From a bacterium (GTDB taxonomy: Bacteria > UBA8248), in contig OZ244799.1 in assembly GCA_965219955.1 (NCBI GenBank), forward strand, positions 3,552,001 through 3,616,000: 64,000 nt of DNA. The letters are read 5' to 3'. Both the position numbers and the translations under genes were made by a program. Of the stretch, positions 1 through 64,000 are shown piece after piece. The notes under the pieces are model-generated. The model saw only the letters and a list, made by a program, of their open reading frames with translations, did not search any database and was not told the DNA's origin. Position 1 is the stretch's first letter. Each line of letters begins with the position of its first letter.

Positions 1-418
1 GGAGCGGGGCGATTTTTTTTTTGGGGGACCTAAAATCACGGGTCTAATTTTATTCTGCAAATGATCAAGCCGCTTGTTGCCACCAGCATTTTCAACCCCA
101 AAACCATAATACATATTATTAAATCAGATTTTTCAAGCCGTTCCCGGCAATGGTAAAACCCATTTATCTTGTTGATATTAAACGAGATATCTATTTTTGA
201 TGAAATTCGACTTCCCCGATCCGTGATCAAGCCGAAAGCAGGTTCGTTGCAACGCCTGCGTATCCCGGGGGGTTCCTGTCGATCGCCGATGGGGTGGACG
301 CGCTCGCCCGGCGACTTCACATCCGGGCGAGGCGACGTCGTTTACGTCGTCGGCGCATGGTCCACACTCCTACAACACCGCTACCCAACGGATCCGGCAT
401 GGAATCGTTCGGCGGCGG

Positions 419-847
419 TCAGGCTTCGAGCGACTGCTTTCGGGCCACGAATTCTTCTATCGTTCCGCCTTTGGCGGGGCCGTCGAAAAAGATGTTGGGA
501 CTTTCGAACGTCGACAGAATCAACGCGCCGTTGGGCGCTGTCGCGACATGGCGGCTGCCGGCCGGCCGCCAGACATATTGTCCCGGCCCGCAGACGCCTT
601 CATGGTCCTCGAGTGAGCCCTCAAGGACATAGCTCTGTTCCAGTCCGGTATGCTCGTGATCGGGAATCGTGGCGCCCGGCTCCATCTTCGCCAGCATGGT
701 CAGGACCCCACCGTTCTCGTCCTGCAGCAGAACCTTGACCGAGACGCCCTCGAGCGGCGACGGCCGCCATTCCAGGGAGTCGACGTCGACATAGCGCGAC
801 GAGAGCTTGTCGATGCCGTCATGGGCATCGGTGTTCGGTGTTTGCAT
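419..847 (-). CDS. ChrR-like cupin domain protein
   Basis: PDHEHTGLEQSYVLEGSL...YVWRPAGSRH cupin motifs; ATG at 847 preceded by GGGAGG. Confidence 0.8.
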   Translation of the reverse strand: MQTPNTDAHDGIDKLSSRYVDVDSLEWRPSPLEGVSVKVLLQDENGGVLTMLAKMEPGATIPDHEHTGLEQSYVLEGSLEDHEGVCGPGQYVWRPAGSRHVATAPNGALILSTFESPNIFFDGPAKGGTIEEFVARKQSLEA

Positions 848-1389
848 GACCTTTCCTCCCAAATGGTCCCGCCGATATCGAAGATATCGGCAGCGGAATA
901 TGTCCACGAACGCCATGTGGCGGTTGAAGCATTTACGGGCCGGAACCCTTGAAACGACCTGGGGACCCGTCCATTTCTATCCCTTACACTCTTTCACTTT
1001 GCTGAACCCGCATTTATTCGTGTTCCGCGTCAAGCAGTTTATCCTTCCAGGTAAAAATCGCGGGCTCATCAAAAAGTGGGTACCCTCTCTAATTCATCTC
1101 CTATAATGAACGCATCCATCAAAAAATCAAGAAGGGACCGTCAAGTGCCGGAATGATTCTTGATGCGAGTTTCCTGACCCTTGGAATGAGCCTCGGCTCT
1201 GCCATATGGGCTGAATTGAAGAAAAGGGGGCGGCACATCCCTCTGGAATTGGGTTGCGGACAATCTGTTATTCAGCGAGGAGGAGATGCGCCACCCATGG
1301 GCAACGATCCGGTTTTTCTTTTCCGGGCCGGTCTTTCGTGACGCGTACAGCGACTTGGCACGCGAGGGTACACACCGGACCGGTAGCAC

Positions 1390-1476
1390 GGCGGTGAGAA
1401 TGCTCACCCTGGCGTCCTCGGGCGCGACCATGCCGCCGTCGAGCCAGACCTGGAATCGCTCCGAATCCTTGCTCAT
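1390..1476 (-). pseudogene. N-terminal fragment of a class IV (branched-chain/D-amino acid) aminotransferase
   Basis: RBS GGAAGGAG then MSKDSERFQVWLDGGMVAPEDARVSILT, like IlvE N-termini; similarity ends after about 28 aa where GC content drops. Confidence 0.55.
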
Positions 1477-1501
1477 GCTCCTTCCGTCTCTCTCGGCCCT
1501 G

Positions 1502-3604
1502 TCATGCGGGCCCCCCGCTGCCGCCGCTCCCTGCGTCGTGCGGGGCCGACGCGACCGTGAGGTTCAGGTTGCCCTGCTCGTCGCTGCGGGCGACCTGTCC
1601 GGGCAGCACGACGGTCGTCGAGTCCATCTGCTCGAGGATCGCGGGGCCTTCGAGATCGGCGCCCCGGGGGAGGCCCTCCCGGGCGTAGATCGGACAGTCG
1701 ACGAATCCGCCGAGCTCCGCGAAATGCACCCGGCGCCTCCCTCGCTCCGCCGCGCGCAGGCCGCCGCCCGTCCCGGCGGCGCCCGCGACCGGGGGCGCCG
1801 TCACCCGGGCGAGGGCGGTGACGCGAAAGGTGACCAGCTGAACCGGCGCGTCCGGCGCGTAGCCGTATACTCTTTCGTGCTCGCGCCGGAAAGCGTCGAC
1901 CAGCGCCGGGAGGTCGCCGTCGGCGAATTCCCGCTCCTGAACCGCCACCGTGATCTCGTGGCTCTGTCCGACGTAGCGCATGTCGATGGCGCGTTGCACC
2001 GTGCGCTCGCCGGGCTCCACCCCCTCCCGGTCGAACCATTCGAGCGCCCGCTGTCCGACCTCCGTGAAGGTGGCGTTGATGCCGGCGGCGCCGGTTCCCT
2101 CGAGATCGGCGATCCGCGTCAGGCTGAAATCCGAGCGCACGTCGGCGACGAGGAGCCCGAGCGCGCACAGGAGACCCGGTCCGGGCGGCACCAGGACCCG
2201 GGTCATGCCCAGCTCGCGGGCGAGCGCGGAGGCGAGGAGAGGCCCCGCCCCCCCGAACGCCACCAGGGTGAAGCGCCGCGGATCGAAACCCTTCTCCACC
2301 GAGATCACGCGTATCGCCTGAACCAGGTTCTCGTTGAGGATGGTGAGCACCGCTTCGGCCGCCTCCTCGACCCCGAGCCCCATCGGGGCCGCCACCTCCT
2401 CGGCGATTGCGCGGCGCGCGAGGTCGGGGCGGAGGCTCATGCGGCCGCCCAGCAGGGATTCGCCGGAAAGGCGGCCGAGCACGACGTTGGCGTCGGTCAC
2501 GGTGGGCTCGGTTCCCCCGAGGCCGTAGCAGGCGGGGCCGGGCGCGGCGCCGGCGCTCCGGGGGCCCACGTGCACGAAGCCGCCCGCGTCCACGCGCGCG
2601 ATGCTGCCCCCTCCGGCTCCCACCGAATGCACGTCGACCATCGGAAAGCGGATGGGATGCCCCCGCACCTCCCGCTCCTTTGCGACGAGCGGCCGGTTGC
2701 CTTCGATGAGGCAGACGTCGGTGCTCGTTCCCCCGACGTCGAAGGTGATGACGTCCGGACACCCGGCCCTTCCGGCGAGAAAGCCCGCGCCGGTGACTCC
2801 CGCCGCCGGCCCCGACATGATGCAGCGGCCCGCCATCGCGCCCGCATCCCGAAGCGAGGCGACGCCGCCGTGGGACTGGAGGATCTTCGGGGCCACGATG
2901 CCCAGGGCGCGGGACCGTTCCCCGAGGCGATCGAGATAGCGGCTCACGACCGGGCCCAGCGACGCGTTCAGCACGGTGGTCGTGGTCCTCTCGTACTCGC
3001 GGAACTCGGCCACGACTTCGTGGGATGCGCAGGTGAACGCACCGGGGAGGCGCTCGCGCACCGCGGCCGCGACGGCGGCCTCGTGGGCCGGATTGTGGTA
3101 GCTGTGCAGGAAGCAGACGGCCACCGCCTCCACGCCTTCGCGGCGGAAGTCCTCGAGGATTCCATCGAGCGCTTCGGGGTCCGGCGGCACGTCGGAAGGC
3201 CCGAGGAGGTAGGTGCGCTCCTCGATCTCGCGCCGGAGGCGGCGCGCGACGAGGGGCGGGGGTTTCGGCATCCGGATGTCGTAGTTGTGGGGTTGGCGCT
3301 GGCGGCGGATCTCCAGGATGTCGCGAAACCCTTCCGTGGTGATGAGGCCCGTGACCGCCGTGTCCCCCGTGATGAGCGCGTTGGTGGCGACCGTCGTTCC
3401 GTGGCCGAAGTAGCGGACGTCCCCGGCGCCGGCGGCTGCACGGTCCAACAGCTCCGGAATGCCGGCCGCAATCGCCCGGGAGGGGTCGTCCGGGGTCGAG
3501 GGCGTCTTCAGAAACCACGTCTTGCCGTCCGAGAGGCGGACGAGCGCGAAGTCGGTGAACGTCCCGCCGACGTCGACGCCGAGGACGCAGCGCTCAGGCG
3601 CCAT
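1502..3604 (-). CDS. Hydantoinase/oxoprolinase family protein (subunit A)
   Basis: GVDVGGTFTD, HGTTVATNA, SGPAAG, DVGGTSTD, GAGGGSIA, PTVTDAN motifs. Confidence 0.95.
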   Translation of the reverse strand: MAPERCVLGVDVGGTFTDFALVRLSDGKTWFLKTPSTPDDPSRAIAAGIPELLDRAAAGAGDVRYFGHGTTVATNALITGDTAVTGLITTEGFRDILEIRRQRQPHNYDIRMPKPPPLVARRLRREIEERTYLLGPSDVPPDPEALDGILEDFRREGVEAVAVCFLHSYHNPAHEAAVAAAVRERLPGAFTCASHEVVAEFREYERTTTTVLNASLGPVVSRYLDRLGERSRALGIVAPKILQSHGGVASLRDAGAMAGRCIMSGPAAGVTGAGFLAGRAGCPDVITFDVGGTSTDVCLIEGNRPLVAKEREVRGHPIRFPMVDVHSVGAGGGSIARVDAGGFVHVGPRSAGAAPGPACYGLGGTEPTVTDANVVLGRLSGESLLGGRMSLRPDLARRAIAEEVAAPMGLGVEEAAEAVLTILNENLVQAIRVISVEKGFDPRRFTLVAFGGAGPLLASALARELGMTRVLVPPGPGLLCALGLLVADVRSDFSLTRIADLEGTGAAGINATFTEVGQRALEWFDREGVEPGERTVQRAIDMRYVGQSHEITVAVQEREFADGDLPALVDAFRREHERVYGYAPDAPVQLVTFRVTALARVTAPPVAGAAGTGGGLRAAERGRRRVHFAELGGFVDCPIYAREGLPRGADLEGPAILEQMDSTTVVLPGQVARSDEQGNLNLTVASAPHDAGSGGSGGPA

Positions 3605-5339
3605 GGTTCGAATCCTGGCGGGCCTCCCGCAAGGCCGCGGTCCGGGAGGCGTCGACGCTTCCGCGGACGAGCGCGACGCCGTAGCTCCGCTCCGCCGCGG
3701 GTGCGGTCACCTTGCCGGCGGCCACGTCGTCGCGCACCCTCTCCGGATCGCGTTCCCACGGGTCGCCGAAGCCGGCGCCGGACGGGGTGTCGACCCGGAC
3801 CGTCGTTCCCGCGTCCACCTCGAGCTCCGAGAACGAGCCCGGAAGCTTCGTCTCGCGGGTTCCGCCCGGGTCCAGAACGAAGGCGCCGGGACACCCCGAA
3901 CTTCCGCCGAACAGCCCGGACGCGCCTCGGGACTGGCGCAGTCCGCGGCCTGCGAGCCTGGCCCGCTCCGCCCAGATGGTGACGTCGCGGCGCGTCGCGA
4001 GGCCGCCGCGATGCCGTCCGGGGCCTCCCGAGTCGGCGATCAGTTCGTAGCGGCCGACGGTCAGCGGGAACTCCTGCTCCACGGATTCGACGGGCAGGTT
4101 GGCCGCGCCCGAAACGTGGACCCGGATCGCGTCTTTTCCGTCGAGGGCGGAAAGCGCGCCGGACGCTCCCGCGTAGGTCTCGTAGTCGACGAAGTACTCG
4201 TTCCGGCGCGGGTCGACGCCGCTGAAGATGAGCCCGTGGAGCGGACCGCAGCCGGCCATCACCCGGTCCGGCGCCGCGTCGGCGAGCGCGCCCAGCAGCA
4301 GGTCGCCGAGCACGTTGCCGGTCGCGCTCCGATCCCCGACGGCGGCGGGGGGGCGGCAGTTGAGGACGGTGCCTTCCGGCGCGGTGACGCCGATGGCGCG
4401 GAAGTACCCGGAGTTGGGCGGCAGCGCCGGGTCCGTCACCGCCTTGACCGCGTAGTAGACGCCGGACAGGGTGGCCGTGAGCGGCATGTTCCGGGCCCCC
4501 GCGACCTGCCCGTCGGTGCCCGTGAAGTCGAAGTGAATGCGATCGGCGCGAATGGTGATCCTGACCCGGAGGCGAACGACCCCGTCGGCCACGCCGTCGT
4601 TGTCGAGGACTTCTTCGTTCTCGTAGGTTCCGTCCGGCAGCCTCGCGATCTCGGCGCGCGTGCGCGACTCGGCGTAGTCGAGGAGCGCTCTAGCGCCCCG
4701 GTGCACGCTCTCGGCTCCGAAGCGGGCAAAGCACTCCTGCACCCGGCGGACCCCGGTGGCGTTGGTCGCGATCTGGGCCCGCAGATCGCCCTCGCGCTCG
4801 CGCGGGGTGCGCGAGTTGAGGAGCACCAACGCGAGCAGGTCGGTGCACAGCTCCCCCTCGTCCAGCAGCTTGACGGGAGGGATTCGCAGCCCTTCCTGGA
4901 AGATGCTCGTGCAGTCGGCGCTCTCGCTCCCCGCCACCTTGCCGCCGACGTCGGAGTGGTGGGCGATGTTGGCGACGAACGCGACCGGCCGGCCATCGAA
5001 GAAGACGGGGCTTGCGAGCGTCAGGTCCGGCAGGTGCGAGCCGCCTCCCACGTACGGATCGTTCGTGAGGAAGCCGTCGCCGGGGCGAAAGCGGTCGAGG
5101 GGGTAACGCCGGGTGATGTTCTCCACGAGGCCGAGGAGCGAACTCAGGTGAACGGGGGCGATGGCGGTCAGGGCGAGGAGGTTGCCCGCGGTGTCGAAGA
5201 TCGCGACCGAGCAGTCGCGCCTCTCCTTGATGTTCGGGGAATACGCGGTCTTGACGAGGGTGGCCATCATCTCGTCGGCCGCGGCGGCGAAGCGGTGCGC
5301 GATGACCTCGGTGGTGATTCGGTCGCAGCCTGGATCCAT
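3594..5339 (-). CDS. Hydantoinase B/oxoprolinase family protein
   Basis: AYSPNIKERRDCS, NDPYVGGGSHLPD, EGLRIPP, DSGGPGRHRGG, GFGDPWERDP motifs; overlaps subunit A start. Confidence 0.95.
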   Translation of the reverse strand: MDPGCDRITTEVIAHRFAAAADEMMATLVKTAYSPNIKERRDCSVAIFDTAGNLLALTAIAPVHLSSLLGLVENITRRYPLDRFRPGDGFLTNDPYVGGGSHLPDLTLASPVFFDGRPVAFVANIAHHSDVGGKVAGSESADCTSIFQEGLRIPPVKLLDEGELCTDLLALVLLNSRTPREREGDLRAQIATNATGVRRVQECFARFGAESVHRGARALLDYAESRTRAEIARLPDGTYENEEVLDNDGVADGVVRLRVRITIRADRIHFDFTGTDGQVAGARNMPLTATLSGVYYAVKAVTDPALPPNSGYFRAIGVTAPEGTVLNCRPPAAVGDRSATGNVLGDLLLGALADAAPDRVMAGCGPLHGLIFSGVDPRRNEYFVDYETYAGASGALSALDGKDAIRVHVSGAANLPVESVEQEFPLTVGRYELIADSGGPGRHRGGLATRRDVTIWAERARLAGRGLRQSRGASGLFGGSSGCPGAFVLDPGGTRETKLPGSFSELEVDAGTTVRVDTPSGAGFGDPWERDPERVRDDVAAGKVTAPAAERSYGVALVRGSVDASRTAALREARQDSNHGA

Positions 5340-5696
5340 GGGCACTCCCCCGACGAGCTGCTGTCAGAAGTCGTGTACGGGCTGAATGGAAAAAGGCGGC
5401 GCATCCTGCTGAAACAGGGCCGTCCAAAGCCCGGTCATTCAGCACACGGGAGATGCTCCACCATGAGAGAAGATACGACGATTCCTTTCCGGAATCCAGC
5501 CCTGCGCGACGAGTCGAGCGAACCGGTGCGCGAGAGCGCGCAGCGAATCATCCGCCGGGCGGTGGAAGCGGAGTCGATGCGCGCTCTCCTTCCTTCGGGT
5601 AGCAGCCCGCCCCGCCACCGGGCTGAGGGGTTTTGCTTTTTTGCCCCCCTGACAAGGGGTTGTTGAAAAAGTTCTGATGAAAGAGGGATTTATTCT

Positions 5697-5776
5697 GTAG
5701 GGGTCGTTCACCAGAACGACCCGCGTTCGCTAACGGCCCTTGCCGGAGAACCGGGCGCTTCACGAAGCGCCCCTAC
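5697..5776. repeat. GTAG-type REP-like inverted doublet
   Basis: GTAGGGGTCGTTC-ACCA-GAACGACCC ... GGGCGCTTC-AC-GAAGCGCCCCTAC. Confidence 0.65.
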
Positions 5777-5804
5777 GACACCCTTCCGGGGAAACCACAA
5801 CACC

Positions 5805-6018
5805 CGTCATTCCGGCGAAAGCCGGAATCCATTCTGACTTTTCACCGGGCAGGGCGGCCACGACCTTGTAGTTGCGCGGCGTCCGGATGTGGAACCCAGA
5901 GAATTCGCCTTTCGTTTTGTGTTTGATTCCGGTCCTCCCCGCCCGGGCGTAAAGACGTCCGAACGAGGAGGCGAAAAGGCAAAGGCGAAAATGGATTCCG
6001 GCTTTCGCCGGAATGACG
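5805..6018. repeat. CGTC-type REP-like palindrome pair
   Basis: CGTCATTCCGGCGAAAGCCGGAATCC at 5805-5830 and its exact reverse complement at 5993-6018. Confidence 0.9.
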
Positions 6019-6412
6019 GCAAAAACTCGAAACCGGGCGGAGGCGTCACTTCCTCCTCAAGGGATTTTTCAACAGACCCGACAAGGGGGGGTAGGGGGGG
6101 TTGGTTTTCAGGGCGAGAAGGGCATCCCGTCCTCCCTCCCCGGGGTGAATGGAATCCGTGCGGCCGGCAAGGGGCCGCCGAGGCCGCAAAGACGCGCTTC
6201 TACTCCCCGCTCAGGAGAGAGAGGCGAACGTGCTCGACAGGCTGCCGGGGCGCGTTCAGTGCGAAGCGAGGCCGATGGCAGCGACTCCCGGCCGGGTTGG
6301 CTACCCATTTCCCGGAATCCCTGTTAAAAGAGCGGGCGTCTTCACGGGCGGCGCATGGTGGATGCGCAGCCGGAACCAGATGTTCACCGCAAACCACGGG
6401 AGGCGATTCAAA

Positions 6413-6883
6413 ATGGCGATTCGGCCGAAGGAACTACCCGAAACCACGGAGAACTGGGCGGAAGCCGACTTCAAGGGCCACTCGAAGAGCGTCGTGACCC
6501 TCATGCGCGGATACACCCTGGTGATGGACGAGCCCAGGCACCTGGGCGGCTCGGGCGAGGGGCCCTCGCCCATGGACTATCAGGTGACCTCGCTGGCGGG
6601 CTGCACGGCGGTGATGCTCGAGAGGTGCGCCAAGGATGCGAAACTCGAGATCGGCTCCCTCAAGGTGAAATCCACCATCGTCTACAGCCCCAGGGGCATC
6701 GCGGGCCAGGAGGACTATCAATCGCACCCGAGCGAGGCGCACAGCGAGATATGGCTCGAGATCGATGCGACGAAAGAGCAGATAGAGGCGCTCAAGGCGG
6801 AGTATTTCCGCAGATGCCCGGTGTACAACCTGTACAAGGCCGGCGGCTGCGCGGTGCGCGACACCTGGCACGTGATCAGGTAG
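6413..6883 (+). CDS. OsmC/Ohr family protein
   Basis: MDEPRHLGGSGEGPSP...SLAGC...RRCPVYN with two conserved Cys; RBS GGGAGG. Confidence 0.9.
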   Translation: MAIRPKELPETTENWAEADFKGHSKSVVTLMRGYTLVMDEPRHLGGSGEGPSPMDYQVTSLAGCTAVMLERCAKDAKLEIGSLKVKSTIVYSPRGIAGQEDYQSHPSEAHSEIWLEIDATKEQIEALKAEYFRRCPVYNLYKAGGCAVRDTWHVIR

Positions 6884-6945
6884 CGCGCGAGGCGCGAGGC
6901 GGCCCCGAGAGTCGGCCCGGAGGAAAGAAAAAAAGCCCCCTGACA

Positions 6946-7206
6946 GGGGCCATTGAAAAACCCTGTTTCGGGGTCGGCGGCATGGAGGTTCACGCGGCGC
7001 AGGCGCGATGGTTTTGTAGGGACAGGCCTCCGTGCCTGTCCTCACGAAGGACAACCCCGAAAGGCAGGACAGGCACGGAGGCCACGGACAGGCGCAGGAG
7101 CCTGTCCGCTACGGGCGAATGCGGTTTTGATCGTCATTCCGACAATCAATGCCGACCGACGAGAGAGAAAAATCACTCCCCCCTCGAGGGGTTTTTCAAC
7201 AACCCC
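6946..7206. mobile_element. MITE-like element, copy 2, with internal GTAG REP-like repeats (7016-7112)
   Basis: Ends GGGGCCATTGAAAAA and TTTTTCAACAACCCC; internal GGACAGGC/GCCTGTCC palindromes. Confidence 0.6.
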
Positions 7207-7412
7207 ATTTCGGTCGGGGCAGGCTCTCCTCCACCAGTCGAGTTTCACCTTCGGGCACCGGGGCGCGCTCCGCATTTTCCCGCATCTGCCGTCGTGGCGA
7301 AGGACCGGGAACGCGGTAGGATCACGCCGCGGACCGGCCCGTCGAGCCGGGATGGAATTTCCGTAAAATTAGATAAAATCAGATAAATTCACGGGGTTTT
7401 TCGATAAATAAA
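7195..7412 (+). repeat. 218-bp long repeat, copy A (inverted relative to 54795-55012)
   Basis: Ungapped match to the reverse complement of 54795-55012, about 11 mismatches by manual comparison; weaker similarity continues to about 7530. Confidence 0.92.
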
Positions 7413-7757
7413 TGAAGAATTTTTTCATGGGATATGGCGCAGCTCCAGCGCAGCGCAGGGGAATTCTGCCATGGCCCGCGCCTCCCTCGATGACGGCAAA
7501 TGCGCGCAAATGCGGGGGCGAAAATCCCCCTCCCGCAGAAGCATCGCGAGGGCACCACGGCCCCGGCGGCGTGCGCGCAGCGGCAGAGGCGGGGACTCGC
7601 GTGGCGCCGCGCTCCCGCAGGGCGAACGGGGAACGACGGCAAGTATTTGATAAAAAATGACTTATCGTACGGCCCTCGAAGTATGCCGCGGAAGATACCA
7701 AGAAGCCTCGTTTTGTGTTTTGATGGGGCTTTACGCGTCAAGCGCGCAGGAGGTCAT

Positions 7758-8147
7758 ATGGAAAAAAGAGTCGTTCATACCGATAAGGCCGCATCGGGCA
7801 AGGTGCCGCTCTCCCAGGCGGTTCAGGTTGGAGAGTGGCTTCACTGCTCGGGGCAGCTGCCCCTCGACCCCGCAACGGGGGAGTTGGTTCCGGGCGGCGC
7901 CGGTGAGCAGACGCGCCGGATCATCGAGAATCTCAAGGCGGTGTGCGAGGCGGGCGGCACATCGCTCGAAAACGCCGTAAAAGTGACCATTTTCATGGAA
8001 GATCTGGCGGATCTGGGGGAAATGAACGCCGTATTCGAGGAGTACTTCGGGACGGAAGACCCCCCGGCGCGCACGACGTTTCAGGCGGCGAAAATCATCG
8101 CGGGCGCGAAACTCGAAATCGAACTGCTCGCGTTCATCCCCCAATAA
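7758..8147 (+). CDS. RidA (YjgF/YER057c/UK114) family protein
   Basis: SQAV...SGQLPLDP...VKVTIF...MNAVFEEYF...PPART...EIE; RBS GGAGG. Confidence 0.92.
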   Translation: MEKRVVHTDKAASGKVPLSQAVQVGEWLHCSGQLPLDPATGELVPGGAGEQTRRIIENLKAVCEAGGTSLENAVKVTIFMEDLADLGEMNAVFEEYFGTEDPPARTTFQAAKIIAGAKLEIELLAFIPQ

Positions 8148-8162
8148 AATTAGGAGAACCTT

Positions 8163-8792
8163 TTGGCCACAAGAGCACCCCTGGTCGGGATACTGATGGG
8201 AAGCGCATCGGATAAACCCGTGATGGAAGAAGCCACGAAGGCGCTGGAAGCCTTCAACATTCCCTCCGAGATGAGAGTATTGTCGGCGCACCGCACGCCC
8301 GACGCCGTGCATGAATACGTCAAATCGGCGCCCGAGCGCGGAATCCGGGTGCTGATCGCCGGCGCGGGCATGTCGGCGCACCTGGCGGGCGTCGTCGGAG
8401 CCGCGACGGATCTGCCCGTGATAGGCGTTCCCATCGACAGTTCCTCCCTTGGCGGCCTCGACTCTCTTCTCTCCACGGTGCAGATGCCCCCCGGCATTCC
8501 CGTGGCGACGATGGGAATCGGCGGCCCCGGCGCCAGGAACGCGGCCCTTCACGCCGCCCGGATCCTCGCCTTGACCGATCCGAAACTGGCGAAGGAATAC
8601 CGGCGTTTCGCGCAACAGCAAACCGAGAAGGTTCTGGCCGCGGACGCCGAACTGCAGAAAGAAATTTCTCCGCCACCCGCCCGAACGCAAAAAGACGGTT
8701 CGAAACAACCACAAAATGACGCCGGAAAAAATTCGGGACAAAAAACAAGATCCAAGCGGAGCCGCGCCAAAAGAACGTACCGGAAAAAATAA
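8163..8792 (+). CDS. purE: N5-carboxyaminoimidazole ribonucleotide mutase with a basic C-terminal extension
   Basis: MGSASD, SAHRTP, AGMSAHLAG, LLSTVQMPPGIPVAT. Confidence 0.95.
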   Translation: MATRAPLVGILMGSASDKPVMEEATKALEAFNIPSEMRVLSAHRTPDAVHEYVKSAPERGIRVLIAGAGMSAHLAGVVGAATDLPVIGVPIDSSSLGGLDSLLSTVQMPPGIPVATMGIGGPGARNAALHAARILALTDPKLAKEYRRFAQQQTEKVLAADAELQKEISPPPARTQKDGSKQPQNDAGKNSGQKTRSKRSRAKRTYRKK

Positions 8793-8795
8793 ACG

Positions 8796-9446
8796 GTGAG
8801 CAAAATCCTCCCGGTGGTTCCTGATTCACCAGAAGAAGAAGTCATTCGACAGGCCTGCGAAGAACTGAGGTCGGGAAACATCGTCGCCTTGCCCACGGAC
8901 ACGATTTACGGGCTGTGCGCCTACGCCCTAGATAAAGAAGCCATCAAGAAACTCTATGAAACCAAGGGGAGAAAAGACGAGAAAGGCGCGCCCGTACTCA
9001 TCGGCTGCCAATCCCAGTTAAATGGGCTGGTCCGCGACATCTCTCCACATGCTTTAAGCCTGATGGATTCTTTATGGCCCTCGGGCCTGACTTTGGTACT
9101 GCCGGCATTTCCAAAACTGTCTCCCTTGCTGGGCGAAGGCGGTTCGTCCGTCGCCGTTCGCATGCCCGCTCAAACGCTCTGCCGCACCCTGGCCATGCGG
9201 GTCGGCCCGTTCGTGGCGACGAGCGCGAACGCATCCGGCGAGCCCCCACTCCAAAGCGCACAGGAAATTCTATCCCGATTTCAAAACGAGGCAGGACTGA
9301 TTCTGGACGGCGGAAGGCTTGAAAACACACGGCCTTCCACCGTCGTGGACGCGAGGGGGGCGAAGCCAGAACTCTTGCGAGAGGGCATGGTTGATTTCGA
9401 TTCAGTGGTCCGCGCATGGAACAAAACTCGAGAACCGACGCACTGA
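8796..9446 (+). CDS. tsaC: L-threonylcarbamoyladenylate synthase (YrdC/Sua5 family)
   Basis: ALPTDTIYGL, KGR, TSANASG, PSTVVD, LREG. Confidence 0.9.
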   Translation: MSKILPVVPDSPEEEVIRQACEELRSGNIVALPTDTIYGLCAYALDKEAIKKLYETKGRKDEKGAPVLIGCQSQLNGLVRDISPHALSLMDSLWPSGLTLVLPAFPKLSPLLGEGGSSVAVRMPAQTLCRTLAMRVGPFVATSANASGEPPLQSAQEILSRFQNEAGLILDGGRLENTRPSTVVDARGAKPELLREGMVDFDSVVRAWNKTREPTH

Positions 9447-9449
9447 ATT

Positions 9450-9749
9450 TTATTCGGGTTCAGGCATATTCAATACGATCCGGCCCTCTCCTTCGACGAC
9501 ACATTGACAAGCCAGGCGATATTCATCCGGATTCCATCCGTAGGCATCCAGGGTATCTTTTTCGTCTTCCTGTTGCGAAGAGAGAAACTCGGCCCCGGAA
9601 ACCACGACAATCTTACAAGTGGAACAGGCGCAATTGCCGCCGCAATCGCAGGTATGATCAACACCATTTTCCAAATCCGCATCCAGAATGGAATCTCCAA
9701 TCTCGGTCTCATATTCGACATCGAGATTTTCATATCGAATAATGCTCAA
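9450..9749 (-). CDS. 2Fe-2S ferredoxin (adrenodoxin-like)
   Basis: CGGNCACSTC...RLACQ; TTG start after GGAGG. Confidence 0.9.
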   Translation of the reverse strand: MSIIRYENLDVEYETEIGDSILDADLENGVDHTCDCGGNCACSTCKIVVVSGAEFLSSQQEDEKDTLDAYGWNPDEYRLACQCVVEGEGRIVLNMPEPE

Positions 9750-9955
9750 CGACCAACCTCCTGAAGAAATGATGAAAAAAATTTCGAGATCGCACACTCA
9801 CCGGAAATGCCGCGAACTCCCATTCGCCAAACGACAGCGGCAAATTTATTACCCTTTTTCACCCCGTTAAACAAGCGCCTCCGACACTCTTCCTGTTGCA
9901 TTTTGGACGATGCCCGGCGCGGACTAACAGATTCCCAGGAAAAAGGGGGAATTGG

Positions 9956-10687
9956 CTAAACCGTGCCTTTGGGGGGAAGAACCACCATCGATTCCGTCCA
10001 GGCCCTGCGGGACTGAGAGAGCAAGAACTCTATGGCTTCCGCCACCAGCTCAGGAGGAATCATCGCCTCAACATCGAACTCCCCCGGAATGGATTTCCAC
10101 ATGTCCGTCGCGCAGGCCCCGGGCCGGAGGATGGTAAGACGTATACCCTTGGGCCTCAACTCCTCCACCAATGCTCTGGAGAGACCTTCGAGACCGGCTT
10201 TTGCGGCGCAATAAGCCGAGGCTCCCGGAAAACCCGACACCGCGCTAATCGAAGAGATGTTGATGACCTCGCCATTCGCCGCCGCAAGCAAGGGACAAAG
10301 GGCTCGTGTCAGCATGAAAGGGGCTGTGAGACACACAGAGACCGTAGCATTGAACTCATCCACCGAGAGGTTTTCGATATCCTTGAAAACACCCGAACCC
10401 GCATTGTTTATCAGCGTATCCACGCCTTCCAGTCTTTTTTCAGCCATTTCGCTAAGCGCTTCCACCTCGTCGGCATTCGTCACATCGCAACTGTGCGGAA
10501 AAATATGACCCACGTACCCTTTCGAATCAAAAGCCAGTTTCGCCAGGGCATCGGCATCTCTCGAAACGGCAAAAACCTTTGCGCCCGCTTTTGCGAGACG
10601 AAGCGCGCTCACACGGCCTATTCCCCGAGAAGCACCGGTGAGAACGATTCGTCTTTTCTCCAGATTCTTGGGCTCACCGAACGCCAT
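9956..10687 (-). CDS. SDR family oxidoreductase
   Basis: TGASRGIG, NNAG, YCAAK. Confidence 0.9.
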   Translation of the reverse strand: MAFGEPKNLEKRRIVLTGASRGIGRVSALRLAKAGAKVFAVSRDADALAKLAFDSKGYVGHIFPHSCDVTNADEVEALSEMAEKRLEGVDTLINNAGSGVFKDIENLSVDEFNATVSVCLTAPFMLTRALCPLLAAANGEVINISSISAVSGFPGASAYCAAKAGLEGLSRALVEELRPKGIRLTILRPGACATDMWKSIPGEFDVEAMIPPELVAEAIEFLLSQSRRAWTESMVVLPPKGTV

Positions 10688-11102
10688 CGGGACTTTCTCC
10701 ATAATAATCCACGAAATTCCGCTCGTTTTCATACAAGCGGACGCGAAATAGAATCTCTGTGTCTATATATTCCGCCAAAGATTCCCAAATCGAAATCGCG
10801 ATGTTCTCCGCCGTGGGGATCCTGTTCTTCATGAATTCCGCCGCATCTTCATTCAAATTCTTGTGATCAAGCGCTTCTACGACTTGTCGCTTCATGACTT
10901 CCTTGAGATCAGCGAGATTATAAGCCATTCCCGTTTCAAGGTTTACGGAACCTCGCAATGTCACTTCAAAAACGTAATTATGCCCATGATAGTGCGGATT
11001 AGCGCATTTTCCGTACATGGCCTCATTTTGCTCATCGCTCCAGTCGGGTCGAAACAAACGATGCGCTGCGGAGAATTCTTCTTGCCTTGTTATTTCAATC
11101 AT
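10674..11102 (-). CDS. 6-pyruvoyl-tetrahydropterin synthase family protein (CX5HGH type)
   Basis: FSAAHRL, CANPHYHGHNY, LDHKNLN, PTAENIA, LYENE. Confidence 0.9.
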   Translation of the reverse strand: MIEITRQEEFSAAHRLFRPDWSDEQNEAMYGKCANPHYHGHNYVFEVTLRGSVNLETGMAYNLADLKEVMKRQVVEALDHKNLNEDAAEFMKNRIPTAENIAISIWESLAEYIDTEILFRVRLYENERNFVDYYGESPDGVR

Positions 11103-11114
11103 CCACTTTTCATC

Positions 11115-12320
11115 CTACGCTTGAATCGGATCAATCATAGAAACATCCGTTTCTATCATATCGGCATATTTTAAGCCCGTGGCCGTATTAAACGTCACGA
11201 TGCGCTCATCGCGCCCGATATCACCCCGTTTGAGCAAAACCTCCAATGCCGCGATACACGCCCCGCCTTCAGGGCAAATGAGAATCCCCTCGGAAGCACC
11301 CGCTTTTCTTTGCGCCTCGAACATCATCTCGTCTGAAACGGCAATCGCCTTGCCCCCGCTTTCCCGAATCGCCTGCAGGCACAAAAAATCCGCCAGAACC
11401 TTCGGCGCGCGCAAGCCGGATACCATCGTCGTAGGGTTGTCCCATAATGACGAGACGTCGTCGTTGTTCTCATATGCCCGAACGAGAGGTGCGCAGCCCT
11501 CGGCCTGAACGCAAATCATGCGCGGCCTTTTCTCGCCAATCCAGCCCAAAGCCTCAAGCTCTCCGAAGGCGCGCCACATCGCCACCAATCCCGTTCCGCC
11601 ACCGGTTGGATAGAGAATCACGTCCGGAATATCGCCGCCGAATTGTTCGACGAGCTCATAGGCCATCGTTTTTTTACCCTCGGCCCGATACGGCTCCTTG
11701 AACGTAGACAACTCGAACCAGCCTTCCGCCGGTGTTCTTTGCGCCACAATTTCCGCGCAATGGTGGATATAGCCGCGAACAACGGTCACATCTGCTCCCG
11801 CCAGCGCACATTCCACTTTGTGTACGCTCGGCGCTTTTTCCGGGACAAACACAGACGCCTCGATTCCTGCTCGCGAGGCGTAGGCGGCCGCCGCGCCGCC
11901 GGCGTTTCCGGCCGTGGGAATGGCGATCTTTTTCGCTCCCAGATGCCGGGCCATCGTGATGGCTGCGGACAACCCCCTGGACTTGAAACTTCCCGTCGGA
12001 TTCAGGCCTTCATCTTTCACGAACAGGTTCGAAAACCCCAAAACCTTTCCCAGGCGAGGCGCCCGCAACAAGGGAGTCATGCCTTCGCCGAGCGTAACGA
12101 TGGCACCTTCATCGGGAGCCGGAAGCATTTCATGATAGCGCCACATGGAATGAGCGCGACCCGCCATATTCTTGATGTTCAAAGTTCGCACGGCGGCTTC
12201 GGTGTCATACCGCGCCAGCAACGGAGCGCCACAGGGGCTTAGATTCATCAAACCGCCGGGTGCGAATTGTTCTCCGGTTTTTGAACATTCAAGCCCTGCG
12301 AATGCAGAATAAGAATTCAT
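11115..12320 (-). CDS. thrC: Threonine synthase-like PLP enzyme
   Basis: LGEGMTPL, KDEGLNPTGSFKSRG, AGNAG, EGKKT, PTGGGTG, TGLKY. Confidence 0.8.
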   Translation of the reverse strand: MNSYSAFAGLECSKTGEQFAPGGLMNLSPCGAPLLARYDTEAAVRTLNIKNMAGRAHSMWRYHEMLPAPDEGAIVTLGEGMTPLLRAPRLGKVLGFSNLFVKDEGLNPTGSFKSRGLSAAITMARHLGAKKIAIPTAGNAGGAAAAYASRAGIEASVFVPEKAPSVHKVECALAGADVTVVRGYIHHCAEIVAQRTPAEGWFELSTFKEPYRAEGKKTMAYELVEQFGGDIPDVILYPTGGGTGLVAMWRAFGELEALGWIGEKRPRMICVQAEGCAPLVRAYENNDDVSSLWDNPTTMVSGLRAPKVLADFLCLQAIRESGGKAIAVSDEMMFEAQRKAGASEGILICPEGGACIAALEVLLKRGDIGRDERIVTFNTATGLKYADMIETDVSMIDPIQA

Positions 12321-12442
12321 CTCGGGACTCTCATATATGAAGTTTTCATTCTCGACATTGTTGCTTCAAAAGCACTTTGGTACCTTTTCATTGATTCTCA
12401 TAACGATATCGTTATCATCGCTGCCCCCGCAAGGAGAAACCA

Positions 12443-13321
12443 ATGGCACGCAGAGTAAAGGCATTGCCAGGCCCGGCAAAAACCCAAGGATTTGTTGAAA
12501 TCGCAGATGGGGTACATATATTCATTGGTGGAGATGGCGGGACGAACTTCGGCCTCGTGCTTACGGACGAAAAACCCGTTATCGTTGATAACGATATCCG
12601 GATACGAAAACCTTTTGTGTCCGGCATGAAAGAAATCATCCGAAAATCACCTGGTCTGGTGCTCAATACCCACCACAATTTCGACCACACCTCCGACAAT
12701 GGTTACTACCATAATCGAGGGGCCGTTTCCGTTGGCCAGGAAAACGTGCGCCTGGAGATGGAACGAGAAGAGAACGAGGACATCTGGGTGAAGCAAATGG
12801 CGGGAAGGCCACAAAAAGTAGAGCACCTGATTGGTAAACTTCACATTGCACCGCCCATGGTAACGTTCGAAGGTGAAATTTCCATCCGCTATGGCGGGCG
12901 GCTGTTCGAGATGGTTCACATTGGTCATTGTCACACCAAAGGAGACACCGTCGTTTGGATGCCGGAGGAAAGAATTCTGTTCACCGGAGATCTGCTCGAT
13001 TATCGAACTCATCCGGTAGCCAGGCTGGGGAATTTCGGCAACTGGATAGATGCGATTCCCAAATTAAAGAAATTTCCCGCCAAATTCCTTATCCCCGGCC
13101 ATGGACCGATTCCTGCTCAACCCGCTTCCAAGGTATGGGATGAATTCAGGGGTTATATGACGAAACTGCGCTCCCGCACCGCCACGGCCCTGAAAAAGCA
13201 CAAAACTCCAGCAAGAGCGGTTCCGAACGTTCACATGGATGAATACCGAAATTGGTTTCGCTCAAACCTCGTTCCGCAAAACGCGACGTTAATGGCGAAG
13301 GAATTAAGCAAAAAAAGGTGA
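12443..13321 (+). CDS. MBL-fold metallo-hydrolase (cyclase-like)
   Basis: NTHHNFDHT, HTKGD, FTGDL, IPGHGP. Confidence 0.85.
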   Translation: MARRVKALPGPAKTQGFVEIADGVHIFIGGDGGTNFGLVLTDEKPVIVDNDIRIRKPFVSGMKEIIRKSPGLVLNTHHNFDHTSDNGYYHNRGAVSVGQENVRLEMEREENEDIWVKQMAGRPQKVEHLIGKLHIAPPMVTFEGEISIRYGGRLFEMVHIGHCHTKGDTVVWMPEERILFTGDLLDYRTHPVARLGNFGNWIDAIPKLKKFPAKFLIPGHGPIPAQPASKVWDEFRGYMTKLRSRTATALKKHKTPARAVPNVHMDEYRNWFRSNLVPQNATLMAKELSKKR

Positions 13322-13326
13322 GAATC

Positions 13327-13968
13327 TCACACCCACTCTGTTGGTGACGCCTCTCCCTGGAAATAACCAGGGGGAACATCCCCCCGCACACGGCGGGCGA
13401 TCAAACGCTTGTCCATCAATGAAAAGCGGCTTTCCACTTCAGCCGATGAAGACCACGGTTCTTCATCCTGAAAACCACCCACCCGAATTTCTCCTTCCAC
13501 GATCAAGACGCCATCCTCTACCCTGGGGGTACTTCTCACTACCCCTGATTTTTCATCCCAAAACTGTACGGCGCCATCGTTTGCGCCGAACGCATAGACC
13601 GCACCTTCTCTCTTCCAGTCTACGGTCGCAAATGGGCCTCCTTTTTCTTCTCTCTTCATCGCCACACTGCTTGTACCCACGATGTATAAATCCCCCCAGA
13701 TGAGAGGGGACGCTATCACCCAGCCTGCCGTGTTCTCCACTCGCCAACGGAAATTGCCGCTTTCGCGATCCACCGCAAAAAAATGGCCCTTTTCCTGGTC
13801 ATTCAGGACGGCGAAAATTCCTTTTTCATCCGCGGCATACAGCGAGGTATGCACACCAAGGCGTTCGAGAAGTTCGTCGGGTGGAATCGTCACGATACCT
13901 GCCTCTCCATCGGTGGTCATCGGTAAAGGTTGCTCACTATCTTTCAGCCGCAGAATACCCGAAGACAC
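13327..13968 (-). CDS. PQQ-binding-like beta-propeller repeat protein
   Basis: FFAVDRESGNFRW and VYAFGANDGAVQFW repeats. Confidence 0.6.
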   Translation of the reverse strand: MSSGILRLKDSEQPLPMTTDGEAGIVTIPPDELLERLGVHTSLYAADEKGIFAVLNDQEKGHFFAVDRESGNFRWRVENTAGWVIASPLIWGDLYIVGTSSVAMKREEKGGPFATVDWKREGAVYAFGANDGAVQFWDEKSGVVRSTPRVEDGVLIVEGEIRVGGFQDEEPWSSSAEVESRFSLMDKRLIARRVRGDVPPGYFQGEASPTEWV

Positions 13969-14100
13969 CTTTCACCTCTATCTCGCGAAGTGAGATGGGA
14001 CAACGCGCTGTTCATCAAGGTCGAACGCTATGATTATTTTTGATAAGATTAGCGAAATAATTCGTATTGAAAATAGAGACCATCAATAAGGAGATTTCAC

Positions 14101-14667
14101 ATGGCCGTCGTCACCATTTCACGTCAATACGGGACAGGTGGAATTTTCATTGCGCGCAATCTTGCGGAAAAATTGAATTATGCGTTTCTGGGACGTGATG
14201 AACTCGTCGAAATTTGCGAACAACGAGGTTTAACCCTGGATCTAGAAAAAATAGAAGGCCGCGCGCCAACAATCCTGGAGCGGACTTTCGGTGTGAGGCG
14301 AGACAGCTTGCGAGGCGTTCTATCTGGATGCATGAACGAAGCGGCGGACAAAGGGAACGTGGTTATCGGCGGATGGGGAGGTCAAGTACTTCTCAAGGAT
14401 CGACCCGATGCCCTGCATCTACGAATCGTCGGCAGCCTGGAAGCCCGCATCCGACACTTCATGGAATCATCAGGCGTGACGAGAACGGCCGCGGAAGAAA
14501 CCATCAAGAGATCAGACCGGGATCAGGGATTGTTTTCCCAGTATTTCTTTCATGTGGATTTCGCCGATTCCACTCTTTATCACGGCACATTGAACATCGA
14601 GCAAACATCGGCTGAGGATATGATTTCTATCATCGAATCGATGATGGCAGAAAAAGCGGCTTCCTGA
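14101..14667 (+). CDS. Cytidylate kinase-like family protein
   Basis: VTISRQYGTGG...GNVVIGG...SDRD. Confidence 0.85.
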   Translation: MAVVTISRQYGTGGIFIARNLAEKLNYAFLGRDELVEICEQRGLTLDLEKIEGRAPTILERTFGVRRDSLRGVLSGCMNEAADKGNVVIGGWGGQVLLKDRPDALHLRIVGSLEARIRHFMESSGVTRTAAEETIKRSDRDQGLFSQYFFHVDFADSTLYHGTLNIEQTSAEDMISIIESMMAEKAAS

Positions 14668-14682
14668 ATACTGTCACGAAAA

Positions 14683-15918
14683 TCACCCTTTTCTTCTCTT
14701 TGCTTGAGAAGACGCCGCCGCCACTGCAATAAGCGAAAAAACCTGAACCGCCAGCACGAGAATAAACGCCCAGTAATAGTTTTTCCATAAATCAAAAAAG
14801 TATCCCGCAATCCAAGGCCCGACGGCTGAGGCCAATCCTCCTCCCGTTTGGCTGAAACCCAGGATTCGGCCAAAACTTTTGCCGGCGAAAATGTCCGCCT
14901 TGATCGATACGAAGATCGCACCCCGGGCACCGGCGCCGATCCCATACACCAAAACATAAGCATATCCCATCCAGGAGCGGTGCTCAGATAAATTCATCAA
15001 CAAAAAAACTCCTGACATGGCAACCAGGCTGAGCAGATAAAAAGTTCGGGTGCGTCCAATTCTATCCCCCACCCATCCGCCTAAAATACCTCCCAAGGCC
15101 CTGACTACGGCCAGACCTCCTATCAGAGAGGCGGCTCTCATCGTGCTCATTCCAACATCAACCATGTGCGCGGCCTGATGAACGCCGACCACGCTGAAGC
15201 CAACGCCATTAAAGATCCCGGCCAGAAACAATAGCCAAAAAACCGAATCAGACAGGGCGTCTTTCAAGGTCCGGTTCGAGCCGAGGTCGTCCACTGCTTT
15301 TCTTTCCGTTATGACAGCCCGGCTGGGATGCAAAAAAACATTCAAGGGAACCAATAAAACGAAGATGCCAATCGCCAGCAATACATACGCCGCACGCCAT
15401 CCAAAAGTCGCGATCAGATAGGCGGAAAACGGAACCATGACGATACCGCCGCAGCTCCTTCCCGATAGAGATATCCCCATCGCCACGGAGCGGCGTTGCG
15501 TAAACCATTGGCTAACGATTGTGCTCGTGGGAATGAACCCGAACATGGTGACGCCTAACGCTACGACGCCTCCGTAGAAAAAATACAAGGTGGGCAAGCT
15601 GGAAACCTTTGACATCAAGACAAGGCCGATACCCAGAATCGTGATTCCCGTGGGAATGATCACCCTCGGACCCCAACGATCCACCATCGCCCCGATAAAG
15701 CCTGCGGAAATTGCAAACGTGGCCATGGAAAAAGAAAACGCCAGGGCGGTGTCCGCCCGGGACCACCCAAATTCATTGAGAAAAGCCACGTAAAAAACGG
15801 GAAACGTTCCGACGATGGAACCACCGACAGCCATGGTGAAAAAGGTGAGTCCCACTATCACCCAGCCATAATAACGGCTTGAATTCTCACTCGCCTTCTC
15901 TGAAAAGTGGAATTTCAT
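14683..15918 (-). CDS. MFS transporter
   Basis: About 12 hydrophobic segments; GAMVDRWGPR and GWVGDRIGR motifs. Confidence 0.9.
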   Translation of the reverse strand: MKFHFSEKASENSSRYYGWVIVGLTFFTMAVGGSIVGTFPVFYVAFLNEFGWSRADTALAFSFSMATFAISAGFIGAMVDRWGPRVIIPTGITILGIGLVLMSKVSSLPTLYFFYGGVVALGVTMFGFIPTSTIVSQWFTQRRSVAMGISLSGRSCGGIVMVPFSAYLIATFGWRAAYVLLAIGIFVLLVPLNVFLHPSRAVITERKAVDDLGSNRTLKDALSDSVFWLLFLAGIFNGVGFSVVGVHQAAHMVDVGMSTMRAASLIGGLAVVRALGGILGGWVGDRIGRTRTFYLLSLVAMSGVFLLMNLSEHRSWMGYAYVLVYGIGAGARGAIFVSIKADIFAGKSFGRILGFSQTGGGLASAVGPWIAGYFFDLWKNYYWAFILVLAVQVFSLIAVAAASSQAKRRKG

Positions 15919-15937
15919 TTAGCCGAATCCGATACAG

Positions 15938-15970
15938 AAAAAATACAGGCGCCCCACCAAAGAGGCGCCT
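15938..15970 (-). terminator. Intrinsic terminator downstream of dnaN
   Basis: Minus strand AGGCGCCTC-TTTGGT-GGGGCGCCT followed by GTATTTTTT. Confidence 0.6.
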
Positions 15971-16053
15971 AAGAAATCATGATCCCCCCAACTTTTCTTT
16001 CAGGGGCATACTTGCAGCATCAATTCAACCTTTTGGGCAAACCGAATGGCTGG

Positions 16054-17211
16054 TTAGACACGCATCGGCATTACAACATATGTATAGCCATCCGAATCTT
16101 CGGGAGAGAGTACCCCGGGACTCAGCGAATCCTTTAACTCCATGCTGATCTGCTCTTCGTCCAATATGGAGAGCGCATCAAGACAATACCTGGAATTAAA
16201 CCCGATCGTGATGTCAGTCTGCGCGTTCGATTCTATGACTTCCTCGGCTTCTCCCGCTTCTGAGCCATTCGTCGTCAGTTTCAACTGGCCCGGGGTGAAC
16301 TCAAACTTCACCATGCGCGTTTCGTTCGTAAAAAGAGAAACCCGCCTGAGCGCCTGCGTTAAACTTTCCCGGTTCATCAAAATGGAATGCTCATTATTAT
16401 CTGGAATTACTTGCCTGTATTTCGGAAATTCGCCATCTATCAGGCGGGCCGATAACGCGATATTTTCCATTTGAAAAATGATGTGGTTTGGAGTGAGAGA
16501 GGCGGGCGCTTCTTCCCCTGAAAGAGATAAGCCCTGGCCGCTTGAAACGTGGGTGAGAGAAACGGATACGTCACCCTCGACGCCCTGCAAGAGCTTGACG
16601 AGTTCTCCCAACGCTTTTTTGTGGACAATCACTCCTTCTTCAAGTACCAACCCTTCGCTCGCTCGCTCAATCATCGCCAACCGATGGCCATCCGTAGCGA
16701 CGAGGCGCAGGGTGTCGGCTTCGGTTTCCATGAAAACGCCATTGTACGTATAGCGCGTCTCATCCTGGGATATCGCAAACATCGTCTTTCGAATCATTTC
16801 CGATAAAACCGAAGCAGAAATTGTATGTGTGTCTGACTCCCTCGACTCAGGAAGCGCGGGAAACTCTGCAGGCGGCAACCCCGGAAAACGGAATCTCGAG
16901 CGCTCACAGCGCATTTCAATCCACTGTCCATCTTCTTCCGTGAAACGAACCTCCGACTCAGGAAGTTCCCTGACAATGTCAAACAATTTCCTTGCATTCA
17001 GCGTGACTTTCCCTGCTTTCTCTACTTCAGCCTCGAACATTCCCCGCATGCTGATATCAAGATTCGTACCCAACAAACGGATATTCTTATTGCCTTCGGT
17101 CTCGACAAGCACGTTTTGTAATATTGGCATTGCGCTGCTTCTATTTTCGACGACACCTTGTATCGTCTGCAGGGCCCTGAGTAACGTATCCCTTGAAATG
17201 GCTAACTCCAC
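16054..17211 (-). CDS. dnaN: DNA polymerase III subunit beta (sliding clamp)
   Basis: PILQNVL, LVATDGHRLA, RLIDGEFPKY, IGFNSRY, YVVMPMRV. Confidence 0.97.
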   Translation of the reverse strand: MELAISRDTLLRALQTIQGVVENRSSAMPILQNVLVETEGNKNIRLLGTNLDISMRGMFEAEVEKAGKVTLNARKLFDIVRELPESEVRFTEEDGQWIEMRCERSRFRFPGLPPAEFPALPESRESDTHTISASVLSEMIRKTMFAISQDETRYTYNGVFMETEADTLRLVATDGHRLAMIERASEGLVLEEGVIVHKKALGELVKLLQGVEGDVSVSLTHVSSGQGLSLSGEEAPASLTPNHIIFQMENIALSARLIDGEFPKYRQVIPDNNEHSILMNRESLTQALRRVSLFTNETRMVKFEFTPGQLKLTTNGSEAGEAEEVIESNAQTDITIGFNSRYCLDALSILDEEQISMELKDSLSPGVLSPEDSDGYTYVVMPMRV

Positions 17212-17582
17212 AATACTGGCTCCTTGTAATGGGACAGGGTTTACGAATCATTGAGCAGCATGAACCCGATATTGGTTTGATGATAACAAATTTCAGGGTC
17301 TCGTGGGCACCCGTTTCATATAAACCAAAGAAAGAGACAGGGCAAGAGGACGGATTTTGAAAACCCATTTACCATTCGGTGAAATTTGATTCCATAAATT
17401 GCGGGCGCAAACCATCATGGCGCTGACGTCGATGCCCGGCAAAAGAAGAAATACCGCGGCCAAAAACACCACAAATCAAGTTGCGAAAGAAAAAAAGCGA
17501 AGGACACAATCCTTGAATCATTGAGTTGAAATGGTAATATGGAAGCCTTGTTAATGCGAAGTATCTTCAACTATTCTGTGTT

Positions 17583-18335
17583 ATGAATAAATCGATCTCC
17601 CAGCGCTCTATATTGCACATCTACGCACATCCGGATGATGAATCCTTTGGAAATCCTGCCACAATCACGCTCTACGCAAACCAGGGTGTGCGAATGGGCC
17701 TGCTTACCTTTACACGTGGAGAAGCAGGTCTGACAAACGGCGTATGCGAGCCTGATGAGTTAGGCGACGTCCGGGAAGCGGAACTGAAAGACGCCTGCCA
17801 TGTGCTTGGCGTGGAAGAAATGACGCTCTGGAACTACCCGGATGGCGAATTGAAATCCATTGACGATTCGGAAATTATACCCCGCATCGAAGTATTCATC
17901 CGGAACTTTTCTCCCGATGTGATCGTGACGTACGGAGAGGACGGCGTTACCGGACATCCTGACCACATCGCCGTCGGCGGCTGGGTCACAAAGGCTTTCT
18001 GTCGACTTGTGAAGGAAAATCCCGGGGCTGCTCCCAAGCGCCTGTACCACCGAATATCGCCTGTGAAAAGGCGCGCCTTGTACAATCGCTCCGATCTCGT
18101 TTATCGAGATGACTACACAACCATTGTCGATGGGAGAAGATTTCCGCATGCGAGATTCAAAGCGCACGCATGCCACCGCTCCCAGAAACAAGTTACGGAT
18201 TACACTCAACCAAAAGTGTTTGAGGCAGGGTTGGTAGATTATTATGCCAGACATTATCCCGCCTGGTGTGGAGGTCCGCTTGAGGCCGATCTGTTCGGGG
18301 ATTCCCACCATGCCGATGAAACCATATTGCCCTGA
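17583..18335 (+). CDS. PIG-L family deacetylase (MshB/BshB-like)
   Basis: AHPDDE, TRGEAG, GHPDH, HRSQ. Confidence 0.9.
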   Translation: MNKSISQRSILHIYAHPDDESFGNPATITLYANQGVRMGLLTFTRGEAGLTNGVCEPDELGDVREAELKDACHVLGVEEMTLWNYPDGELKSIDDSEIIPRIEVFIRNFSPDVIVTYGEDGVTGHPDHIAVGGWVTKAFCRLVKENPGAAPKRLYHRISPVKRRALYNRSDLVYRDDYTTIVDGRRFPHARFKAHACHRSQKQVTDYTQPKVFEAGLVDYYARHYPAWCGGPLEADLFGDSHHADETILP

Positions 18336-18336
18336 A

Positions 18337-18981
18337 TTACACTACTCTTCCATACGCAAGCCGCACATTTTTTACTGAAAGAGACTTGGTCCATTCTGGT
18401 ATGTGAGTGCTCACGACCAAGGTGATCCCAGAGGCGGCCAATTCTTGAATGATTCCGACAATCACTTCGCTGTTTTCTTCGTCTACGTGGGAAATGGGCT
18501 CATCCAGAAGAAGGGTTTCCGCTCCCGCCGCTAACGCCCTGGCAAGCGCCACGCGCTTCTTTTCTCCCCCGGAGAGTTTAGCAGCATCTCGTTGAATGAG
18601 GCCCTCGCATCGCGTTTTAAGGATAGCTTCTTCAGCCTTTTTGTTCGCCTGCGATATATTCATCCCGCGCGCGCGGGGACCATAAGAGACATTCGACAGA
18701 ACATTTCCCCGAAAAAGATATGGCTCCTGGGCGAGGAGGGTAACCAGTCTCCTGTGCTTGAGCCCCGGCTTGCCGAAAATGATGGCCTCATCCTTGTAGT
18801 TGATGATGCCGGTCTCAGGCGTAAGCAGGCCCGCCATCATACGCAACAGCGTTGTTTTTCCGGAACCATTTGCTCCGGTGAGCAAAGTCACCTCGCCGGT
18901 CGAGACGGTCATTCTTTCAATGTCCAGAACCAAATCGGTCTCATACCGAAATTTCACGTTTTCCAGAAAAAACACATCCAT
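18337..18981 (-). CDS. tupC: Tungstate ABC transporter ATP-binding protein
   Basis: GANGSGKT, LSGGE, LLLDEP; operon context. Confidence 0.85.
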   Translation of the reverse strand: MDVFFLENVKFRYETDLVLDIERMTVSTGEVTLLTGANGSGKTTLLRMMAGLLTPETGIINYKDEAIIFGKPGLKHRRLVTLLAQEPYLFRGNVLSNVSYGPRARGMNISQANKKAEEAILKTRCEGLIQRDAAKLSGGEKKRVALARALAAGAETLLLDEPISHVDEENSEVIVGIIQELAASGITLVVSTHIPEWTKSLSVKNVRLAYGRVV

Positions 18982-18982
18982 G

Positions 18983-19669
18983 TCAGGACCTTTGGATATA
19001 GCGGGAAAGAAAATTCGTCACGAAAATGATCGCCAGGAGCACAACGCCCAAGGCAATTCCGAAGCCGAATTCTCCTTTCATGCTTTCAAGCGCTATGGCT
19101 GTAGTCAGCGTTCGTGTATATCCCTCGATATTCCCTCCAAGCATCATGGCGATACCCACTTCCGAGGATACGCGGCCAAACGCCGCCAACACCGCCGCCA
19201 CCATCCCAAAACGGGCTTCGCGCAGCACGGTCCACGCCACAAGGCCATTGGATGCGCCTAGTGTAAGGGCTGTTTCCCGTACTCTGTCATCAACGGATGC
19301 GACGGACGTCATGGAGAATACCGCCACGAGAGGAATCGCCAACACGACCAACCCGATAATGATAGCCGAGGGAGTGAACAACAAGTCGGCGAACCCCAAA
19401 GGTCCTCGTCTGGAGATAAAGCCATATACGAGTAACCCGATGACGACGGTCGGCAATCCAAGCGATGTTTGAAGCACCGTGATGGCGAACCCGCGCCCAT
19501 GAAAGCGTGCCGTCGCCAACAGAAAACCAACAGGCAGGCCAATGAGAGACGCCAGAATCGTAGCCCAAAAACCTACCTTGATAGTCACCCATGCGGCGCG
19601 CATGACTTCCGGGTCTGCTCTAAGCACCCGTATCAATCCATCGGCAAACCCATCAAGCAAATATTCCAA
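18983..19669 (-). CDS. tupB: Tungstate ABC transporter permease
   Basis: LPTVVIGL...SRRGPLG...FGRVSSEVG...GGNIEGYTRTLTTAIALE. Confidence 0.9.
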   Translation of the reverse strand: MEYLLDGFADGLIRVLRADPEVMRAAWVTIKVGFWATILASLIGLPVGFLLATARFHGRGFAITVLQTSLGLPTVVIGLLVYGFISRRGPLGFADLLFTPSAIIIGLVVLAIPLVAVFSMTSVASVDDRVRETALTLGASNGLVAWTVLREARFGMVAAVLAAFGRVSSEVGIAMMLGGNIEGYTRTLTTAIALESMKGEFGFGIALGVVLLAIIFVTNFLSRYIQRS

Positions 19670-19694
19670 AACGCTTACCCTCTAAAGAAATTTG

Positions 19695-20522
19695 TCAATA
19701 TGTTCTTTTCGCGTTTGGATAAAAAAGCTGTTTTCCCATGAGTCGAAAATCCCGGATGATTCTTTGTCCCTGAACGGAAGTAAGAAAATCGATATATTTC
19801 ACCGCCAAGCCGAACTTCACATGGGGATGACGCTTTGGATTGACGGCGATCACGCTGTAAGGGTTGTGCAAGGGTTTTCCCCTTGGTCCTTGAATCTTGA
19901 GGGAAATCTTTGCTTTGGCGACCAGGGCGATGTACGTACCCCTGTCTGTAAGCGTGTATCCACTTTTTTCGTCCGCAGCCATCAGCGTTCTGCCCATTCC
20001 CTGACCCAATGCCCGATACCAGGAACCAAACAGGCTAACGCCGGCATCTTTCCAAAGCTGCAATTCCTTTTTGTGTGTTCCAGAATCATCTCCCCTGCTG
20101 AACCAAAGGCTTTTCTGATTTTTTATTCGGAGCATCGCCTCAGATACGTCGATTGTTTTTAACACTCCGGCAGGATCCGATGCCGGGCCCACGATCACAA
20201 AGTCGTTATACATGACGGCTCTTCTGCGGGTACCGTAGCCCCTGGCCACGAACAAATCTTCCGCTTTCCTCGCATGGACGAGCACAACGTCCACATCGCC
20301 ATTTTGCCCCAGGCGCAAAGCCTTCCCCGTTCCTACAGATATGGTGTGCACGAAAACACCATGTCTTTTCTCAAATACCGGATGTAATTTCTTGAGCAAA
20401 CCGGAATTCTCGGTACTCGTCGTAGTAGCAAGTTTCAGGCGATCCAGTGCAGAAGAGTGGGTCCAAAATCCCAAAACCAATAAAAGGGCCAGAAATAACC
20501 GCGAGAGAAAACACCGCGTCAT
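19695..20522 (-). CDS. tupA: Tungstate ABC transporter substrate-binding protein
   Basis: ATTTSTENSGL signature, VGTGKAL, SRGDDSGTH; signal peptide from ATG 20522. Confidence 0.92.
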   Translation of the reverse strand: MTRCFLSRLFLALLLVLGFWTHSSALDRLKLATTTSTENSGLLKKLHPVFEKRHGVFVHTISVGTGKALRLGQNGDVDVVLVHARKAEDLFVARGYGTRRRAVMYNDFVIVGPASDPAGVLKTIDVSEAMLRIKNQKSLWFSRGDDSGTHKKELQLWKDAGVSLFGSWYRALGQGMGRTLMAADEKSGYTLTDRGTYIALVAKAKISLKIQGPRGKPLHNPYSVIAVNPKRHPHVKFGLAVKYIDFLTSVQGQRIIRDFRLMGKQLFYPNAKRTY

Positions 20523-20532
20523 TGGAATGTAT

Positions 20533-20856
20533 TTATACTCTTGGTTGTTCTGAAGGTTTGATTGGAGGCGCACAATCCAGGATTTGAAGATTGATTTCAC
20601 GAGAGAGTGCCTCAAGAAGCGTCTTTGTCTCGACTTCATCGTCAACGGTTGAGGTCAACCGTGCCAGAGACATGGGTTCGCCGTGTTCGTTTTTTTCGGC
20701 GCAAGCATGAAACGTCTGGTAGTACCCTAAATCGTCATAACCTTCCAATATCGCTTGCAGGTAATTTTGCCGTGATGTCGGCACACACAACCACCAGATG
20801 AGGGAACCATCGTAAGATTCTGGGCTGAGTCTCTTTGCGTTGCGAACGGAGGTCAT
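20533..20856 (-). CDS. Small conserved protein, DUF4911-like
   Basis: YLQAILEGYDDLG segment; ATGA overlap with the upstream gene. Confidence 0.55.
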   Translation of the reverse strand: MTSVRNAKRLSPESYDGSLIWWLCVPTSRQNYLQAILEGYDDLGYYQTFHACAEKNEHGEPMSLARLTSTVDDEVETKTLLEALSREINLQILDCAPPIKPSEQPRV

Positions 20857-21257
20857 TCGCTCATTTGAATTCGACTCGCTGCTTGCCGAATGTACTCTGG
20901 CATTTCTTTCACAAACAAAGATCGGGGCACCACCTTGTCAAAACCGTCTTGCGACGCTGATTTGAGCAATTCCGGCTCGGTATGCTTGCCCCAAGCGATA
21001 GTGTACGCGTCTTTGCTTTTGGGGCTGGCTTTTAGCTTTTTGACGAGCTTGCCCGCTCTTTCACCACCTAGCTTGTGGTGATGCAAATCAGACATGAATA
21101 ATGTGGCGCGATATTTTTTGAGAGCTTCCTCGAATTTCTCCTCTGAATCGATGAACTCCAATCTGACGCGCCGGGATATCCCTGCTTCCCGAATGCCCGC
21201 GGAGAACATCAAGTCAGAGCAAACGACAAAAACCCTTTTGTCCTCTTCTCCCATCAT
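20853..21257 (-). CDS. Degenerate single-domain receiver-like protein
   Basis: VVCSDLMFS...DL...WGKHTE...GFDKVVPRSLF pattern; translational coupling on both sides. Confidence 0.6.
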   Translation of the reverse strand: MMGEEDKRVFVVCSDLMFSAGIREAGISRRVRLEFIDSEEKFEEALKKYRATLFMSDLHHHKLGGERAGKLVKKLKASPKSKDAYTIAWGKHTEPELLKSASQDGFDKVVPRSLFVKEMPEYIRQAASRIQMSE

Positions 21258-21649
21258 GAGTCGCTTTTCTTCTCATGCAAAAATTCGTTTTTGGGCTCAC
21301 CCAGATAGCCGGGCAGGTAGTCGATGCGTCCCGAAGACAATACTTCAATGTATTTCGCACCCTCTGATCCCACGCCCGTTGCGCTATGGAACACACCGCC
21401 CGGAATGGAGGCAAAATCACCGGGCTCGAGCCATTCCTCGACCCCATCGATGTGCATTTTCAGTTTACCTTCCAGCACGACGATAAACTGATCTTCGGTG
21501 TGGCGATGAATCGTGCTCTCATCGAACAGCGTATCGGGAGCTATTTCGCCGCGCTGCATCGTCAACCCATCCAACGCGGCTGCACGGCGCATGGTTCCCT
21601 TGCGAAGGTTTTGAGTTTTGGGAATATCTTCCCAGCGATGAAAACCCAA
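21254..21649 (-). CDS. Cupin domain protein
   Basis: HRHTEDQFIVVLEG...IPGGVFHS; probable TTG start. Confidence 0.8.
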   Translation of the reverse strand: MGFHRWEDIPKTQNLRKGTMRRAAALDGLTMQRGEIAPDTLFDESTIHRHTEDQFIVVLEGKLKMHIDGVEEWLEPGDFASIPGGVFHSATGVGSEGAKYIEVLSSGRIDYLPGYLGEPKNEFLHEKKSDS

Positions 21650-21712
21650 TTTTTTGTCCCTTCTCTGCCAACCCCTTGGACAACTGGTAAGCAACGGGTG
21701 AGGGAAAAGTCG

Positions 21713-23119
21713 TTACACTTCCACTTTCTCGCCCAAAAGATCGATAAGACCATGGATATTATCGAGCGTATCGATTTTATAGAGCATCGCCTCAATCAAG
21801 GCGATCTGATCGCCCTCGTACACCAAACTGGTGCATTCCGTGAATTTCTCATAAAGCTCCTCACGATCCATGGGTCGCTGAGGAGTGCCGCGTGAGATTT
21901 CAGACATTTTTTCGTATACGGTACCGTCTTCAAGCTCTATCGCCACCTTGCCGCGAATGAGCGCGTAACCCTGCGCTTCGATTTCATCGTCCATGAAGGG
22001 ATTCACCTTTTTCATCATTTCTACGACATCGGGGCGCTTTACGACTTCGTCTTTGTATTGAGCGATGCCGGCCGCGCGCTCGAGCAGCAAGATGCCGAAA
22101 CCGAATTGCAGGGAGAATTTCGCCTCCAGCTCGTTCTGCGGTTCCTTGTAGCGGAGTGGCTCCAGTACGCGCGAGGTGGTGCCGAAGCGCAACTCTTTCA
22201 CCTGGTCGGGTTTGATGTCGTTTTCCAAGATCAGATCCCTGGCGGCATCCATAGCGGGGTGCGCAAGGGAACCGCAAGGGTAGGGTTTAATCGACACGCC
22301 CGGGTCCACCGCCGACCAGGCGTTACCGAGTTTCCCGACGATGTAATCTTTATCGCAGCCGCCACCCATAATCTGGAAAAATCCCCACTGCCCATCAAAT
22401 ACCGTGGGGTCCGAAGTGTAGCCACCCGACGCCAGTCTTGCCGCCACGACGCCGTTCTCTGCCGCTCGGCCGCAATGGTAGGGCTTCGTCATCGTTCCAA
22501 AATTCGCACGCAGACCAGCGCTTTCCGAGCAAACGATGCCGTAACACATGCGCAACTGGTGTTCATCCAACCCCATCAACTTCGCCGCGGCGGTCGCCGC
22601 CCCGATGGCGCCGATAGTCCCCGTGGAGTGAAATCCTTTGACGTAATGATCCGGCCGAATCGCCTCCGCCACCTTGCATTCCACTTCGAAGCCCAGCGCA
22701 AATGCAGTGAGCAACTCCTGTCCCGTTGCGCCCAGCGCCTCGGCCAGGGCCAGCGCAGCGGGCATCACCGGACATGTGGGGTGAGTCAACAGGCCATACA
22801 CGCGATCCGGATAGCTGCTCAGCTGCGTATCGTCATAATCCATTGCGTGGCCGGCGATGCCATTGGCCAAAGAAGCGAGATGCGCGGGCACCGTCATTTC
22901 AGTTCCGATGACGCGCGCCTCGGGTTCTCCTCCGATTTCCCTGAGGTAGTTTTGGATGATATGGCCACTTTCTTCCGTGGAACCCGCAACCATCAGGCCG
23001 ATTCCATCCACGAAACATCGGCGCATGATTACTCTTACGTCTTCAGGAATGTCTTCGTACTCCGTATTCAAGACAAATTCGACGACGGCATCTGTGATGA
23101 GAGAATCTGAATCGTTCAT
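21713..23119 (-). CDS. MmgE/PrpD family protein
   Basis: GHAMDYDD, HP, GFHSTG, GTMTKPYH, KPYPCG, AKFS. Confidence 0.93.
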   Translation of the reverse strand: MNDSDSLITDAVVEFVLNTEYEDIPEDVRVIMRRCFVDGIGLMVAGSTEESGHIIQNYLREIGGEPEARVIGTEMTVPAHLASLANGIAGHAMDYDDTQLSSYPDRVYGLLTHPTCPVMPAALALAEALGATGQELLTAFALGFEVECKVAEAIRPDHYVKGFHSTGTIGAIGAATAAAKLMGLDEHQLRMCYGIVCSESAGLRANFGTMTKPYHCGRAAENGVVAARLASGGYTSDPTVFDGQWGFFQIMGGGCDKDYIVGKLGNAWSAVDPGVSIKPYPCGSLAHPAMDAARDLILENDIKPDQVKELRFGTTSRVLEPLRYKEPQNELEAKFSLQFGFGILLLERAAGIAQYKDEVVKRPDVVEMMKKVNPFMDDEIEAQGYALIRGKVAIELEDGTVYEKMSEISRGTPQRPMDREELYEKFTECTSLVYEGDQIALIEAMLYKIDTLDNIHGLIDLLGEKVEV

Positions 23120-23153
23120 AACCTCACCTTTCTGTAAAATCTTTGACAATCGA

Positions 23154-23348
23154 TCAGTTGTTTTTCTGTTCCACCCCTTTGGACGCAGGATTCTGTGGAA
23201 CAGTTATCAGTTTCATCCGGGGTTTCGGGCAAAAATATCCGGTTAATGATGGAAAAATCGACGCATTCGAGCAGATCCCACTTAGCGCAAAAATGAAAAG
23301 TCCAGACAAAAGCAATGTGCCCAACAGCCAAATCACACCACGGGTCAT
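23154..23348 (-). CDS. Small putative membrane or secreted protein (64 aa)
   Basis: RBS GAGGA, N-terminal hydrophobic helix, two Cys; co-oriented with the MmgE gene. Confidence 0.45.
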   Translation of the reverse strand: MTRGVIWLLGTLLLSGLFIFALSGICSNASIFPSLTGYFCPKPRMKLITVPQNPASKGVEQKNN

Positions 23349-23812
23349 GATGGATTCCTCAAATCATCCCGGCTTCTCAAGCAAAACGACTACAAGTGAA
23401 GGAGGCGCGTTGAACTTTGGCTCATACAAATAAAAAAACTAGTCGTCTCGCTCGGCGACCCGCGATTCGAACTACTGTACAGGGAGACGATTCCGATGCC
23501 CTGCGTCTTCAATGACCCAAAACAGAAATTACAGGTACGAAACCTAACAAAAACTATACTCCCCGGCAAGGAATAATCATCTTTTTCCGTATTTCCATTT
23601 TACTTATTTCCTGAAGACTGGAATAATAAGATGAGAAGGGGGTAGGAGATTCCATGTTCCGAATCATGTATTATTCATCAGGAGTCGAACTGTTGATTTA
23701 ACGAGGTTTATTATTTTTTGCTTCAGCTTGTGATTTTTTGCGCAAGCGAACAACTGGCTGATCTGGTAGAAATGAACGTATCTTGATGACATCCAAATTA
23801 GTGGAGTTTCAA

Positions 23813-24925
23813 ATGATTTTAGATATTGAAGCTGGTGACATCCTTCCTGCAAAAGATGCCATCGCTTTGATGGACCAAGCTGACCTCGGACCTTCCATTG
23901 ATGTTCCTGAAATCCCCGCAAACGCTCATCCCGAGAACATCACGGAAGAGGAAAGAGAATTTCTACAAGGTGAGGTCAGGCGCCTCAAGAAAGAGAGAAA
24001 CGCTCTCATCCTGGCGCATAATTACGTACCGAGAGATATCCAGGACGTATCCGATGTCATCGGCGATTCATTGTTTTTAGCCCAGCAAGGCGCCGCCTCG
24101 GACGCCGACTATCTTGTCGAACCTTCCGTGTTATTCATGAATCAGATTTTAGCTGCGCTCAAGAAACCCCATCAAACCGTTTTGGCCCCCAGCCTCGATG
24201 CACTCTGCTCTTTGGCCGCTCATGCGGATGTCGTTAAAATTCAAGATTGGAAAAAAGCGCACCCGGACGGAATCGTCATCAGTTACGTAAACACATATCT
24301 CGAGGTAAAAGCCGAGAGCGATTACTGTTGCGCGTCCGCCAACGCTGGCAAGGTCACCCTCCACATCTTGGAAAACTCCAGGCCCGAGCAGCCCATTTTA
24401 TTTTTGCCCGACGTCTTTCTGGGTTTCTACGCGGCCAAGCTACTGGAGAGCAAAGGACATTCTCTGGAGCGCCTCCATCTCATGATGGGCGCGTGTCACG
24501 TACATGAAAGGATTCGCCCGCATCACGTCATGGAGCAGCAACAACTACACCCCGAAGCTATCACCGTGGTTCACCCCGAGTGTGGATGCACCAGCGCCTG
24601 TATGCGTCAGGTGAACGACGGCATCGTGCCTGAAGACATGCTCCAGTTCCGGTCCACCCAGGGTATGATCAAGTTGGTGGAGGAAGTCCCGCACTCGGAA
24701 GTCATCGTGGCTACCGAGGTCGGAAACCTCCACCCCATGTCCAAGGCGGTTCCTGACAAAACCCTGATTCCCGCGAGCCGTGAAGCGCTTTGCGCTTACA
24801 TGAAACAAAACACGCTGCAAAACCTGTATGAATGCCTGCGGGATCTGAAACATGAAATTACCGTGGACCCGGAACTGGCTCGGCGCGCGCGAATACCCAT
24901 CGAGCGTATGCTCGAAATCGTATAA
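23813..24925 (+). CDS. nadA: Quinolinate synthase
   Basis: ILAHNY, GDS, CSLA, YVNT, FLPD, GACHVH, VHPEC, ATE, CAYMK. Confidence 0.95.
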   Translation: MILDIEAGDILPAKDAIALMDQADLGPSIDVPEIPANAHPENITEEEREFLQGEVRRLKKERNALILAHNYVPRDIQDVSDVIGDSLFLAQQGAASDADYLVEPSVLFMNQILAALKKPHQTVLAPSLDALCSLAAHADVVKIQDWKKAHPDGIVISYVNTYLEVKAESDYCCASANAGKVTLHILENSRPEQPILFLPDVFLGFYAAKLLESKGHSLERLHLMMGACHVHERIRPHHVMEQQQLHPEAITVVHPECGCTSACMRQVNDGIVPEDMLQFRSTQGMIKLVEEVPHSEVIVATEVGNLHPMSKAVPDKTLIPASREALCAYMKQNTLQNLYECLRDLKHEITVDPELARRARIPIERMLEIV

Positions 24926-24943
24926 AACCAAACACCGCTAGAT

Positions 24944-25828
24944 ATGGATATCCGCTCTAAAGTCCGCGAATGGCTCCTGGAAGATTTTGGGGGCGCTCCC
25001 CTCCAGTACGATGCCGAAAAAGATCCCTTGTGTGTGGCGGAGTTGCGCACGAAAAGCGATGCCATTCTCGCGGGTTCCCCGTTTATCCTTCCCGTCTTAG
25101 AGGAAACCCAAAACCTTTTGGCTCTCGGGAAAAGCAACCCACCCGAAGTCAAATGGCAAAAAGATGAAAAAGCCAGAATTTCCAAAGGCGAACTTCTGGC
25201 GCACGTTTCCGGTCATACCCAGACCATCCTGAAAGCGGAACGCACCGCTCTCAATCTTATTTCGCATATCTCGGAAATCGCCACGCACACGGCAAGTACA
25301 TTGGCCCGTTTCGGGGACTTCCCCGAAACTCTCAAGGGGATCATCGATACCAGGAAGAATCGGCCAGGCTTGCGCTATTTTGAAAAATACGCGGTTCGCG
25401 CAGGTGGTGGTCAAAATCACCGCTTGGGTTTTTTTGACGGGGAGATGATAAAGGACAACGACATCGTTGCCGCCGGTTCCATCCCCGCCGCCATCGACAG
25501 ACAATTCGGCAGCCGCTACATGACGGAAACTCAAATCGAAGTGCAAAATCTGGCCCAACTGGAAGAAGTCATCGAAGACGGCCGAGTGCACATGATTTTG
25601 CTCGACAACATGAACATAGAAACACTTCAAAAAGCCGTTGCCCACGCCAGGAAAGTCGGGGTCGCTTTCAAAACGCAAAAACCCTATGAGATCGAGGCCT
25701 CCGGCATCGGTGACGGCGGTATCCGAAGCATAGCGGAGACAGGAGTAGACTACATCTCCACGAGTTCGCTCGTCCGCTCCGCCCCCCCGCTTGACTTTCA
25801 CATGAAGATCACAAAAGTGGATTTATGA
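24944..25828 (+). CDS. nadC: Quinolinate phosphoribosyltransferase
   Basis: AERTALN, DTRKNRPGLR, EKYAV, NHR, IKDN, IEV, LLDNM, EASG. Confidence 0.93.
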   Translation: MDIRSKVREWLLEDFGGAPLQYDAEKDPLCVAELRTKSDAILAGSPFILPVLEETQNLLALGKSNPPEVKWQKDEKARISKGELLAHVSGHTQTILKAERTALNLISHISEIATHTASTLARFGDFPETLKGIIDTRKNRPGLRYFEKYAVRAGGGQNHRLGFFDGEMIKDNDIVAAGSIPAAIDRQFGSRYMTETQIEVQNLAQLEEVIEDGRVHMILLDNMNIETLQKAVAHARKVGVAFKTQKPYEIEASGIGDGGIRSIAETGVDYISTSSLVRSAPPLDFHMKITKVDL

Positions 25829-25899
25829 TACTCTTGAGGAACCGTTCTTGATAAGCGCTCAATAGCTTTTTTGTGATTTGCTCTCTTCCGAGGAAAATT

Positions 25900-26424
25900 A
25901 TGTCTTTAGAAGTCGATTCTAAAAGCGTGGATTACTACAAAGCCTCTGATGGGCGCATCATTGCCATTCACATCAAAGGAGATTTCAACGATTATTCTAA
26001 ATTTCCTCCTTATCTGGATACCGATGAAGCGAAAGAACACATCCGGACCGCATACGCCGGCCAGGACATCGAGGCGGAGCGCAACACCAAGGCACATATG
26101 ACGGATGATGACATACCCCTGCAAATCATCGTCTTGAACAGGCCCAAAGGCGCGATCACCAAAGCGCATTTTCACGTGGTGGAAGAGAGGACTACGAATA
26201 CTACGCGGCACCAAATTCTCTTGTGTCAACGCGGGAAAGTTCGGGTCGGCGTATTCACCAAGGAGGGGGAAAATCTAGGCGATGCGATCTTGAATCGCGA
26301 CGATCTCATCCTGATGTACGAAGGGCATGAAGTTGAATTCCTGGAAGATGATTCAAAGGTCATCGAAATCAAGGAAGGACCTTTCCCGGAAACAGACGAG
26401 CGGGACAAAGTCGACTTGAAGTAA
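25900..26424 (+). CDS. Cupin-like hypothetical protein
   Basis: AHFH...GKVRV...DDLILMYEGH...IEIKEGP; start uncertain. Confidence 0.65.
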   Translation: MSLEVDSKSVDYYKASDGRIIAIHIKGDFNDYSKFPPYLDTDEAKEHIRTAYAGQDIEAERNTKAHMTDDDIPLQIIVLNRPKGAITKAHFHVVEERTTNTTRHQILLCQRGKVRVGVFTKEGENLGDAILNRDDLILMYEGHEVEFLEDDSKVIEIKEGPFPETDERDKVDLK

Positions 26425-26467
26425 ACAGATTTGGACACCATTCACCAAGTCAATCCGGAGAGAAACC

Positions 26468-27484
26468 ATGAAATTTTGCACCTTTGAAGTGCGAACACCT
26501 GTTGGCCCGTTCGAGCGTTTGGGCGCCGTTGTATCCGAAGGCGATAACCTCCGATACGTCGACCTCAACTTTGCAGCAGCGGCGGAATTCGAACAGCGTG
26601 GCTCCTCGCGCCCCCAAGCCATGGCGGATGCCCTCATTCCCTCCGATATGCTGGCCATCGCCGCATCGGGCAAAGGCGGCATCGAAGCCGCTGAAGAAGC
26701 GCTCGAATACGCACTCGAGAATGAAGACGCCGCCGGCCCTCGCGGGGAGCAAATCATATATGCGCCGAGCGAAGCCCGGCTGCTCGCTCCCATCAAACAA
26801 CCCCCGCTGATTCGCGGTTTTGCCGGTTTCGAACGCCATCTCAAAAAAACATTCGAGGTGATGAACCTTGAAATTCCCAAAATCTGGTACGAGCGTCCCC
26901 TTGCTTTCAAGGCGAGTTGCGCCCATATGGCCGGGCCCGAGGAGGAAGTCCCCTGGCCCAGCTTTACCGAGAAAATGGATTTCGAACTCGAATTCTGCTG
27001 TGTGATCGGCGTACCGGGGCGGGACATTTCAGAAGAAGATGCGCATGAACACATCTTCGGTTATGCAATACTAAACGACTGGAGCGCCCGGGACGCGCAG
27101 GGGGGCGAAATGGCGATGGGAACCGGGCCATACAAGAGCAAGGACTGGTGCTGGAGCCTTGGTCCCTGGATAGCCACACCCGATGAAGTCGGCGACCCGA
27201 AAAACATTCCCATGGCCGCGAGGGTCAACGGCGAAACGTGGGTGGAAACCACGCCCGGAGAGATGTACTGGACTTTCTCTCAAATCATCGCCTACACCGC
27301 CAGGGACGAGAACCTGGTCACGGGAGATCTGATGGGATCAGGCACCGTCCCCGGAGGATGCGGCATGGAAATGGAGCGCTGGATTCAACCAGGGGATGTC
27401 GTGGAAATTGACATGGGGCCGCTGGGAGTCATGAGAAACAAGGTCGGTCAAAAGCCGGAGCCCAAACCCTACACGTATAAATAA
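26468..27484 (+). CDS. Fumarylacetoacetate hydrolase family protein
   Basis: DFELE, NDWSARD, KSKD, LGPW, GSGT. Confidence 0.93.
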   Translation: MKFCTFEVRTPVGPFERLGAVVSEGDNLRYVDLNFAAAAEFEQRGSSRPQAMADALIPSDMLAIAASGKGGIEAAEEALEYALENEDAAGPRGEQIIYAPSEARLLAPIKQPPLIRGFAGFERHLKKTFEVMNLEIPKIWYERPLAFKASCAHMAGPEEEVPWPSFTEKMDFELEFCCVIGVPGRDISEEDAHEHIFGYAILNDWSARDAQGGEMAMGTGPYKSKDWCWSLGPWIATPDEVGDPKNIPMAARVNGETWVETTPGEMYWTFSQIIAYTARDENLVTGDLMGSGTVPGGCGMEMERWIQPGDVVEIDMGPLGVMRNKVGQKPEPKPYTYK

Positions 27485-27486
27485 TC

Positions 27487-29898
27487 TTACGATTTTTTTT
27501 CCTGGTCGCTTGCTTGTGGGTTCATGAGGTGAACGACTCTTTGCGGGAAGGGTATCTCGATGCCCTCCTCTCGAAGGCGGCGTTCAATCTCAAACCTCAA
27601 ATCACTCGCGACCCCCAGACGTCTCATCACGTCCGAAGTAAAACACCGCAGTTCGAAATCCAGACTGCTCGCGCCAAAATCTCGAAATACGACCGATGGA
27701 GCGGGGTCATCGAGCACCCTATCGTTCTTCTCGGCGATATCCAAGAGAATCTCCCGAACCTTTTCCACATCGGAACCATAAGCCACGCCCACTCCGACCT
27801 CCACGCGGCCATACCGATCCCGGTGCGTCAGGTTGGTCACCGAGGTCGAAATAATCTCCGCGTTCGGAATAATCACCGAAGCACGCTGCCACGTTTCCAG
27901 TTCCGTCGCGCGAAACTGTATTCTCTTCACGATGCCTTCATTGCTTCCCACGCAAACCCAATCGCCGACCTTGATGGGCCTTTCCACCAACAGTATCAAT
28001 CCCGAAATAAAGTTGTTCACCACGTTTTGCAGCCCGAAACCGATGCCCACCGAGAGGGCGCTGACAACCAAAGCAAGGTTGGAGAGATCGATTCCCGTCA
28101 CCGAAATGCTCAACAACGCCGCAACGATAACGCCCGCATAACCGAACCCTGCGTTCAGGGAGTGGCGTATGCCTGCAGGTAAATTCGTCTGCTTCAATAC
28201 CCGCTCGGACAACTGCCTTTGCAAAAACCTTGTTCCGGCCATGGCGGCCAAGAAGACGGCAATCGCCAGGAAAATATCGATTATGGAAATGCGGATGCTT
28301 CCCACCTGGAACCCGGACAGGGCTTGCAGCGTCCAGCGAATCAGATCGTCAGGGGGCACTCCCCAGACAGGCGCGATAATGAGGAGTCCGCAAAGGAAAA
28401 CAACAGGATCGACAATGACTCGCCACCAGGAACGGAATTTTTCGAGCATGCGGGAAGGAATGTGGAGCCTGTCTTGTATGGATTCGGATTCAGGCGACCA
28501 TGATACCAGTTCGCGCATGAAGCCACGCAATAGAACAACTACCCACAGCAAAAGGCCAGTCCAAATAAGGCTTGTGAGAAGCCGTTTGCCGAGAGCGCCA
28601 TATCCGACAAACAACGCCGCAATGCCGATTACCGCAAGCACTCTTGCCATGCGACGAATCAATCTCCAGGCCTGTTCACCCTGCTGGATTACGCCTTCCT
28701 GGGCCGCTTCGGCTCGCCAGAGTTTGCCCCGTCCGAGCCTGACGAAAAAACAACCCTCCAGTGCGCCGAACACCGCAGCGTATATGGACATCGCCTCTGC
28801 AGGCCTCACTCCTTCACCTTCAAGATTCGAGAAAAACATGTCGGCCGAAAAAACAGCCGCCAAAGCGAGGATCAAACGATAAGCGCTTTGCGCATTTTCG
28901 GAAGATTGTCCCGTGAACCGCCAATTCGGCTGCTTCGGGGAGAGAAAAGACTTCGCAAACGCAACAACCACATAAAAGAACAACATGGATAAAAGAAAAG
29001 ACGTGAGCGCTTCTTCAAAGAGACCGCTCACGAAAGCGCCTGGCCGAGTCACCCATATATAAAGGGCCGCTAAAACCGCTACCGGCAAAATGCTGTCGCC
29101 AACGCCATCTGCGATGGCGCAGCCAAACCTGCGCGCATACGAGAGCTCTGATAGCCCGTCATCACGACTGAAGACAGCTAAAACGCTCCGCCGTATTCCC
29201 CACCCTAAAACTACACCTAGAATCAAAACCACTATTCCGGGCAAAAACACTGTGGCGCCAACTACTCCGGGAGGTAGACTTGCGAACCAATCCCATGGAG
29301 AACGAACAATACGTCGAACTTCAACCGTAATTTCCGGAACACCCTTTGCGAGCACGCCCGGTGCGATGGGTATCGGCGTACGACGGTAAATCTCTCCCCA
29401 AAGCCGCCCGAATCTCTCTCGGGAGAAGGATTCTTCCAATTCCGCAGCATGAACGATGGCCAAGTCAGCCTCAGCGATGCGCGCTCGGGCAACTGTGACT
29501 TGACGATTGTATCGTTCTCTTCTGGCGGCTATCTCTCTCGCTTCCGGCGGGCCGTCCTTCGCGGGCGGAGGACCAATAGCCTTGAGCAGCTTTTCAGAAT
29601 GTTGGAGTGCTTGCTGGGCTCTTGTTTTGTCATCAAACGCCCGTGAACGGATTTGGCGCACCAGGGACAAATACCCTTGAGTAAGAGTTGGCGTTTTCTC
29701 GTCGCTTTGAAGGTATCTGGTCGCATCTCGTAAAACGATCGCCCAATCATTTGATTCTGTTGTTTCGCTTGAGGCAACATCCGCCGCATATGCCGGAGAT
29801 GAGAGAAAAAGCGAAATCACCAAAATGAAATAAAGACAAATCTTTTTGTGGCTCATGAGTTTCTCGCTTTCAACATCTTTTATGCCGGTCAGTTTCAA
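27487..29898 (-). CDS. Large MscS/MscK-like mechanosensitive channel
   Basis: GIGFGLQNVVNNFISGLILLVERPIKVGD, IPN, VGVAYGSD, IEIPFPQR; start may be about 29856. Confidence 0.92.
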   Translation of the reverse strand: MKLTGIKDVESEKLMSHKKICLYFILVISLFLSSPAYAADVASSETTESNDWAIVLRDATRYLQSDEKTPTLTQGYLSLVRQIRSRAFDDKTRAQQALQHSEKLLKAIGPPPAKDGPPEAREIAARRERYNRQVTVARARIAEADLAIVHAAELEESFSRERFGRLWGEIYRRTPIPIAPGVLAKGVPEITVEVRRIVRSPWDWFASLPPGVVGATVFLPGIVVLILGVVLGWGIRRSVLAVFSRDDGLSELSYARRFGCAIADGVGDSILPVAVLAALYIWVTRPGAFVSGLFEEALTSFLLSMLFFYVVVAFAKSFLSPKQPNWRFTGQSSENAQSAYRLILALAAVFSADMFFSNLEGEGVRPAEAMSIYAAVFGALEGCFFVRLGRGKLWRAEAAQEGVIQQGEQAWRLIRRMARVLAVIGIAALFVGYGALGKRLLTSLIWTGLLLWVVVLLRGFMRELVSWSPESESIQDRLHIPSRMLEKFRSWWRVIVDPVVFLCGLLIIAPVWGVPPDDLIRWTLQALSGFQVGSIRISIIDIFLAIAVFLAAMAGTRFLQRQLSERVLKQTNLPAGIRHSLNAGFGYAGVIVAALLSISVTGIDLSNLALVVSALSVGIGFGLQNVVNNFISGLILLVERPIKVGDWVCVGSNEGIVKRIQFRATELETWQRASVIIPNAEIISTSVTNLTHRDRYGRVEVGVGVAYGSDVEKVREILLDIAEKNDRVLDDPAPSVVFRDFGASSLDFELRCFTSDVMRRLGVASDLRFEIERRLREEGIEIPFPQRVVHLMNPQASDQEKKS

Positions 29899-30072
29899 GG
29901 TGAAGAATCAATCCAACGTCGGATTGTCTCACCATATATTCATACCTACCACATACATATACTACCGCTTTTCAGCCCTGCGCGAGCGAGGGGTTGCCGT
30001 AACCTCATCGGCGCACCCACCATCGGTTGTCGTTGATCCCGGCATCCCATGCAAACCCCATTTTACTTAACA

Positions 30073-31449
30073 TCAATATCTTGCTTCCGCATGTGAGCCT
30101 ATTCCTCTTCGTCGGCTCCAAACCAAGAACCAAACCAGGAGGCATACACCTCCCATAAAATGACTTATCGTCATCGCGCTCCATACGCCGGCGGCTTCGA
30201 ATCCAAAAGGCAAAGCAGCAAAATACGCGAGCGGGATCTGAAAACCCCACCGGATAAAGGCTTCCACAACCATTGGCGGCTTCGTGTTCGCCGCTCCTTG
30301 GAAAGCACCCGCCAACATTCGCCGGACAGCTTCAAACAAAGTGCCGATCGTGAGTATTCGGACACAAACGACGCCAATGTCGATTCCCTCGTTTTTCATT
30401 CCGAAGATCAAGACAATTTCCCTTGCATAAAAATACAAAAGAAACGTTACGCCACACATCATGACAAACAAGCCGGCCATCGAGAGATAGACGCTTTTCA
30501 GCGCCCGATCCGGCCGGTTGGCGCCTACGTTTTGACCCACCATCGTCCGGACGGCGGACTGAATCCCAAAGCCGGGCAATCGCGAAAACGTCCCAAGCCG
30601 ATTTCCAATCGACCATGCGGCTAGTACTACTGGGCCGAACAAAGCCAGAATCTTGAGTAATATGAGAAGGGCGCCGCGTTCGAGCATGTTTTGCGCGGCT
30701 GCGGGCCATCCCAAAAGAATGATGCGGCGCATGGTTTGCGCATGGGGCTTGAGATGAATCCACCTGATACGGAGGCGAGAACGTCCTGATGTCAATATCC
30801 ACAGAACGACCAAAATTCCTATGATGCGACCTATTCCAATGCCAATGGCGGAACCTGGAAGTCCAAACCCCGCAAACGGCCCCAGACCAAAAATCAGGAG
30901 GGGAATGAACGTGATGGACATGAGCGTCGAAATTCCAAGGCCAATTAAAGATTTTCCTGGTTCGCCTGCCGCTTTCAACTTGTGCGAGACCGTGAAAATA
31001 CCGTCCACGAACGCGATAGTGAGAAAAGATGCCTGTAAATACCCAACGCCCACTCGCATCACATTCGCGTCAGAAGTTAAAAGACCAAGCAGATGCGATG
31101 ATAACATATACCCCAGAATGCTGATGGCAATGTAATAGATGCCTGCAAGCAAAAACGCCTGGCCTGCCGCGTGACTCGCTTGTTCAGGTTCTTTCGCTCC
31201 GATTCTCTGAGCCACCAAAGCACTGCCCGCGATCCTGATGCCGAAGCCGACCGCGCGAAAAAAGAAGATGATCATAAAGCTCAAAGAAACCGCAGCCAGA
31301 TACTCGGAACCTAAACGCCCCACCCAAAAGATTTCGACAAGTATATCGGCGTTCCAGGCTATCGGTTCCAGGCACGAGGGAACAGCCAAGCGAAACAGCC
31401 CAAAGCTGATTGAGCCTTTTGTGTAGTCATAGCGCTTCTCGGGTCTCAT
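30073..31449 (-). CDS. MATE family efflux transporter
   Basis: Two-domain MATE pattern, VGRLG, VGQNVGA. Confidence 0.9.
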   Translation of the reverse strand: MRPEKRYDYTKGSISFGLFRLAVPSCLEPIAWNADILVEIFWVGRLGSEYLAAVSLSFMIIFFFRAVGFGIRIAGSALVAQRIGAKEPEQASHAAGQAFLLAGIYYIAISILGYMLSSHLLGLLTSDANVMRVGVGYLQASFLTIAFVDGIFTVSHKLKAAGEPGKSLIGLGISTLMSITFIPLLIFGLGPFAGFGLPGSAIGIGIGRIIGILVVLWILTSGRSRLRIRWIHLKPHAQTMRRIILLGWPAAAQNMLERGALLILLKILALFGPVVLAAWSIGNRLGTFSRLPGFGIQSAVRTMVGQNVGANRPDRALKSVYLSMAGLFVMMCGVTFLLYFYAREIVLIFGMKNEGIDIGVVCVRILTIGTLFEAVRRMLAGAFQGAANTKPPMVVEAFIRWGFQIPLAYFAALPFGFEAAGVWSAMTISHFMGGVCLLVWFLVWSRRRGIGSHAEARY

Positions 31450-32873
31450 GAGGAATGAAACTCAAAATCTGACGGTGCAGATGACTTGGCCTTTGTTGCC
31501 ATACTTTCCATACGCCGCCGCCAACCAATCGCAAACCACAAGAACAACGCCAAACCACCGATGAGTTGACTCGCCGCCACTGCCCACCAAATTCCCAGCT
31601 CCTGCAATCCCATCCAATCCGCCAGCATGTAGGCGCCCGGCAACTGTACGACCCAGCGAACGATTGCCTCAACGATCATGGGAGGCCTGGTGGATGACGC
31701 TCCTTCAAATATTCCCGCTACTACACGCCTCGTAGCCTCAAACCCAAGGCCTACACACAAAACTTGCAGGCAAATCACCGCGTGGGGCAAGGCGGCGCCT
31801 TTTATCCCGAAAAAAGTAACGACTTCCTCGCTCCAAACAACGAGACCTGTAATGACGACAACCATGATGGAAACAACCGCCCCTAACGTCACCCAAGCAC
31901 TGCGTATGGCCCTCTCAGGTTTTCTCGCACCGATATTTTGACCCACCATCGTACGAACTGCCCCCTGGAGGGAAAATCCGGGCATTCTTCCCATATTGTT
32001 GACACGACTGCCAAGACCCCATGCTGCAAGCGCCAGTGCGCCAAACGGAGCAAGCATCCATACCAATACCAAGTTAGCGCCTCTCTCAAAAAACATTTGC
32101 CCCCAAGCGGGCCAACCCAGTCCCAGTATGCGCTTCATCTCAGTGGACCGCGGAATCAGATGACGCCACTTCAGATGGATTCTGGCATTCCCCTTGAAAA
32201 GAATGATCAGCATCACGACGGAACCTGCCAGCCTGCCAATGCCTAAACCGTAATACGCGCCGGCCAGATGAAACGGGGGGATCAGTCCGAAACCAAAGAT
32301 CAAGGTGGGCATGGCGATGAATGTAACGCCTGAATTGATAATCATCCCCAAAAGCGAATATTTTGGTTCACCAGCGCCACGGAATATATTTGCAAGAGTG
32401 AATATACCGTCAACGAACAAAAGCATCAGAAACCCGGCCCGAAGATATATCGTCGACAAGTATAAAAGTCTCGGATCAGACGTCATCCACCCCATTAAAT
32501 AAGGCGAGAAAACATATCCCGCGCTGCATAAGGGAATGAAGAAGAGCGTTTGAAGCAAAATACATTGGCCCGCGATAACAGCAGCGCCTTCCTCATTATT
32601 CGCGCCAACTCTTTGCGCAACCAGTGCTTGGCCTGCCACCCGAATTCCCATGCCCGCAGCTCTCACCATCATGGGAATCATGTATCCCAAAGACATCGCT
32701 CCGAGCGCGTCCGAGCCCAATCGGCCCACCCAGTAAATTTCAACAATCGTATCGATGTTCCAGGAAATCAGTTCCGCGAAAATCGGCAGGGATAGAACCA
32801 CCAAGCCTCGCCCGATGGGGCCTTTGGTGTAATCATACCTTTTCGTGTTCGGCCGCAAGCGAATCATGCGCAA
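31446..32873 (-). CDS. MATE family efflux transporter (paralog of the adjacent gene)
   Basis: Shares RYDYTKG N-terminus and AVRTMVGQN; ATGA overlap. Confidence 0.9.
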   Translation of the reverse strand: MRMIRLRPNTKRYDYTKGPIGRGLVVLSLPIFAELISWNIDTIVEIYWVGRLGSDALGAMSLGYMIPMMVRAAGMGIRVAGQALVAQRVGANNEEGAAVIAGQCILLQTLFFIPLCSAGYVFSPYLMGWMTSDPRLLYLSTIYLRAGFLMLLFVDGIFTLANIFRGAGEPKYSLLGMIINSGVTFIAMPTLIFGFGLIPPFHLAGAYYGLGIGRLAGSVVMLIILFKGNARIHLKWRHLIPRSTEMKRILGLGWPAWGQMFFERGANLVLVWMLAPFGALALAAWGLGSRVNNMGRMPGFSLQGAVRTMVGQNIGARKPERAIRSAWVTLGAVVSIMVVVITGLVVWSEEVVTFFGIKGAALPHAVICLQVLCVGLGFEATRRVVAGIFEGASSTRPPMIVEAIVRWVVQLPGAYMLADWMGLQELGIWWAVAASQLIGGLALFLWFAIGWRRRMESMATKAKSSAPSDFEFHSS

Positions 32874-33013
32874 ATCCTGTTCTAATCAAAACGAGCGTGT
32901 TGGCTTGTAGGCAGGCAGGTTCTTTCGAAGAACTGGAAAGTTTTTTCTCCACAAGATAGTTTGTCCCAAAGCGATGGCTCCACCCTTAATCCAACGGAGT
33001 GTTTGGTGCTTTC

Positions 33014-33793
33014 ATGATTAAATCCATAGAAAAAATCCTCAAAGATGCGGGCAAACTGGCTTTGTCGTTCACAAACAATGCCAAAGGCATCCAAAAACCA
33101 GACAGGAGCCTGGTGAGCGAGGCCGACTTTGAGGTAGAAAAATTCATTCTTTCCTGCCTGAAGGTGTCATTCCCGAACGACGACGTTATCGGAGAAGAAT
33201 TCGGAAGCGGAGAATCACAACCCCAGATGCAGACGCGTCTTTGGGCGGTTGACCCTATTGACGGCACCAATCCATTTCTTAACGGTCTGCCCACTTGGGG
33301 CGTATCCATCGGCGTCATGGAAAACGGGAAACCCATCGCCGGAGGATTCTACATGCCCGTCGTAGATGAAATGTTTCTTGCCCTCGCAGGAGAAGGCGCC
33401 ACCAGGAACGGTAAGATCCTTCCAGATCTCAAGGATATGGAAATCACCAATCAAACCGTCATGCTCGGTCCTTCGTCCCGAAAACGTTTTTACAAGCTGG
33501 ATTATCCAGGAAAATCCGTCGCTTATGGAAGCGCTTCCGCGCATGTGGCTTATGCGGCTACCGGAGGAGCCATCGCCGCCTTGGTCGATAGGCCCCAAAT
33601 CTGGGATATCCTGGGTCCTCTCGCTGTATTGCAAGAGGTGGGGGGAGGCGCATATCATCCAGATGGCCATTCTCTCGATCTCCAGAACCTCGCGAATGGC
33701 GAAAAAGCCGAAGGACCTGTATTCTTTGGCTTAAAAGAAAATGCTGAAAAAATATTTCCTCTTATCGAAGTGTACCCTAGGCCCAAGTCCTAG
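33014..33793 (+). CDS. Inositol monophosphatase family protein
   Basis: GEE, WAVDPIDGT, IWD. Confidence 0.9.
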   Translation: MIKSIEKILKDAGKLALSFTNNAKGIQKPDRSLVSEADFEVEKFILSCLKVSFPNDDVIGEEFGSGESQPQMQTRLWAVDPIDGTNPFLNGLPTWGVSIGVMENGKPIAGGFYMPVVDEMFLALAGEGATRNGKILPDLKDMEITNQTVMLGPSSRKRFYKLDYPGKSVAYGSASAHVAYAATGGAIAALVDRPQIWDILGPLAVLQEVGGGAYHPDGHSLDLQNLANGEKAEGPVFFGLKENAEKIFPLIEVYPRPKS

Positions 33794-33929
33794 TTTTCAG
33801 CCCTGAAATCCTGTTCCGAAAACACTTTGCATCAAATCCCCGTCTCGCCAACTGACAGGCGATGGAACATCCCGTCACGCCATCACCTATGACGACGGGA
33901 TCCGCCGTTACATGCGCCACAACCACTCC

Positions 33930-35801
33930 TCAGGAATCCACCCAGATGGGACTCGACCAGGCCATTTCTCCATCATCTTGCACTAAACGGACATAATAAT
34001 AATCTGATTCCCGTTCCCTGCCGCTCGAATCGATCCACTCGAAAGAGACCGACTCCCGCCCTGGTTCATCCTTATGAATTTCTCTCGCGTTTTTGATGAT
34101 GACGACCTTTTGAACAGACGAGCAGGCTTCTGCCTGAACCTTGAGCTTTCTTCCGGCCGATTCATTTAACCTGATCTCTGAACCCATCGGGGCGTCGTTC
34201 AAGGAAAAATCAAGAATAATGCGCGCTCCTGTCGTGCCATAGCAGCGCCGTTCCCAAAGGGCCTTGAATATCCCTTCCCGATCAAAGGTCTTCGCCCATA
34301 CACAGGCCAATCCACCTCTCCAGGAATTCTTGAGCCGCAACCGATTCGAAAATCCAGGTTGAGACGTATGCGTATCCGAACCGGCGATGATGCCCAAACG
34401 ATATCCTTTCTCAAGCGCATCCTGCACGCTTTGTCCCTCATAGCGCGCCGGGTTGACCAACGGCCTTTCGCAGCCTTTGGCTTCGGAGTTGCCCCAACAG
34501 GAATATATTTCGACGAGGCGCTGAAACCTCGGGTCGTGCCAGCGCCAGCGCGTGCCAATCACGGCACTTACCGAGTGATGGGGAATCGTCATCACGCGGC
34601 CCTCGAATTCTTCGAGTTGTTTCCAGAGTTTTTCCGGGTGATCGGAGCCGGGGCTGCGGGAATCCAGCTTCGGGATATCCTGATCATCCAGGAAATAGAC
34701 ATTCTTATTCCCGTCTTGCTCGAGCATGCCAAACCATTCATACGCAGGAAGGGCCACATATCTTCCCGCCTCAGAAAAACGATTCGCGGCATCAGCAACT
34801 TCTTTCCATTGCGCTTCATCCATTCGCATGGCCAAAGAGGTGCAAGCGGCGAAATCCACCCCTGCGCAATCCCGCGCATAGTTGTGGACGTACTCCACGA
34901 TTTCACGCGCAGTCGATGGCCTCGGATACTCCCCCACGCACAGCCCGCTCATGCAGTGCGGGTCCCCAAAAAGAAGTGTGCGGTCCGGGACTTCTTCCAA
35001 TACCTGAATCGGTGGCGTATGAGCTGTCGGTAATCCATCCGCCAAGACCTTTAACCGATGAACTTCAGGCGCTCCCAACACGATATTTTCGCAAACAAAA
35101 ATTCCGGGTGACTCCTGACGAAAAGAGACCGTACTTTCATCAGGTAATTCAAGTTTTGGAATGGATGACGCCGTTGTCGCTACATTGTGAAAGCAATCTC
35201 GCGTCACGGCCCGGACAGAAAATACCTGTCCCGCAATTACCTGCGCCGGTGCCGTCACCCAAAGGAAAGACGGCTCCTCGGGCATCACGTCGAACGTTGG
35301 CGAATCTGGAAGAAGCTCCCAGTTGCCTTCACCGCCAGAATCTATGGACAAAGTAAATTCTACGGGCATGGCCAAAAACTGCGCCTGCACTCCGGGGATG
35401 CCGGATGGCGTCCAGCCATAGTTGAGTTCTATGAAATCACCTTCCAGCAAGGAAGAACCCTGAACCATCAAGTCCAGGCTGGCCGGCAGGAAGGTATAGC
35501 CGAGTACGGGTTCTATCAATGAGGGAGCCAAAGAAACATTCTCGTTCGAACATCGGAACTCGCAATATCCCGGAGCCGTCACATCTTCAAATTGGGGCGT
35601 CGTGAACCCGTTCGGGGGCGTGAATCGAAGACCCCCGCCTTGACTGATTCCGCGGGGGCCGACTTCGCAGGTAACACGCCATTTCCCCATCCTGCCCGCT
35701 ACGACCGGACCTTCAGGCTCAATCTCCGCCTCACCAATGTCTTCCCCGTAAAAATACTCTCGCAGCGCACCAATCCCCCGCTGAGGGGCTTTCATGAACA
35801 A
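33930..35801 (-). CDS. DUF3604-like / PHP-fold metallohydrolase
   Basis: FGDPH, YEW, IPHH, EIYSCWG, GSDTH, RRCYGTTG, YYYVRLVQ-DGEMAWSSPIWV. Confidence 0.8.
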   Translation of the reverse strand: MFMKAPQRGIGALREYFYGEDIGEAEIEPEGPVVAGRMGKWRVTCEVGPRGISQGGGLRFTPPNGFTTPQFEDVTAPGYCEFRCSNENVSLAPSLIEPVLGYTFLPASLDLMVQGSSLLEGDFIELNYGWTPSGIPGVQAQFLAMPVEFTLSIDSGGEGNWELLPDSPTFDVMPEEPSFLWVTAPAQVIAGQVFSVRAVTRDCFHNVATTASSIPKLELPDESTVSFRQESPGIFVCENIVLGAPEVHRLKVLADGLPTAHTPPIQVLEEVPDRTLLFGDPHCMSGLCVGEYPRPSTAREIVEYVHNYARDCAGVDFAACTSLAMRMDEAQWKEVADAANRFSEAGRYVALPAYEWFGMLEQDGNKNVYFLDDQDIPKLDSRSPGSDHPEKLWKQLEEFEGRVMTIPHHSVSAVIGTRWRWHDPRFQRLVEIYSCWGNSEAKGCERPLVNPARYEGQSVQDALEKGYRLGIIAGSDTHTSQPGFSNRLRLKNSWRGGLACVWAKTFDREGIFKALWERRCYGTTGARIILDFSLNDAPMGSEIRLNESAGRKLKVQAEACSSVQKVVIIKNAREIHKDEPGRESVSFEWIDSSGRERESDYYYVRLVQDDGEMAWSSPIWVDS

Positions 35802-35875
35802 CCTCCTTTTCGGAGAAGGGAAGTTTCAAAATTCATGGCCACGAAAAAGAAGGCCTTCTCAGGGAATGAGCGCAT

Positions 35876-36568
35876 TCATTCCCACGTGAGCATCGCGGCA
35901 TACCCGTCTCTCGGGACAGTCGAATGAATCGGCAAGCCTTTGATTCGCTTAAACTCCTGAATGGTGATCAGGTGCACATTCGATTCCCACAATATGTGTC
36001 GGAACGTGCACTCGAGCGTCTGGTAATAAAGAAAAGGATCGTTTTCGTCTTTGCGAAAACCCCTCTCATGAGCAGGCAAAACGAGATTTTGAAAATAATC
36101 CATCACACGCTCACCGTTCGCCCAAGTTCTGTCCGGAGAGTACTTCCTGGGCAATTCTTTATTCCTTAACGTGGCTAGCGTTTCCTTTGATAAAACCTCC
36201 CGACACAAAGCGCAGGCGTCATCAAGTGCTCCCAAAACATCGGACACATCAGGAAACCGCGCCGGATCCAACATTCTGTCTGCCCCGCCTTGATCCGCCA
36301 GAGACTTATCTCGCGGCAAAGAATCCGGATACAAAACGGGCGGCCAGAATTCCAGGAAAAAAAGATACGGTATCCATGCCGTATGGCTGATTTGTTCTTT
36401 GATGGACCAAGTTCCCCAACTCTTTTCTGGCAGCTTCCATTCCCACAATTCCTGCGGTAGCCCGTTCGTTTCTTTACGAAACAAATCCGCTAAATTTCTA
36501 TATTCCGGAAATACGTCCAGTCCTGGAGTGGATAGGTCTTCTGGCATATCGCTCCCTCGAGACATCAA
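35876..36568 (-). CDS. DinB-like protein
   Basis: WSIKEQISH...HILWESNVHL His pattern; paralog of 38095-38778. Confidence 0.65.
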   Translation of the reverse strand: MMSRGSDMPEDLSTPGLDVFPEYRNLADLFRKETNGLPQELWEWKLPEKSWGTWSIKEQISHTAWIPYLFFLEFWPPVLYPDSLPRDKSLADQGGADRMLDPARFPDVSDVLGALDDACALCREVLSKETLATLRNKELPRKYSPDRTWANGERVMDYFQNLVLPAHERGFRKDENDPFLYYQTLECTFRHILWESNVHLITIQEFKRIKGLPIHSTVPRDGYAAMLTWE

Positions 36569-37464
36569 GTGTCGTCCATTTTCATCGGCAAGTGATCTGC
36601 ATACACCGCCGCCGCTTGCTGTGGAGATAAGCTCTTGTCAATCGTCTCTACGGTTTGCTCCGCCAAAGGCGTCGTCGCGAGATGGGAATAAACGGCCGCC
36701 GCTCCTTCGTGAAATTTCGGCGTGACGCCGGCGGCTTCAAAGGTCTGTGCTATTTGTTTCATCTCGTCGATATACCGCCACGCCACGACGGGAAGACGAG
36801 GGGCGCTCGAGGTCATCTGTTTATAAGAAGCGTCCTGACTTGTTTGAAACTCACGACTCACTTCCTCGGAGAGACCAAGCGCCTCTGCCAGAGTAATGAC
36901 CGCGGTTTGAAGAGCATGGGTTCCTTTCGTGAGGGCGGCGTAACACATCTTGACTCCAGAAGCGTGGCCAATCTCAGGCCCAAGCTGACGAACGATAATT
37001 CCTTTTCCGTCCAACTCCGAGAGCAATCCCGCCTGCGGACCGCTGAAGTAAAACCTGGTGTTGTTCCGTGTCTCATTCGGCGGAGGACCCAATATCCCCC
37101 CATCGATAAAATCCGCTCCGGCATCTGAAATTCGCTTTGCGATAGCTTTCGCCGTTTCCGGCGACACGGCGTTGCAGTCGGCGTATGGGGGGCAAAAACC
37201 GGATGTTGACATGGATTCCGCCACTTCGTCCGCCGCCTGGGCGGCTAAACCCGGAGGCACGATGGACAAAACAATATCCGCGCGCTCCAGCATTTCAGCC
37301 ATTCTCGGGTAATCCCGAATACCCCCTTCACCGGCCAAGCGCTTCGTTCGCTCGCTTCTGTTTGCGAGACAGGTTATTACCTCATACCCATGCAAACCCA
37401 GCATTCGCCCCACCGCATGCCCCATATCCCCCGGGCTGATGATGGCAACAGTATGAAGGGTCAT
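36565..37464 (-). CDS. NAD(P)-dependent oxidoreductase (6PGD-like, DUF1932-type)
   Basis: ISPGDMG, DCNAVSP, DGGILG, ASGVKMCYAALTKG. Confidence 0.85.
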   Translation of the reverse strand: MTLHTVAIISPGDMGHAVGRMLGLHGYEVITCLANRSERTKRLAGEGGIRDYPRMAEMLERADIVLSIVPPGLAAQAADEVAESMSTSGFCPPYADCNAVSPETAKAIAKRISDAGADFIDGGILGPPPNETRNNTRFYFSGPQAGLLSELDGKGIIVRQLGPEIGHASGVKMCYAALTKGTHALQTAVITLAEALGLSEEVSREFQTSQDASYKQMTSSAPRLPVVAWRYIDEMKQIAQTFEAAGVTPKFHEGAAAVYSHLATTPLAEQTVETIDKSLSPQQAAAVYADHLPMKMDDT

Positions 37465-37591
37465 AAACACCTCCCTTGGTTCAACTCTAGAAATAAACCA
37501 TGCCTGTCCAGTCTAGCAGAATTGAAGCTTTACGAAGAAAGGGTACTTACTTCTGTGCTTTCCACAGATAATGACCAATGTTCCCGCAAAA

Positions 37592-38098
37592 CTATTCTTT
37601 CCAGACGCATTTTTCATCTTTTGGAGAATACACCATTGCACCCACAGGCGCGCTGGATTTTGAGCCTTTTGCCATACGCAGGATATTTACCAGGAAAATG
37701 GTGTCGTCTGCTCCCGCGTTCTCAAGCATGTCTCTTCCCAGGCGACAGACTAACTCTGCTCTTTGCCTTCTTTTTTTTGCGCTCACCTCCGCCCATGGCA
37801 ACAGGATATCGATAGACAACTTCTCAGGGCTCGTCTCGGAAACGCGAATTTCCGCGCGACTTGTGTGCTTTGAAGCATCCAGATATTTCTTGAGCGTGCG
37901 TCCTGTGTTTTTTGTGATGACGCCCGGAGGCATGCCTCTCCATTTTTTTGCTTCTGATACCAAAGATACTTTTATGCCTGATTTGGAAAGAAATAGTGGT
38001 TTCGAAAAGAACAAAAGCGCGCCCGCTACAGATGCAAATGAGATGAACAACAACCAAAAAAGGAAATTCACCCGAGGTGAACCAGCAGTTTTCATCAA
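37592..38098 (-). CDS. Hypothetical membrane-anchored protein
   Basis: N-terminal TM helix; overlaps the upstream stop codon. Confidence 0.55.
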   Translation of the reverse strand: MMKTAGSPRVNFLFWLLFISFASVAGALLFFSKPLFLSKSGIKVSLVSEAKKWRGMPPGVITKNTGRTLKKYLDASKHTSRAEIRVSETSPEKLSIDILLPWAEVSAKKRRQRAELVCRLGRDMLENAGADDTIFLVNILRMAKGSKSSAPVGAMVYSPKDEKCVWKE

Positions 38099-38778
38099 GA
38101 AACCGGATAGGCTGAAGCGTAGCCGCCCACAGGGGCCTTTGGATATACGGCAGGCAAACCCAAGGCTTCACGATGGAGCCTGATGGAGCGCAAGTGAATC
38201 AAATCGTCCCAAAGCACATGACGCAATGTCGCCAAAGGCGTCATACGAAATCCGTGTGCGTAGCCAGCATCGAGCGTAAATCCATCCGGATGGCATTTCA
38301 TGCAACGATTCCACAAATCAACGGAACGCTCCTCGCTGACACCCACGACAGATGATTCCGTAAATACAAACAAAAGCTCGTTCTTGGTTGAGTTCTCATG
38401 CTCGAGCTTTACGACTTGGGTCGCCGCAACATCGCATGCTTCGGAAAAGCGCAGATGAAGCCATTCGATATCCGAATATCGATCCAAGGAGAATCGACGG
38501 TCATCATCTCGCGTATTGATGAACGTACTGAATTGGCTCATATCCACAGAAGGCCAGGGCAGGCTGGTGGCGCCGTATAGAACCATGAACCATCTCGTGG
38601 TGATGTAAGCCATATGGCTGAGCTGCCTTCTTGGGGACCAGCGCGCCCAATCTTCCGTCCCCGTTCTATCCAACTGCGCTTCTGACAAATCAGCGAGCTC
38701 TCCCATGGTCCACGCGGGGATTTGCCGGTAGGCTTGGGCGATTTCACCTGGCGTAACCGGATACAAAGATTCACTCAT
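38095..38778 (-). CDS. DinB-like protein
   Basis: WSPRRQLSH...HVLWDDLIHL. Confidence 0.65.
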   Translation of the reverse strand: MSESLYPVTPGEIAQAYRQIPAWTMGELADLSEAQLDRTGTEDWARWSPRRQLSHMAYITTRWFMVLYGATSLPWPSVDMSQFSTFINTRDDDRRFSLDRYSDIEWLHLRFSEACDVAATQVVKLEHENSTKNELLFVFTESSVVGVSEERSVDLWNRCMKCHPDGFTLDAGYAHGFRMTPLATLRHVLWDDLIHLRSIRLHREALGLPAVYPKAPVGGYASAYPVS

Positions 38779-39485
38779 GCCCTAACGCCCCCATCCAGGA
38801 TTTTACAAACCGCCTCGTTGTCCTCCAGGGTGGCGAAAAGAAAATCCGGCGAAGCGCTCGCCAACTCGTAAAGTGAATCCCCTCCCGTAGCCACGGCTAT
38901 CGTCTTCGCTCCACATGCGCGACCCGCTGCTACGTCACGCCATGTATCACCTATCACCCAACGAACGATGGATTTGCGCGTGTATTCCTTTTGAATGATT
39001 TGCTCGCCCCGCTGAAATCCTGCTTCCAGCAACTCCGTCCTGTCTCCAGAATCAGACCCGAAACCTCCGAACGAAAAAAACCGGTTCAGCCCGCCATGTG
39101 AGAGCTTGATTCGCGCACCCTCTTCGATGTTGCCCGTTCCCAATCCCATGACCACGTCTTTTCGGCTCCTGAGATACGAAAGCAAACCGGGGATTCCCGG
39201 CATCAGATGGAAATTCTTGGAATCCCTTACCGTGATGGGCAGGATTTCCAAATATCTCTCCAATAGAGCATTTACCTCAGGCTCGCTCCCGCAACGCCCA
39301 AGATGAGAACGAAACATCTCTTGAACGATGAGTTCATCCGTCTTGCCGTGCGGATGAACATGACGCATAGCGTTTAGAATCCCGTATATACGCTCAAAAG
39401 CGATATTCAACGCTCTCGCCCCTGCTCCTCCGCTTAAAAGCAGCGTTCCATCCACGTCGAACAGGATCAGATGAGTTGAATTCAA
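38775..39485 (-). CDS. HAD family hydrolase
   Basis: LFDVDGTL, GKTD, TGN, GGFGSD, IGDT. Confidence 0.9.
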   Translation of the reverse strand: MNSTHLILFDVDGTLLLSGGAGARALNIAFERIYGILNAMRHVHPHGKTDELIVQEMFRSHLGRCGSEPEVNALLERYLEILPITVRDSKNFHLMPGIPGLLSYLRSRKDVVMGLGTGNIEEGARIKLSHGGLNRFFSFGGFGSDSGDRTELLEAGFQRGEQIIQKEYTRKSIVRWVIGDTWRDVAAGRACGAKTIAVATGGDSLYELASASPDFLFATLEDNEAVCKILDGGVRA

Positions 39486-39654
39486 TCGTTTCTTCCAATG
39501 TGTATGCCTGGAAACACACTGAGCGAGAGATGATTCCCCTCTATGATATAACAGGGAGCCGAATGGATTCCAGAATCATTCCTGATCGTGTTGGTGAAAC
39601 ACATGAATTCAGTGAAAATTATCCAGCGAAGCACATAGAAAAAGGAGATGAAAG

Positions 39655-40359
39655 TTGCCGGAAGAGAAAATCGCCGTCGTAACGGGCGGGAACAAAGGCA
39701 TTGGTTTCGGGATCTGCCGATCGCTTGCAAGTCAAGGAATTCGAACCATCCTCACGGCGCGAGACGTTTCCAAAGGGGAAATCGCCAAAAAGCAGCTAAA
39801 ACAAGAGGGGCTGGAAATCATATTCCATCCCCTGGATGTCACCGACGAGAACAGCATCGATTCTCTGGCCGACTTTTTGGCCAAAGAATTTGGAAAACTG
39901 GACATTTTAATCAACAACGCGGCCATCAGAAAAGATGCCGGCATGATGGGGCTTGACGTTCCCGTCGAGGTCGTGCGCGAAATGATGGAAACCAACCTCT
40001 ATGGCCCCCTGATGTTGTGTCAGGCCTTGGCTCCTCTCTTGAAAAAAAGCGCAGCGGGTAGAATCGTGAACGTCTCCAGCGGCATGGGCTCTCTCGCCGG
40101 CATGGGAGGAGGCTCTCCCGCATACAGAATCACAAAAACCGCATTGAATGCGATGACGAAAGTTCTCGCGAGCGAATTCCGGGGAACCGGAGTGCTGGTC
40201 AATTGTTGCCATCCCGGATGGGTGAGAACCGACATGGGCGGGCGGGGCGCTTCAAAATCAATAGACGAAGGAGCAGACACGCCCGTATGGCTCGCCTTGT
40301 TGCCGAAGGACGGGCCTACCGGTGGATACTTCCAGGACAGAAAACCCATGCCCTGGTAG
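39655..40359 (+). CDS. SDR family oxidoreductase (carbonyl reductase-like)
   Basis: TGGNKGIG, NNA, YRITK, PGWVRTDMGG. Confidence 0.92.
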   Translation: MPEEKIAVVTGGNKGIGFGICRSLASQGIRTILTARDVSKGEIAKKQLKQEGLEIIFHPLDVTDENSIDSLADFLAKEFGKLDILINNAAIRKDAGMMGLDVPVEVVREMMETNLYGPLMLCQALAPLLKKSAAGRIVNVSSGMGSLAGMGGGSPAYRITKTALNAMTKVLASEFRGTGVLVNCCHPGWVRTDMGGRGASKSIDEGADTPVWLALLPKDGPTGGYFQDRKPMPW

Positions 40360-40473
40360 AAGGCGTGTTTATTTCATCACGTAGCTGGCGTTTGGCAGGC
40401 AGGTGTCTAGTGATTGCTTCGATGGAAAAAGTATCGAGCGGCGTTAATTATCGATTTCTTCGGCTTCTATAAA

Positions 40474-41049
40474 TCAAGCCGATGTTTTCGCATAATCCCA
40501 TCCCGTAACAAACAAGTTCACCTCGCCGGTTGCTTCCTCATATTTATAGCGAGTTAACTTGGCGAGATCGTCACCATAGACATGAATGCCCACCACGGGT
40601 TCAGTCGAAGCACAACTCACGCGGTGCACGTCGTTGTCCTTCGTACAGCAGACGAAGACATCTCCAGGCCCGGCCAGACGTTTGCCTAAGGGCATGAGTT
40701 TTACGCGGGCGCCGCTCTCGCGGGGACCTTCACGCAAAAAACTCTCTTCGTTTTCCATTCCTCGGTAAATGCCTATCACGCCCCAGGTGCCGTGATCGTG
40801 AATCGGGGTGGTCTGTCCCACATCCCATATACCGGCGCCTATCGAGAAGCTCTCATCCGGCTCAATGTGAACCTTGTTGAGCGTAAATCCTTCTTTTTTC
40901 ACTAGCAATTGATCGGCACTCAACAGCTCCGGCTCATCCAAAATCGGCTCCAGGCTCTCCGCTACGCGAGCGGTCACTTCCTCTTCGGTACCGCCAGTCT
41001 TTACAATTTCGCGTACTTGGTCGATAAAATCCTTCATCTTTTTTGACAT
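40474..41049 (-). CDS. Cysteine dioxygenase-like (thiol dioxygenase) cupin
   Basis: WDVGQTTPIHDHGTWG...VHRV...IHVYG. Confidence 0.85.
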   Translation of the reverse strand: MSKKMKDFIDQVREIVKTGGTEEEVTARVAESLEPILDEPELLSADQLLVKKEGFTLNKVHIEPDESFSIGAGIWDVGQTTPIHDHGTWGVIGIYRGMENEESFLREGPRESGARVKLMPLGKRLAGPGDVFVCCTKDNDVHRVSCASTEPVVGIHVYGDDLAKLTRYKYEEATGEVNLFVTGWDYAKTSA

Positions 41050-41097
41050 CTTCCATCCCCCAAGTTTTAGGATGCGTCCAAGCGGAATTCGTATGTC

Positions 41098-41649
41098 CTA
41101 AATTTTATGATTCATCTCATGGACCAAGAGCGCCAACTTCAAAGATACGCTGCTTGCGAATCCACCGAGCTCGCCCGAGCCCGCGATGACCCGATGTCAT
41201 GGTATTACAAGAGGAACGGGATTTCTATGAAGCGCCTGGCCGACGGCGCGTGATGCTTTCGGGTTTCCGATTTCCTTCGCGACCCAGCCATAATTGCGCG
41301 TCTCTCCGTATGGAATTTCTTCCGTCTTCCTCAGCACTTTTTCCATAAAAGGCGTGAGAGCAGAGAGGTCCGTTTTCAATCTGAAACTTTTTCGCGCGCC
41401 GCTTAGATATTCTTCTATCTCTTTTGAAGCTCGACGATTCAACGGTGTTGATTGCTCCCTCGCATGATTCGCCAAGAGAGGTTTTTCTACGCCATGCAAC
41501 ATTCTTATTTCCGCAATACCTTCATCCGATACGAACACGGAGAATTCCGCATGTACTTTCTGGAGCCAATCGGCAACATGATTTTCCAGCGATTCCCCGT
41601 CTTGTTGGAACAATTCAACCTGCCGCCACTTATCTGCCAGGCGCGCCAT
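41098..41649 (-). CDS. ogt: Methylated-DNA-protein-cysteine methyltransferase, predicted selenoprotein (UGA at 41197-41199)
   Basis: IPYGETRNYG...RAVGQALHRNPVPLVIP-TGA-HRVIAGSGELGGF...KLALLVHE...TAG; the TGA sits exactly at the catalytic Cys of PCHR. Confidence 0.88.
41163..41188 (-). promoter_or_regulatory. Putative bacterial SECIS hairpin (ogt)
   Basis: Minus strand CATC-GC-GGGCTC-GGGC-GAGCTC-GGTG; G-starting loop 20 nt after UGA. Confidence 0.6.
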
Positions 41650-41672
41650 CTGAAATTCTCCTTTTCATGCCG

Positions 41673-42869
41673 CTAAAACGCCGTGGCCACTCCTTTCACA
41701 TAGGCTTGCCCGGTTCTCAGCCGCAGGATTTGATTCGTGCCGTCCGAGTGCAAGAACGTACTGGCATCGCGAAGGTATTTTTCCATGGGGGCATCGTGCA
41801 TGATGCCTGCGCCGCCGAAAACCTCCATGCCCAGTCTCGCGCAATCAAAAGCGATTTCCGACGCGAAAACTTTGCATTTCCATCCTTGCGTGAAATCATA
41901 GGGCTTTTGATGGTCCACCGCCCAGGCGGTGCGCCAGATGTACGTGCGCGCAATGTCCAGATTCATCGCCATATCGGCAAGTATGGTTTCTATCGCCTGG
42001 TGCTGGCCGATGGGCTTGCCGCCCTGGACACGTTCCCGACTGTAGACGAGCGCCTTCTCGAACGCAGCGCGTCCAACGCCTAAGGCCGTTGCGGCTGCTT
42101 CGGGTTTTCCCATCGCCAGAAGGTTACCCCTGATCTCGAACATGTTTCCCTCGCCCAGGATGATGTGGTTCTCTGGAATCTCGACGTCTTCATAGAAAAT
42201 TTCAGAATTCATCGAAAGACGCTGGCCAATTTTTTCATGCACTTCGCCTATCGATATGCCGGGAGTCTCTCTAGGCACCAGAAAGCCCGTTAAACCTTCC
42301 CTCAAGTTTTTGCTGAGATCGGTTCTTGCCGCCAAAACGTACAACGACGCAACAGGGCCATTGCTGACATAGCGTTTTTTCCCGTTGAGGATCCATTTGC
42401 CGCCTTCTCTCTCCGCGCGCGTATAAAGCGCGATGGAAGGGTCGTCGTAATATCCCTGATGGTCGGTTCCCGCTCCTTCTTCCGTCATGGAAATCGCAGC
42501 CAGGAATCTTGGCTCTTCACATAAACGTTTAATCCACGGATCTCTGACTTCAGGCTCTACTTTTTCGAATATATGGGACAGCTTCCATGTCTGATCCAGG
42601 TTCACCGCAAAACCCAGATCTCCCGCTGCAAGCTCCTCTCCCGCCAGACAGCACGAAAGCACATCGGCGCTCATGCCGCCATGTTCTTTGGGGTAAGGGA
42701 GTTGTCTGAGACCCAAGGCGCTTGCCTTTTCGGTCAGATCCCAAGGCATCCGTTCTTCCCAGTTCTGAATCCGGTCACGCTCGGTGGACACCGGGGCCAA
42801 TTCTTCATAGGAAAATTTTCTGGCTATTTCCTGAATCTGTAATTGTTCCTCATTCAACGTGAATTCCAT
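41673..42869 (-). CDS. Acyl-CoA dehydrogenase family protein
   Basis: MTEEGAGTD, LNGKKRYVSNG, KIGQR, ERVQGGKPI, EKYLRDA, DGTNQI. Confidence 0.93.
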   Translation of the reverse strand: MEFTLNEEQLQIQEIARKFSYEELAPVSTERDRIQNWEERMPWDLTEKASALGLRQLPYPKEHGGMSADVLSCCLAGEELAAGDLGFAVNLDQTWKLSHIFEKVEPEVRDPWIKRLCEEPRFLAAISMTEEGAGTDHQGYYDDPSIALYTRAEREGGKWILNGKKRYVSNGPVASLYVLAARTDLSKNLREGLTGFLVPRETPGISIGEVHEKIGQRLSMNSEIFYEDVEIPENHIILGEGNMFEIRGNLLAMGKPEAAATALGVGRAAFEKALVYSRERVQGGKPIGQHQAIETILADMAMNLDIARTYIWRTAWAVDHQKPYDFTQGWKCKVFASEIAFDCARLGMEVFGGAGIMHDAPMEKYLRDASTFLHSDGTNQILRLRTGQAYVKGVATAF

Positions 42870-42942
42870 GGACGTTCCTCCCGTCAATTGCCCCTTGAAA
42901 GCGAGGCAAATAATCAATCACTTTAAGGAAAACAAAAGCGTA

Positions 42943-43326
42943 TCATGAAGAACAAGACAATACGCGATTGGCCGCTTCCATTTCCATGACACCAGGCGGC
43001 CTCCCAACACCCTCGACAAAGGCGGCATCCGCTCCCGCCATTTCAAGCTGGAAAACAGCCTCGTTCAAATCCGTGTTCGGGGACAACGATATCCCTCGTC
43101 TCGAAGGCATATCCGTTTTGGCAACCTCGCTCACTTTTTGAAATACCTCGGGCACACGAACAAATGCATCAAGGTCCTCTTTGTTCACAATGCCGATCAA
43201 GCGCTTGCTTTCAAAAACAGCCGCCCAAGGCGCGTTTATCCTGTTCATGGCCGCCCAGGTTTCTCTGGTGTCTTCTTCCGCCCCAACAATCGCTACCGCC
43301 TGCAAAAAACACTCCCTGACTTTCAT
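42943..43326 (-). CDS. CBS-domain-like protein
   Basis: MKVRE...LIGIVNKEDL...KVSEV CBS-pair pattern. Confidence 0.55.
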   Translation of the reverse strand: MKVRECFLQAVAIVGAEEDTRETWAAMNRINAPWAAVFESKRLIGIVNKEDLDAFVRVPEVFQKVSEVAKTDMPSRRGISLSPNTDLNEAVFQLEMAGADAAFVEGVGRPPGVMEMEAANRVLSCSS

Positions 43327-44024
43327 TGCTCGATTTTCTCGGCCGCCGGCAAATGCCCGAAGCGCGTCATCGCTTCAACTTTCAAAAACGTTGATTTCAT
43401 CGCCTTTAGTCTTTCCAGCGGATGTAGGGCTATTTTACCGGCCAGATCGCGAACGTCGGTCAATAGGTCTTTTTTCGATGTGACGCGATTCACCAATCCT
43501 AAGCGATATCCTTCTCGCGCATCAAATCTTCTGCCGGTGAGCACCAAATCTTTCGCAGCAGAAACAAAAATCTGCCGCGTCAGGCGAACAGTAGCGTCCC
43601 CTCCGGGAAATACCCCCAACGCAGTCTCCGGATACCCCAAAACTGCGCCGTCCACCGCAACACGAATATCACATGAGAGCATCAACACCATCCCCCATCC
43701 GAAAGCGGGTCCGTTTACGGCTGCTATGGTCGGGATGGGCAGTTCACGAAGGGCCGTGCTCCACCTCTCGCCCAACATCATGAAGAGCTTCGCTTGTTCT
43801 TCAGTATGGGTGGCGCTTTCCTTGAGGTCGCGCCCTGACGAAAAAGAGCTTCCCGCTCCCGTCACAACTAGAACCTTAATACCCGGCGTCTTTTCAATTT
43901 CATCCATCTCTTTACACATGGCTTTCATCAATGGCGTGTTGAACGCATTTCGTGCTTCCGGCCGATTAACGGTGATGCTCGCGACATGGGATTCGATTTG
44001 TGTGATGAGGAAGTCTGTATTCAT
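43323..44024 (-). CDS. Enoyl-CoA hydratase/isomerase family protein
   Basis: NRPEARNA, FSSGRDL, IAAVNG, CDIRVA, PE. Confidence 0.92.
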   Translation of the reverse strand: MNTDFLITQIESHVASITVNRPEARNAFNTPLMKAMCKEMDEIEKTPGIKVLVVTGAGSSFSSGRDLKESATHTEEQAKLFMMLGERWSTALRELPIPTIAAVNGPAFGWGMVLMLSCDIRVAVDGAVLGYPETALGVFPGGDATVRLTRQIFVSAAKDLVLTGRRFDAREGYRLGLVNRVTSKKDLLTDVRDLAGKIALHPLERLKAMKSTFLKVEAMTRFGHLPAAEKIEQ

Positions 44025-44041
44025 GTCTTGTCACAATGAAC

Positions 44042-44070
44042 AAAAAGCCCGTCCCCTAAGGGACAGGCTC
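44042..44070 (-). terminator. Intrinsic terminator
   Basis: Minus strand AGCCTGTCCC-TTAG-GGGACGGGCT-TTTT. Confidence 0.7.
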
Positions 44071-44098
44071 GATACTGCAAGTAAGATTAGGCGTCTTT

Positions 44099-44881
44099 TT
44101 ATTCTCCGGTAAAAACAGGTTTCCTCTTCTCTTTGAACGCCTGCAGCGCCTCGGCGAAATCCCTGGTGTGATTCAACGGCAACCTGTGGGCGTTCGAAAA
44201 TTCGATAGCCTGAGCGAGCGGCATATCGAGCGTCTGATCGATCACTTTTTTCGCGCCACGAACACCCAAGGGGCCATTGTCTCTGATCCGCTCCGCGATG
44301 GAAGTGGCTTCATCCATCAACACATCCAGCGGATGCGCTTTGTTCACCAAACCGATGCGCTCGGCTTCTTTTCCATCGATTCGTTTGCTCGTGTAAACCA
44401 ACTCTTTCGCCTGACCGGCCGGCATTACCCTTTGAAGCCAGACCACGCCGCCGGCCCCGGGGAAAATACCCAAACTGCATTCCGGGAAACAAAGAGTGGC
44501 TTCTTCAGCAGCCAGCCTGATATCGCACACCAAGGTAATTTCCACGCCCCAGCCGAATGTATGGCCGTTGATGGCGGCGATGGTGGGCATGGGCAAGCGC
44601 TCCCATAACGATGTCGCCGCCATCACATAGCGCTGATATTGATCGGCCATCTCTTTCGTATGGGTAGTGCTTTCTTTCAGGTCGCGGCCCGTGCTGAAAC
44701 CACGTCCCTCTCCTGTGAGAATGACCACCCGCACATCTTGCGCGTCGGCCAAAGTTCGCGTCAATTCCACGAATTCTTCCGCCATCTTGAAACTGATTGC
44801 GTTCAGACTCTCCGGACGGTTGAACTTCACTACCGCCAATCCATCTTCTTCCGTATAGGATAATGTTTCAAATTCGCGCAC
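44099..44881 (-). CDS. Enoyl-CoA hydratase/isomerase family protein
   Basis: NRPESLNA, FSTGRDL, IAAING, CDIRLA, EKRKPVFTG; GTG start after AGGAGG. Confidence 0.92.
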   Translation of the reverse strand: MREFETLSYTEEDGLAVVKFNRPESLNAISFKMAEEFVELTRTLADAQDVRVVILTGEGRGFSTGRDLKESTTHTKEMADQYQRYVMAATSLWERLPMPTIAAINGHTFGWGVEITLVCDIRLAAEEATLCFPECSLGIFPGAGGVVWLQRVMPAGQAKELVYTSKRIDGKEAERIGLVNKAHPLDVLMDEATSIAERIRDNGPLGVRGAKKVIDQTLDMPLAQAIEFSNAHRLPLNHTRDFAEALQAFKEKRKPVFTGE

Positions 44882-44920
44882 GTGCCCCTCCTGGGAAATA
44901 CTTTTTCTCAATAATTCGGA

Positions 44921-45451
44921 TCAGCTTTTCAGGTGGCTGGCCACTTCTTCGACAAACTTCAGCGTCGTGTCTCTCATTTCATCGGGCTGCAAATTACTGA
45001 CCGGGTGAGGCAACTGAATATAAGGATGCCCTTCCATGCCCTTGCCACGGAATTGAAAGTCCGCCGCGTTCTTGAACGCCTCGGTGATGATGGTCGTTGA
45101 AGGAATGCCCCGTTTTTCAAATTCAACCGTGTCGTGCACACTGCACAACGTGCAGGAGCCTCAGCCTCCCAATGCGGCTATCGCCACATCCACCTCCTGG
45201 GCCATTTCTTCGATCATTTCATCAGTGGCCGGCTTCGAGTAATGTTCTTTTCGCCTCGAAATGACTCTGGCGACATCGTATTGCTCACGGAGGGCATTCC
45301 CCAGGGTCTCCAAAATGATATCCGCTTGTTCTTTGGTGTTATCGAGGAGCCCTACCACCTTTCCCGAAAGATCGCCGGGCCGTTGCGCAAGCACGATTCG
45401 CGCGGCCGACCCTCCCGCCGTCGGATCGATGAATCCCATTCCGTTCGCCAT
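44921..45451 (-). CDS. UGSC-family selenoprotein (UGA at 45161-45163), 176 aa
   Basis: Two ORF-track fragments are in one frame: ...VAIAALGG-TGA-GSCTLCSVHDTVEFEKRGIPS...PHPV; upstream VGLLDNTK motif; RBS GGAG. Confidence 0.9.
45131..45149 (-). promoter_or_regulatory. Putative bacterial SECIS hairpin (UGSC)
   Basis: Minus strand GTTGTGCA-GTG-TGCACGAC; stem starts 11 nt after UGA, GU in the loop. Confidence 0.6.
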
Positions 45452-45645
45452 GGTTTTCTCCAAATGATAGGTGAATGCAACCGAAACCAAATCATATCCC
45501 GCAATTCATTCCTTGTCTACGATATCAACTCTTTCGATTTTCCCATGAAAATGCGAATGATGTTTTATCCGCTTCTCAGATTCGCGGAATTTTGGCAAAA
45601 TCAAGTCTAATTCACGGCAATCCTCTTACCTTAAGGAGCAAACAA

Positions 45646-47907
45646 ATGGCCGATTACGATATCATCGGCAAGTCGAATGTCCGATACGATGCTATCCCGA
45701 AAGCAGATGGCTCCATGCCCTACGGAGAAGACGCGATCCCTGCAGGCGCTTTGCAGTGCGGCGTGCTGTTTACGCCCGTCCCCGTAGGCCGCCTCAAAAA
45801 GCTCGACACTTCCAAAGCCGAAAAAATCCCGGGCGTAGTCGCCATTCTGACCGCAAAGGACATTCCGGGCACAAACGCGCGATTCGGCTCCGGCACGCCG
45901 GGCCTGCCACATCAGCCCGTGCTGGTTGAGGATAAAATTGAATTTACCGGAGACGCTCTCGCCATCGTAGGCGCCGAAAACAGAGAAGCGCTTGATGCCG
46001 CGATAGCTGCGATCGAATTGGAAATCGAGGCGGAGGAGGGCGTGTGGACAACGCGTCACGATGAAACTAGCGCCGAGAAACGACAAGCGTGTGACTTTGA
46101 AGCTACACGTGGAGACGTAAAAAGAGCGTTTGACGAAGCCGACGTGGTGATTGAGAAAACATACACCACACAACTTGCTGAACACGCCTTCCTGGAACCT
46201 GCTTCCGGTACTTCCTGGATGGAGGAAGACGGCGTCATCACCATCCGCGTCGGCACACAGCTCATTGAATACTATCGCGCCATTGCGGCGATTTTAGGAA
46301 TCTCGCACAGCCGCGTCCGCCACCTCGGCACTTATGTCGGCGGCGGATTCGGCGCCAAGGGCATGCTGACGGTGGAACCTTACCTGGCGCTGCTCACCTG
46401 GCATACGCAAAGACCCGCCGTAATGGTGTTGGGTCGCGAGCACGGCATCCGAAACACCTCGAAAAAACATCCTTTCTATATGAAGTACAAAACGGGAGCG
46501 ACCAAGGACGGGAAAATCTTGGCCGTACAGGCGGACATCGTGGGAGACGCAGGCGCATATCCGTATAAATCGAATCTATTCCTCCTGGGCGCCATGTGCA
46601 TCGCCGCAGGCCCGTACGATGTGCCCAACGCAAAAATACGCGCACACGGCTATCTCACCAACAATCCCATCACCAACGCGATGCGCGGTGTCGGATCGAA
46701 CCAAGTATGTTTCGCGTATGAGACCCAAATGAACCTGGTTGCAGACGCCATCGGGATGGATAAATATGAATTCAGGCGAAAAAATTTCATCCAGAAAAAC
46801 CAGGAACTGCCGACCGGACAGAAAATACCTTATGAACCGAACCTGGAAGGGTGTCTCGACGGCGCGCTTCAGGCTTTGGGCGAACCCACAGAACCAGGCC
46901 CGGGCAAACGCATTGGCAGGGCGGCGGCGGCGAACATCACCGGCTACGGAAGGCCGAATGACGACGCGAATGCGGCGGTTCACCTCGAGCCGGACGGCAG
47001 CGCCGTGGTCCGCGTGAGTGCGCCGGATATAGGCGCCGGCCAGGGCGCTACGCTTCAAAGCATCACGGCTGAAACCCTGGGACTCAGGCTCGACCAGGTT
47101 TCCACCCGCCTGTCCGATTCCGCCACAACACCGCTCTCGGGCATCACCGCAGGCTCCCGACAAACGCTTATGGCCGGGCACGCCGTTCGACTCGCCGCAG
47201 ATGAGGTTCGGAAAGCCGTTACCAAAGGCGCCGCTTCGTTGCTTGAAGCTGCGGAAGAGGATATTCGCGTAGGAGGCGGCGAGGCGTGGGTGGCCTCTGC
47301 TCCCGAGAGAAGAGTCGGCATCGGTCCTGCGGCCGGCGAAGCCAAAAAAATGGGTGAAGCGCTGCATTGCACGCATGGCTACAACATGCCGGGACATGAA
47401 TATGAGAATCCGGAGCGATACATGAATGGCATGGGCGGATGGTCGGACTACACATTCGGTGTTCATGCAAGCGAAGTGGAAGTCGACATCGAAACCGGCG
47501 AAGTGAATCTCTTGAAGCACGTCGCTTCCCATGACGTCGGGCGAGCTCTGAATCCTCAAAGCGTGGAGGGGCAATTCGAAGGCGGCGCGGTAATGGGAAT
47601 CGGCTATGCGCTGCACGAGGAAATCACCATGGTGGAAGGAGACTGTCGATCACAGAGCTTTCACGAGTATCTGATCCCCACCTCCTCGGATATCGGCGAG
47701 TTTGAGTCCGTTGTTCTTGAATGCGGGGAAGGGGCGGGTCCATATGGCGCACGCGGCGTCGGAGAACCTCCGTGCAATAACGCGCCGGCCGCTGTCGCCC
47801 TCGCCATCAACGATGCGATAGGCACGGAGGTCTACGACCTGCCCATCACGCCCGAGCGTGTCTGCTGGGCGGTAACAAAGAAAAACGGTAAAAGCAACGG
47901 CCATTAA
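45646..47907 (+). CDS. Xanthine dehydrogenase family molybdopterin-binding large subunit
   Basis: EHAFLEP, VGGGFGAK, AMRGVG, DIGAGQG, GSRQT, GQFEGG, RGVGEPP; RBS AAGGAG. Confidence 0.93.
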   Translation: MADYDIIGKSNVRYDAIPKADGSMPYGEDAIPAGALQCGVLFTPVPVGRLKKLDTSKAEKIPGVVAILTAKDIPGTNARFGSGTPGLPHQPVLVEDKIEFTGDALAIVGAENREALDAAIAAIELEIEAEEGVWTTRHDETSAEKRQACDFEATRGDVKRAFDEADVVIEKTYTTQLAEHAFLEPASGTSWMEEDGVITIRVGTQLIEYYRAIAAILGISHSRVRHLGTYVGGGFGAKGMLTVEPYLALLTWHTQRPAVMVLGREHGIRNTSKKHPFYMKYKTGATKDGKILAVQADIVGDAGAYPYKSNLFLLGAMCIAAGPYDVPNAKIRAHGYLTNNPITNAMRGVGSNQVCFAYETQMNLVADAIGMDKYEFRRKNFIQKNQELPTGQKIPYEPNLEGCLDGALQALGEPTEPGPGKRIGRAAAANITGYGRPNDDANAAVHLEPDGSAVVRVSAPDIGAGQGATLQSITAETLGLRLDQVSTRLSDSATTPLSGITAGSRQTLMAGHAVRLAADEVRKAVTKGAASLLEAAEEDIRVGGGEAWVASAPERRVGIGPAAGEAKKMGEALHCTHGYNMPGHEYENPERYMNGMGGWSDYTFGVHASEVEVDIETGEVNLLKHVASHDVGRALNPQSVEGQFEGGAVMGIGYALHEEITMVEGDCRSQSFHEYLIPTSSDIGEFESVVLECGEGAGPYGARGVGEPPCNNAPAAVALAINDAIGTEVYDLPITPERVCWAVTKKNGKSNGH

Positions 47908-49642
47908 CCCGGATATTTCACCGACAAATGGCATGGGGCCTCTGAATGTCGGATAATGTGAGTTGTCTCAATAACTTACACCCGTCCGACAGAGAGGCCC
48001 CATGGATACGCATTGTACACCGGAACAACTTCACTTTCACCCCCACGGAAGACGCGAGGTCATCGCCCGATTCGACGGCGGACGGATCACGTCGGACGCC
48101 GGCGGGGTGCTGCTTCGCGAGACGGATCTCCGCCTGGGTCTGATGGCTCGTCTGGCGCGGTGTTTTCGTGATTGCCGCAAGCCCGGCAGCGTGGAGCACC
48201 CGGTGCGCTCGCTGGCGGCGCAGCGGGTGTACGCGCTGGCGCTGGGCTACGAGGACCTGAACGACCACGAGGATTTGCGCCGCGACAGGTTGCTGGCGCT
48301 GCTGGTGGGCAAGCGGGACCTGACGGGAGCCGGGCGGGTTCGCCTTCGGGACCGCGGCTCTCCGCTGGCCGCATCGAGTACGCTGAACCGCCTGGAGTTG
48401 GGCGGCGCCGAGGCGGCGACGGATCGCTACAAGCGCATCGCTGCGGACTTCGAGGCGATGGACCGCCTGCTGGTGGACGTGTTCATGGAGTCTTACGCCG
48501 AACCGCCCGAAGAGATATGGCTGGACCTCGACGCCACGGACGACCCCCTGCACGGTCGCCAGGAGGGGCGCTTCTTCCACGGCTATTACGGCCGCTACTG
48601 TTATCTGCCGCTCTACGTCTTCTGCGGCGCGCATCTGCTGTGCGCGCGGCTGCGCCGCTCGAACGTCGACGCCTCGGCCGGCAGCGAGGAGGAGTTGGCG
48701 CGGATCGTGGCGCAGGTCCGCAGGCGCTGGCCGCGTACGCGGGTCGTGGTTCGCGGCGACTCGGGTTTTTGCCGCGAGCCGTTGATGCGCTGGTGCGAGG
48801 AGAACGGCGTCGGCTACGTGTTCGGCATGGCGCGCAACGCGCGGCTGGTGCGGGCGATTGGCCGGGACCTCTACCGGGCCGAGGTCGTCTGTCGCCGCAC
48901 GGGTGAGCCGGCGCGCCGGTATCGCGACTTCCGCTATCGAACGCGCAAGAGCTGGTCCAGAACCCGCCGGGTGGTGGGCAAGGCGCAATACCTGCCCAGG
49001 GGGGCGAACCCGCGGTTCGTGGTCACCAATCTCCGCCCCCGGCGGGCCGGCGCCAGACGCCTCTACGAAGAACTCTACTGCGCCCGGGGAGAGATGGAGA
49101 ACCGCATCAAGGAACAGCAACTCGGCCTGTTCGCCGACCGCACCAGCAGCGCCACCATGAGGGCCAATCAGTTGCGGCTCTACTTCGCCTCCTTCGCCTA
49201 CGTCCTGATGCACGGACTCCGGCGCCTGGGGCTGGCGGGCACGACATGCGCCAGGGCCCAGTGCGCAACGATCCGGCTGAAACTGCTCAAGATCGGCGCC
49301 CGCGTGAGGGTCAGCGTGCGCAAGGTCCGGCTGTCTATCTCCGAGGCCTGGCCCCATGCGGCGCTCTTCGAAAAGGTAGTGAACAACCTGCGTACGCACC
49401 CGCCCTGGCCGACGGCGGGGGAGAGTGACTGAGCGTAGAATCGGAGCGACATAGGTTGCCGCAGCGGGAAACCTGCGCCTGCGCGTCGGCCGGCACTCCC
49501 CGAAAGCCTTCGAAATCGACGAAAAAGCGCCGCTCGGGCGCCGTGCGTCATCGTATCGCGCCGACGAAGAAGGCCGCCTCCCGAATCAAGCCGTCCACGA
49601 CTTCAAATCAGGCCGTTCCAAAGCCTCGGTGAAATATCCGGG
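47908..49642 (+). mobile_element. IS1380-family insertion sequence (1735 bp)
   Basis: Perfect 17-bp terminal IRs CCCGGATATTTCACCGA (47908-47924 and 49626-49642); TTAA on both flanks; GC-rich relative to its surroundings. Confidence 0.95.
48002..49432 (+). CDS. IS1380-family transposase
   Basis: FDGGRITSDAG, GYEDLNDH, LDLDATDDPLHGRQE, RGDSGF, RGEMENRIKE. Confidence 0.95.
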   Translation: MDTHCTPEQLHFHPHGRREVIARFDGGRITSDAGGVLLRETDLRLGLMARLARCFRDCRKPGSVEHPVRSLAAQRVYALALGYEDLNDHEDLRRDRLLALLVGKRDLTGAGRVRLRDRGSPLAASSTLNRLELGGAEAATDRYKRIAADFEAMDRLLVDVFMESYAEPPEEIWLDLDATDDPLHGRQEGRFFHGYYGRYCYLPLYVFCGAHLLCARLRRSNVDASAGSEEELARIVAQVRRRWPRTRVVVRGDSGFCREPLMRWCEENGVGYVFGMARNARLVRAIGRDLYRAEVVCRRTGEPARRYRDFRYRTRKSWSRTRRVVGKAQYLPRGANPRFVVTNLRPRRAGARRLYEELYCARGEMENRIKEQQLGLFADRTSSATMRANQLRLYFASFAYVLMHGLRRLGLAGTTCARAQCATIRLKLLKIGARVRVSVRKVRLSISEAWPHAALFEKVVNNLRTHPPWPTAGESD

Positions 49643-49660
49643 TTAACAGGCTTCAATCAC

Positions 49661-49694
49661 AAAAGAGCCCCGGCATTATTGTCGGGGCTCTTTT
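49661..49694. terminator. Bidirectional intrinsic terminator
   Basis: AAAAGAGCCCCGGCA-TTAT-TGTCGGGGCTCTTTT between convergent genes. Confidence 0.85.
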
Positions 49695-49816
49695 CTAAAG
49701 AAACACACAGTATTTCTTGTATTGCAAAGAGCAGACCGAACAGAGTCCTTTCGGGATTCTGAGATGTGTTGCTGAAAACCCGGTCTTCTGACCATTATTT
49801 TCTGAAAAGAAAACTT

Positions 49817-50836
49817 TCACACATCAAATTTTTTTGTCACGGCCCGACACGCCACGGTGATCCCGTGCATGACCATGCTGGAGGGTGAACCCCTGCTTCC
49901 CGCGACGATTAAATGAAGGTCTTCGGGATCGCCAACCGCAGGCACAAAAAAATCATCATCGTTCACATCCACGGGAAACGGCCAGCGATCCGCGCCTTTC
50001 TCTCCCCTCCAGATACCGCCGCGCTTGATATCCCCGATAGTGCGCCCACCCATTTCCAGTAATTTTTGATGGACATCACTGCGAGTCATTCCGGCGTCAG
50101 CGCAAAGATGCGCATGTTGCGCGCCCAGGACAACCGCCATATCTGCTTGCCGATACATATTGGGCCCACCCAAGGCGGACATCATATCGGCAACCGTCGT
50201 CAGAAGCCGGTCGGGCGTCAGGCTCGCATCGTCCCATACCTGCACGGGTCCTTCGAGTGGAATCATGGTCACCACGCTATCGTTCTTTGAAAACCCTTTG
50301 GATTCCGCATACGACTCCCAGGGAGATTCCTCCTCGTTCTCCATGATGCAAAAAGTGTTTCGCCAGGGGCCGCCAAAACCGCCGAGACAGGTGATACCGG
50401 GAATGCCTCCCCCCACGTTCATCATGATGAGCCGCACGGCGCGGCCGATGGTCAGATTCGCGCGAAAACCGGGACCCATGCAGCCCACTCCGCCGTGCAG
50501 TCCGATCTCCTTTGCGTAGGGACCATTAACCAATAGAAAAGGAGCGCCCGCGCTTGTTGTGGCCTGAATCAGATTTACGTTGAAACGCTCATCAAGAAGC
50601 GCCTCCAGCCCGGCTATCAAAACCGGCATGTATTCGGGCTTGCAACCCGCCATCACGGCATGGGCCGCCACGCTTTGAATGCTGAGTTCCCCGCCCGCCG
50701 GAGCCACTTGGCCAAGCACTTCGCCCGGCTCCCTTGTCGTTCCTGTGAGCATCAAGCCAATTCTCTCTTCCGTGGGCGTCACGACAGGCAGGCCGTCCGA
50801 CCATTCCTTGTCAAAGAAAAACTCAAACTCATCCAT
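49817..50836 (-). CDS. Uncharacterised WSDGLPV-family protein, paralog 4 (putative UGSC partner)
   Basis: WSDGLPVVTPTEER, AVMAGCKPEY, VNGP, GPGFRANLTIGRA, ENEEESPW. Confidence 0.85.
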   Translation of the reverse strand: MDEFEFFFDKEWSDGLPVVTPTEERIGLMLTGTTREPGEVLGQVAPAGGELSIQSVAAHAVMAGCKPEYMPVLIAGLEALLDERFNVNLIQATTSAGAPFLLVNGPYAKEIGLHGGVGCMGPGFRANLTIGRAVRLIMMNVGGGIPGITCLGGFGGPWRNTFCIMENEEESPWESYAESKGFSKNDSVVTMIPLEGPVQVWDDASLTPDRLLTTVADMMSALGGPNMYRQADMAVVLGAQHAHLCADAGMTRSDVHQKLLEMGGRTIGDIKRGGIWRGEKGADRWPFPVDVNDDDFFVPAVGDPEDLHLIVAGSRGSPSSMVMHGITVACRAVTKKFDV

Positions 50837-50871
50837 GCGTTCATCCTCAAAAGCAAGCCTGAGAGAAAGGC

Positions 50872-51888
50872 TTATGGTTCATATTCGATTGAGACCGCCT
50901 CACTGCCATCCACCCAGCCGGGCATGACGGCCGTCACCGGGCCGGGCGTACCCCCTGCGACGAGAAGAATCAGATCTTCTTCATCCTTAATCGCCGGTAC
51001 CAGATACGAATCATCCTGCAGGTTCACGTCAAATGGCCACTTGGCTGCCATCTCATCACGCCAATAGCCTGATTTTTTCAGCTCTCCAAGGGGCTTTCGC
51101 GCAAGCTCCATGATTCGGCGATGGACATCTTCCTTACTTAAACCAGCCTCTGCGCACATGCGCGCATGATCCGGACCCAAAGCAACGACCACCTGGGTTT
51201 TCAGCCATATATTGAGCGAACCCAAGGTCGATATTTTATCCGCAAGGCCCACGAAAAAAGATTCCGGCTCTTTTGAATAATCGTCGATATAGCCTTGAGG
51301 CGCTTCCGTCATCACGGCGGTCACGACATCTTCATCCTGCTGAAAGCCCTTCGTGACGGACAATGGCTCCCAGGGGCTTTCCGCTTCGTTCTCGGCGATG
51401 CAAAACGTATATCTGGCGGGCGAGCCGAACGTGCTCATCGAGGCGGAAACCGGCACACCGCCGCCCAGGTTCATGAGTATTAACCGGATGGCGCGTCCAA
51501 TCGTCGCATTCGCCCGAAAACCCGGCCCGAAGCAACCTGTGCCGCCATGCAGGCCGATTTTTTTCGCATACGGCCCGTTCACGATGATCAGAGGGGCCGC
51601 GCTGTGCATGGTGCCCTGTACGCCGTTCAAATTGAGTTTTGGCGCAAGGAGCGCTCCAAGCCCTGCAATAACAAGGGGCAAATACGAAGGCTCACACCCC
51701 GCCATCACGGCGTGCGCGGCAATCGCCTCCACGCTCGCCTCCCCCATGAGGGGCGGCACCAAACCGATAATTTCCGAGGTTTCAAGCCTCGTACCCGAAA
51801 ACATGGCGGCCATTCGTTCTTCTGTAGGGGGAATTACCGGCAGGCCGTCCGACCAGGGTTTTTGAAAGAAAAACTCGAATTCATCCAT
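50872..51888 (-). CDS. Uncharacterised WSDGLPV-family protein, paralog 3
   Basis: Same motifs as its neighbours. Confidence 0.85.
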   Translation of the reverse strand: MDEFEFFFQKPWSDGLPVIPPTEERMAAMFSGTRLETSEIIGLVPPLMGEASVEAIAAHAVMAGCEPSYLPLVIAGLGALLAPKLNLNGVQGTMHSAAPLIIVNGPYAKKIGLHGGTGCFGPGFRANATIGRAIRLILMNLGGGVPVSASMSTFGSPARYTFCIAENEAESPWEPLSVTKGFQQDEDVVTAVMTEAPQGYIDDYSKEPESFFVGLADKISTLGSLNIWLKTQVVVALGPDHARMCAEAGLSKEDVHRRIMELARKPLGELKKSGYWRDEMAAKWPFDVNLQDDSYLVPAIKDEEDLILLVAGGTPGPVTAVMPGWVDGSEAVSIEYEP

Positions 51889-51929
51889 GGGAAAATGACT
51901 TTACCAGACGGAATGCGGGAAATCCGGCA

Positions 51930-52964
51930 TTACACTTCAAACACGCCATGAACGGCGCGGCTGCCGCCGCTCCACCCGTGACAGACCGCACTGCCCGATC
52001 CCCAGCCGCCCGCGACGATCAAATGGAGGTCACGGGGATCCTTGATGACGGGAACGAAAAACTCATCATCATCGGGCTCCGTGTGGATATACATCGCCAG
52101 CGCGCGCTCACGCCGCCAGTTTCCGCCTCGCTTCAGGTCCTTCACCTTGTGGCCGGCCAGCTCACACAGCCGCTGATGCACGTCCGCGCGCGTAAGGCCG
52201 CCCTCGGAGCAAATCTTCGCATGCTGGGGATTCATGGCGACGACCATATCGGTTCTGGGCGCGTGCATGTTCCAGGAGCCCAGACCCGTCATCGCATCGG
52301 CGATTCCCCGGAGCAGCCTCTCGGGCTCCTCGCTGACGTCATCGAAGGTCAGGCGCGGGCTTTCCACCATGGCCATGGTGATCACGTTCTCATCCGCCCC
52401 GTATCCCCTCGATTCGGCGAGCGTCTCCCAGGGGTGAAACTGGAGGTTCTCCGTGACGCACGCGGTATAGCGAAGCGGCGTGCCGAAAATCGTCATGGAA
52501 GAAACGCCCGGGATGCCCCCGCCCAGGTTCATCAGAATCAGGCGAATCGCGCGGCCGATGGAGGCGTTGGCCCTGAATCCGGGGCCGAAACAGCCATTGC
52601 CCCCGTGAATGCCGATTTCCCCGGAATACGGGCCGTTCACGATCATCAGGGGCGCCACGCCGTGCATCGTGCCCTGCACACCGTTCATGTTGAATTCATC
52701 GCGAAGCATGAGGGAGGCGGCGCCGAGTACGACCGGCAGGTATTCCGGCTTACACCCGGCCATGACCGCATGCACCGCCACGCTGTGAACCGTGGCCTCC
52801 CCCATGGCGGGAGGAACCTGACCGATGACCTCGGCAGGACTTCTCTTCGTGCCCGAGAGCATGCGCTCGATGCGCTCTTCGGTCGGGGTGACGACGGGCA
52901 GGCCGTCCGACCAGGGTTTTTCCAGGAAAAACTCGAATTCATCTTGAGGATCGTTCAAAACCAT
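51930..52964 (-). CDS. Uncharacterised WSDGLPV-family protein, paralog 2
   Basis: Same motifs as its neighbours. Confidence 0.85.
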   Translation of the reverse strand: MVLNDPQDEFEFFLEKPWSDGLPVVTPTEERIERMLSGTKRSPAEVIGQVPPAMGEATVHSVAVHAVMAGCKPEYLPVVLGAASLMLRDEFNMNGVQGTMHGVAPLMIVNGPYSGEIGIHGGNGCFGPGFRANASIGRAIRLILMNLGGGIPGVSSMTIFGTPLRYTACVTENLQFHPWETLAESRGYGADENVITMAMVESPRLTFDDVSEEPERLLRGIADAMTGLGSWNMHAPRTDMVVAMNPQHAKICSEGGLTRADVHQRLCELAGHKVKDLKRGGNWRRERALAMYIHTEPDDDEFFVPVIKDPRDLHLIVAGGWGSGSAVCHGWSGGSRAVHGVFEV

Positions 52965-52986
52965 TCACCCCTTGATATATTTGGTC

Positions 52987-54021
52987 TTATGACGATTCAA
53001 ATGCGCGGGAAACCGAGCGGCTGCTCCCGTTCCAGCCGTGCATCACGGCCGTAATCGGCCCCGGAACCCCGCCCGCCACGATCAGGAGCAGCCTCCCGGT
53101 CTCTTTGATCGTCGGAACGAACGCATCGTCATCATCCAGATCGACGGGGAACGGGAAGTCTCTGATGCGGTTCTCCCGGTAATGCCCCCCCGTTTTGAGT
53201 TCGCCCACCGTGCGGCCCGCGATTTCGCAAAGACGCCCATGGACATCCGCTTTCGAATACCCCTTTTTGGCGCAGATCGTGGCCTGCTGCGGACTCATCG
53301 CCACCACCAGATCCGTGTTGGCCCAGCAGTTCCACGAACCCAGATGCGACATGGTGTCCGCGATGGAGGGGAGCATGCGCTCGGGGTCGTCGCTCACGTC
53401 ATCCCAGGACATGACGGGGCCTTCCACGTGCACGGCGGTGACGACATCCTCCCCCGCATCAAAACCCTGCGTCTGCGCGAAAGACTCCCAGGGGCTTTCC
53501 GCTTCATTCTCGGCGATGCAGTACGTGAACCGCCCCGGTTGAGAGAACGTGCTCATCGAGGTGATGCCCGGGATTCCGCCGCCGATGTTCAGGAGCAAAA
53601 GCCTGATGGCGCGCCCGATCGTCGCGTTGGCGCGGTTCCCGGGGCCGAAGCAGCCGAGCCCGCCGTGTACGCCGATTTCCCCCGCGTAGGGGCCGTTCAC
53701 GATCAAAAGGGGAGCCGCGCAGGAGAGCGTCGCCTGCACGCCGCCCACGTTGAATTTTTCCTCCAGAATCGCTTCCACGGCCCCGATGAGAACCGGCATA
53801 TACGCCGGCCTGCACCCGGCCATGACGGCGTGGGCGGCGATGCTTCGAACGTCCGCCTGCGCCAAGAGCGGAGGCACGTCGCCCAGGACTTCGTCCGGGT
53901 CGCGGTTCGTTCCCGCCAGCATGAGGCCCAGGCGCTCCTCCGTCGGGGGGATGACCGGCAGGCCGTCCGACCAGGGTTTCTCGAAGAAATACTCGAACTC
54001 ATCCACGGGAGAAGTGCTCAC
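52987..54021 (-). CDS. Uncharacterised WSDGLPV-family protein, paralog 1
   Basis: Same motifs as its neighbours; GTG start. Confidence 0.85.
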   Translation of the reverse strand: MSTSPVDEFEYFFEKPWSDGLPVIPPTEERLGLMLAGTNRDPDEVLGDVPPLLAQADVRSIAAHAVMAGCRPAYMPVLIGAVEAILEEKFNVGGVQATLSCAAPLLIVNGPYAGEIGVHGGLGCFGPGNRANATIGRAIRLLLLNIGGGIPGITSMSTFSQPGRFTYCIAENEAESPWESFAQTQGFDAGEDVVTAVHVEGPVMSWDDVSDDPERMLPSIADTMSHLGSWNCWANTDLVVAMSPQQATICAKKGYSKADVHGRLCEIAGRTVGELKTGGHYRENRIRDFPFPVDLDDDDAFVPTIKETGRLLLIVAGGVPGPITAVMHGWNGSSRSVSRAFESS

Positions 54022-54173
54022 GAAATGCCTCCGGAGAAACTTGACGACGCGCAGGATACGTTAATAAAGCCGCACAAATATACATGGGCGCTGGACAGAT
54101 TGCGAGTCGGTGTCGTTAGAATGCGTCTGACGCTCCATCTTCCGTAAACGCCTCAACTACAGGAGTTTATTCC

Positions 54174-54560
54174 ATGCCGATCTACAGAAACCTCGCCGCG
54201 CAGAACCAGGGGAAAGCCGCCGACTACGTCACCGCAGACGCCGCCTGGGTCGATGGCGCCCATACCACCATCGGTTATTTCCGCATGGAGGCGGGGGGCC
54301 ACTCCAACCCGCATTATCACCACGACGAGCAGTTCCTCTATCTCCTGAAGGGCGGGCTGCGGGTGGCCGTGGAAGGGGAGATACTCGAAGCCGCGCCAGG
54401 CGATCTGGTGCAGTTCCGTCCCGGCGAGGTGCACGAGATCATGGCGCTGGATGAGCCCGTGGAACTCCTGCTCACGAGGGCTCCGGCCCGGCCGAGTCTC
54501 GAGGTGCTCGCGGTGACGCCCGAAGGAGAGAAGGCCCGCAGCGTCCTGCGCTCCGAATAG
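54174..54560 (+). CDS. Cupin domain protein
   Basis: PHYHHDEQFLYLLKG...FRPGEVH; RBS AGGAG. Confidence 0.85.
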   Translation: MPIYRNLAAQNQGKAADYVTADAAWVDGAHTTIGYFRMEAGGHSNPHYHHDEQFLYLLKGGLRVAVEGEILEAAPGDLVQFRPGEVHEIMALDEPVELLLTRAPARPSLEVLAVTPEGEKARSVLRSE

Positions 54561-54794
54561 CACATCGCTACCTGAACGCCCATATTATCAATGCCTTGCG
54601 CGGCGCCATCCCGCGCCCGGAACGGCCGCCACAGGGCCGTCACGTCCGGGGGTTTCCTCCCGCGATTCCCGCCGTTGCGCGCATGCTCCCCCTGCAGTTC
54701 CCCGCATTTGCCGTTATCGCAAACCTCGCGATCATGGCAGAATTCCCCTGCGCCCGGATTCCGGCGGCGTCTCATCCTCCCGAATCATTTGCCG

Positions 54795-55012
54795 TTTATT
54801 TATCGAAAAACCCCGTGAATTTATCTGATTTTATCGAATTTTCCGGAAATTCCATTCCGGCTCGACGGGCCGGTCCGCGGCGTGATTCTACCGCGCTCCC
54901 GGGCCTTCGCCACGACGGCAAATGCGGGAAAATGCGGAGCGCGCACCGGTGCCCGAAGGTGAAATTCGACTGGTGGAGGAGAGCCTGCCCCGAGCGAAAA
55001 GGGGTTGTTGAA
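54795..55012 (-). repeat. 218-bp long repeat, copy B
   Basis: Reverse complement of 7195-7412. Confidence 0.92.
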
Positions 55013-55069
55013 TCCGTTTTTGATCGTCATTCCGGCAATCCTGGCTTTGCAGGGTTTTTCAACAGCACC
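55001..55069. mobile_element. Minimal MITE-like element, copy 3 (69 bp)
   Basis: GGGGTTGTTGAA...TTTTTCAACAGCACC; internal TTTGATCGTCATTCCG shared with copy 2. Confidence 0.55.
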
Positions 55070-55319
55070 GAAGAGAGCGGGTTCGCCGACCGGGAAAGGA
55101 GGAACGGCGTTTGACGCGGCTGGTGAGGGAGTGGTTGACGCGTCCGCGCCCGGGTTTGGAAAAGAGGTTTTCGAGCGAGGAGGCGTTCACCTCTGCGGCG
55201 CAGATTCGTCAGGTGGTGCGTGAAAGGCGCTCGTTCCCCCCGCCCGAAGTGAAAATATGTTTCGATAAGCTGAAAAACGGGTGCTACAATGCGTTGTTTC
55301 TCTGGAAAAGGAGCGCGCC

Positions 55320-56771
55320 TTGGAAAGAAGCCTGTTCGATCAGACGGAAGACGGTGACAGCGGCGACGGTGAATCACAAACGCCCCGGGTCGACCCGGGG
55401 GCGCCCCTGGCCGAGCGCATGCGGCCCCGGACGCTCGATGAGGTTTTGGGACAGGATCACCTGATCGGCCCGGGCCGCGTGCTGAGGCGCGCCGTGGAGG
55501 AAGATTCCTTGCGCCCGCTCATCTTCTGGGGGCCGCCCGGCACGGGCAAGACGACGCTCGCGCGCATCATCGCGGGGAAAACGAACGCGCACTTCATCAC
55601 GCTGAGCGCGGTGCTCCACGGGGTGAAGGAGTTGCGCGCCGCCGTGGACGAAGCGAAGCGCATGCGGCAAAGAAAGGTGCGCACGATCCTGTTCATCGAC
55701 GAGATTCACCGCTTCAACAAGGCCCAGCAGGACGGCCTCCTGCCCCACGTGGAAAACGGCGCGCTCACCCTCATCGGAGCGACGACGGAAAACCCCTCCT
55801 TCGAGGTCATACCGCCCCTCCTCTCCCGCGCGCGCGTGTTCGTACTCGAGGGATTGAAGGAAGAGCACGTCGTGGCGCTTCTCCGCCGCGCCCTGGCGGA
55901 CACCGAACGCGGCCTCGGGGCCTTGAAGCTGGAGGCGGAGGATGACGCCCTGCGCCGCGTCACGGTCCTGAGCAGCGGGGATGCGCGCTCCGCCCTCAAT
56001 ATCCTGGAAGCCGCAGCCGCCCTCGCCGGCGAGAACCGCCGGGTCGATTCAAAGCTGGTGAGCGAGGCCGCCCAGCGCAAGACGCTTCTCTACGACAAGG
56101 CGGGCGAGGAGCACTACAACCTCATCTCCGCCCTTCACAAGACCCTGCGGGCTTCCGACCCCGACGCCGCCCTCTACTGGCTCGCGCGCATGCTGGAGGG
56201 GGGCGAGGACCCCATGTACATCCTGCGGCGTCTCGTGCGCTTCGCCTCGGAAGACGTCGGCATGGCCGACCCGAACGCGCTCGCCGTGGCGACCGCCGCC
56301 CAGGGGGCGTTTCACTTCATCGGCCTCCCCGAGGGGAAGCTCGCCATCGCGCAGGCGGTGGTCTATCTCGCCCAGGCGCCCAAGAGCGACGCGGTCTACC
56401 GGGGCTTCGGGGCGGCGGAACGCGCCGTGCGCGAGCAGGACGCCGCGCCCGTCCCGCATCACCTGAGGAACGCGCCCACCGGCCTCATGCGCGACCTCGG
56501 CTACGGCGAGGGCTACAAGCACGCGCACGAGTTCGACGACGCTGTCGTGGAGATGGAGGGCATGCCCGAGGGTCTGCAGGGGACGCGGTTTTATCATCCC
56601 ACTTCCCGGGGGTTCGAGGCGGAGGTCCGGAAGAGGCTCGCCACCCGCGAGGAGATACTGAACGAACGCCTCGGCGAGCGCCTGAACGTGCCAGATGAGA
56701 AGTCCATGGACGACCGCCGCCCCTCCGACCCCGCCATGCCGGGCAGAAGGGCGCGAAGGAAGGATAAGTAA
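55320..56771 (+). CDS. rarA: Replication-associated recombination protein A (MgsA)
   Basis: [56 protein letters not shown]; TTG after AAGGAG; TGcTACAAT upstream. Confidence 0.95.
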
Positions 56772-56882
56772 GGGGTGAGTTTACGGCGTATTTTCGTAAA
56801 ATGAAGCTCTCACTTTGACATTTCTACCAAGTCGAGAGATATTTTCGTTGCCGCTAATTTGAAATGCGAGAGAGAAAGTGAA

Positions 56883-57446
56883 ATGACGGAATTCGAAATC
56901 GCAACGCTCGAATTGCAAAGATGGAGCATTTACGTCGCCGCCGGTGTCGGCCTCGCCCAATGCGCCTTGATAGGGCTCGGGCTGCTCATGATGTATGTGG
57001 CGTCAAGGCACAGAGACAGGGCCTTGGACAATCAGTCGAAAGTGCTGGACAACCAGACGAAGGCTTTGGACGCCTTGCTTGATCGCACCGGAGCATACAC
57101 GAAATCGCTGGAAGCTACGCTCGATCGCACCGAGGGTACTTGGAAGGCATTGATCGAACGTGTTGAGAGCGGCACGAAAGCAACGGATACGTTGATCGAA
57201 CGCAGCGATGCTGGCTGGAAGGCGTTAATCGAACGTATCGAGAGCAGTTCGAAAGCGACGGATACGTTGATCGAACGCACCGCAACGAATACGAAATCGC
57301 TTGAGGCTACTATAGAGCGTACCGAGGCCGGTACAAAAGCGCTGATCGAACGTGTCGAAAATGGCGCGAAGGCAACGGATGCCTTGATCGAACGCACGGA
57401 AGATAGCGCCAGGGCGCTGCGCAGATTGCTGGAGAGAACCGAATAA
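56883..57446 (+). CDS. Membrane-anchored coiled-coil repeat protein (LIERT repeats)
   Basis: TM helix with QCALI, then about 10 repeats of 14 or 11 aa; TTGACA upstream at 56815. Confidence 0.8.
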   Translation: MTEFEIATLELQRWSIYVAAGVGLAQCALIGLGLLMMYVASRHRDRALDNQSKVLDNQTKALDALLDRTGAYTKSLEATLDRTEGTWKALIERVESGTKATDTLIERSDAGWKALIERIESSSKATDTLIERTATNTKSLEATIERTEAGTKALIERVENGAKATDALIERTEDSARALRRLLERTE

Positions 57447-57494
57447 AAGCGCTTGCCGAGAGATATTCCTGAAAAGATTTATCGTCGCGAAAAA

Positions 57495-58274
57495 CTATCC
57501 CGCCGCCGCGACGGAATTCCTGGATTCGAGCGCTCCATCCATCTCTTCGATGATCGCCTTGGCCGCCCCGAACGGATCCTCGCTTTTCGTGATGGGCCTG
57601 CCTACGACGAGATAGTCCGAACCCATGCGGATGGCATCCGCCGGCGTGGTGATTCGTTTGTGATCATCAGACGCGGCCCACGCAGGCCGGACTCCGGGGC
57701 TTACGATATCGGCGTTCGGGAATTTCTCGCGGCAGGCCTTGATGGCGTCGCCCGAAACGATCAACCCGTCACATCCCTCGGCGAGCAGCTTCTCTCCCCG
57801 GTCGAGAATGTATTGCGTCGAATCCGCTCCTTTGATTCCTTCGCTTCGCAAATCGTCATCGCTCAGGCTCGAAAGAAGCGGCACCATCAGGAGCTTGGGA
57901 TGCGCCGCAACGCCTCGGGTTTTGAGCGCAGTTTCCATCGTCCTGGTCGTCATCACGTAGGGCATGGACTCGGTGAGCGTGACGAACCTGACGTTAAGCG
58001 CCATGCAGCTCTCGATGAACCTGGCTATCGTGTTGCCGATGTCTCCCGAGAGCTTGAGATCGACGAACACCCCGCCTTCGCCTGAGCGGCGGTCCTGAAG
58101 CTCGTTGATGAACCCGAGCAGGTCCCCCGCGAGAAAGAGTTCGAGCCCGACCTTGAAAAACGAGACGTTCTCGAGTTTTTCAACCAGTCCGAGCGCTTCC
58201 TCGTGCGTCGGCACGTCCAGGGCAACGATGAGGCGGTCCTTGCCGCTCAGGCTCGCCGCGGGTTTCTCCCCCAT
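57495..58274 (-). CDS. pyrF: Orotidine-5'-phosphate decarboxylase (divergent)
   Basis: [43 protein letters not shown]. Confidence 0.8.
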
Positions 58275-58508
58275 CGACGCTCCTCCTGTTTCGTCGGGCA
58301 GGTGGTCATTGTGATTCGTGGGCGAAAATGCAAAGCCCTTATCGTACATTTCACATGGGAAATCAAACACGCATCCCCGTGCTGCGGAAGGCAGGGAGGC
58401 CATCGCCGGGGGTTGCTCCGACAGCGGGATTACCTGAAAATCGGCAAATCAACCCCCGAAAAGTTTTTGGGTGATTTGGCGTGCAAATCCTTTGTTCAGG
58501 AGGGTCCC

Positions 58509-58901
58509 TTGGAGATCGACCGCTTCGACCACATGGTGTTCACCGTGCGCGATGTCGAGCGCACTTGTGAATTCTACGCACGAGTTCTCGGCATGGAGGT
58601 CATCACCTTCGAGGGGGGCCGCCGCGCGCTCCGGTTCGGTGAGCAGAAGATAAACTTGCACCTTGCGGGAGCGGAGTTCGAACCCAAGGCCGACCCGCCC
58701 GTTCCGGGTTCCGAGGACGTGTGCCTCATCGCGAAAACGGATTTGGAGGAAGCGATGGCCCATGTGCGCGCTTGCGGCGTGGAGATCATCGAAGGCCCGT
58801 CCGATAAGAGCGGCGCGGCGGGGCCGATCCGCTCATTTTATTTCCGCGATCCGGACGGCAACCTGATCGAGGTGTCCAACTATCCGGGGGAGACGGAATA
58901 G
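58509..58901 (+). CDS. VOC/glyoxalase family protein
   Basis: DHMVFTV...FGEQKINLH...PGSED...[12 protein letters not shown]. Confidence 0.9.
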
Positions 58902-58980
58902 CCCGCCTCTCGCGTAAGGAAAGTTTCGGGGGAGCAGCCCCTGTCAGCACCGGAAGATGCGGAAGCGGGAGCCGGACTTT

Positions 58981-59328
58981 CTAGCGCATGCGTTCGATGA
59001 AAGCCCTGAACGCCATCCTGCTTTCTTCTTGTCCTTTGATGAGTTCTTCCAACACCTTCGACTGATTCTCCAGCGACTTCGAGTTGCCCGCCGTGCGTTC
59101 GAGCGTCGCCTCCAGCGATTTCGAGCTTGCCGCTGTGCGTTCGAGCATCGCCTCCAGTGATTTCGAGCTTGCCGCCGTGCGTTCAATCAACGCATCCAGC
59201 GCCGCTCTTTGATCGTCCAGCGCCTTGTCCCGATTTTTCGAGGCGTCGCGCATTTGATTGAGGCCATACCAGATGAGAGCGCATTGGGACGCGCCGATGA
59301 CGAGGTTCAGAGCTTCGTACGTGGTCAT
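58981..59328 (-). CDS. Membrane-anchored coiled-coil repeat protein, paralog of 56883-57446
   Basis: QCALIWYGL...RDKALDDQ; 42-bp near-perfect tandem repeats at about 59069-59184; RBS GGAGG. Confidence 0.8.
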   Translation of the reverse strand: MTTYEALNLVIGASQCALIWYGLNQMRDASKNRDKALDDQRAALDALIERTAASSKSLEAMLERTAASSKSLEATLERTAGNSKSLENQSKVLEELIKGQEESRMAFRAFIERMR

Positions 59329-59374
59329 GGGTTTCCTCCAGAGCCGAATGAACAAGTCGTTGGGCCCTCAAGGA

Positions 59375-59405
59375 ATTATATTCCGATTCGTTCGTCGTCT
59401 GTCAA
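59375..59405 (-). promoter_or_regulatory. Putative sigma70 promoter
   Basis: TTGACA-N19-TATAAT: consensus boxes but a long spacer. Confidence 0.45.
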
Positions 59406-59503
59406 TGTCCGCCCGGCCCGAAGGGGAGAGCGGCGTTTTTGCGGGTACGCGGCCGTTCCGGGGCGATGATGAAAACCGGCTCCCCCGTAATTTCCCCCTT
59501 AGC

Positions 59504-59742
59504 GGGGTTGTTGAAAAAGCTCCCAAAATGGGTTGTTGCCCCCGAATCGAGAGTATTCACCGTCATTCCGGCGAAAGCCGGAATCCATTTTTAAGCCTTT
59601 TGCTTTTCGTCCGGGTTTCCGCGCATCGGCGGGGAATGAAACGCCGCCGTGTATTCATCCGCATCCGCAAATGGATTCCGGCTTTCGCCGGAATGACGGC
59701 AGTGATCACTTCCGAGCGAGGAAGGACTTTTCCAACAACCCC
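59504..59742. mobile_element. MITE-like element, copy 4, containing a CGTC REP pair (59561-59586 and 59673-59698)
   Basis: Ends GGGGTTGTTGAAAAA and TTTTCCAACAACCCC; abuts the UDG stop codon. Confidence 0.7.
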
Positions 59743-60615
59743 CTAACGGAAGAGTTCGATATCGGCTTCCGCTTCACCGTGATAGACGGCTTTCGCCTTG
59801 AGCAGGTCGTCGAGCACAAGTCGCTTGTCGCGCGGGTTTCTGAGCAGATAGGCCGGGTGATAGGTCGAGAGGCAGGGAATGCCCTGGTAGCGCCCGAACT
59901 TGCCCCTGAGCCTGCCGATGGGCGTCTTCGTCTGGAGAAGCCACTGCGCGGCGAATTTGCCCAAAGCCAGGATAAGCCTGGGCTGGATGACGGCGAGTTG
60001 CTTGTGGAGATACGGCTCGCAGCAGTCGATCTCGTCCGGCTCCGGGTTGCGGTTGCCCGGCGGTCGGCACTTCAGGATGTTGCAGATGTAGACCTCCTGG
60101 CGCGGGACCTCGATGACGTTTTCGATCATCTTGGTCAGCATCTGGCCCGCCCGTCCCACGAAGGGAATCCCCTCCGCGTCTTCGTTCGCTCCGGGCGCCT
60201 CGCCGACGATGACGAGGTTCGCCGCCGGGTTCCCCACGCCGAACACGAGGTTCGTCCGGCCCGGCCCCAGCTTGCACCGCAAACAGCCGTCCACGGCGGC
60301 TTCGAGTTCTGCGAGCGACATCTCCGCTTCCGGGTCGAAGGGAAGCGGCGACGGCTCGGGGCCGGGGTCTCTGCGCTTCGCCATGGGGGCCAGGGTGGGT
60401 GCGGGCGCAGGCGCTGCCTGGGGAATCAGGGCCTGCTGCTCGGGATTGGACGCGGCTGCGGGTTCAGGCGTCCGTGTGGGTGGATTTTGCGTGGGCAGCA
60501 CCGCCTCGGGAACCGTCTCCCGGGGAGTCCCCAGGCTCACGTAATCGACCCCTGCGGCGCGTTGGTTCCTCAGGTGCCCCAGTATTTCTCTGGCCAGCTC
60601 TGCGCGATGGTTCAT
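59743..60615 (-). CDS. Uracil-DNA glycosylase, family 4 (4Fe-4S)
   Basis: CLRCKL, VGEAPG, PFVGRAG, KCRPPGNR, TYHPAY; Pro/Ala-rich N-terminal linker. Confidence 0.93.
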   Translation of the reverse strand: MNHRAELAREILGHLRNQRAAGVDYVSLGTPRETVPEAVLPTQNPPTRTPEPAAASNPEQQALIPQAAPAPAPTLAPMAKRRDPGPEPSPLPFDPEAEMSLAELEAAVDGCLRCKLGPGRTNLVFGVGNPAANLVIVGEAPGANEDAEGIPFVGRAGQMLTKMIENVIEVPRQEVYICNILKCRPPGNRNPEPDEIDCCEPYLHKQLAVIQPRLILALGKFAAQWLLQTKTPIGRLRGKFGRYQGIPCLSTYHPAYLLRNPRDKRLVLDDLLKAKAVYHGEAEADIELFR

Positions 60616-60648
60616 CGTCTCGACCGGCGGGCGCGTCGGTAAAAGAAT

Positions 60649-61887
60649 TCAGGTGCTGATGTTTTGCCACATTTTGGCGAGTCGGTCGAGGATGCGGCCC
60701 GCCAGAATCCCTTTTTCGAGGACGGGGAGCGTTTCTGTCGCGTTTGAGTCGATGATCCAGGCGCGCGAGGCGTCAGCGCCCATCGCGTCCTCATCGCCCG
60801 AGACCCTGTTCGCCACGATGAAGTCCAGCCCCTTTCGTTCGCGTTTTTCCTTCGCGCGCTCTGTCACCTTGTCCGTTTCGGCGGCGAAGCCGATCAGGAT
60901 TCTGTCTCCCTTTTCGATGGAAAGCTCGGCGAGTATGTCCGTCGTCCGCTCGAGTTCGACCGCGAGGGGAGCGTCGCCTTTTTTGTGTTTTCGGGCCGAT
61001 GGGTCGACCGGGCGGTAGTCCGCCACGGCGGCGGCCATGACGAGGGCGTGCGCGTCCGCCCATTCGCTCTTCACCGCCTCATACATCTGGGCGGCCGATT
61101 CCACGCGCACGACGCGCACCCCCGGCGGGTCTGCGAGAGCGGCGGGGCCGCTCACGAGTACGGCGTCCGCCCCGCGTTTTGCGGCTTCTCCCGCCAGGGC
61201 GAAGCCCATCTTGCCGCTCGATCGGTTCGAGAGATAACGCACGGCGTCCCACTTCTCCCGCGTGGGTCCCGCGGTGACCACGATCTTCATGCCCGAAAGG
61301 TCCGGCTCGGGCAGCAGAATCCTGCGCGCGGCCAGCAGGATATCCCCCGGCTCGGGCATGCGCCCCCGGCCGAGGCCCTCCTCCGCGCGGGCCATGCGTC
61401 CCACGCCCGGCTCCATGACGACGTGGCCCCTCTCGCGCAGGGAGGATACGTTTTCCTGAAGGGCCGGGGAGGCCCACATGCGCGGGTTCATGGCGGGGGC
61501 GACGAGGGCGGGCGGCTTTGCGGAGAGCAGGAGCGTGGAGAGAAAATCATCCCCCACCCCTTGCGCGAATTTCCCGATGATGTTCGCCGTAGCCGGGGCG
61601 ATGATGATGAGGTCTGCGTCCTCCGTCAGGGAGATGTGCGGCATGTCGCCCGTGGATTTGCCCCCCTCGAGCGGGAACATTCTCCGGATGGGCGTTTGGC
61701 CCGTGAGCACCTCGAATGGCAGCGGCTGCACGAACGAGGCGGCGCTCTCGGTCAGCACCGTCTGAACCTCGGCGCCGTCGAGGGTGAGCAGGCGCGCCAG
61801 GTCGATCGATTTATACGAGGCGATACCGCCTGATACGCCGAGGACGGTTTTTTTGCCGCTGAGGGGGGCCGGGGCGTTTTCGCTCAC
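60649..61887 (-). CDS. coaBC: Phosphopantothenoylcysteine decarboxylase/ligase
   Basis: GGIASYK, APATAN, APAMN, TAGPTRE, NRSSGKMG, AAVADY, GFAAET. Confidence 0.96.
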   Translation of the reverse strand: MSENAPAPLSGKKTVLGVSGGIASYKSIDLARLLTLDGAEVQTVLTESAASFVQPLPFEVLTGQTPIRRMFPLEGGKSTGDMPHISLTEDADLIIIAPATANIIGKFAQGVGDDFLSTLLLSAKPPALVAPAMNPRMWASPALQENVSSLRERGHVVMEPGVGRMARAEEGLGRGRMPEPGDILLAARRILLPEPDLSGMKIVVTAGPTREKWDAVRYLSNRSSGKMGFALAGEAAKRGADAVLVSGPAALADPPGVRVVRVESAAQMYEAVKSEWADAHALVMAAAVADYRPVDPSARKHKKGDAPLAVELERTTDILAELSIEKGDRILIGFAAETDKVTERAKEKRERKGLDFIVANRVSGDEDAMGADASRAWIIDSNATETLPVLEKGILAGRILDRLAKMWQNIST

Positions 61888-62465
61888 GGGGAATCGACCT
61901 CCCCGCGATGCAAAAGGATAATTTTTTTGAGTTCGCAGAATGCGGCGTCCAGGTCGTCGTTGATGATGACGTGGTCGTAGCGATGGTTCTGCGCCATCTC
62001 TTCTTCGGCTCTCGAGAGCCGGTATTTGACGTCCTCGCCGGTCTCCGACGCCCGGTGCGCGAGGCGCTTGGCCAGCTCATCCAGTGAGGGCGGCATGACG
62101 AATACGAGGCTCGCTTCCGCTCGCTTCCGCTTGACCTGCAGGGCGCCCTGGACGTCCAGGTCCATGATGACGTCGTCTCCACCGGCCAGATGCGCGTCGA
62201 CCGCTTCGGCGGGCGTTCCGTAGCATTCCTCGAAAACCCGCGCCCATTCGAGAAATTCGTTTCTGGTGATCATCTCCTCGAAATCGGGTTTTTCCAGGAA
62301 AAAATAATGAATCCCGTCTTCTTCATAATCGCGCCTTGGGCGCGTCGTCGCGCTGATCGAGTGCCAGATATCGGGAAGTTCCCGGCATGTGCGGTCGATG
62401 AGCGTGGATTTTCCCGCCCCCGAGGGCGCCGAGAGAACGAAGAGATGGCCGCGGCTTCCCATCAT
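61884..62465 (-). CDS. gmk: Guanylate kinase
   Basis: SAPSGAGKST, SATTRPRR, FLEWA, YGT, DVQGA, PPS. Confidence 0.95.
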   Translation of the reverse strand: MMGSRGHLFVLSAPSGAGKSTLIDRTCRELPDIWHSISATTRPRRDYEEDGIHYFFLEKPDFEEMITRNEFLEWARVFEECYGTPAEAVDAHLAGGDDVIMDLDVQGALQVKRKRAEASLVFVMPPSLDELAKRLAHRASETGEDVKYRLSRAEEEMAQNHRYDHVIINDDLDAAFCELKKIILLHRGEVDSP

Positions 62466-63334
62466 TCCACGTTCTGTACTTGTTCGCGGATTTTCTCGAT
62501 GGCGCTTTTCACATCGACCGCGCTCTGGGTGAGGACGAGATCGATGGATTTCGACGAGATCGTGTTGGCCTCGCGGTTCATCTCCTGGGTGAGGAAATCG
62601 AGCTTGCGGCCGATGGGGCCTTCGCTCTCGAGCATCTCGCGAAACTGGACGACGTGGCTGTCGAGACGGCTGAGTTCCTCGCTGATGTCCCCGCGCTCGG
62701 CGGCGTAGATCATCTCCTGCTCGAGCCTCCCCTCGTCCACCTCGACGCCCTCTGCGAGTTCGAGAATCCGCTCGCGCATCCGCTCGGTGAGGAGCCTGCG
62801 CGCCTCGGGCAGGCGTTCGCGTATCTCTTCGCACCCCTCCTTCACTGCGGCGAGGTGATCGCGGATGTCTTTCGCGAGCGCATCCCCTTCTTTTTTGCGC
62901 ATCTCCCCCAAGGCGCCCAGCGCATCGCCGAGGGATTCCATCAGGACGGCCCGAATCTCGTCCTTGTCGGGTTCGGGCTCCGCGCTCTTGAGCAGGTCGC
63001 GGAAGCCGGTGAGTATCGAAAGGTCGACCTCGCCCGCGATTCCAAGCTCATCTTTCAGGGATTTCAGGCTGGCGAGAAGGGATTTCGCGGCTTCGGCGTC
63101 GATGGGGGATGCGTGGTTCCCCTCCTCGCCCGAGCGGATATAGATGTCGAAACGCCCGCGGGAGAAGCGCTTTTTCAGCGCCTCGCGCACCTCATTCTCG
63201 AGAGCGAGCGACCAGCGCGGGCCCCGGCAGGAGACCTCCAGATAGCGGTGGTTCACCGAGCGCGCCTCCACGCTTATGGAAGCCTCGCCCAGCGGCCTTT
63301 CTCCCGCGCCGTAACCCGTCATGCTGTCTATCAT
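62462..63334 (-). CDS. yicC: YicC/YloC family endoribonuclease
   Basis: SMTGYG, RSVNHR, DISEEL-RL-SH, GRKLDFL-QEMNREANTI-SK, IREQVQNVE. Confidence 0.95.
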   Translation of the reverse strand: MIDSMTGYGAGERPLGEASISVEARSVNHRYLEVSCRGPRWSLALENEVREALKKRFSRGRFDIYIRSGEEGNHASPIDAEAAKSLLASLKSLKDELGIAGEVDLSILTGFRDLLKSAEPEPDKDEIRAVLMESLGDALGALGEMRKKEGDALAKDIRDHLAAVKEGCEEIRERLPEARRLLTERMRERILELAEGVEVDEGRLEQEMIYAAERGDISEELSRLDSHVVQFREMLESEGPIGRKLDFLTQEMNREANTISSKSIDLVLTQSAVDVKSAIEKIREQVQNVE

Positions 63335-63379
63335 GTTCCGCCCCTTGATGCGTTGTTAACAGTCCACCGGAAAGAGTCT

Positions 63380-63408
63380 ACAATAATTTTCCGATCAGGG
63401 CCTGTCAA
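63380..63408 (-). promoter_or_regulatory. Putative sigma70 promoter of the yicC-gmk-coaBC operon
   Basis: TTGACA-N17-TATTGT. Confidence 0.55.
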
Positions 63409-63448
63409 TTTATGTAATCTCAGGGAAAACAGCGGATTCGGGTGGCAT

Positions 63449-64000
63449 ATGGATACTTTCGTACTTCAGGCGATAGCCGAGGAATTGAGCGGGGATCTTC
63501 TGGGCGCGCGCCTGGAGAGAATCACCCAGACCGACGCGCACACGGTCGTCCTTTTTTTTCCGGGCGCGAAAAAACGAAAGCGCGCCCTGCTCATGAGCAC
63601 GGACCCCGCGCACCCCCGCGTTCACCTGACGGCGGACCCGCCCCCGAGCCTGCCCGAAGCGCCCACCTTTTGCCGCGCGCTCAGGAAGCACTTGAGCGGC
63701 CTTCGCCTCACCCGCGCGGCGGCCGGAGAGTGGGAGCGCGTGCTCCAGTTCTCCTTCGAGCGGGGGGGCGGCTCCGGACGCGGCGATTCCTTCGCGCTCA
63801 TGGCGGAGGTGATGGGCCGCTGGAGCAACCTCGTGCTCCTGAGCGGCGCGACGGGCGAGATACTCGAAGCCAGGAGATTCGTCCCGCCCGGTCCCCACAC
63901 CCCGAGGCCTCTGGAGAGAGGGGGCGGGTACCGGCTGCCGCCCGAACAGAAAAAGGTGAATCCGGGAGCGCTCACGAGAGAAGTCCTCAAAGAGATGATG
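63449..64000 (+). CDS. NFACT/RqcH (FbpA-like) protein, 5' part; runs off the window
   Basis: My translation: MDTFVLQAIAEEL...RLERITQ...HPRVHL...PTFCRALRKHL...ERVL...EVMGRWSNLVL. Confidence 0.85.
   Translation, partial: MDTFVLQAIAEELSGDLLGARLERITQTDAHTVVLFFPGAKKRKRALLMSTDPAHPRVHLTADPPPSLPEAPTFCRALRKHLSGLRLTRAAAGEWERVLQFSFERGGGSGRGDSFALMAEVMGRWSNLVLLSGATGEILEARRFVPPGPHTPRPLERGGGYRLPPEQKKVNPGALTREVLKEMM

Follow-up and report, generated by a model that had tools for sequence, protein, structure and literature searches.

A two-component selenoenzyme, in which a small selenocysteine (Sec) protein of the UGSC family works together with a larger protein designated W, is probably encoded in many microbial genomes: fusions and adjacency of the two genes point to a widespread two-part selenium enzyme. 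W is the name used here for a family of ~340-aa proteins with the motif WSDGLPV. The window (the whole 64,000-nucleotide stretch of contig OZ244799.1 that was analysed) would hold one instance of this enzyme, with a single UGSC shared by several W paralogues in this lineage, an explanation to which a probability of about 0.5 is assigned. The interpretation offered by an initial annotation of the region is partly supported.

Gene content of the region

The inventory given by the initial annotation, one 176-aa UGSC selenoprotein and four intact ~340-aa paralogues on the same strand, was confirmed (338-344 aa; 49817-54021, minus strand), as was its statement that only an opposite-strand molybdenum (Mo) enzyme gene and an IS1380 element lie between them, in a gap of 4366 bp (Table 1).

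Table 1. Features of the W-UGSC region, in descending window coordinates.
Feature	Position	Strand	Remarks
128-aa protein	54174-54560	+	divergent from W array; 49% identical to Cupin_2 protein at the same place in L034
W paralogue P1, 344 aa	52987-54021	-	GTG start; groups with three tandem W genes of locus L034
W paralogue P2, 344 aa	51930-52964	-	74% identical to L035 W, itself directly before a UGSCTLC gene
W paralogue P3, 338 aa	50872-51888	-	basal in clade
W paralogue P4, 339 aa	49817-50836	-	groups with L036 and L043 W genes, each directly before a UGSCTLC gene
15-bp inverted repeat	49661-49694		flanked by A-run and T-run; between convergent P4 and Mo genes
IS1380 element	47904-49646	+	transposase 48002-49432; TTAA at both outer ends
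Mo-binding subunit, xanthine dehydrogenase/4-hydroxybenzoyl-CoA reductase family, 753 aa	45646-47907	+	likely ATG start behind AAGGAG
Promoter-like site TAGACA-17-TATGAT	45491-45519	-	10/12; ~40 nt upstream of UGSC start
UGSC-family selenoprotein gene, 176 aa	44921-45451	-	Sec97 (TGA 45161-45163); UGSCTLC motif; read with TGA = U
8-bp hairpin, GUG loop	45131-45149	-	candidate bacterial SECIS; begins 12 nt past UGA
Enoyl-CoA hydratase 1, 270 aa	44099-44911	-	starts 10 bp past UGSC stop
Enoyl-CoA hydratase 2, 233 aa	43323-44024	-	behind strong hairpin 44045-44070
127-aa protein	42943-43326	-	no family match; 52% orthologue after hydratase in G031
Acyl-CoA dehydrogenase, 414 aa	41673-42917	-	

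UGSC selenoprotein

The UGSC gene starts with ATG at 45451, preceded by GGAG, and ends with TGA at 44921-44923; the motif context of its product is GGUGSCTLC...EFEKRGIP. Judged by its scores, the protein is a full member of the family NF041046/PF24696: 174.1 bits were obtained with the Pfam model PF24696 (cut-off 25; model positions 3-171 of 172) and 149.9 bits with the NCBIfam model NF041046 (cut-off 125). The genome contains a tRNA-Sec, found by using aragorn, and a SelB above its cut-off (390 vs. 242 bits). The Sec column is invariantly Cys or Sec across 73 UGSC sequences, and in the 67 W-UGSC pairs described below it is TGA in 63 and Cys in four. The hairpin downstream of the UGA is a candidate SECIS element by position only, since the folding energy of the whole 62-nt stretch around it was no better than that of shuffles (z 0.11). 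Promoter-like sites in the region are not above chance in number.

This family, the "UGSC-containing protein" of Zhang and Gladyshev, counts among the major ocean selenoproteins and is of uncharacterised function, according to excerpts of a 2008 paper (PMC2398784), which also report a fusion "UGSC/Unknown_1", give 255 Sec against 21 Cys forms in ocean samples and propose a thioredoxin-like fold; in excerpts of reviews of 2022 and 2026 it is still uncharacterised (PMC9312934, PMC13188914). In contrast to the fold proposed in the excerpted 2008 text, the AF2 model of the window protein (pLDDT 94.5) matched flavodoxin-like three-layer folds. The top 49 Foldseek matches were flavodoxin-like, CheY-like and SIS-type folds (TM 0.31-0.55), and no thioredoxin-named structure was among them, a weak or missing match that does not exclude that fold. 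The predicted fold of UGSC is flavodoxin-like, of a generic three-layer type.

W paralogues

The four W genes have no internal stops and show 55-57% identity to P1 over the full length; at the level of the sequences, their similarity is far beyond chance. All 20 columns that are invariant in the 15 W copies of this genome are kept in P1-P4. The invariant residues include the Cys in A-x-x-A-V-M-A-G-C, D-G-L-P...P-T, G-R-A and E171, and the only conserved Cys residues are Cys70 and Cys168. The clade has three further W genes at other places in the genome, each on its own, so that the number four is not special. Long plus-strand ORFs over the paralogues (51948-53054 and 53038-54147) were rejected as antisense artefacts, with no hits in the families tested and a worse codon-usage score.

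A profile of the W family collected 7994 clusters at E <= 0.001, and no relatives were found in Pfam, NCBIfam or the PDB (no Pfam match even at E 10). Structure comparison of the confident AF2 model of P1 (pLDDT 95.7, pTM 0.93) gave no close solved fold, and W is predicted to have a fold of its own. The only enzymes recurring among its weak structural matches were class I fumarate hydratase alpha, Fe-S L-serine dehydratase and PrpD/MmgE. The Foldseek match 7xky_A had E 4e-4 and TM 0.30/0.34, and VIA-align returned Z 3.4-3.7 over 99-187 residues, scores that the tool's guidance classes as noise. Unlike Fe-S dehydratase-type enzymes, W has no three-Cys cluster motif, and its fold offers no hint at a substrate.

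Association of W and UGSC across genomes

Seven of the eight UGSC genes in the genome abut a same-strand W gene, one of them as a UGSC-W fusion, a single 538-aa reading frame with one TGA; this fusion frame (541-574 aa open) is present in 13 genomes of the genus, including the present one. Among 31 related genomes, UGSC and W are both present in the same 20 and both missing from the same 11, but these genomes are kin, so that few independent co-occurrence events are represented.

A wider survey covered 80 W loci, which come from Betaproteobacteria, Dehalococcoidia, Nitrospinota, Methylomirabilota, Rokubacteria, Entotheonella, Natrialba and others. A same-strand UGSC gene accompanies W at 65 of these loci, giving 67 pairs with a median gap of 85 bp (64 of 67 within 300 bp). 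At the other 15 no UGSC was seen alongside: four have less than 700 bp of flank on one side, one has a UGSC gene 3.9 kb further on, and ten have ample flank and no UGSC. Long W proteins (at least 400 aa; n=72 among the best 150 representatives) carry UGSC in 46 cases, 43 of them at or above the Pfam cut-off; the UGSC parts comprise 17 whole N-terminal domains and, cut at the Sec codon, 25 post-Sec and four pre-Sec fragments. AhpC-TSA/Redoxin (two), FeThRed_B (one) and Pyr_redox_2 (one) domains are fused to W in place of UGSC. The link between WSDGLPV proteins and UGSC domains stated in the initial annotation is borne out by these counts; the genomic association of the two families, the absence of which had been set beforehand as refuting the idea, is present. 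Every genome of the genus has more W than UGSC genes (for example, 10 vs. 3 and 9 vs. 4), so that other reductants may often serve W.

Relationship to GrdB

The parallel between the UGSC motif and selenoprotein B of glycine/sarcosine/betaine reductase (GrdB), which had been drawn in the initial annotation, holds at the profile level. A profile of 73 UGSC sequences was aligned by using hhalign with one of 13 full-length GrdB-family selenoproteins, which were read through their TGA. The alignment (93.5% probability, E 2.2e-7, 83 columns) places UGSC 86-175 on GrdB-like 336-421, Sec on Sec (CGSCT on CGTCT). On this profile evidence, UGSC and GrdB-type proteins have homologous Sec modules, which in UGSC make up the C-terminal half. 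The direct HMM match of UGSC to TIGR01917 is weak (E 4e-4; 19.4 bits vs. cut-off 602.2; model positions 325-415 only), and PF07355 matched neither the window protein nor its place in the genome search.

GrdB, GrdF, GrdH and PrdB of D-proline reductase are like UGSC in the Sec-bearing C-terminal ~90 residues and the U-x-x-C motif, and GrdB and PrdB act with a separate, substrate-activating partner protein. UGSC differs from GrdB in having no ~335-aa GRDB domain. Comparison of W with the GrdB N-terminal domain gave no relationship (hhalign 0.9%), and W has no Pfam match to the GrdE/PrdA family. Among the Pfam matches of 29 ORFs (window 33.9-63.9 kb), none was to GrdE/PrdA, GrdA/GrdC/GrdD or PrdC. 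In contrast to GrdB systems, UGSC and W also have aerobic lineages among their hosts, and their gene surroundings are catabolic and linked to CoA rather than of the Stickland type.

Cognate partners and conserved layout

The window differs from the known UGSC family in that its partner is a four-gene array 4.4 kb away, not adjacent or fused; the UGSC nearest to the paralogues lies 4366 bp off, behind two other genes. The window UGSC is 59-72% identical to seven UGSCs that share the UGSCTLC motif and at most 45% identical to the other 59. Six of the seven sit 49-134 bp after W genes that are 65-75% identical to P2 or P4, and the seventh follows a frameshifted W. P2 and P4 are co-orthologous with such partners, each grouping at 100 SH-like support with W genes that directly precede the UGSCTLC type.

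All 18 genomes of the genus have four W genes and then UGSC on one strand, with a W-to-UGSC gap of 2.55-2.67 kb in 15 and 4.9-6.2 kb in three, against 4393 bp in the window; judged by gap size, the Mo gene lies in between in all 18. A more distant genome (L034/G031) carries three W genes, an opposite-strand Mo gene, then UGSC, hydratase and 127-aa protein, and there the Mo gene, identified by sequence, is 79% identical, W 64% and the cupin 49%. Only these two lineages show the layout, and related genomes do not count as independent. Separate dedicated UGSC partners elsewhere, which the initial annotation had named as refuting its idea, were not found, since each of the other seven UGSC genes has its own adjacent W and no spare UGSC is left in the genome. 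Cognate pairs and conserved layout together suggest that one UGSC probably serves the array.

Intervening and neighbouring genes

The longest ORF of the Mo gene is 45475-47907 (+), with a likely start at ATG 45646. Its product has all three Pfam domains (hammerhead and two MoCo-binding) and falls below every NCBIfam equivalog cut-off, the best being pucD (412 vs. 784 bits); 386 bits were obtained with the model for 4-hydroxybenzoyl-CoA reductase alpha (cut-off 995). No small or medium (Fe-S, FAD) subunit genes were seen beside it. The IS1380 transposase scored 403.1 bits with NF033539 (cut-off 180), and the element has perfect 21-nt terminal inverted repeats (47904-47924 and 49626-49646). It is absent at the equivalent spot in relatives, and its insertion is recent, in the present strain. 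The inverted repeat between P4 and the Mo gene is likely to be a two-way terminator; it was not among the matches of a consensus scan. UGSC and the W array are transcribed separately: an opposite-strand gene and the terminator-like hairpin come between them, and UGSC is preceded by a promoter-like site of its own.

The suggested connection to CoA-ester enzymes stands. Hydratase 1 follows UGSC within 10 bp, a contig from an RNA library (44097-45432) joins the two, and a hydratase 1 orthologue (66%) is found directly after UGSC in G031. CoA-ester context is found at four of the eight UGSC loci of this genome; elsewhere, the neighbour met most often is a family III CoA-transferase (CoA_transf_3 at 11 of 74 scanned loci, any CoA-ester family at 18 of 74). 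The six closest W-UGSC pairs, from Betaproteobacteria, have TctC receptors, TauD dioxygenases, RidA and amidases as neighbours, and no CoA or Mo enzymes in their scanned flanks. No Mo enzyme was seen among 254 scanned neighbours elsewhere.

Proposed mechanism and alternative explanations

Sequence analysis shows the genes, the Sec codon, the fusions and adjacency at family level, the co-orthology, the conserved layout and the homology to the GrdB Sec module; binding between the two proteins, the sharing of UGSC, the role of each part and the substrate are inferred. Most likely, W would bind the substrate and carry out the chemistry through its invariant Cys, and UGSC would supply a selenol/thiol pair (U-x-x-C, here U-x-x-C-x-x-C) that reduces or resolves a Cys adduct on W. 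An ancestral W-then-UGSC pair would have given rise in this lineage to an array of four old W paralogues with one UGSC, which the Mo gene and, in the present strain, the recent IS1380 came to separate. The single UGSC would probably serve all four paralogues, perhaps also the three W genes of this clade that lie singly, and the products would probably enter CoA-ester metabolism via the hydratases and dehydrogenase transcribed with UGSC. Pairs of redoxins and thiol-dependent reductases offer a likeness (thioredoxin or glutaredoxin with methionine sulfoxide, arsenate or PAPS reductases; AhpF-AhpC): a small redox-pair protein lies beside or is fused to a larger Cys enzyme, the redox pair is at a helix N-terminus, as in UGSC, and thioredoxin-fold, FeThRed_B and thioredoxin-reductase-like domains replace UGSC in some W proteins. 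In contrast to these pairs, UGSC has flavodoxin-like top folds, and W matches none of those reductase families.

In the initial annotation, Sec97 was instead the primary nucleophile, as in GrdB/PrdB, and the paralogues were interchangeable substrate-holding subunits; Sec97 would attack the W-held substrate, and a selenenyl-sulfide with the Cys of U-x-x-C would follow. In its favour are the Sec-on-Sec homology to the GrdB family, the separate substrate-activating subunit with which GrdB-type proteins act, and the strong preference for Sec over Cys, in the pairs surveyed here as in the excerpted ocean counts (PMC2398784), a preference to be expected of a catalytic residue. We nevertheless regard this version as rather unlikely. 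W has an invariant Cys of its own and resembles neither the GrdB N-terminal domain nor any Pfam family, GrdE/PrdA included, and no GrdA or GrdC/D was found among the neighbours scanned in the window. The four of 72 long W proteins fused to generic thiol-disulfide domains, together with the ten UGSC-less loci of ample flank, indicate that W seems able to work without the Sec module; fusion to thioredoxin-fold, ferredoxin-thioredoxin-reductase and thioredoxin-reductase-like domains is better fitted by a W that is itself catalytic and is reduced or resolved by UGSC.

The nearness of array and UGSC could also be a relic, UGSC serving the hydratase/dehydrogenase operon or at most one paralogue and W working independently with other reductants. 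Separate transcription units, the RNA-library contig that joins UGSC to the hydratase, the commonness of W genes without nearby UGSC and the excess of W over UGSC throughout the genus agree with this. It is improbable in view of the order and orientation kept throughout the genus (18 of 18) as well as in a genome with W only 64% identical; P2-type and P4-type W, moreover, both directly precede the same UGSC type elsewhere, and an unpaired UGSC would be exceptional when 65 of 80 W loci and seven of eight UGSC genes of this genome are paired. Very unlikely is a lineage-specific three-part system of W array, lone Mo subunit and UGSC, in which, for example, electrons would pass to or from the Mo enzyme: the Mo gene is on the opposite strand, and no Mo enzyme occurs near the betaproteobacterial pairs or among the neighbours scanned elsewhere. 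In its favour are the constant position of the Mo gene, by gap size in the genus and by sequence in L034/G031, its better conservation than W or the cupin, the absence of small and medium subunit genes beside it and the presence of 4-hydroxybenzoyl-CoA reductase alpha among its best models, which, below cut-off as it is, would fit the nearby CoA enzymes.

Significance

Tentatively, and at somewhat less than even odds, UGSC and W may form an undescribed class of two-component selenoenzymes, in which a catalytic W, with a fold that has no solved relative, is driven by a free-standing GrdB-like Sec module, one such module being shared here by four, and up to seven, ancient paralogues. If so, the class would abound in bacteria of the ocean, groundwater and soil and in those associated with sponges, and also in some archaea. 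Such a selenoenzyme would be modular: the cell would make the costly Sec part a single time and set the range of substrates by exchanging its partner.

Genes of the window

The UGSC gene (selenoprotein family PF24696/NF041046) encodes 176 aa when its in-frame TGA is read as Sec (residue 97; motif GGUGSCTLC); it starts with ATG, preceded by GGAG, and ends at TGA. The translated protein scored 174.1 bits against PF24696 (cut-off 25) and 149.9 bits against NF041046 (cut-off 125), scores that make it a full family member. The genome is able to decode Sec, because both tRNA-Sec (identified with aragorn) and SelB (390 bits, cut-off 242) are present. An 8-bp hairpin begins 12 nt 3′ of the UGA; the stability of the stretch at this candidate SECIS position was not above that of shuffled sequences.

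Four intact paralogs (P1–P4) of an unnamed ~340-aa family with the motif WSDGLPV, here called W, are located 5′ of UGSC on the same strand. They are 338-344 aa long, with 55-57% identity to P1, and gave no Pfam or NCBIfam match, even at E 10. ORFs antisense to P2 and P1 (51948-53054(+) and 53038-54147(+); 368 and 369 aa), which a longest-ORF gene caller would choose, were rejected by a codon-usage model that favours the W genes. Between the W array and UGSC lie an opposite-strand molybdenum (Mo) subunit gene and an IS1380 element; what the initial annotation had observed was correct in every detail. The Mo subunit has no Fe-S or FAD subunit gene alongside; it is 79% identical to its counterpart at L034, a locus of similar layout in a more distant genome (G031), and is better conserved than the surrounding W genes.

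Features of the window discussed in the text
Feature	Positions	Strand	Remarks
Sec-containing O6-methylguanine-DNA methyltransferase	41098-41649	-	PUHRV; TGA at residue 151
Hairpin	44045-44070	-	11 pairs (7 G-C), then T-run
UGSC	44921-45451	-	Sec97
Lone molybdopterin-binding subunit, xanthine dehydrogenase family	45646-47907	+	likely start ATG 45646
IS1380	47904-49646		perfect 21-nt inverted ends, 47904-47924 and 49626-49646
P4 (W)	49817-50836	-	intact paralog
P3 (W)	50872-51888	-	intact paralog
P2 (W)	51930-52964	-	intact paralog
P1 (W)	52987-54021	-	intact paralog

The insertion point of the IS1380 element coincides exactly with the Mo stop codon, which the left end of the element overlaps, and TTAA is found at both outer ends. 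Beside a further W gene (O2) lies a transposase of equal length and Pfam score, and near W gene O1 a related transposase (transposases outside the window: L032:12308-13738 and L031:13588-14913). The element seems to have been recently active, and repeatedly close to W genes.

An enoyl-CoA hydratase gene begins 10 bp 3′ of UGSC on the same strand; after it come the genes for another hydratase, for a protein of 127 aa and for an acyl-CoA dehydrogenase. The strong hairpin listed in the table lies between the two hydratase genes; in G031 the second hydratase is absent, and the 127-aa gene directly follows the first. Contigs from two sponge metatranscriptome libraries, which can neither prove transcripts nor rank genes, included one of 1358 nt that joins hydratase and UGSC across the TGA (44097-45432) and one of 273 nt that covers 45161-45433 with 2 differences. 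Over most of its length the W array had little or no cover in three RNA-library runs, in which DNA carry-over is possible and the contigs are uninformative on expression.

In the O6-methylguanine-DNA methyltransferase gene, Sec replaces the active-site Cys, and the table-11 ORF ends at the corresponding TGA. This is a known but rare type of selenoprotein.

Association of UGSC with W

The genome holds eight UGSC genes, with one in-frame TGA each, and 15 W genes. Of these UGSC genes, seven lie immediately next to a same-strand W gene, and one of the seven is a single frame of ~538 aa with one TGA, in which UGSC (as UGGC) precedes W; frames of 541-574 aa occupy this fusion locus in 13 of the genus's genomes, the source genome among them. 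The only UGSC gene without an adjoining W gene is that of the window, and the only W genes without an adjoining UGSC gene are P1–P4 and three stand-alone members of their clade. Among 31 related genomes, both families were found in the same 20 and neither in the same 11; these genomes are kin and represent few independent events.

A W profile was built from the 15 own-genome copies and searched against 1.84 billion representatives; it matched at least 7994 clusters (50% identity) with E ≤ 0.001, of which 2457 reached E ≤ 1e-30. Domains were scanned in the 72 proteins of at least 400 aa among the best 150 matches. UGSC was found in 46 of the 72 (E ≤ 0.001), in 43 of them at or above Pfam's 25 bits. 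Seventeen carry a whole N-terminal UGSC domain, ten of these with Cys in place of Sec, as judged by a C-G-x-x pattern; the others carry partial domains (25 post-Sec fragments at the N-terminus and four pre-Sec fragments at the C-terminus), which are gene-caller remnants of Sec-containing fusions. Longer UGSC homologues were also searched for and none was found, an uninformative result, because predicted genes end where the Sec codon is read as a stop. Other redox domains occur in four of the 72 (P0149, P0201, P0210 and P0220), namely thioredoxin-reductase-like Pyr_redox_2, the catalytic chain of ferredoxin-thioredoxin reductase (FeThRed_B) and, twice, AhpC-TSA/Redoxin; such variants could reveal the electron path. 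A further 22 gave no Pfam match, and six of them (P0122, P0124, P0125, P0131, P0133 and P0148; ~710-740 aa, 2-3 matched stretches) are tandem double-W proteins, which hints at W possibly working as a dimer.

For the survey of loci, one genome per species was used, and the best 80 loci were kept from more than 618 W stretches. Six-frame hmmsearch located UGSC in 65 of these 80, always on the W strand. The 67 UGSC–W pairs have a median gap of 85 bp (64 within 300 bp), and their Sec column holds TGA in 63 cases and Cys in four. Overlaps of 4 nt (L026:8035-8038) or gapless junctions (L092:7038) between some UGSC and W genes would be expected under translational coupling. Among the 15 loci without UGSC, four have less than 700 bp of flank on one side and L034 has UGSC 3.9 kb further on; in the remaining ten, with ample flank, UGSC was not found by the same search. 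UGSC is thus almost always accompanied by W, a much larger second family, and the adjacency and fusion of WSDGLPV and UGSC proteins that the initial annotation had named were borne out in the genome, the loci and the long proteins alike.

Gene order proved to be related to motif type in the pairs drawn from loci L034-L113 and in the own-genome loci L024-L030. UGSCxxC was found in 46 of 53 pairs with W ahead of UGSC, and UGSCxxW in 12 of 14 with the reverse order; the rule is broken by nine of the 67 pairs and kept by all eight own-genome loci. This points to two pair types that may have been separate since ancient times, possibly with different docking or chemistry.

Probable pairing of the window UGSC with the W array

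The window UGSC is 59-72% identical to seven UGSC proteins with the exact motif UGSCTLC, whereas its identity to the other 59 in the comparison does not exceed 45%. Of the seven, six lie 49-134 bp 3′ of W genes with 65-75% identity to one of the window paralogs, and the last is preceded by a frameshifted W gene. In a FastTree phylogeny of 101 W proteins, the window clade comprises 15 rows (support 99): P2 groups with four UGSCTLC-paired W genes (100), P4 with two more (100) and P1 with three tandem W genes of L034; P3 is basal. It follows that the paralogs are old and that two or more of their four types have a UGSC of the window type as partner elsewhere.

The arrangement itself is conserved. 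Each of the 18 other genomes of this genus has four W genes with this UGSC behind them on one strand, and the W-to-UGSC gap is of 2.55-2.67 kb in 15, 4.9-6.2 kb in three and 4393 bp here; the excess over the 15 genomes matches the length of the IS element. The genome of L034 (W 64% identical) has, in order, a cupin (49%), three W genes, the Mo gene on the opposite strand (79%), UGSC, the hydratase (66%) and the 127-aa protein (52%).

Spare UGSC partners elsewhere, which would have spoken against the pairing put forward initially, were sought in the rest of the genome, and every UGSC there is already paired. Against a partnership, UGSC is transcribed separately from the W array: P4 and the Mo gene have a 15-bp inverted repeat between them, bordered by A and T runs, and a promoter-like site lies ahead of UGSC, with site numbers in the promoter and terminator scans not above chance. 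A further point against it is the excess of W over UGSC throughout the genus (e.g. 10 to 3). On the identities, the phylogeny and the conserved layout, the window UGSC is probably the partner of the four paralogs.

Structure and remote homology

The model of W (87 sequences) reached a pLDDT of 95.7 and a pTM of 0.93. The top Foldseek match was the class I fumarate hydratase alpha subunit (E 4e-4), with a TM of only 0.30/0.34; VIA-align against 48,161 chains peaked at Z 5.0 over 90 residues, and the PDB sequence search gave one match at E 0.2 and none below. In the ESM Atlas, all matched clusters lacked a Pfam family and were either unnamed or labelled 'Thioredoxin family protein'. No close solved relative of W was found by Foldseek, VIA-align or PDB search, in which the N-terminal ~200 residues were barely tested alone, and novelty of fold is not claimed for each part of W separately. 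Residues invariant in the 15 own-genome copies are D19, G20, P22, P26, T27, A62, A68, G69, C70, P76, G110, P111, G128, G136, R137, A138, W178, G186, V315 and G317; across the 87 sequences, C70 and C168 are conserved in at least 90% and E171 is invariant. An Fe-S cluster in W was rejected, since just two Cys are conserved and a third (Cys129) occurs in 9 of the 15 own copies.

UGSC was modelled as a three-layer alpha/beta protein (pLDDT 94.5), in which Sec97 follows strand 89-95 and precedes helix 98-113. Fold matches were generic flavodoxin-like and CheY-like proteins (TM 0.31-0.55), and the PDB sequence search gave none below E 0.1. A profile of 73 UGSC proteins was compared with one of 13 full-length GrdB-family selenoproteins (GrdB being selenoprotein B of glycine/sarcosine/betaine reductase) from the source genome and its relatives, with TGA read through (TUGTCTRC...EIEREGLP). 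UGSC 86-175 aligned on GrdB-family 336-421, Sec on Sec, with 93.5% probability (E 2.2e-7); W against the N-terminal domain of GrdB gave 0.9%. The parallel to GrdB that had been drawn from the motif therefore holds for the Sec module and does not extend beyond it.

The genome also encodes a full-length GrdB-family selenoprotein (G000:C1:1275837-1277140; TUGTGTRSG, in which no Cys follows Sec), along with three proteins of ~175 aa that resemble PrdB of D-proline reductase (G000:C1:3740559-3740951, 3178508-3178909 and 3398949-3399341), in which the Pfam match stops just ahead of V-U-P-L-C or A-U-G-L-C. With eight UGSC proteins, the Sec-containing methyltransferase and these GrdB/PrdB-like proteins, this is a selenoprotein-rich genome.

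Proposed function and metabolic context

The comparisons suggest that W is most likely the catalytic component and UGSC its reducing or resolving partner. W would hold the substrate and perform the chemistry, and a Cys adduct formed on W would be reduced or resolved by UGSC through its U-x-x-C motif, which has an additional Cys here. The grounds for giving W the catalytic role are its fusions to redox domains, the presence of an invariant Cys, and a size and diversity above those of UGSC. By analogy with GrdB or PrdB, Sec itself may instead attack the substrate; this alternative is favoured by the homology of the UGSC Sec module to that of GrdB and by the strong preference for Sec over Cys in UGSC, and is to be set against the features of W just named.

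Enzymes of CoA esters lie beside four of the eight own-genome UGSC loci. In a neighbour scan of 74 loci, which covered up to two ORFs per side, a family III CoA-transferase was found in 11 and any CoA-ester family in 18; six separately scanned loci, those of the closest W–UGSC pairs in Betaproteobacteria, carry TctC, TauD, RidA, amidase and PrpD-like genes instead. The context of UGSC–W pairs is catabolic and varied. The Mo enzyme was rejected as a general third partner, as it is absent from the other scanned loci.

Significance

Lists of selenoproteins have included the UGSC family since 2007-2008 (PMC1976440, PMC2398784); it was counted among the most abundant selenoprotein families of ocean metagenomes, and in 2008 it was described as fused to an 'Unknown_1' domain (both PMC2398784). 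Where it appears in reviews of 2022 and 2026 (PMC9312934, PMC13188914), it is still without a function, and a full-text literature search on UGSC found no paper on function. The present analysis adds the scale and near-constancy of the partnership with W, W itself as a family without any Pfam or NCBIfam model or solved relative, the homology of UGSC to the Sec module of GrdB, the relation between gene order and motif, and, in the window, an arrangement of one UGSC to four W genes that is kept in two lineages.

Cultured carriers of the Cys form, according to record titles, include Parapusillimonas granuli LMG 24012, Candidimonas nitroreducens SC-089 and Natrialba asiatica DSM 12278, and offer an experimental entry that does not require Sec insertion. 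The link to W makes an orphan redox motif a testable two-protein enzyme, and the window, with one Sec subunit and four old paralogs in two lineages, is a natural experiment on its modularity.
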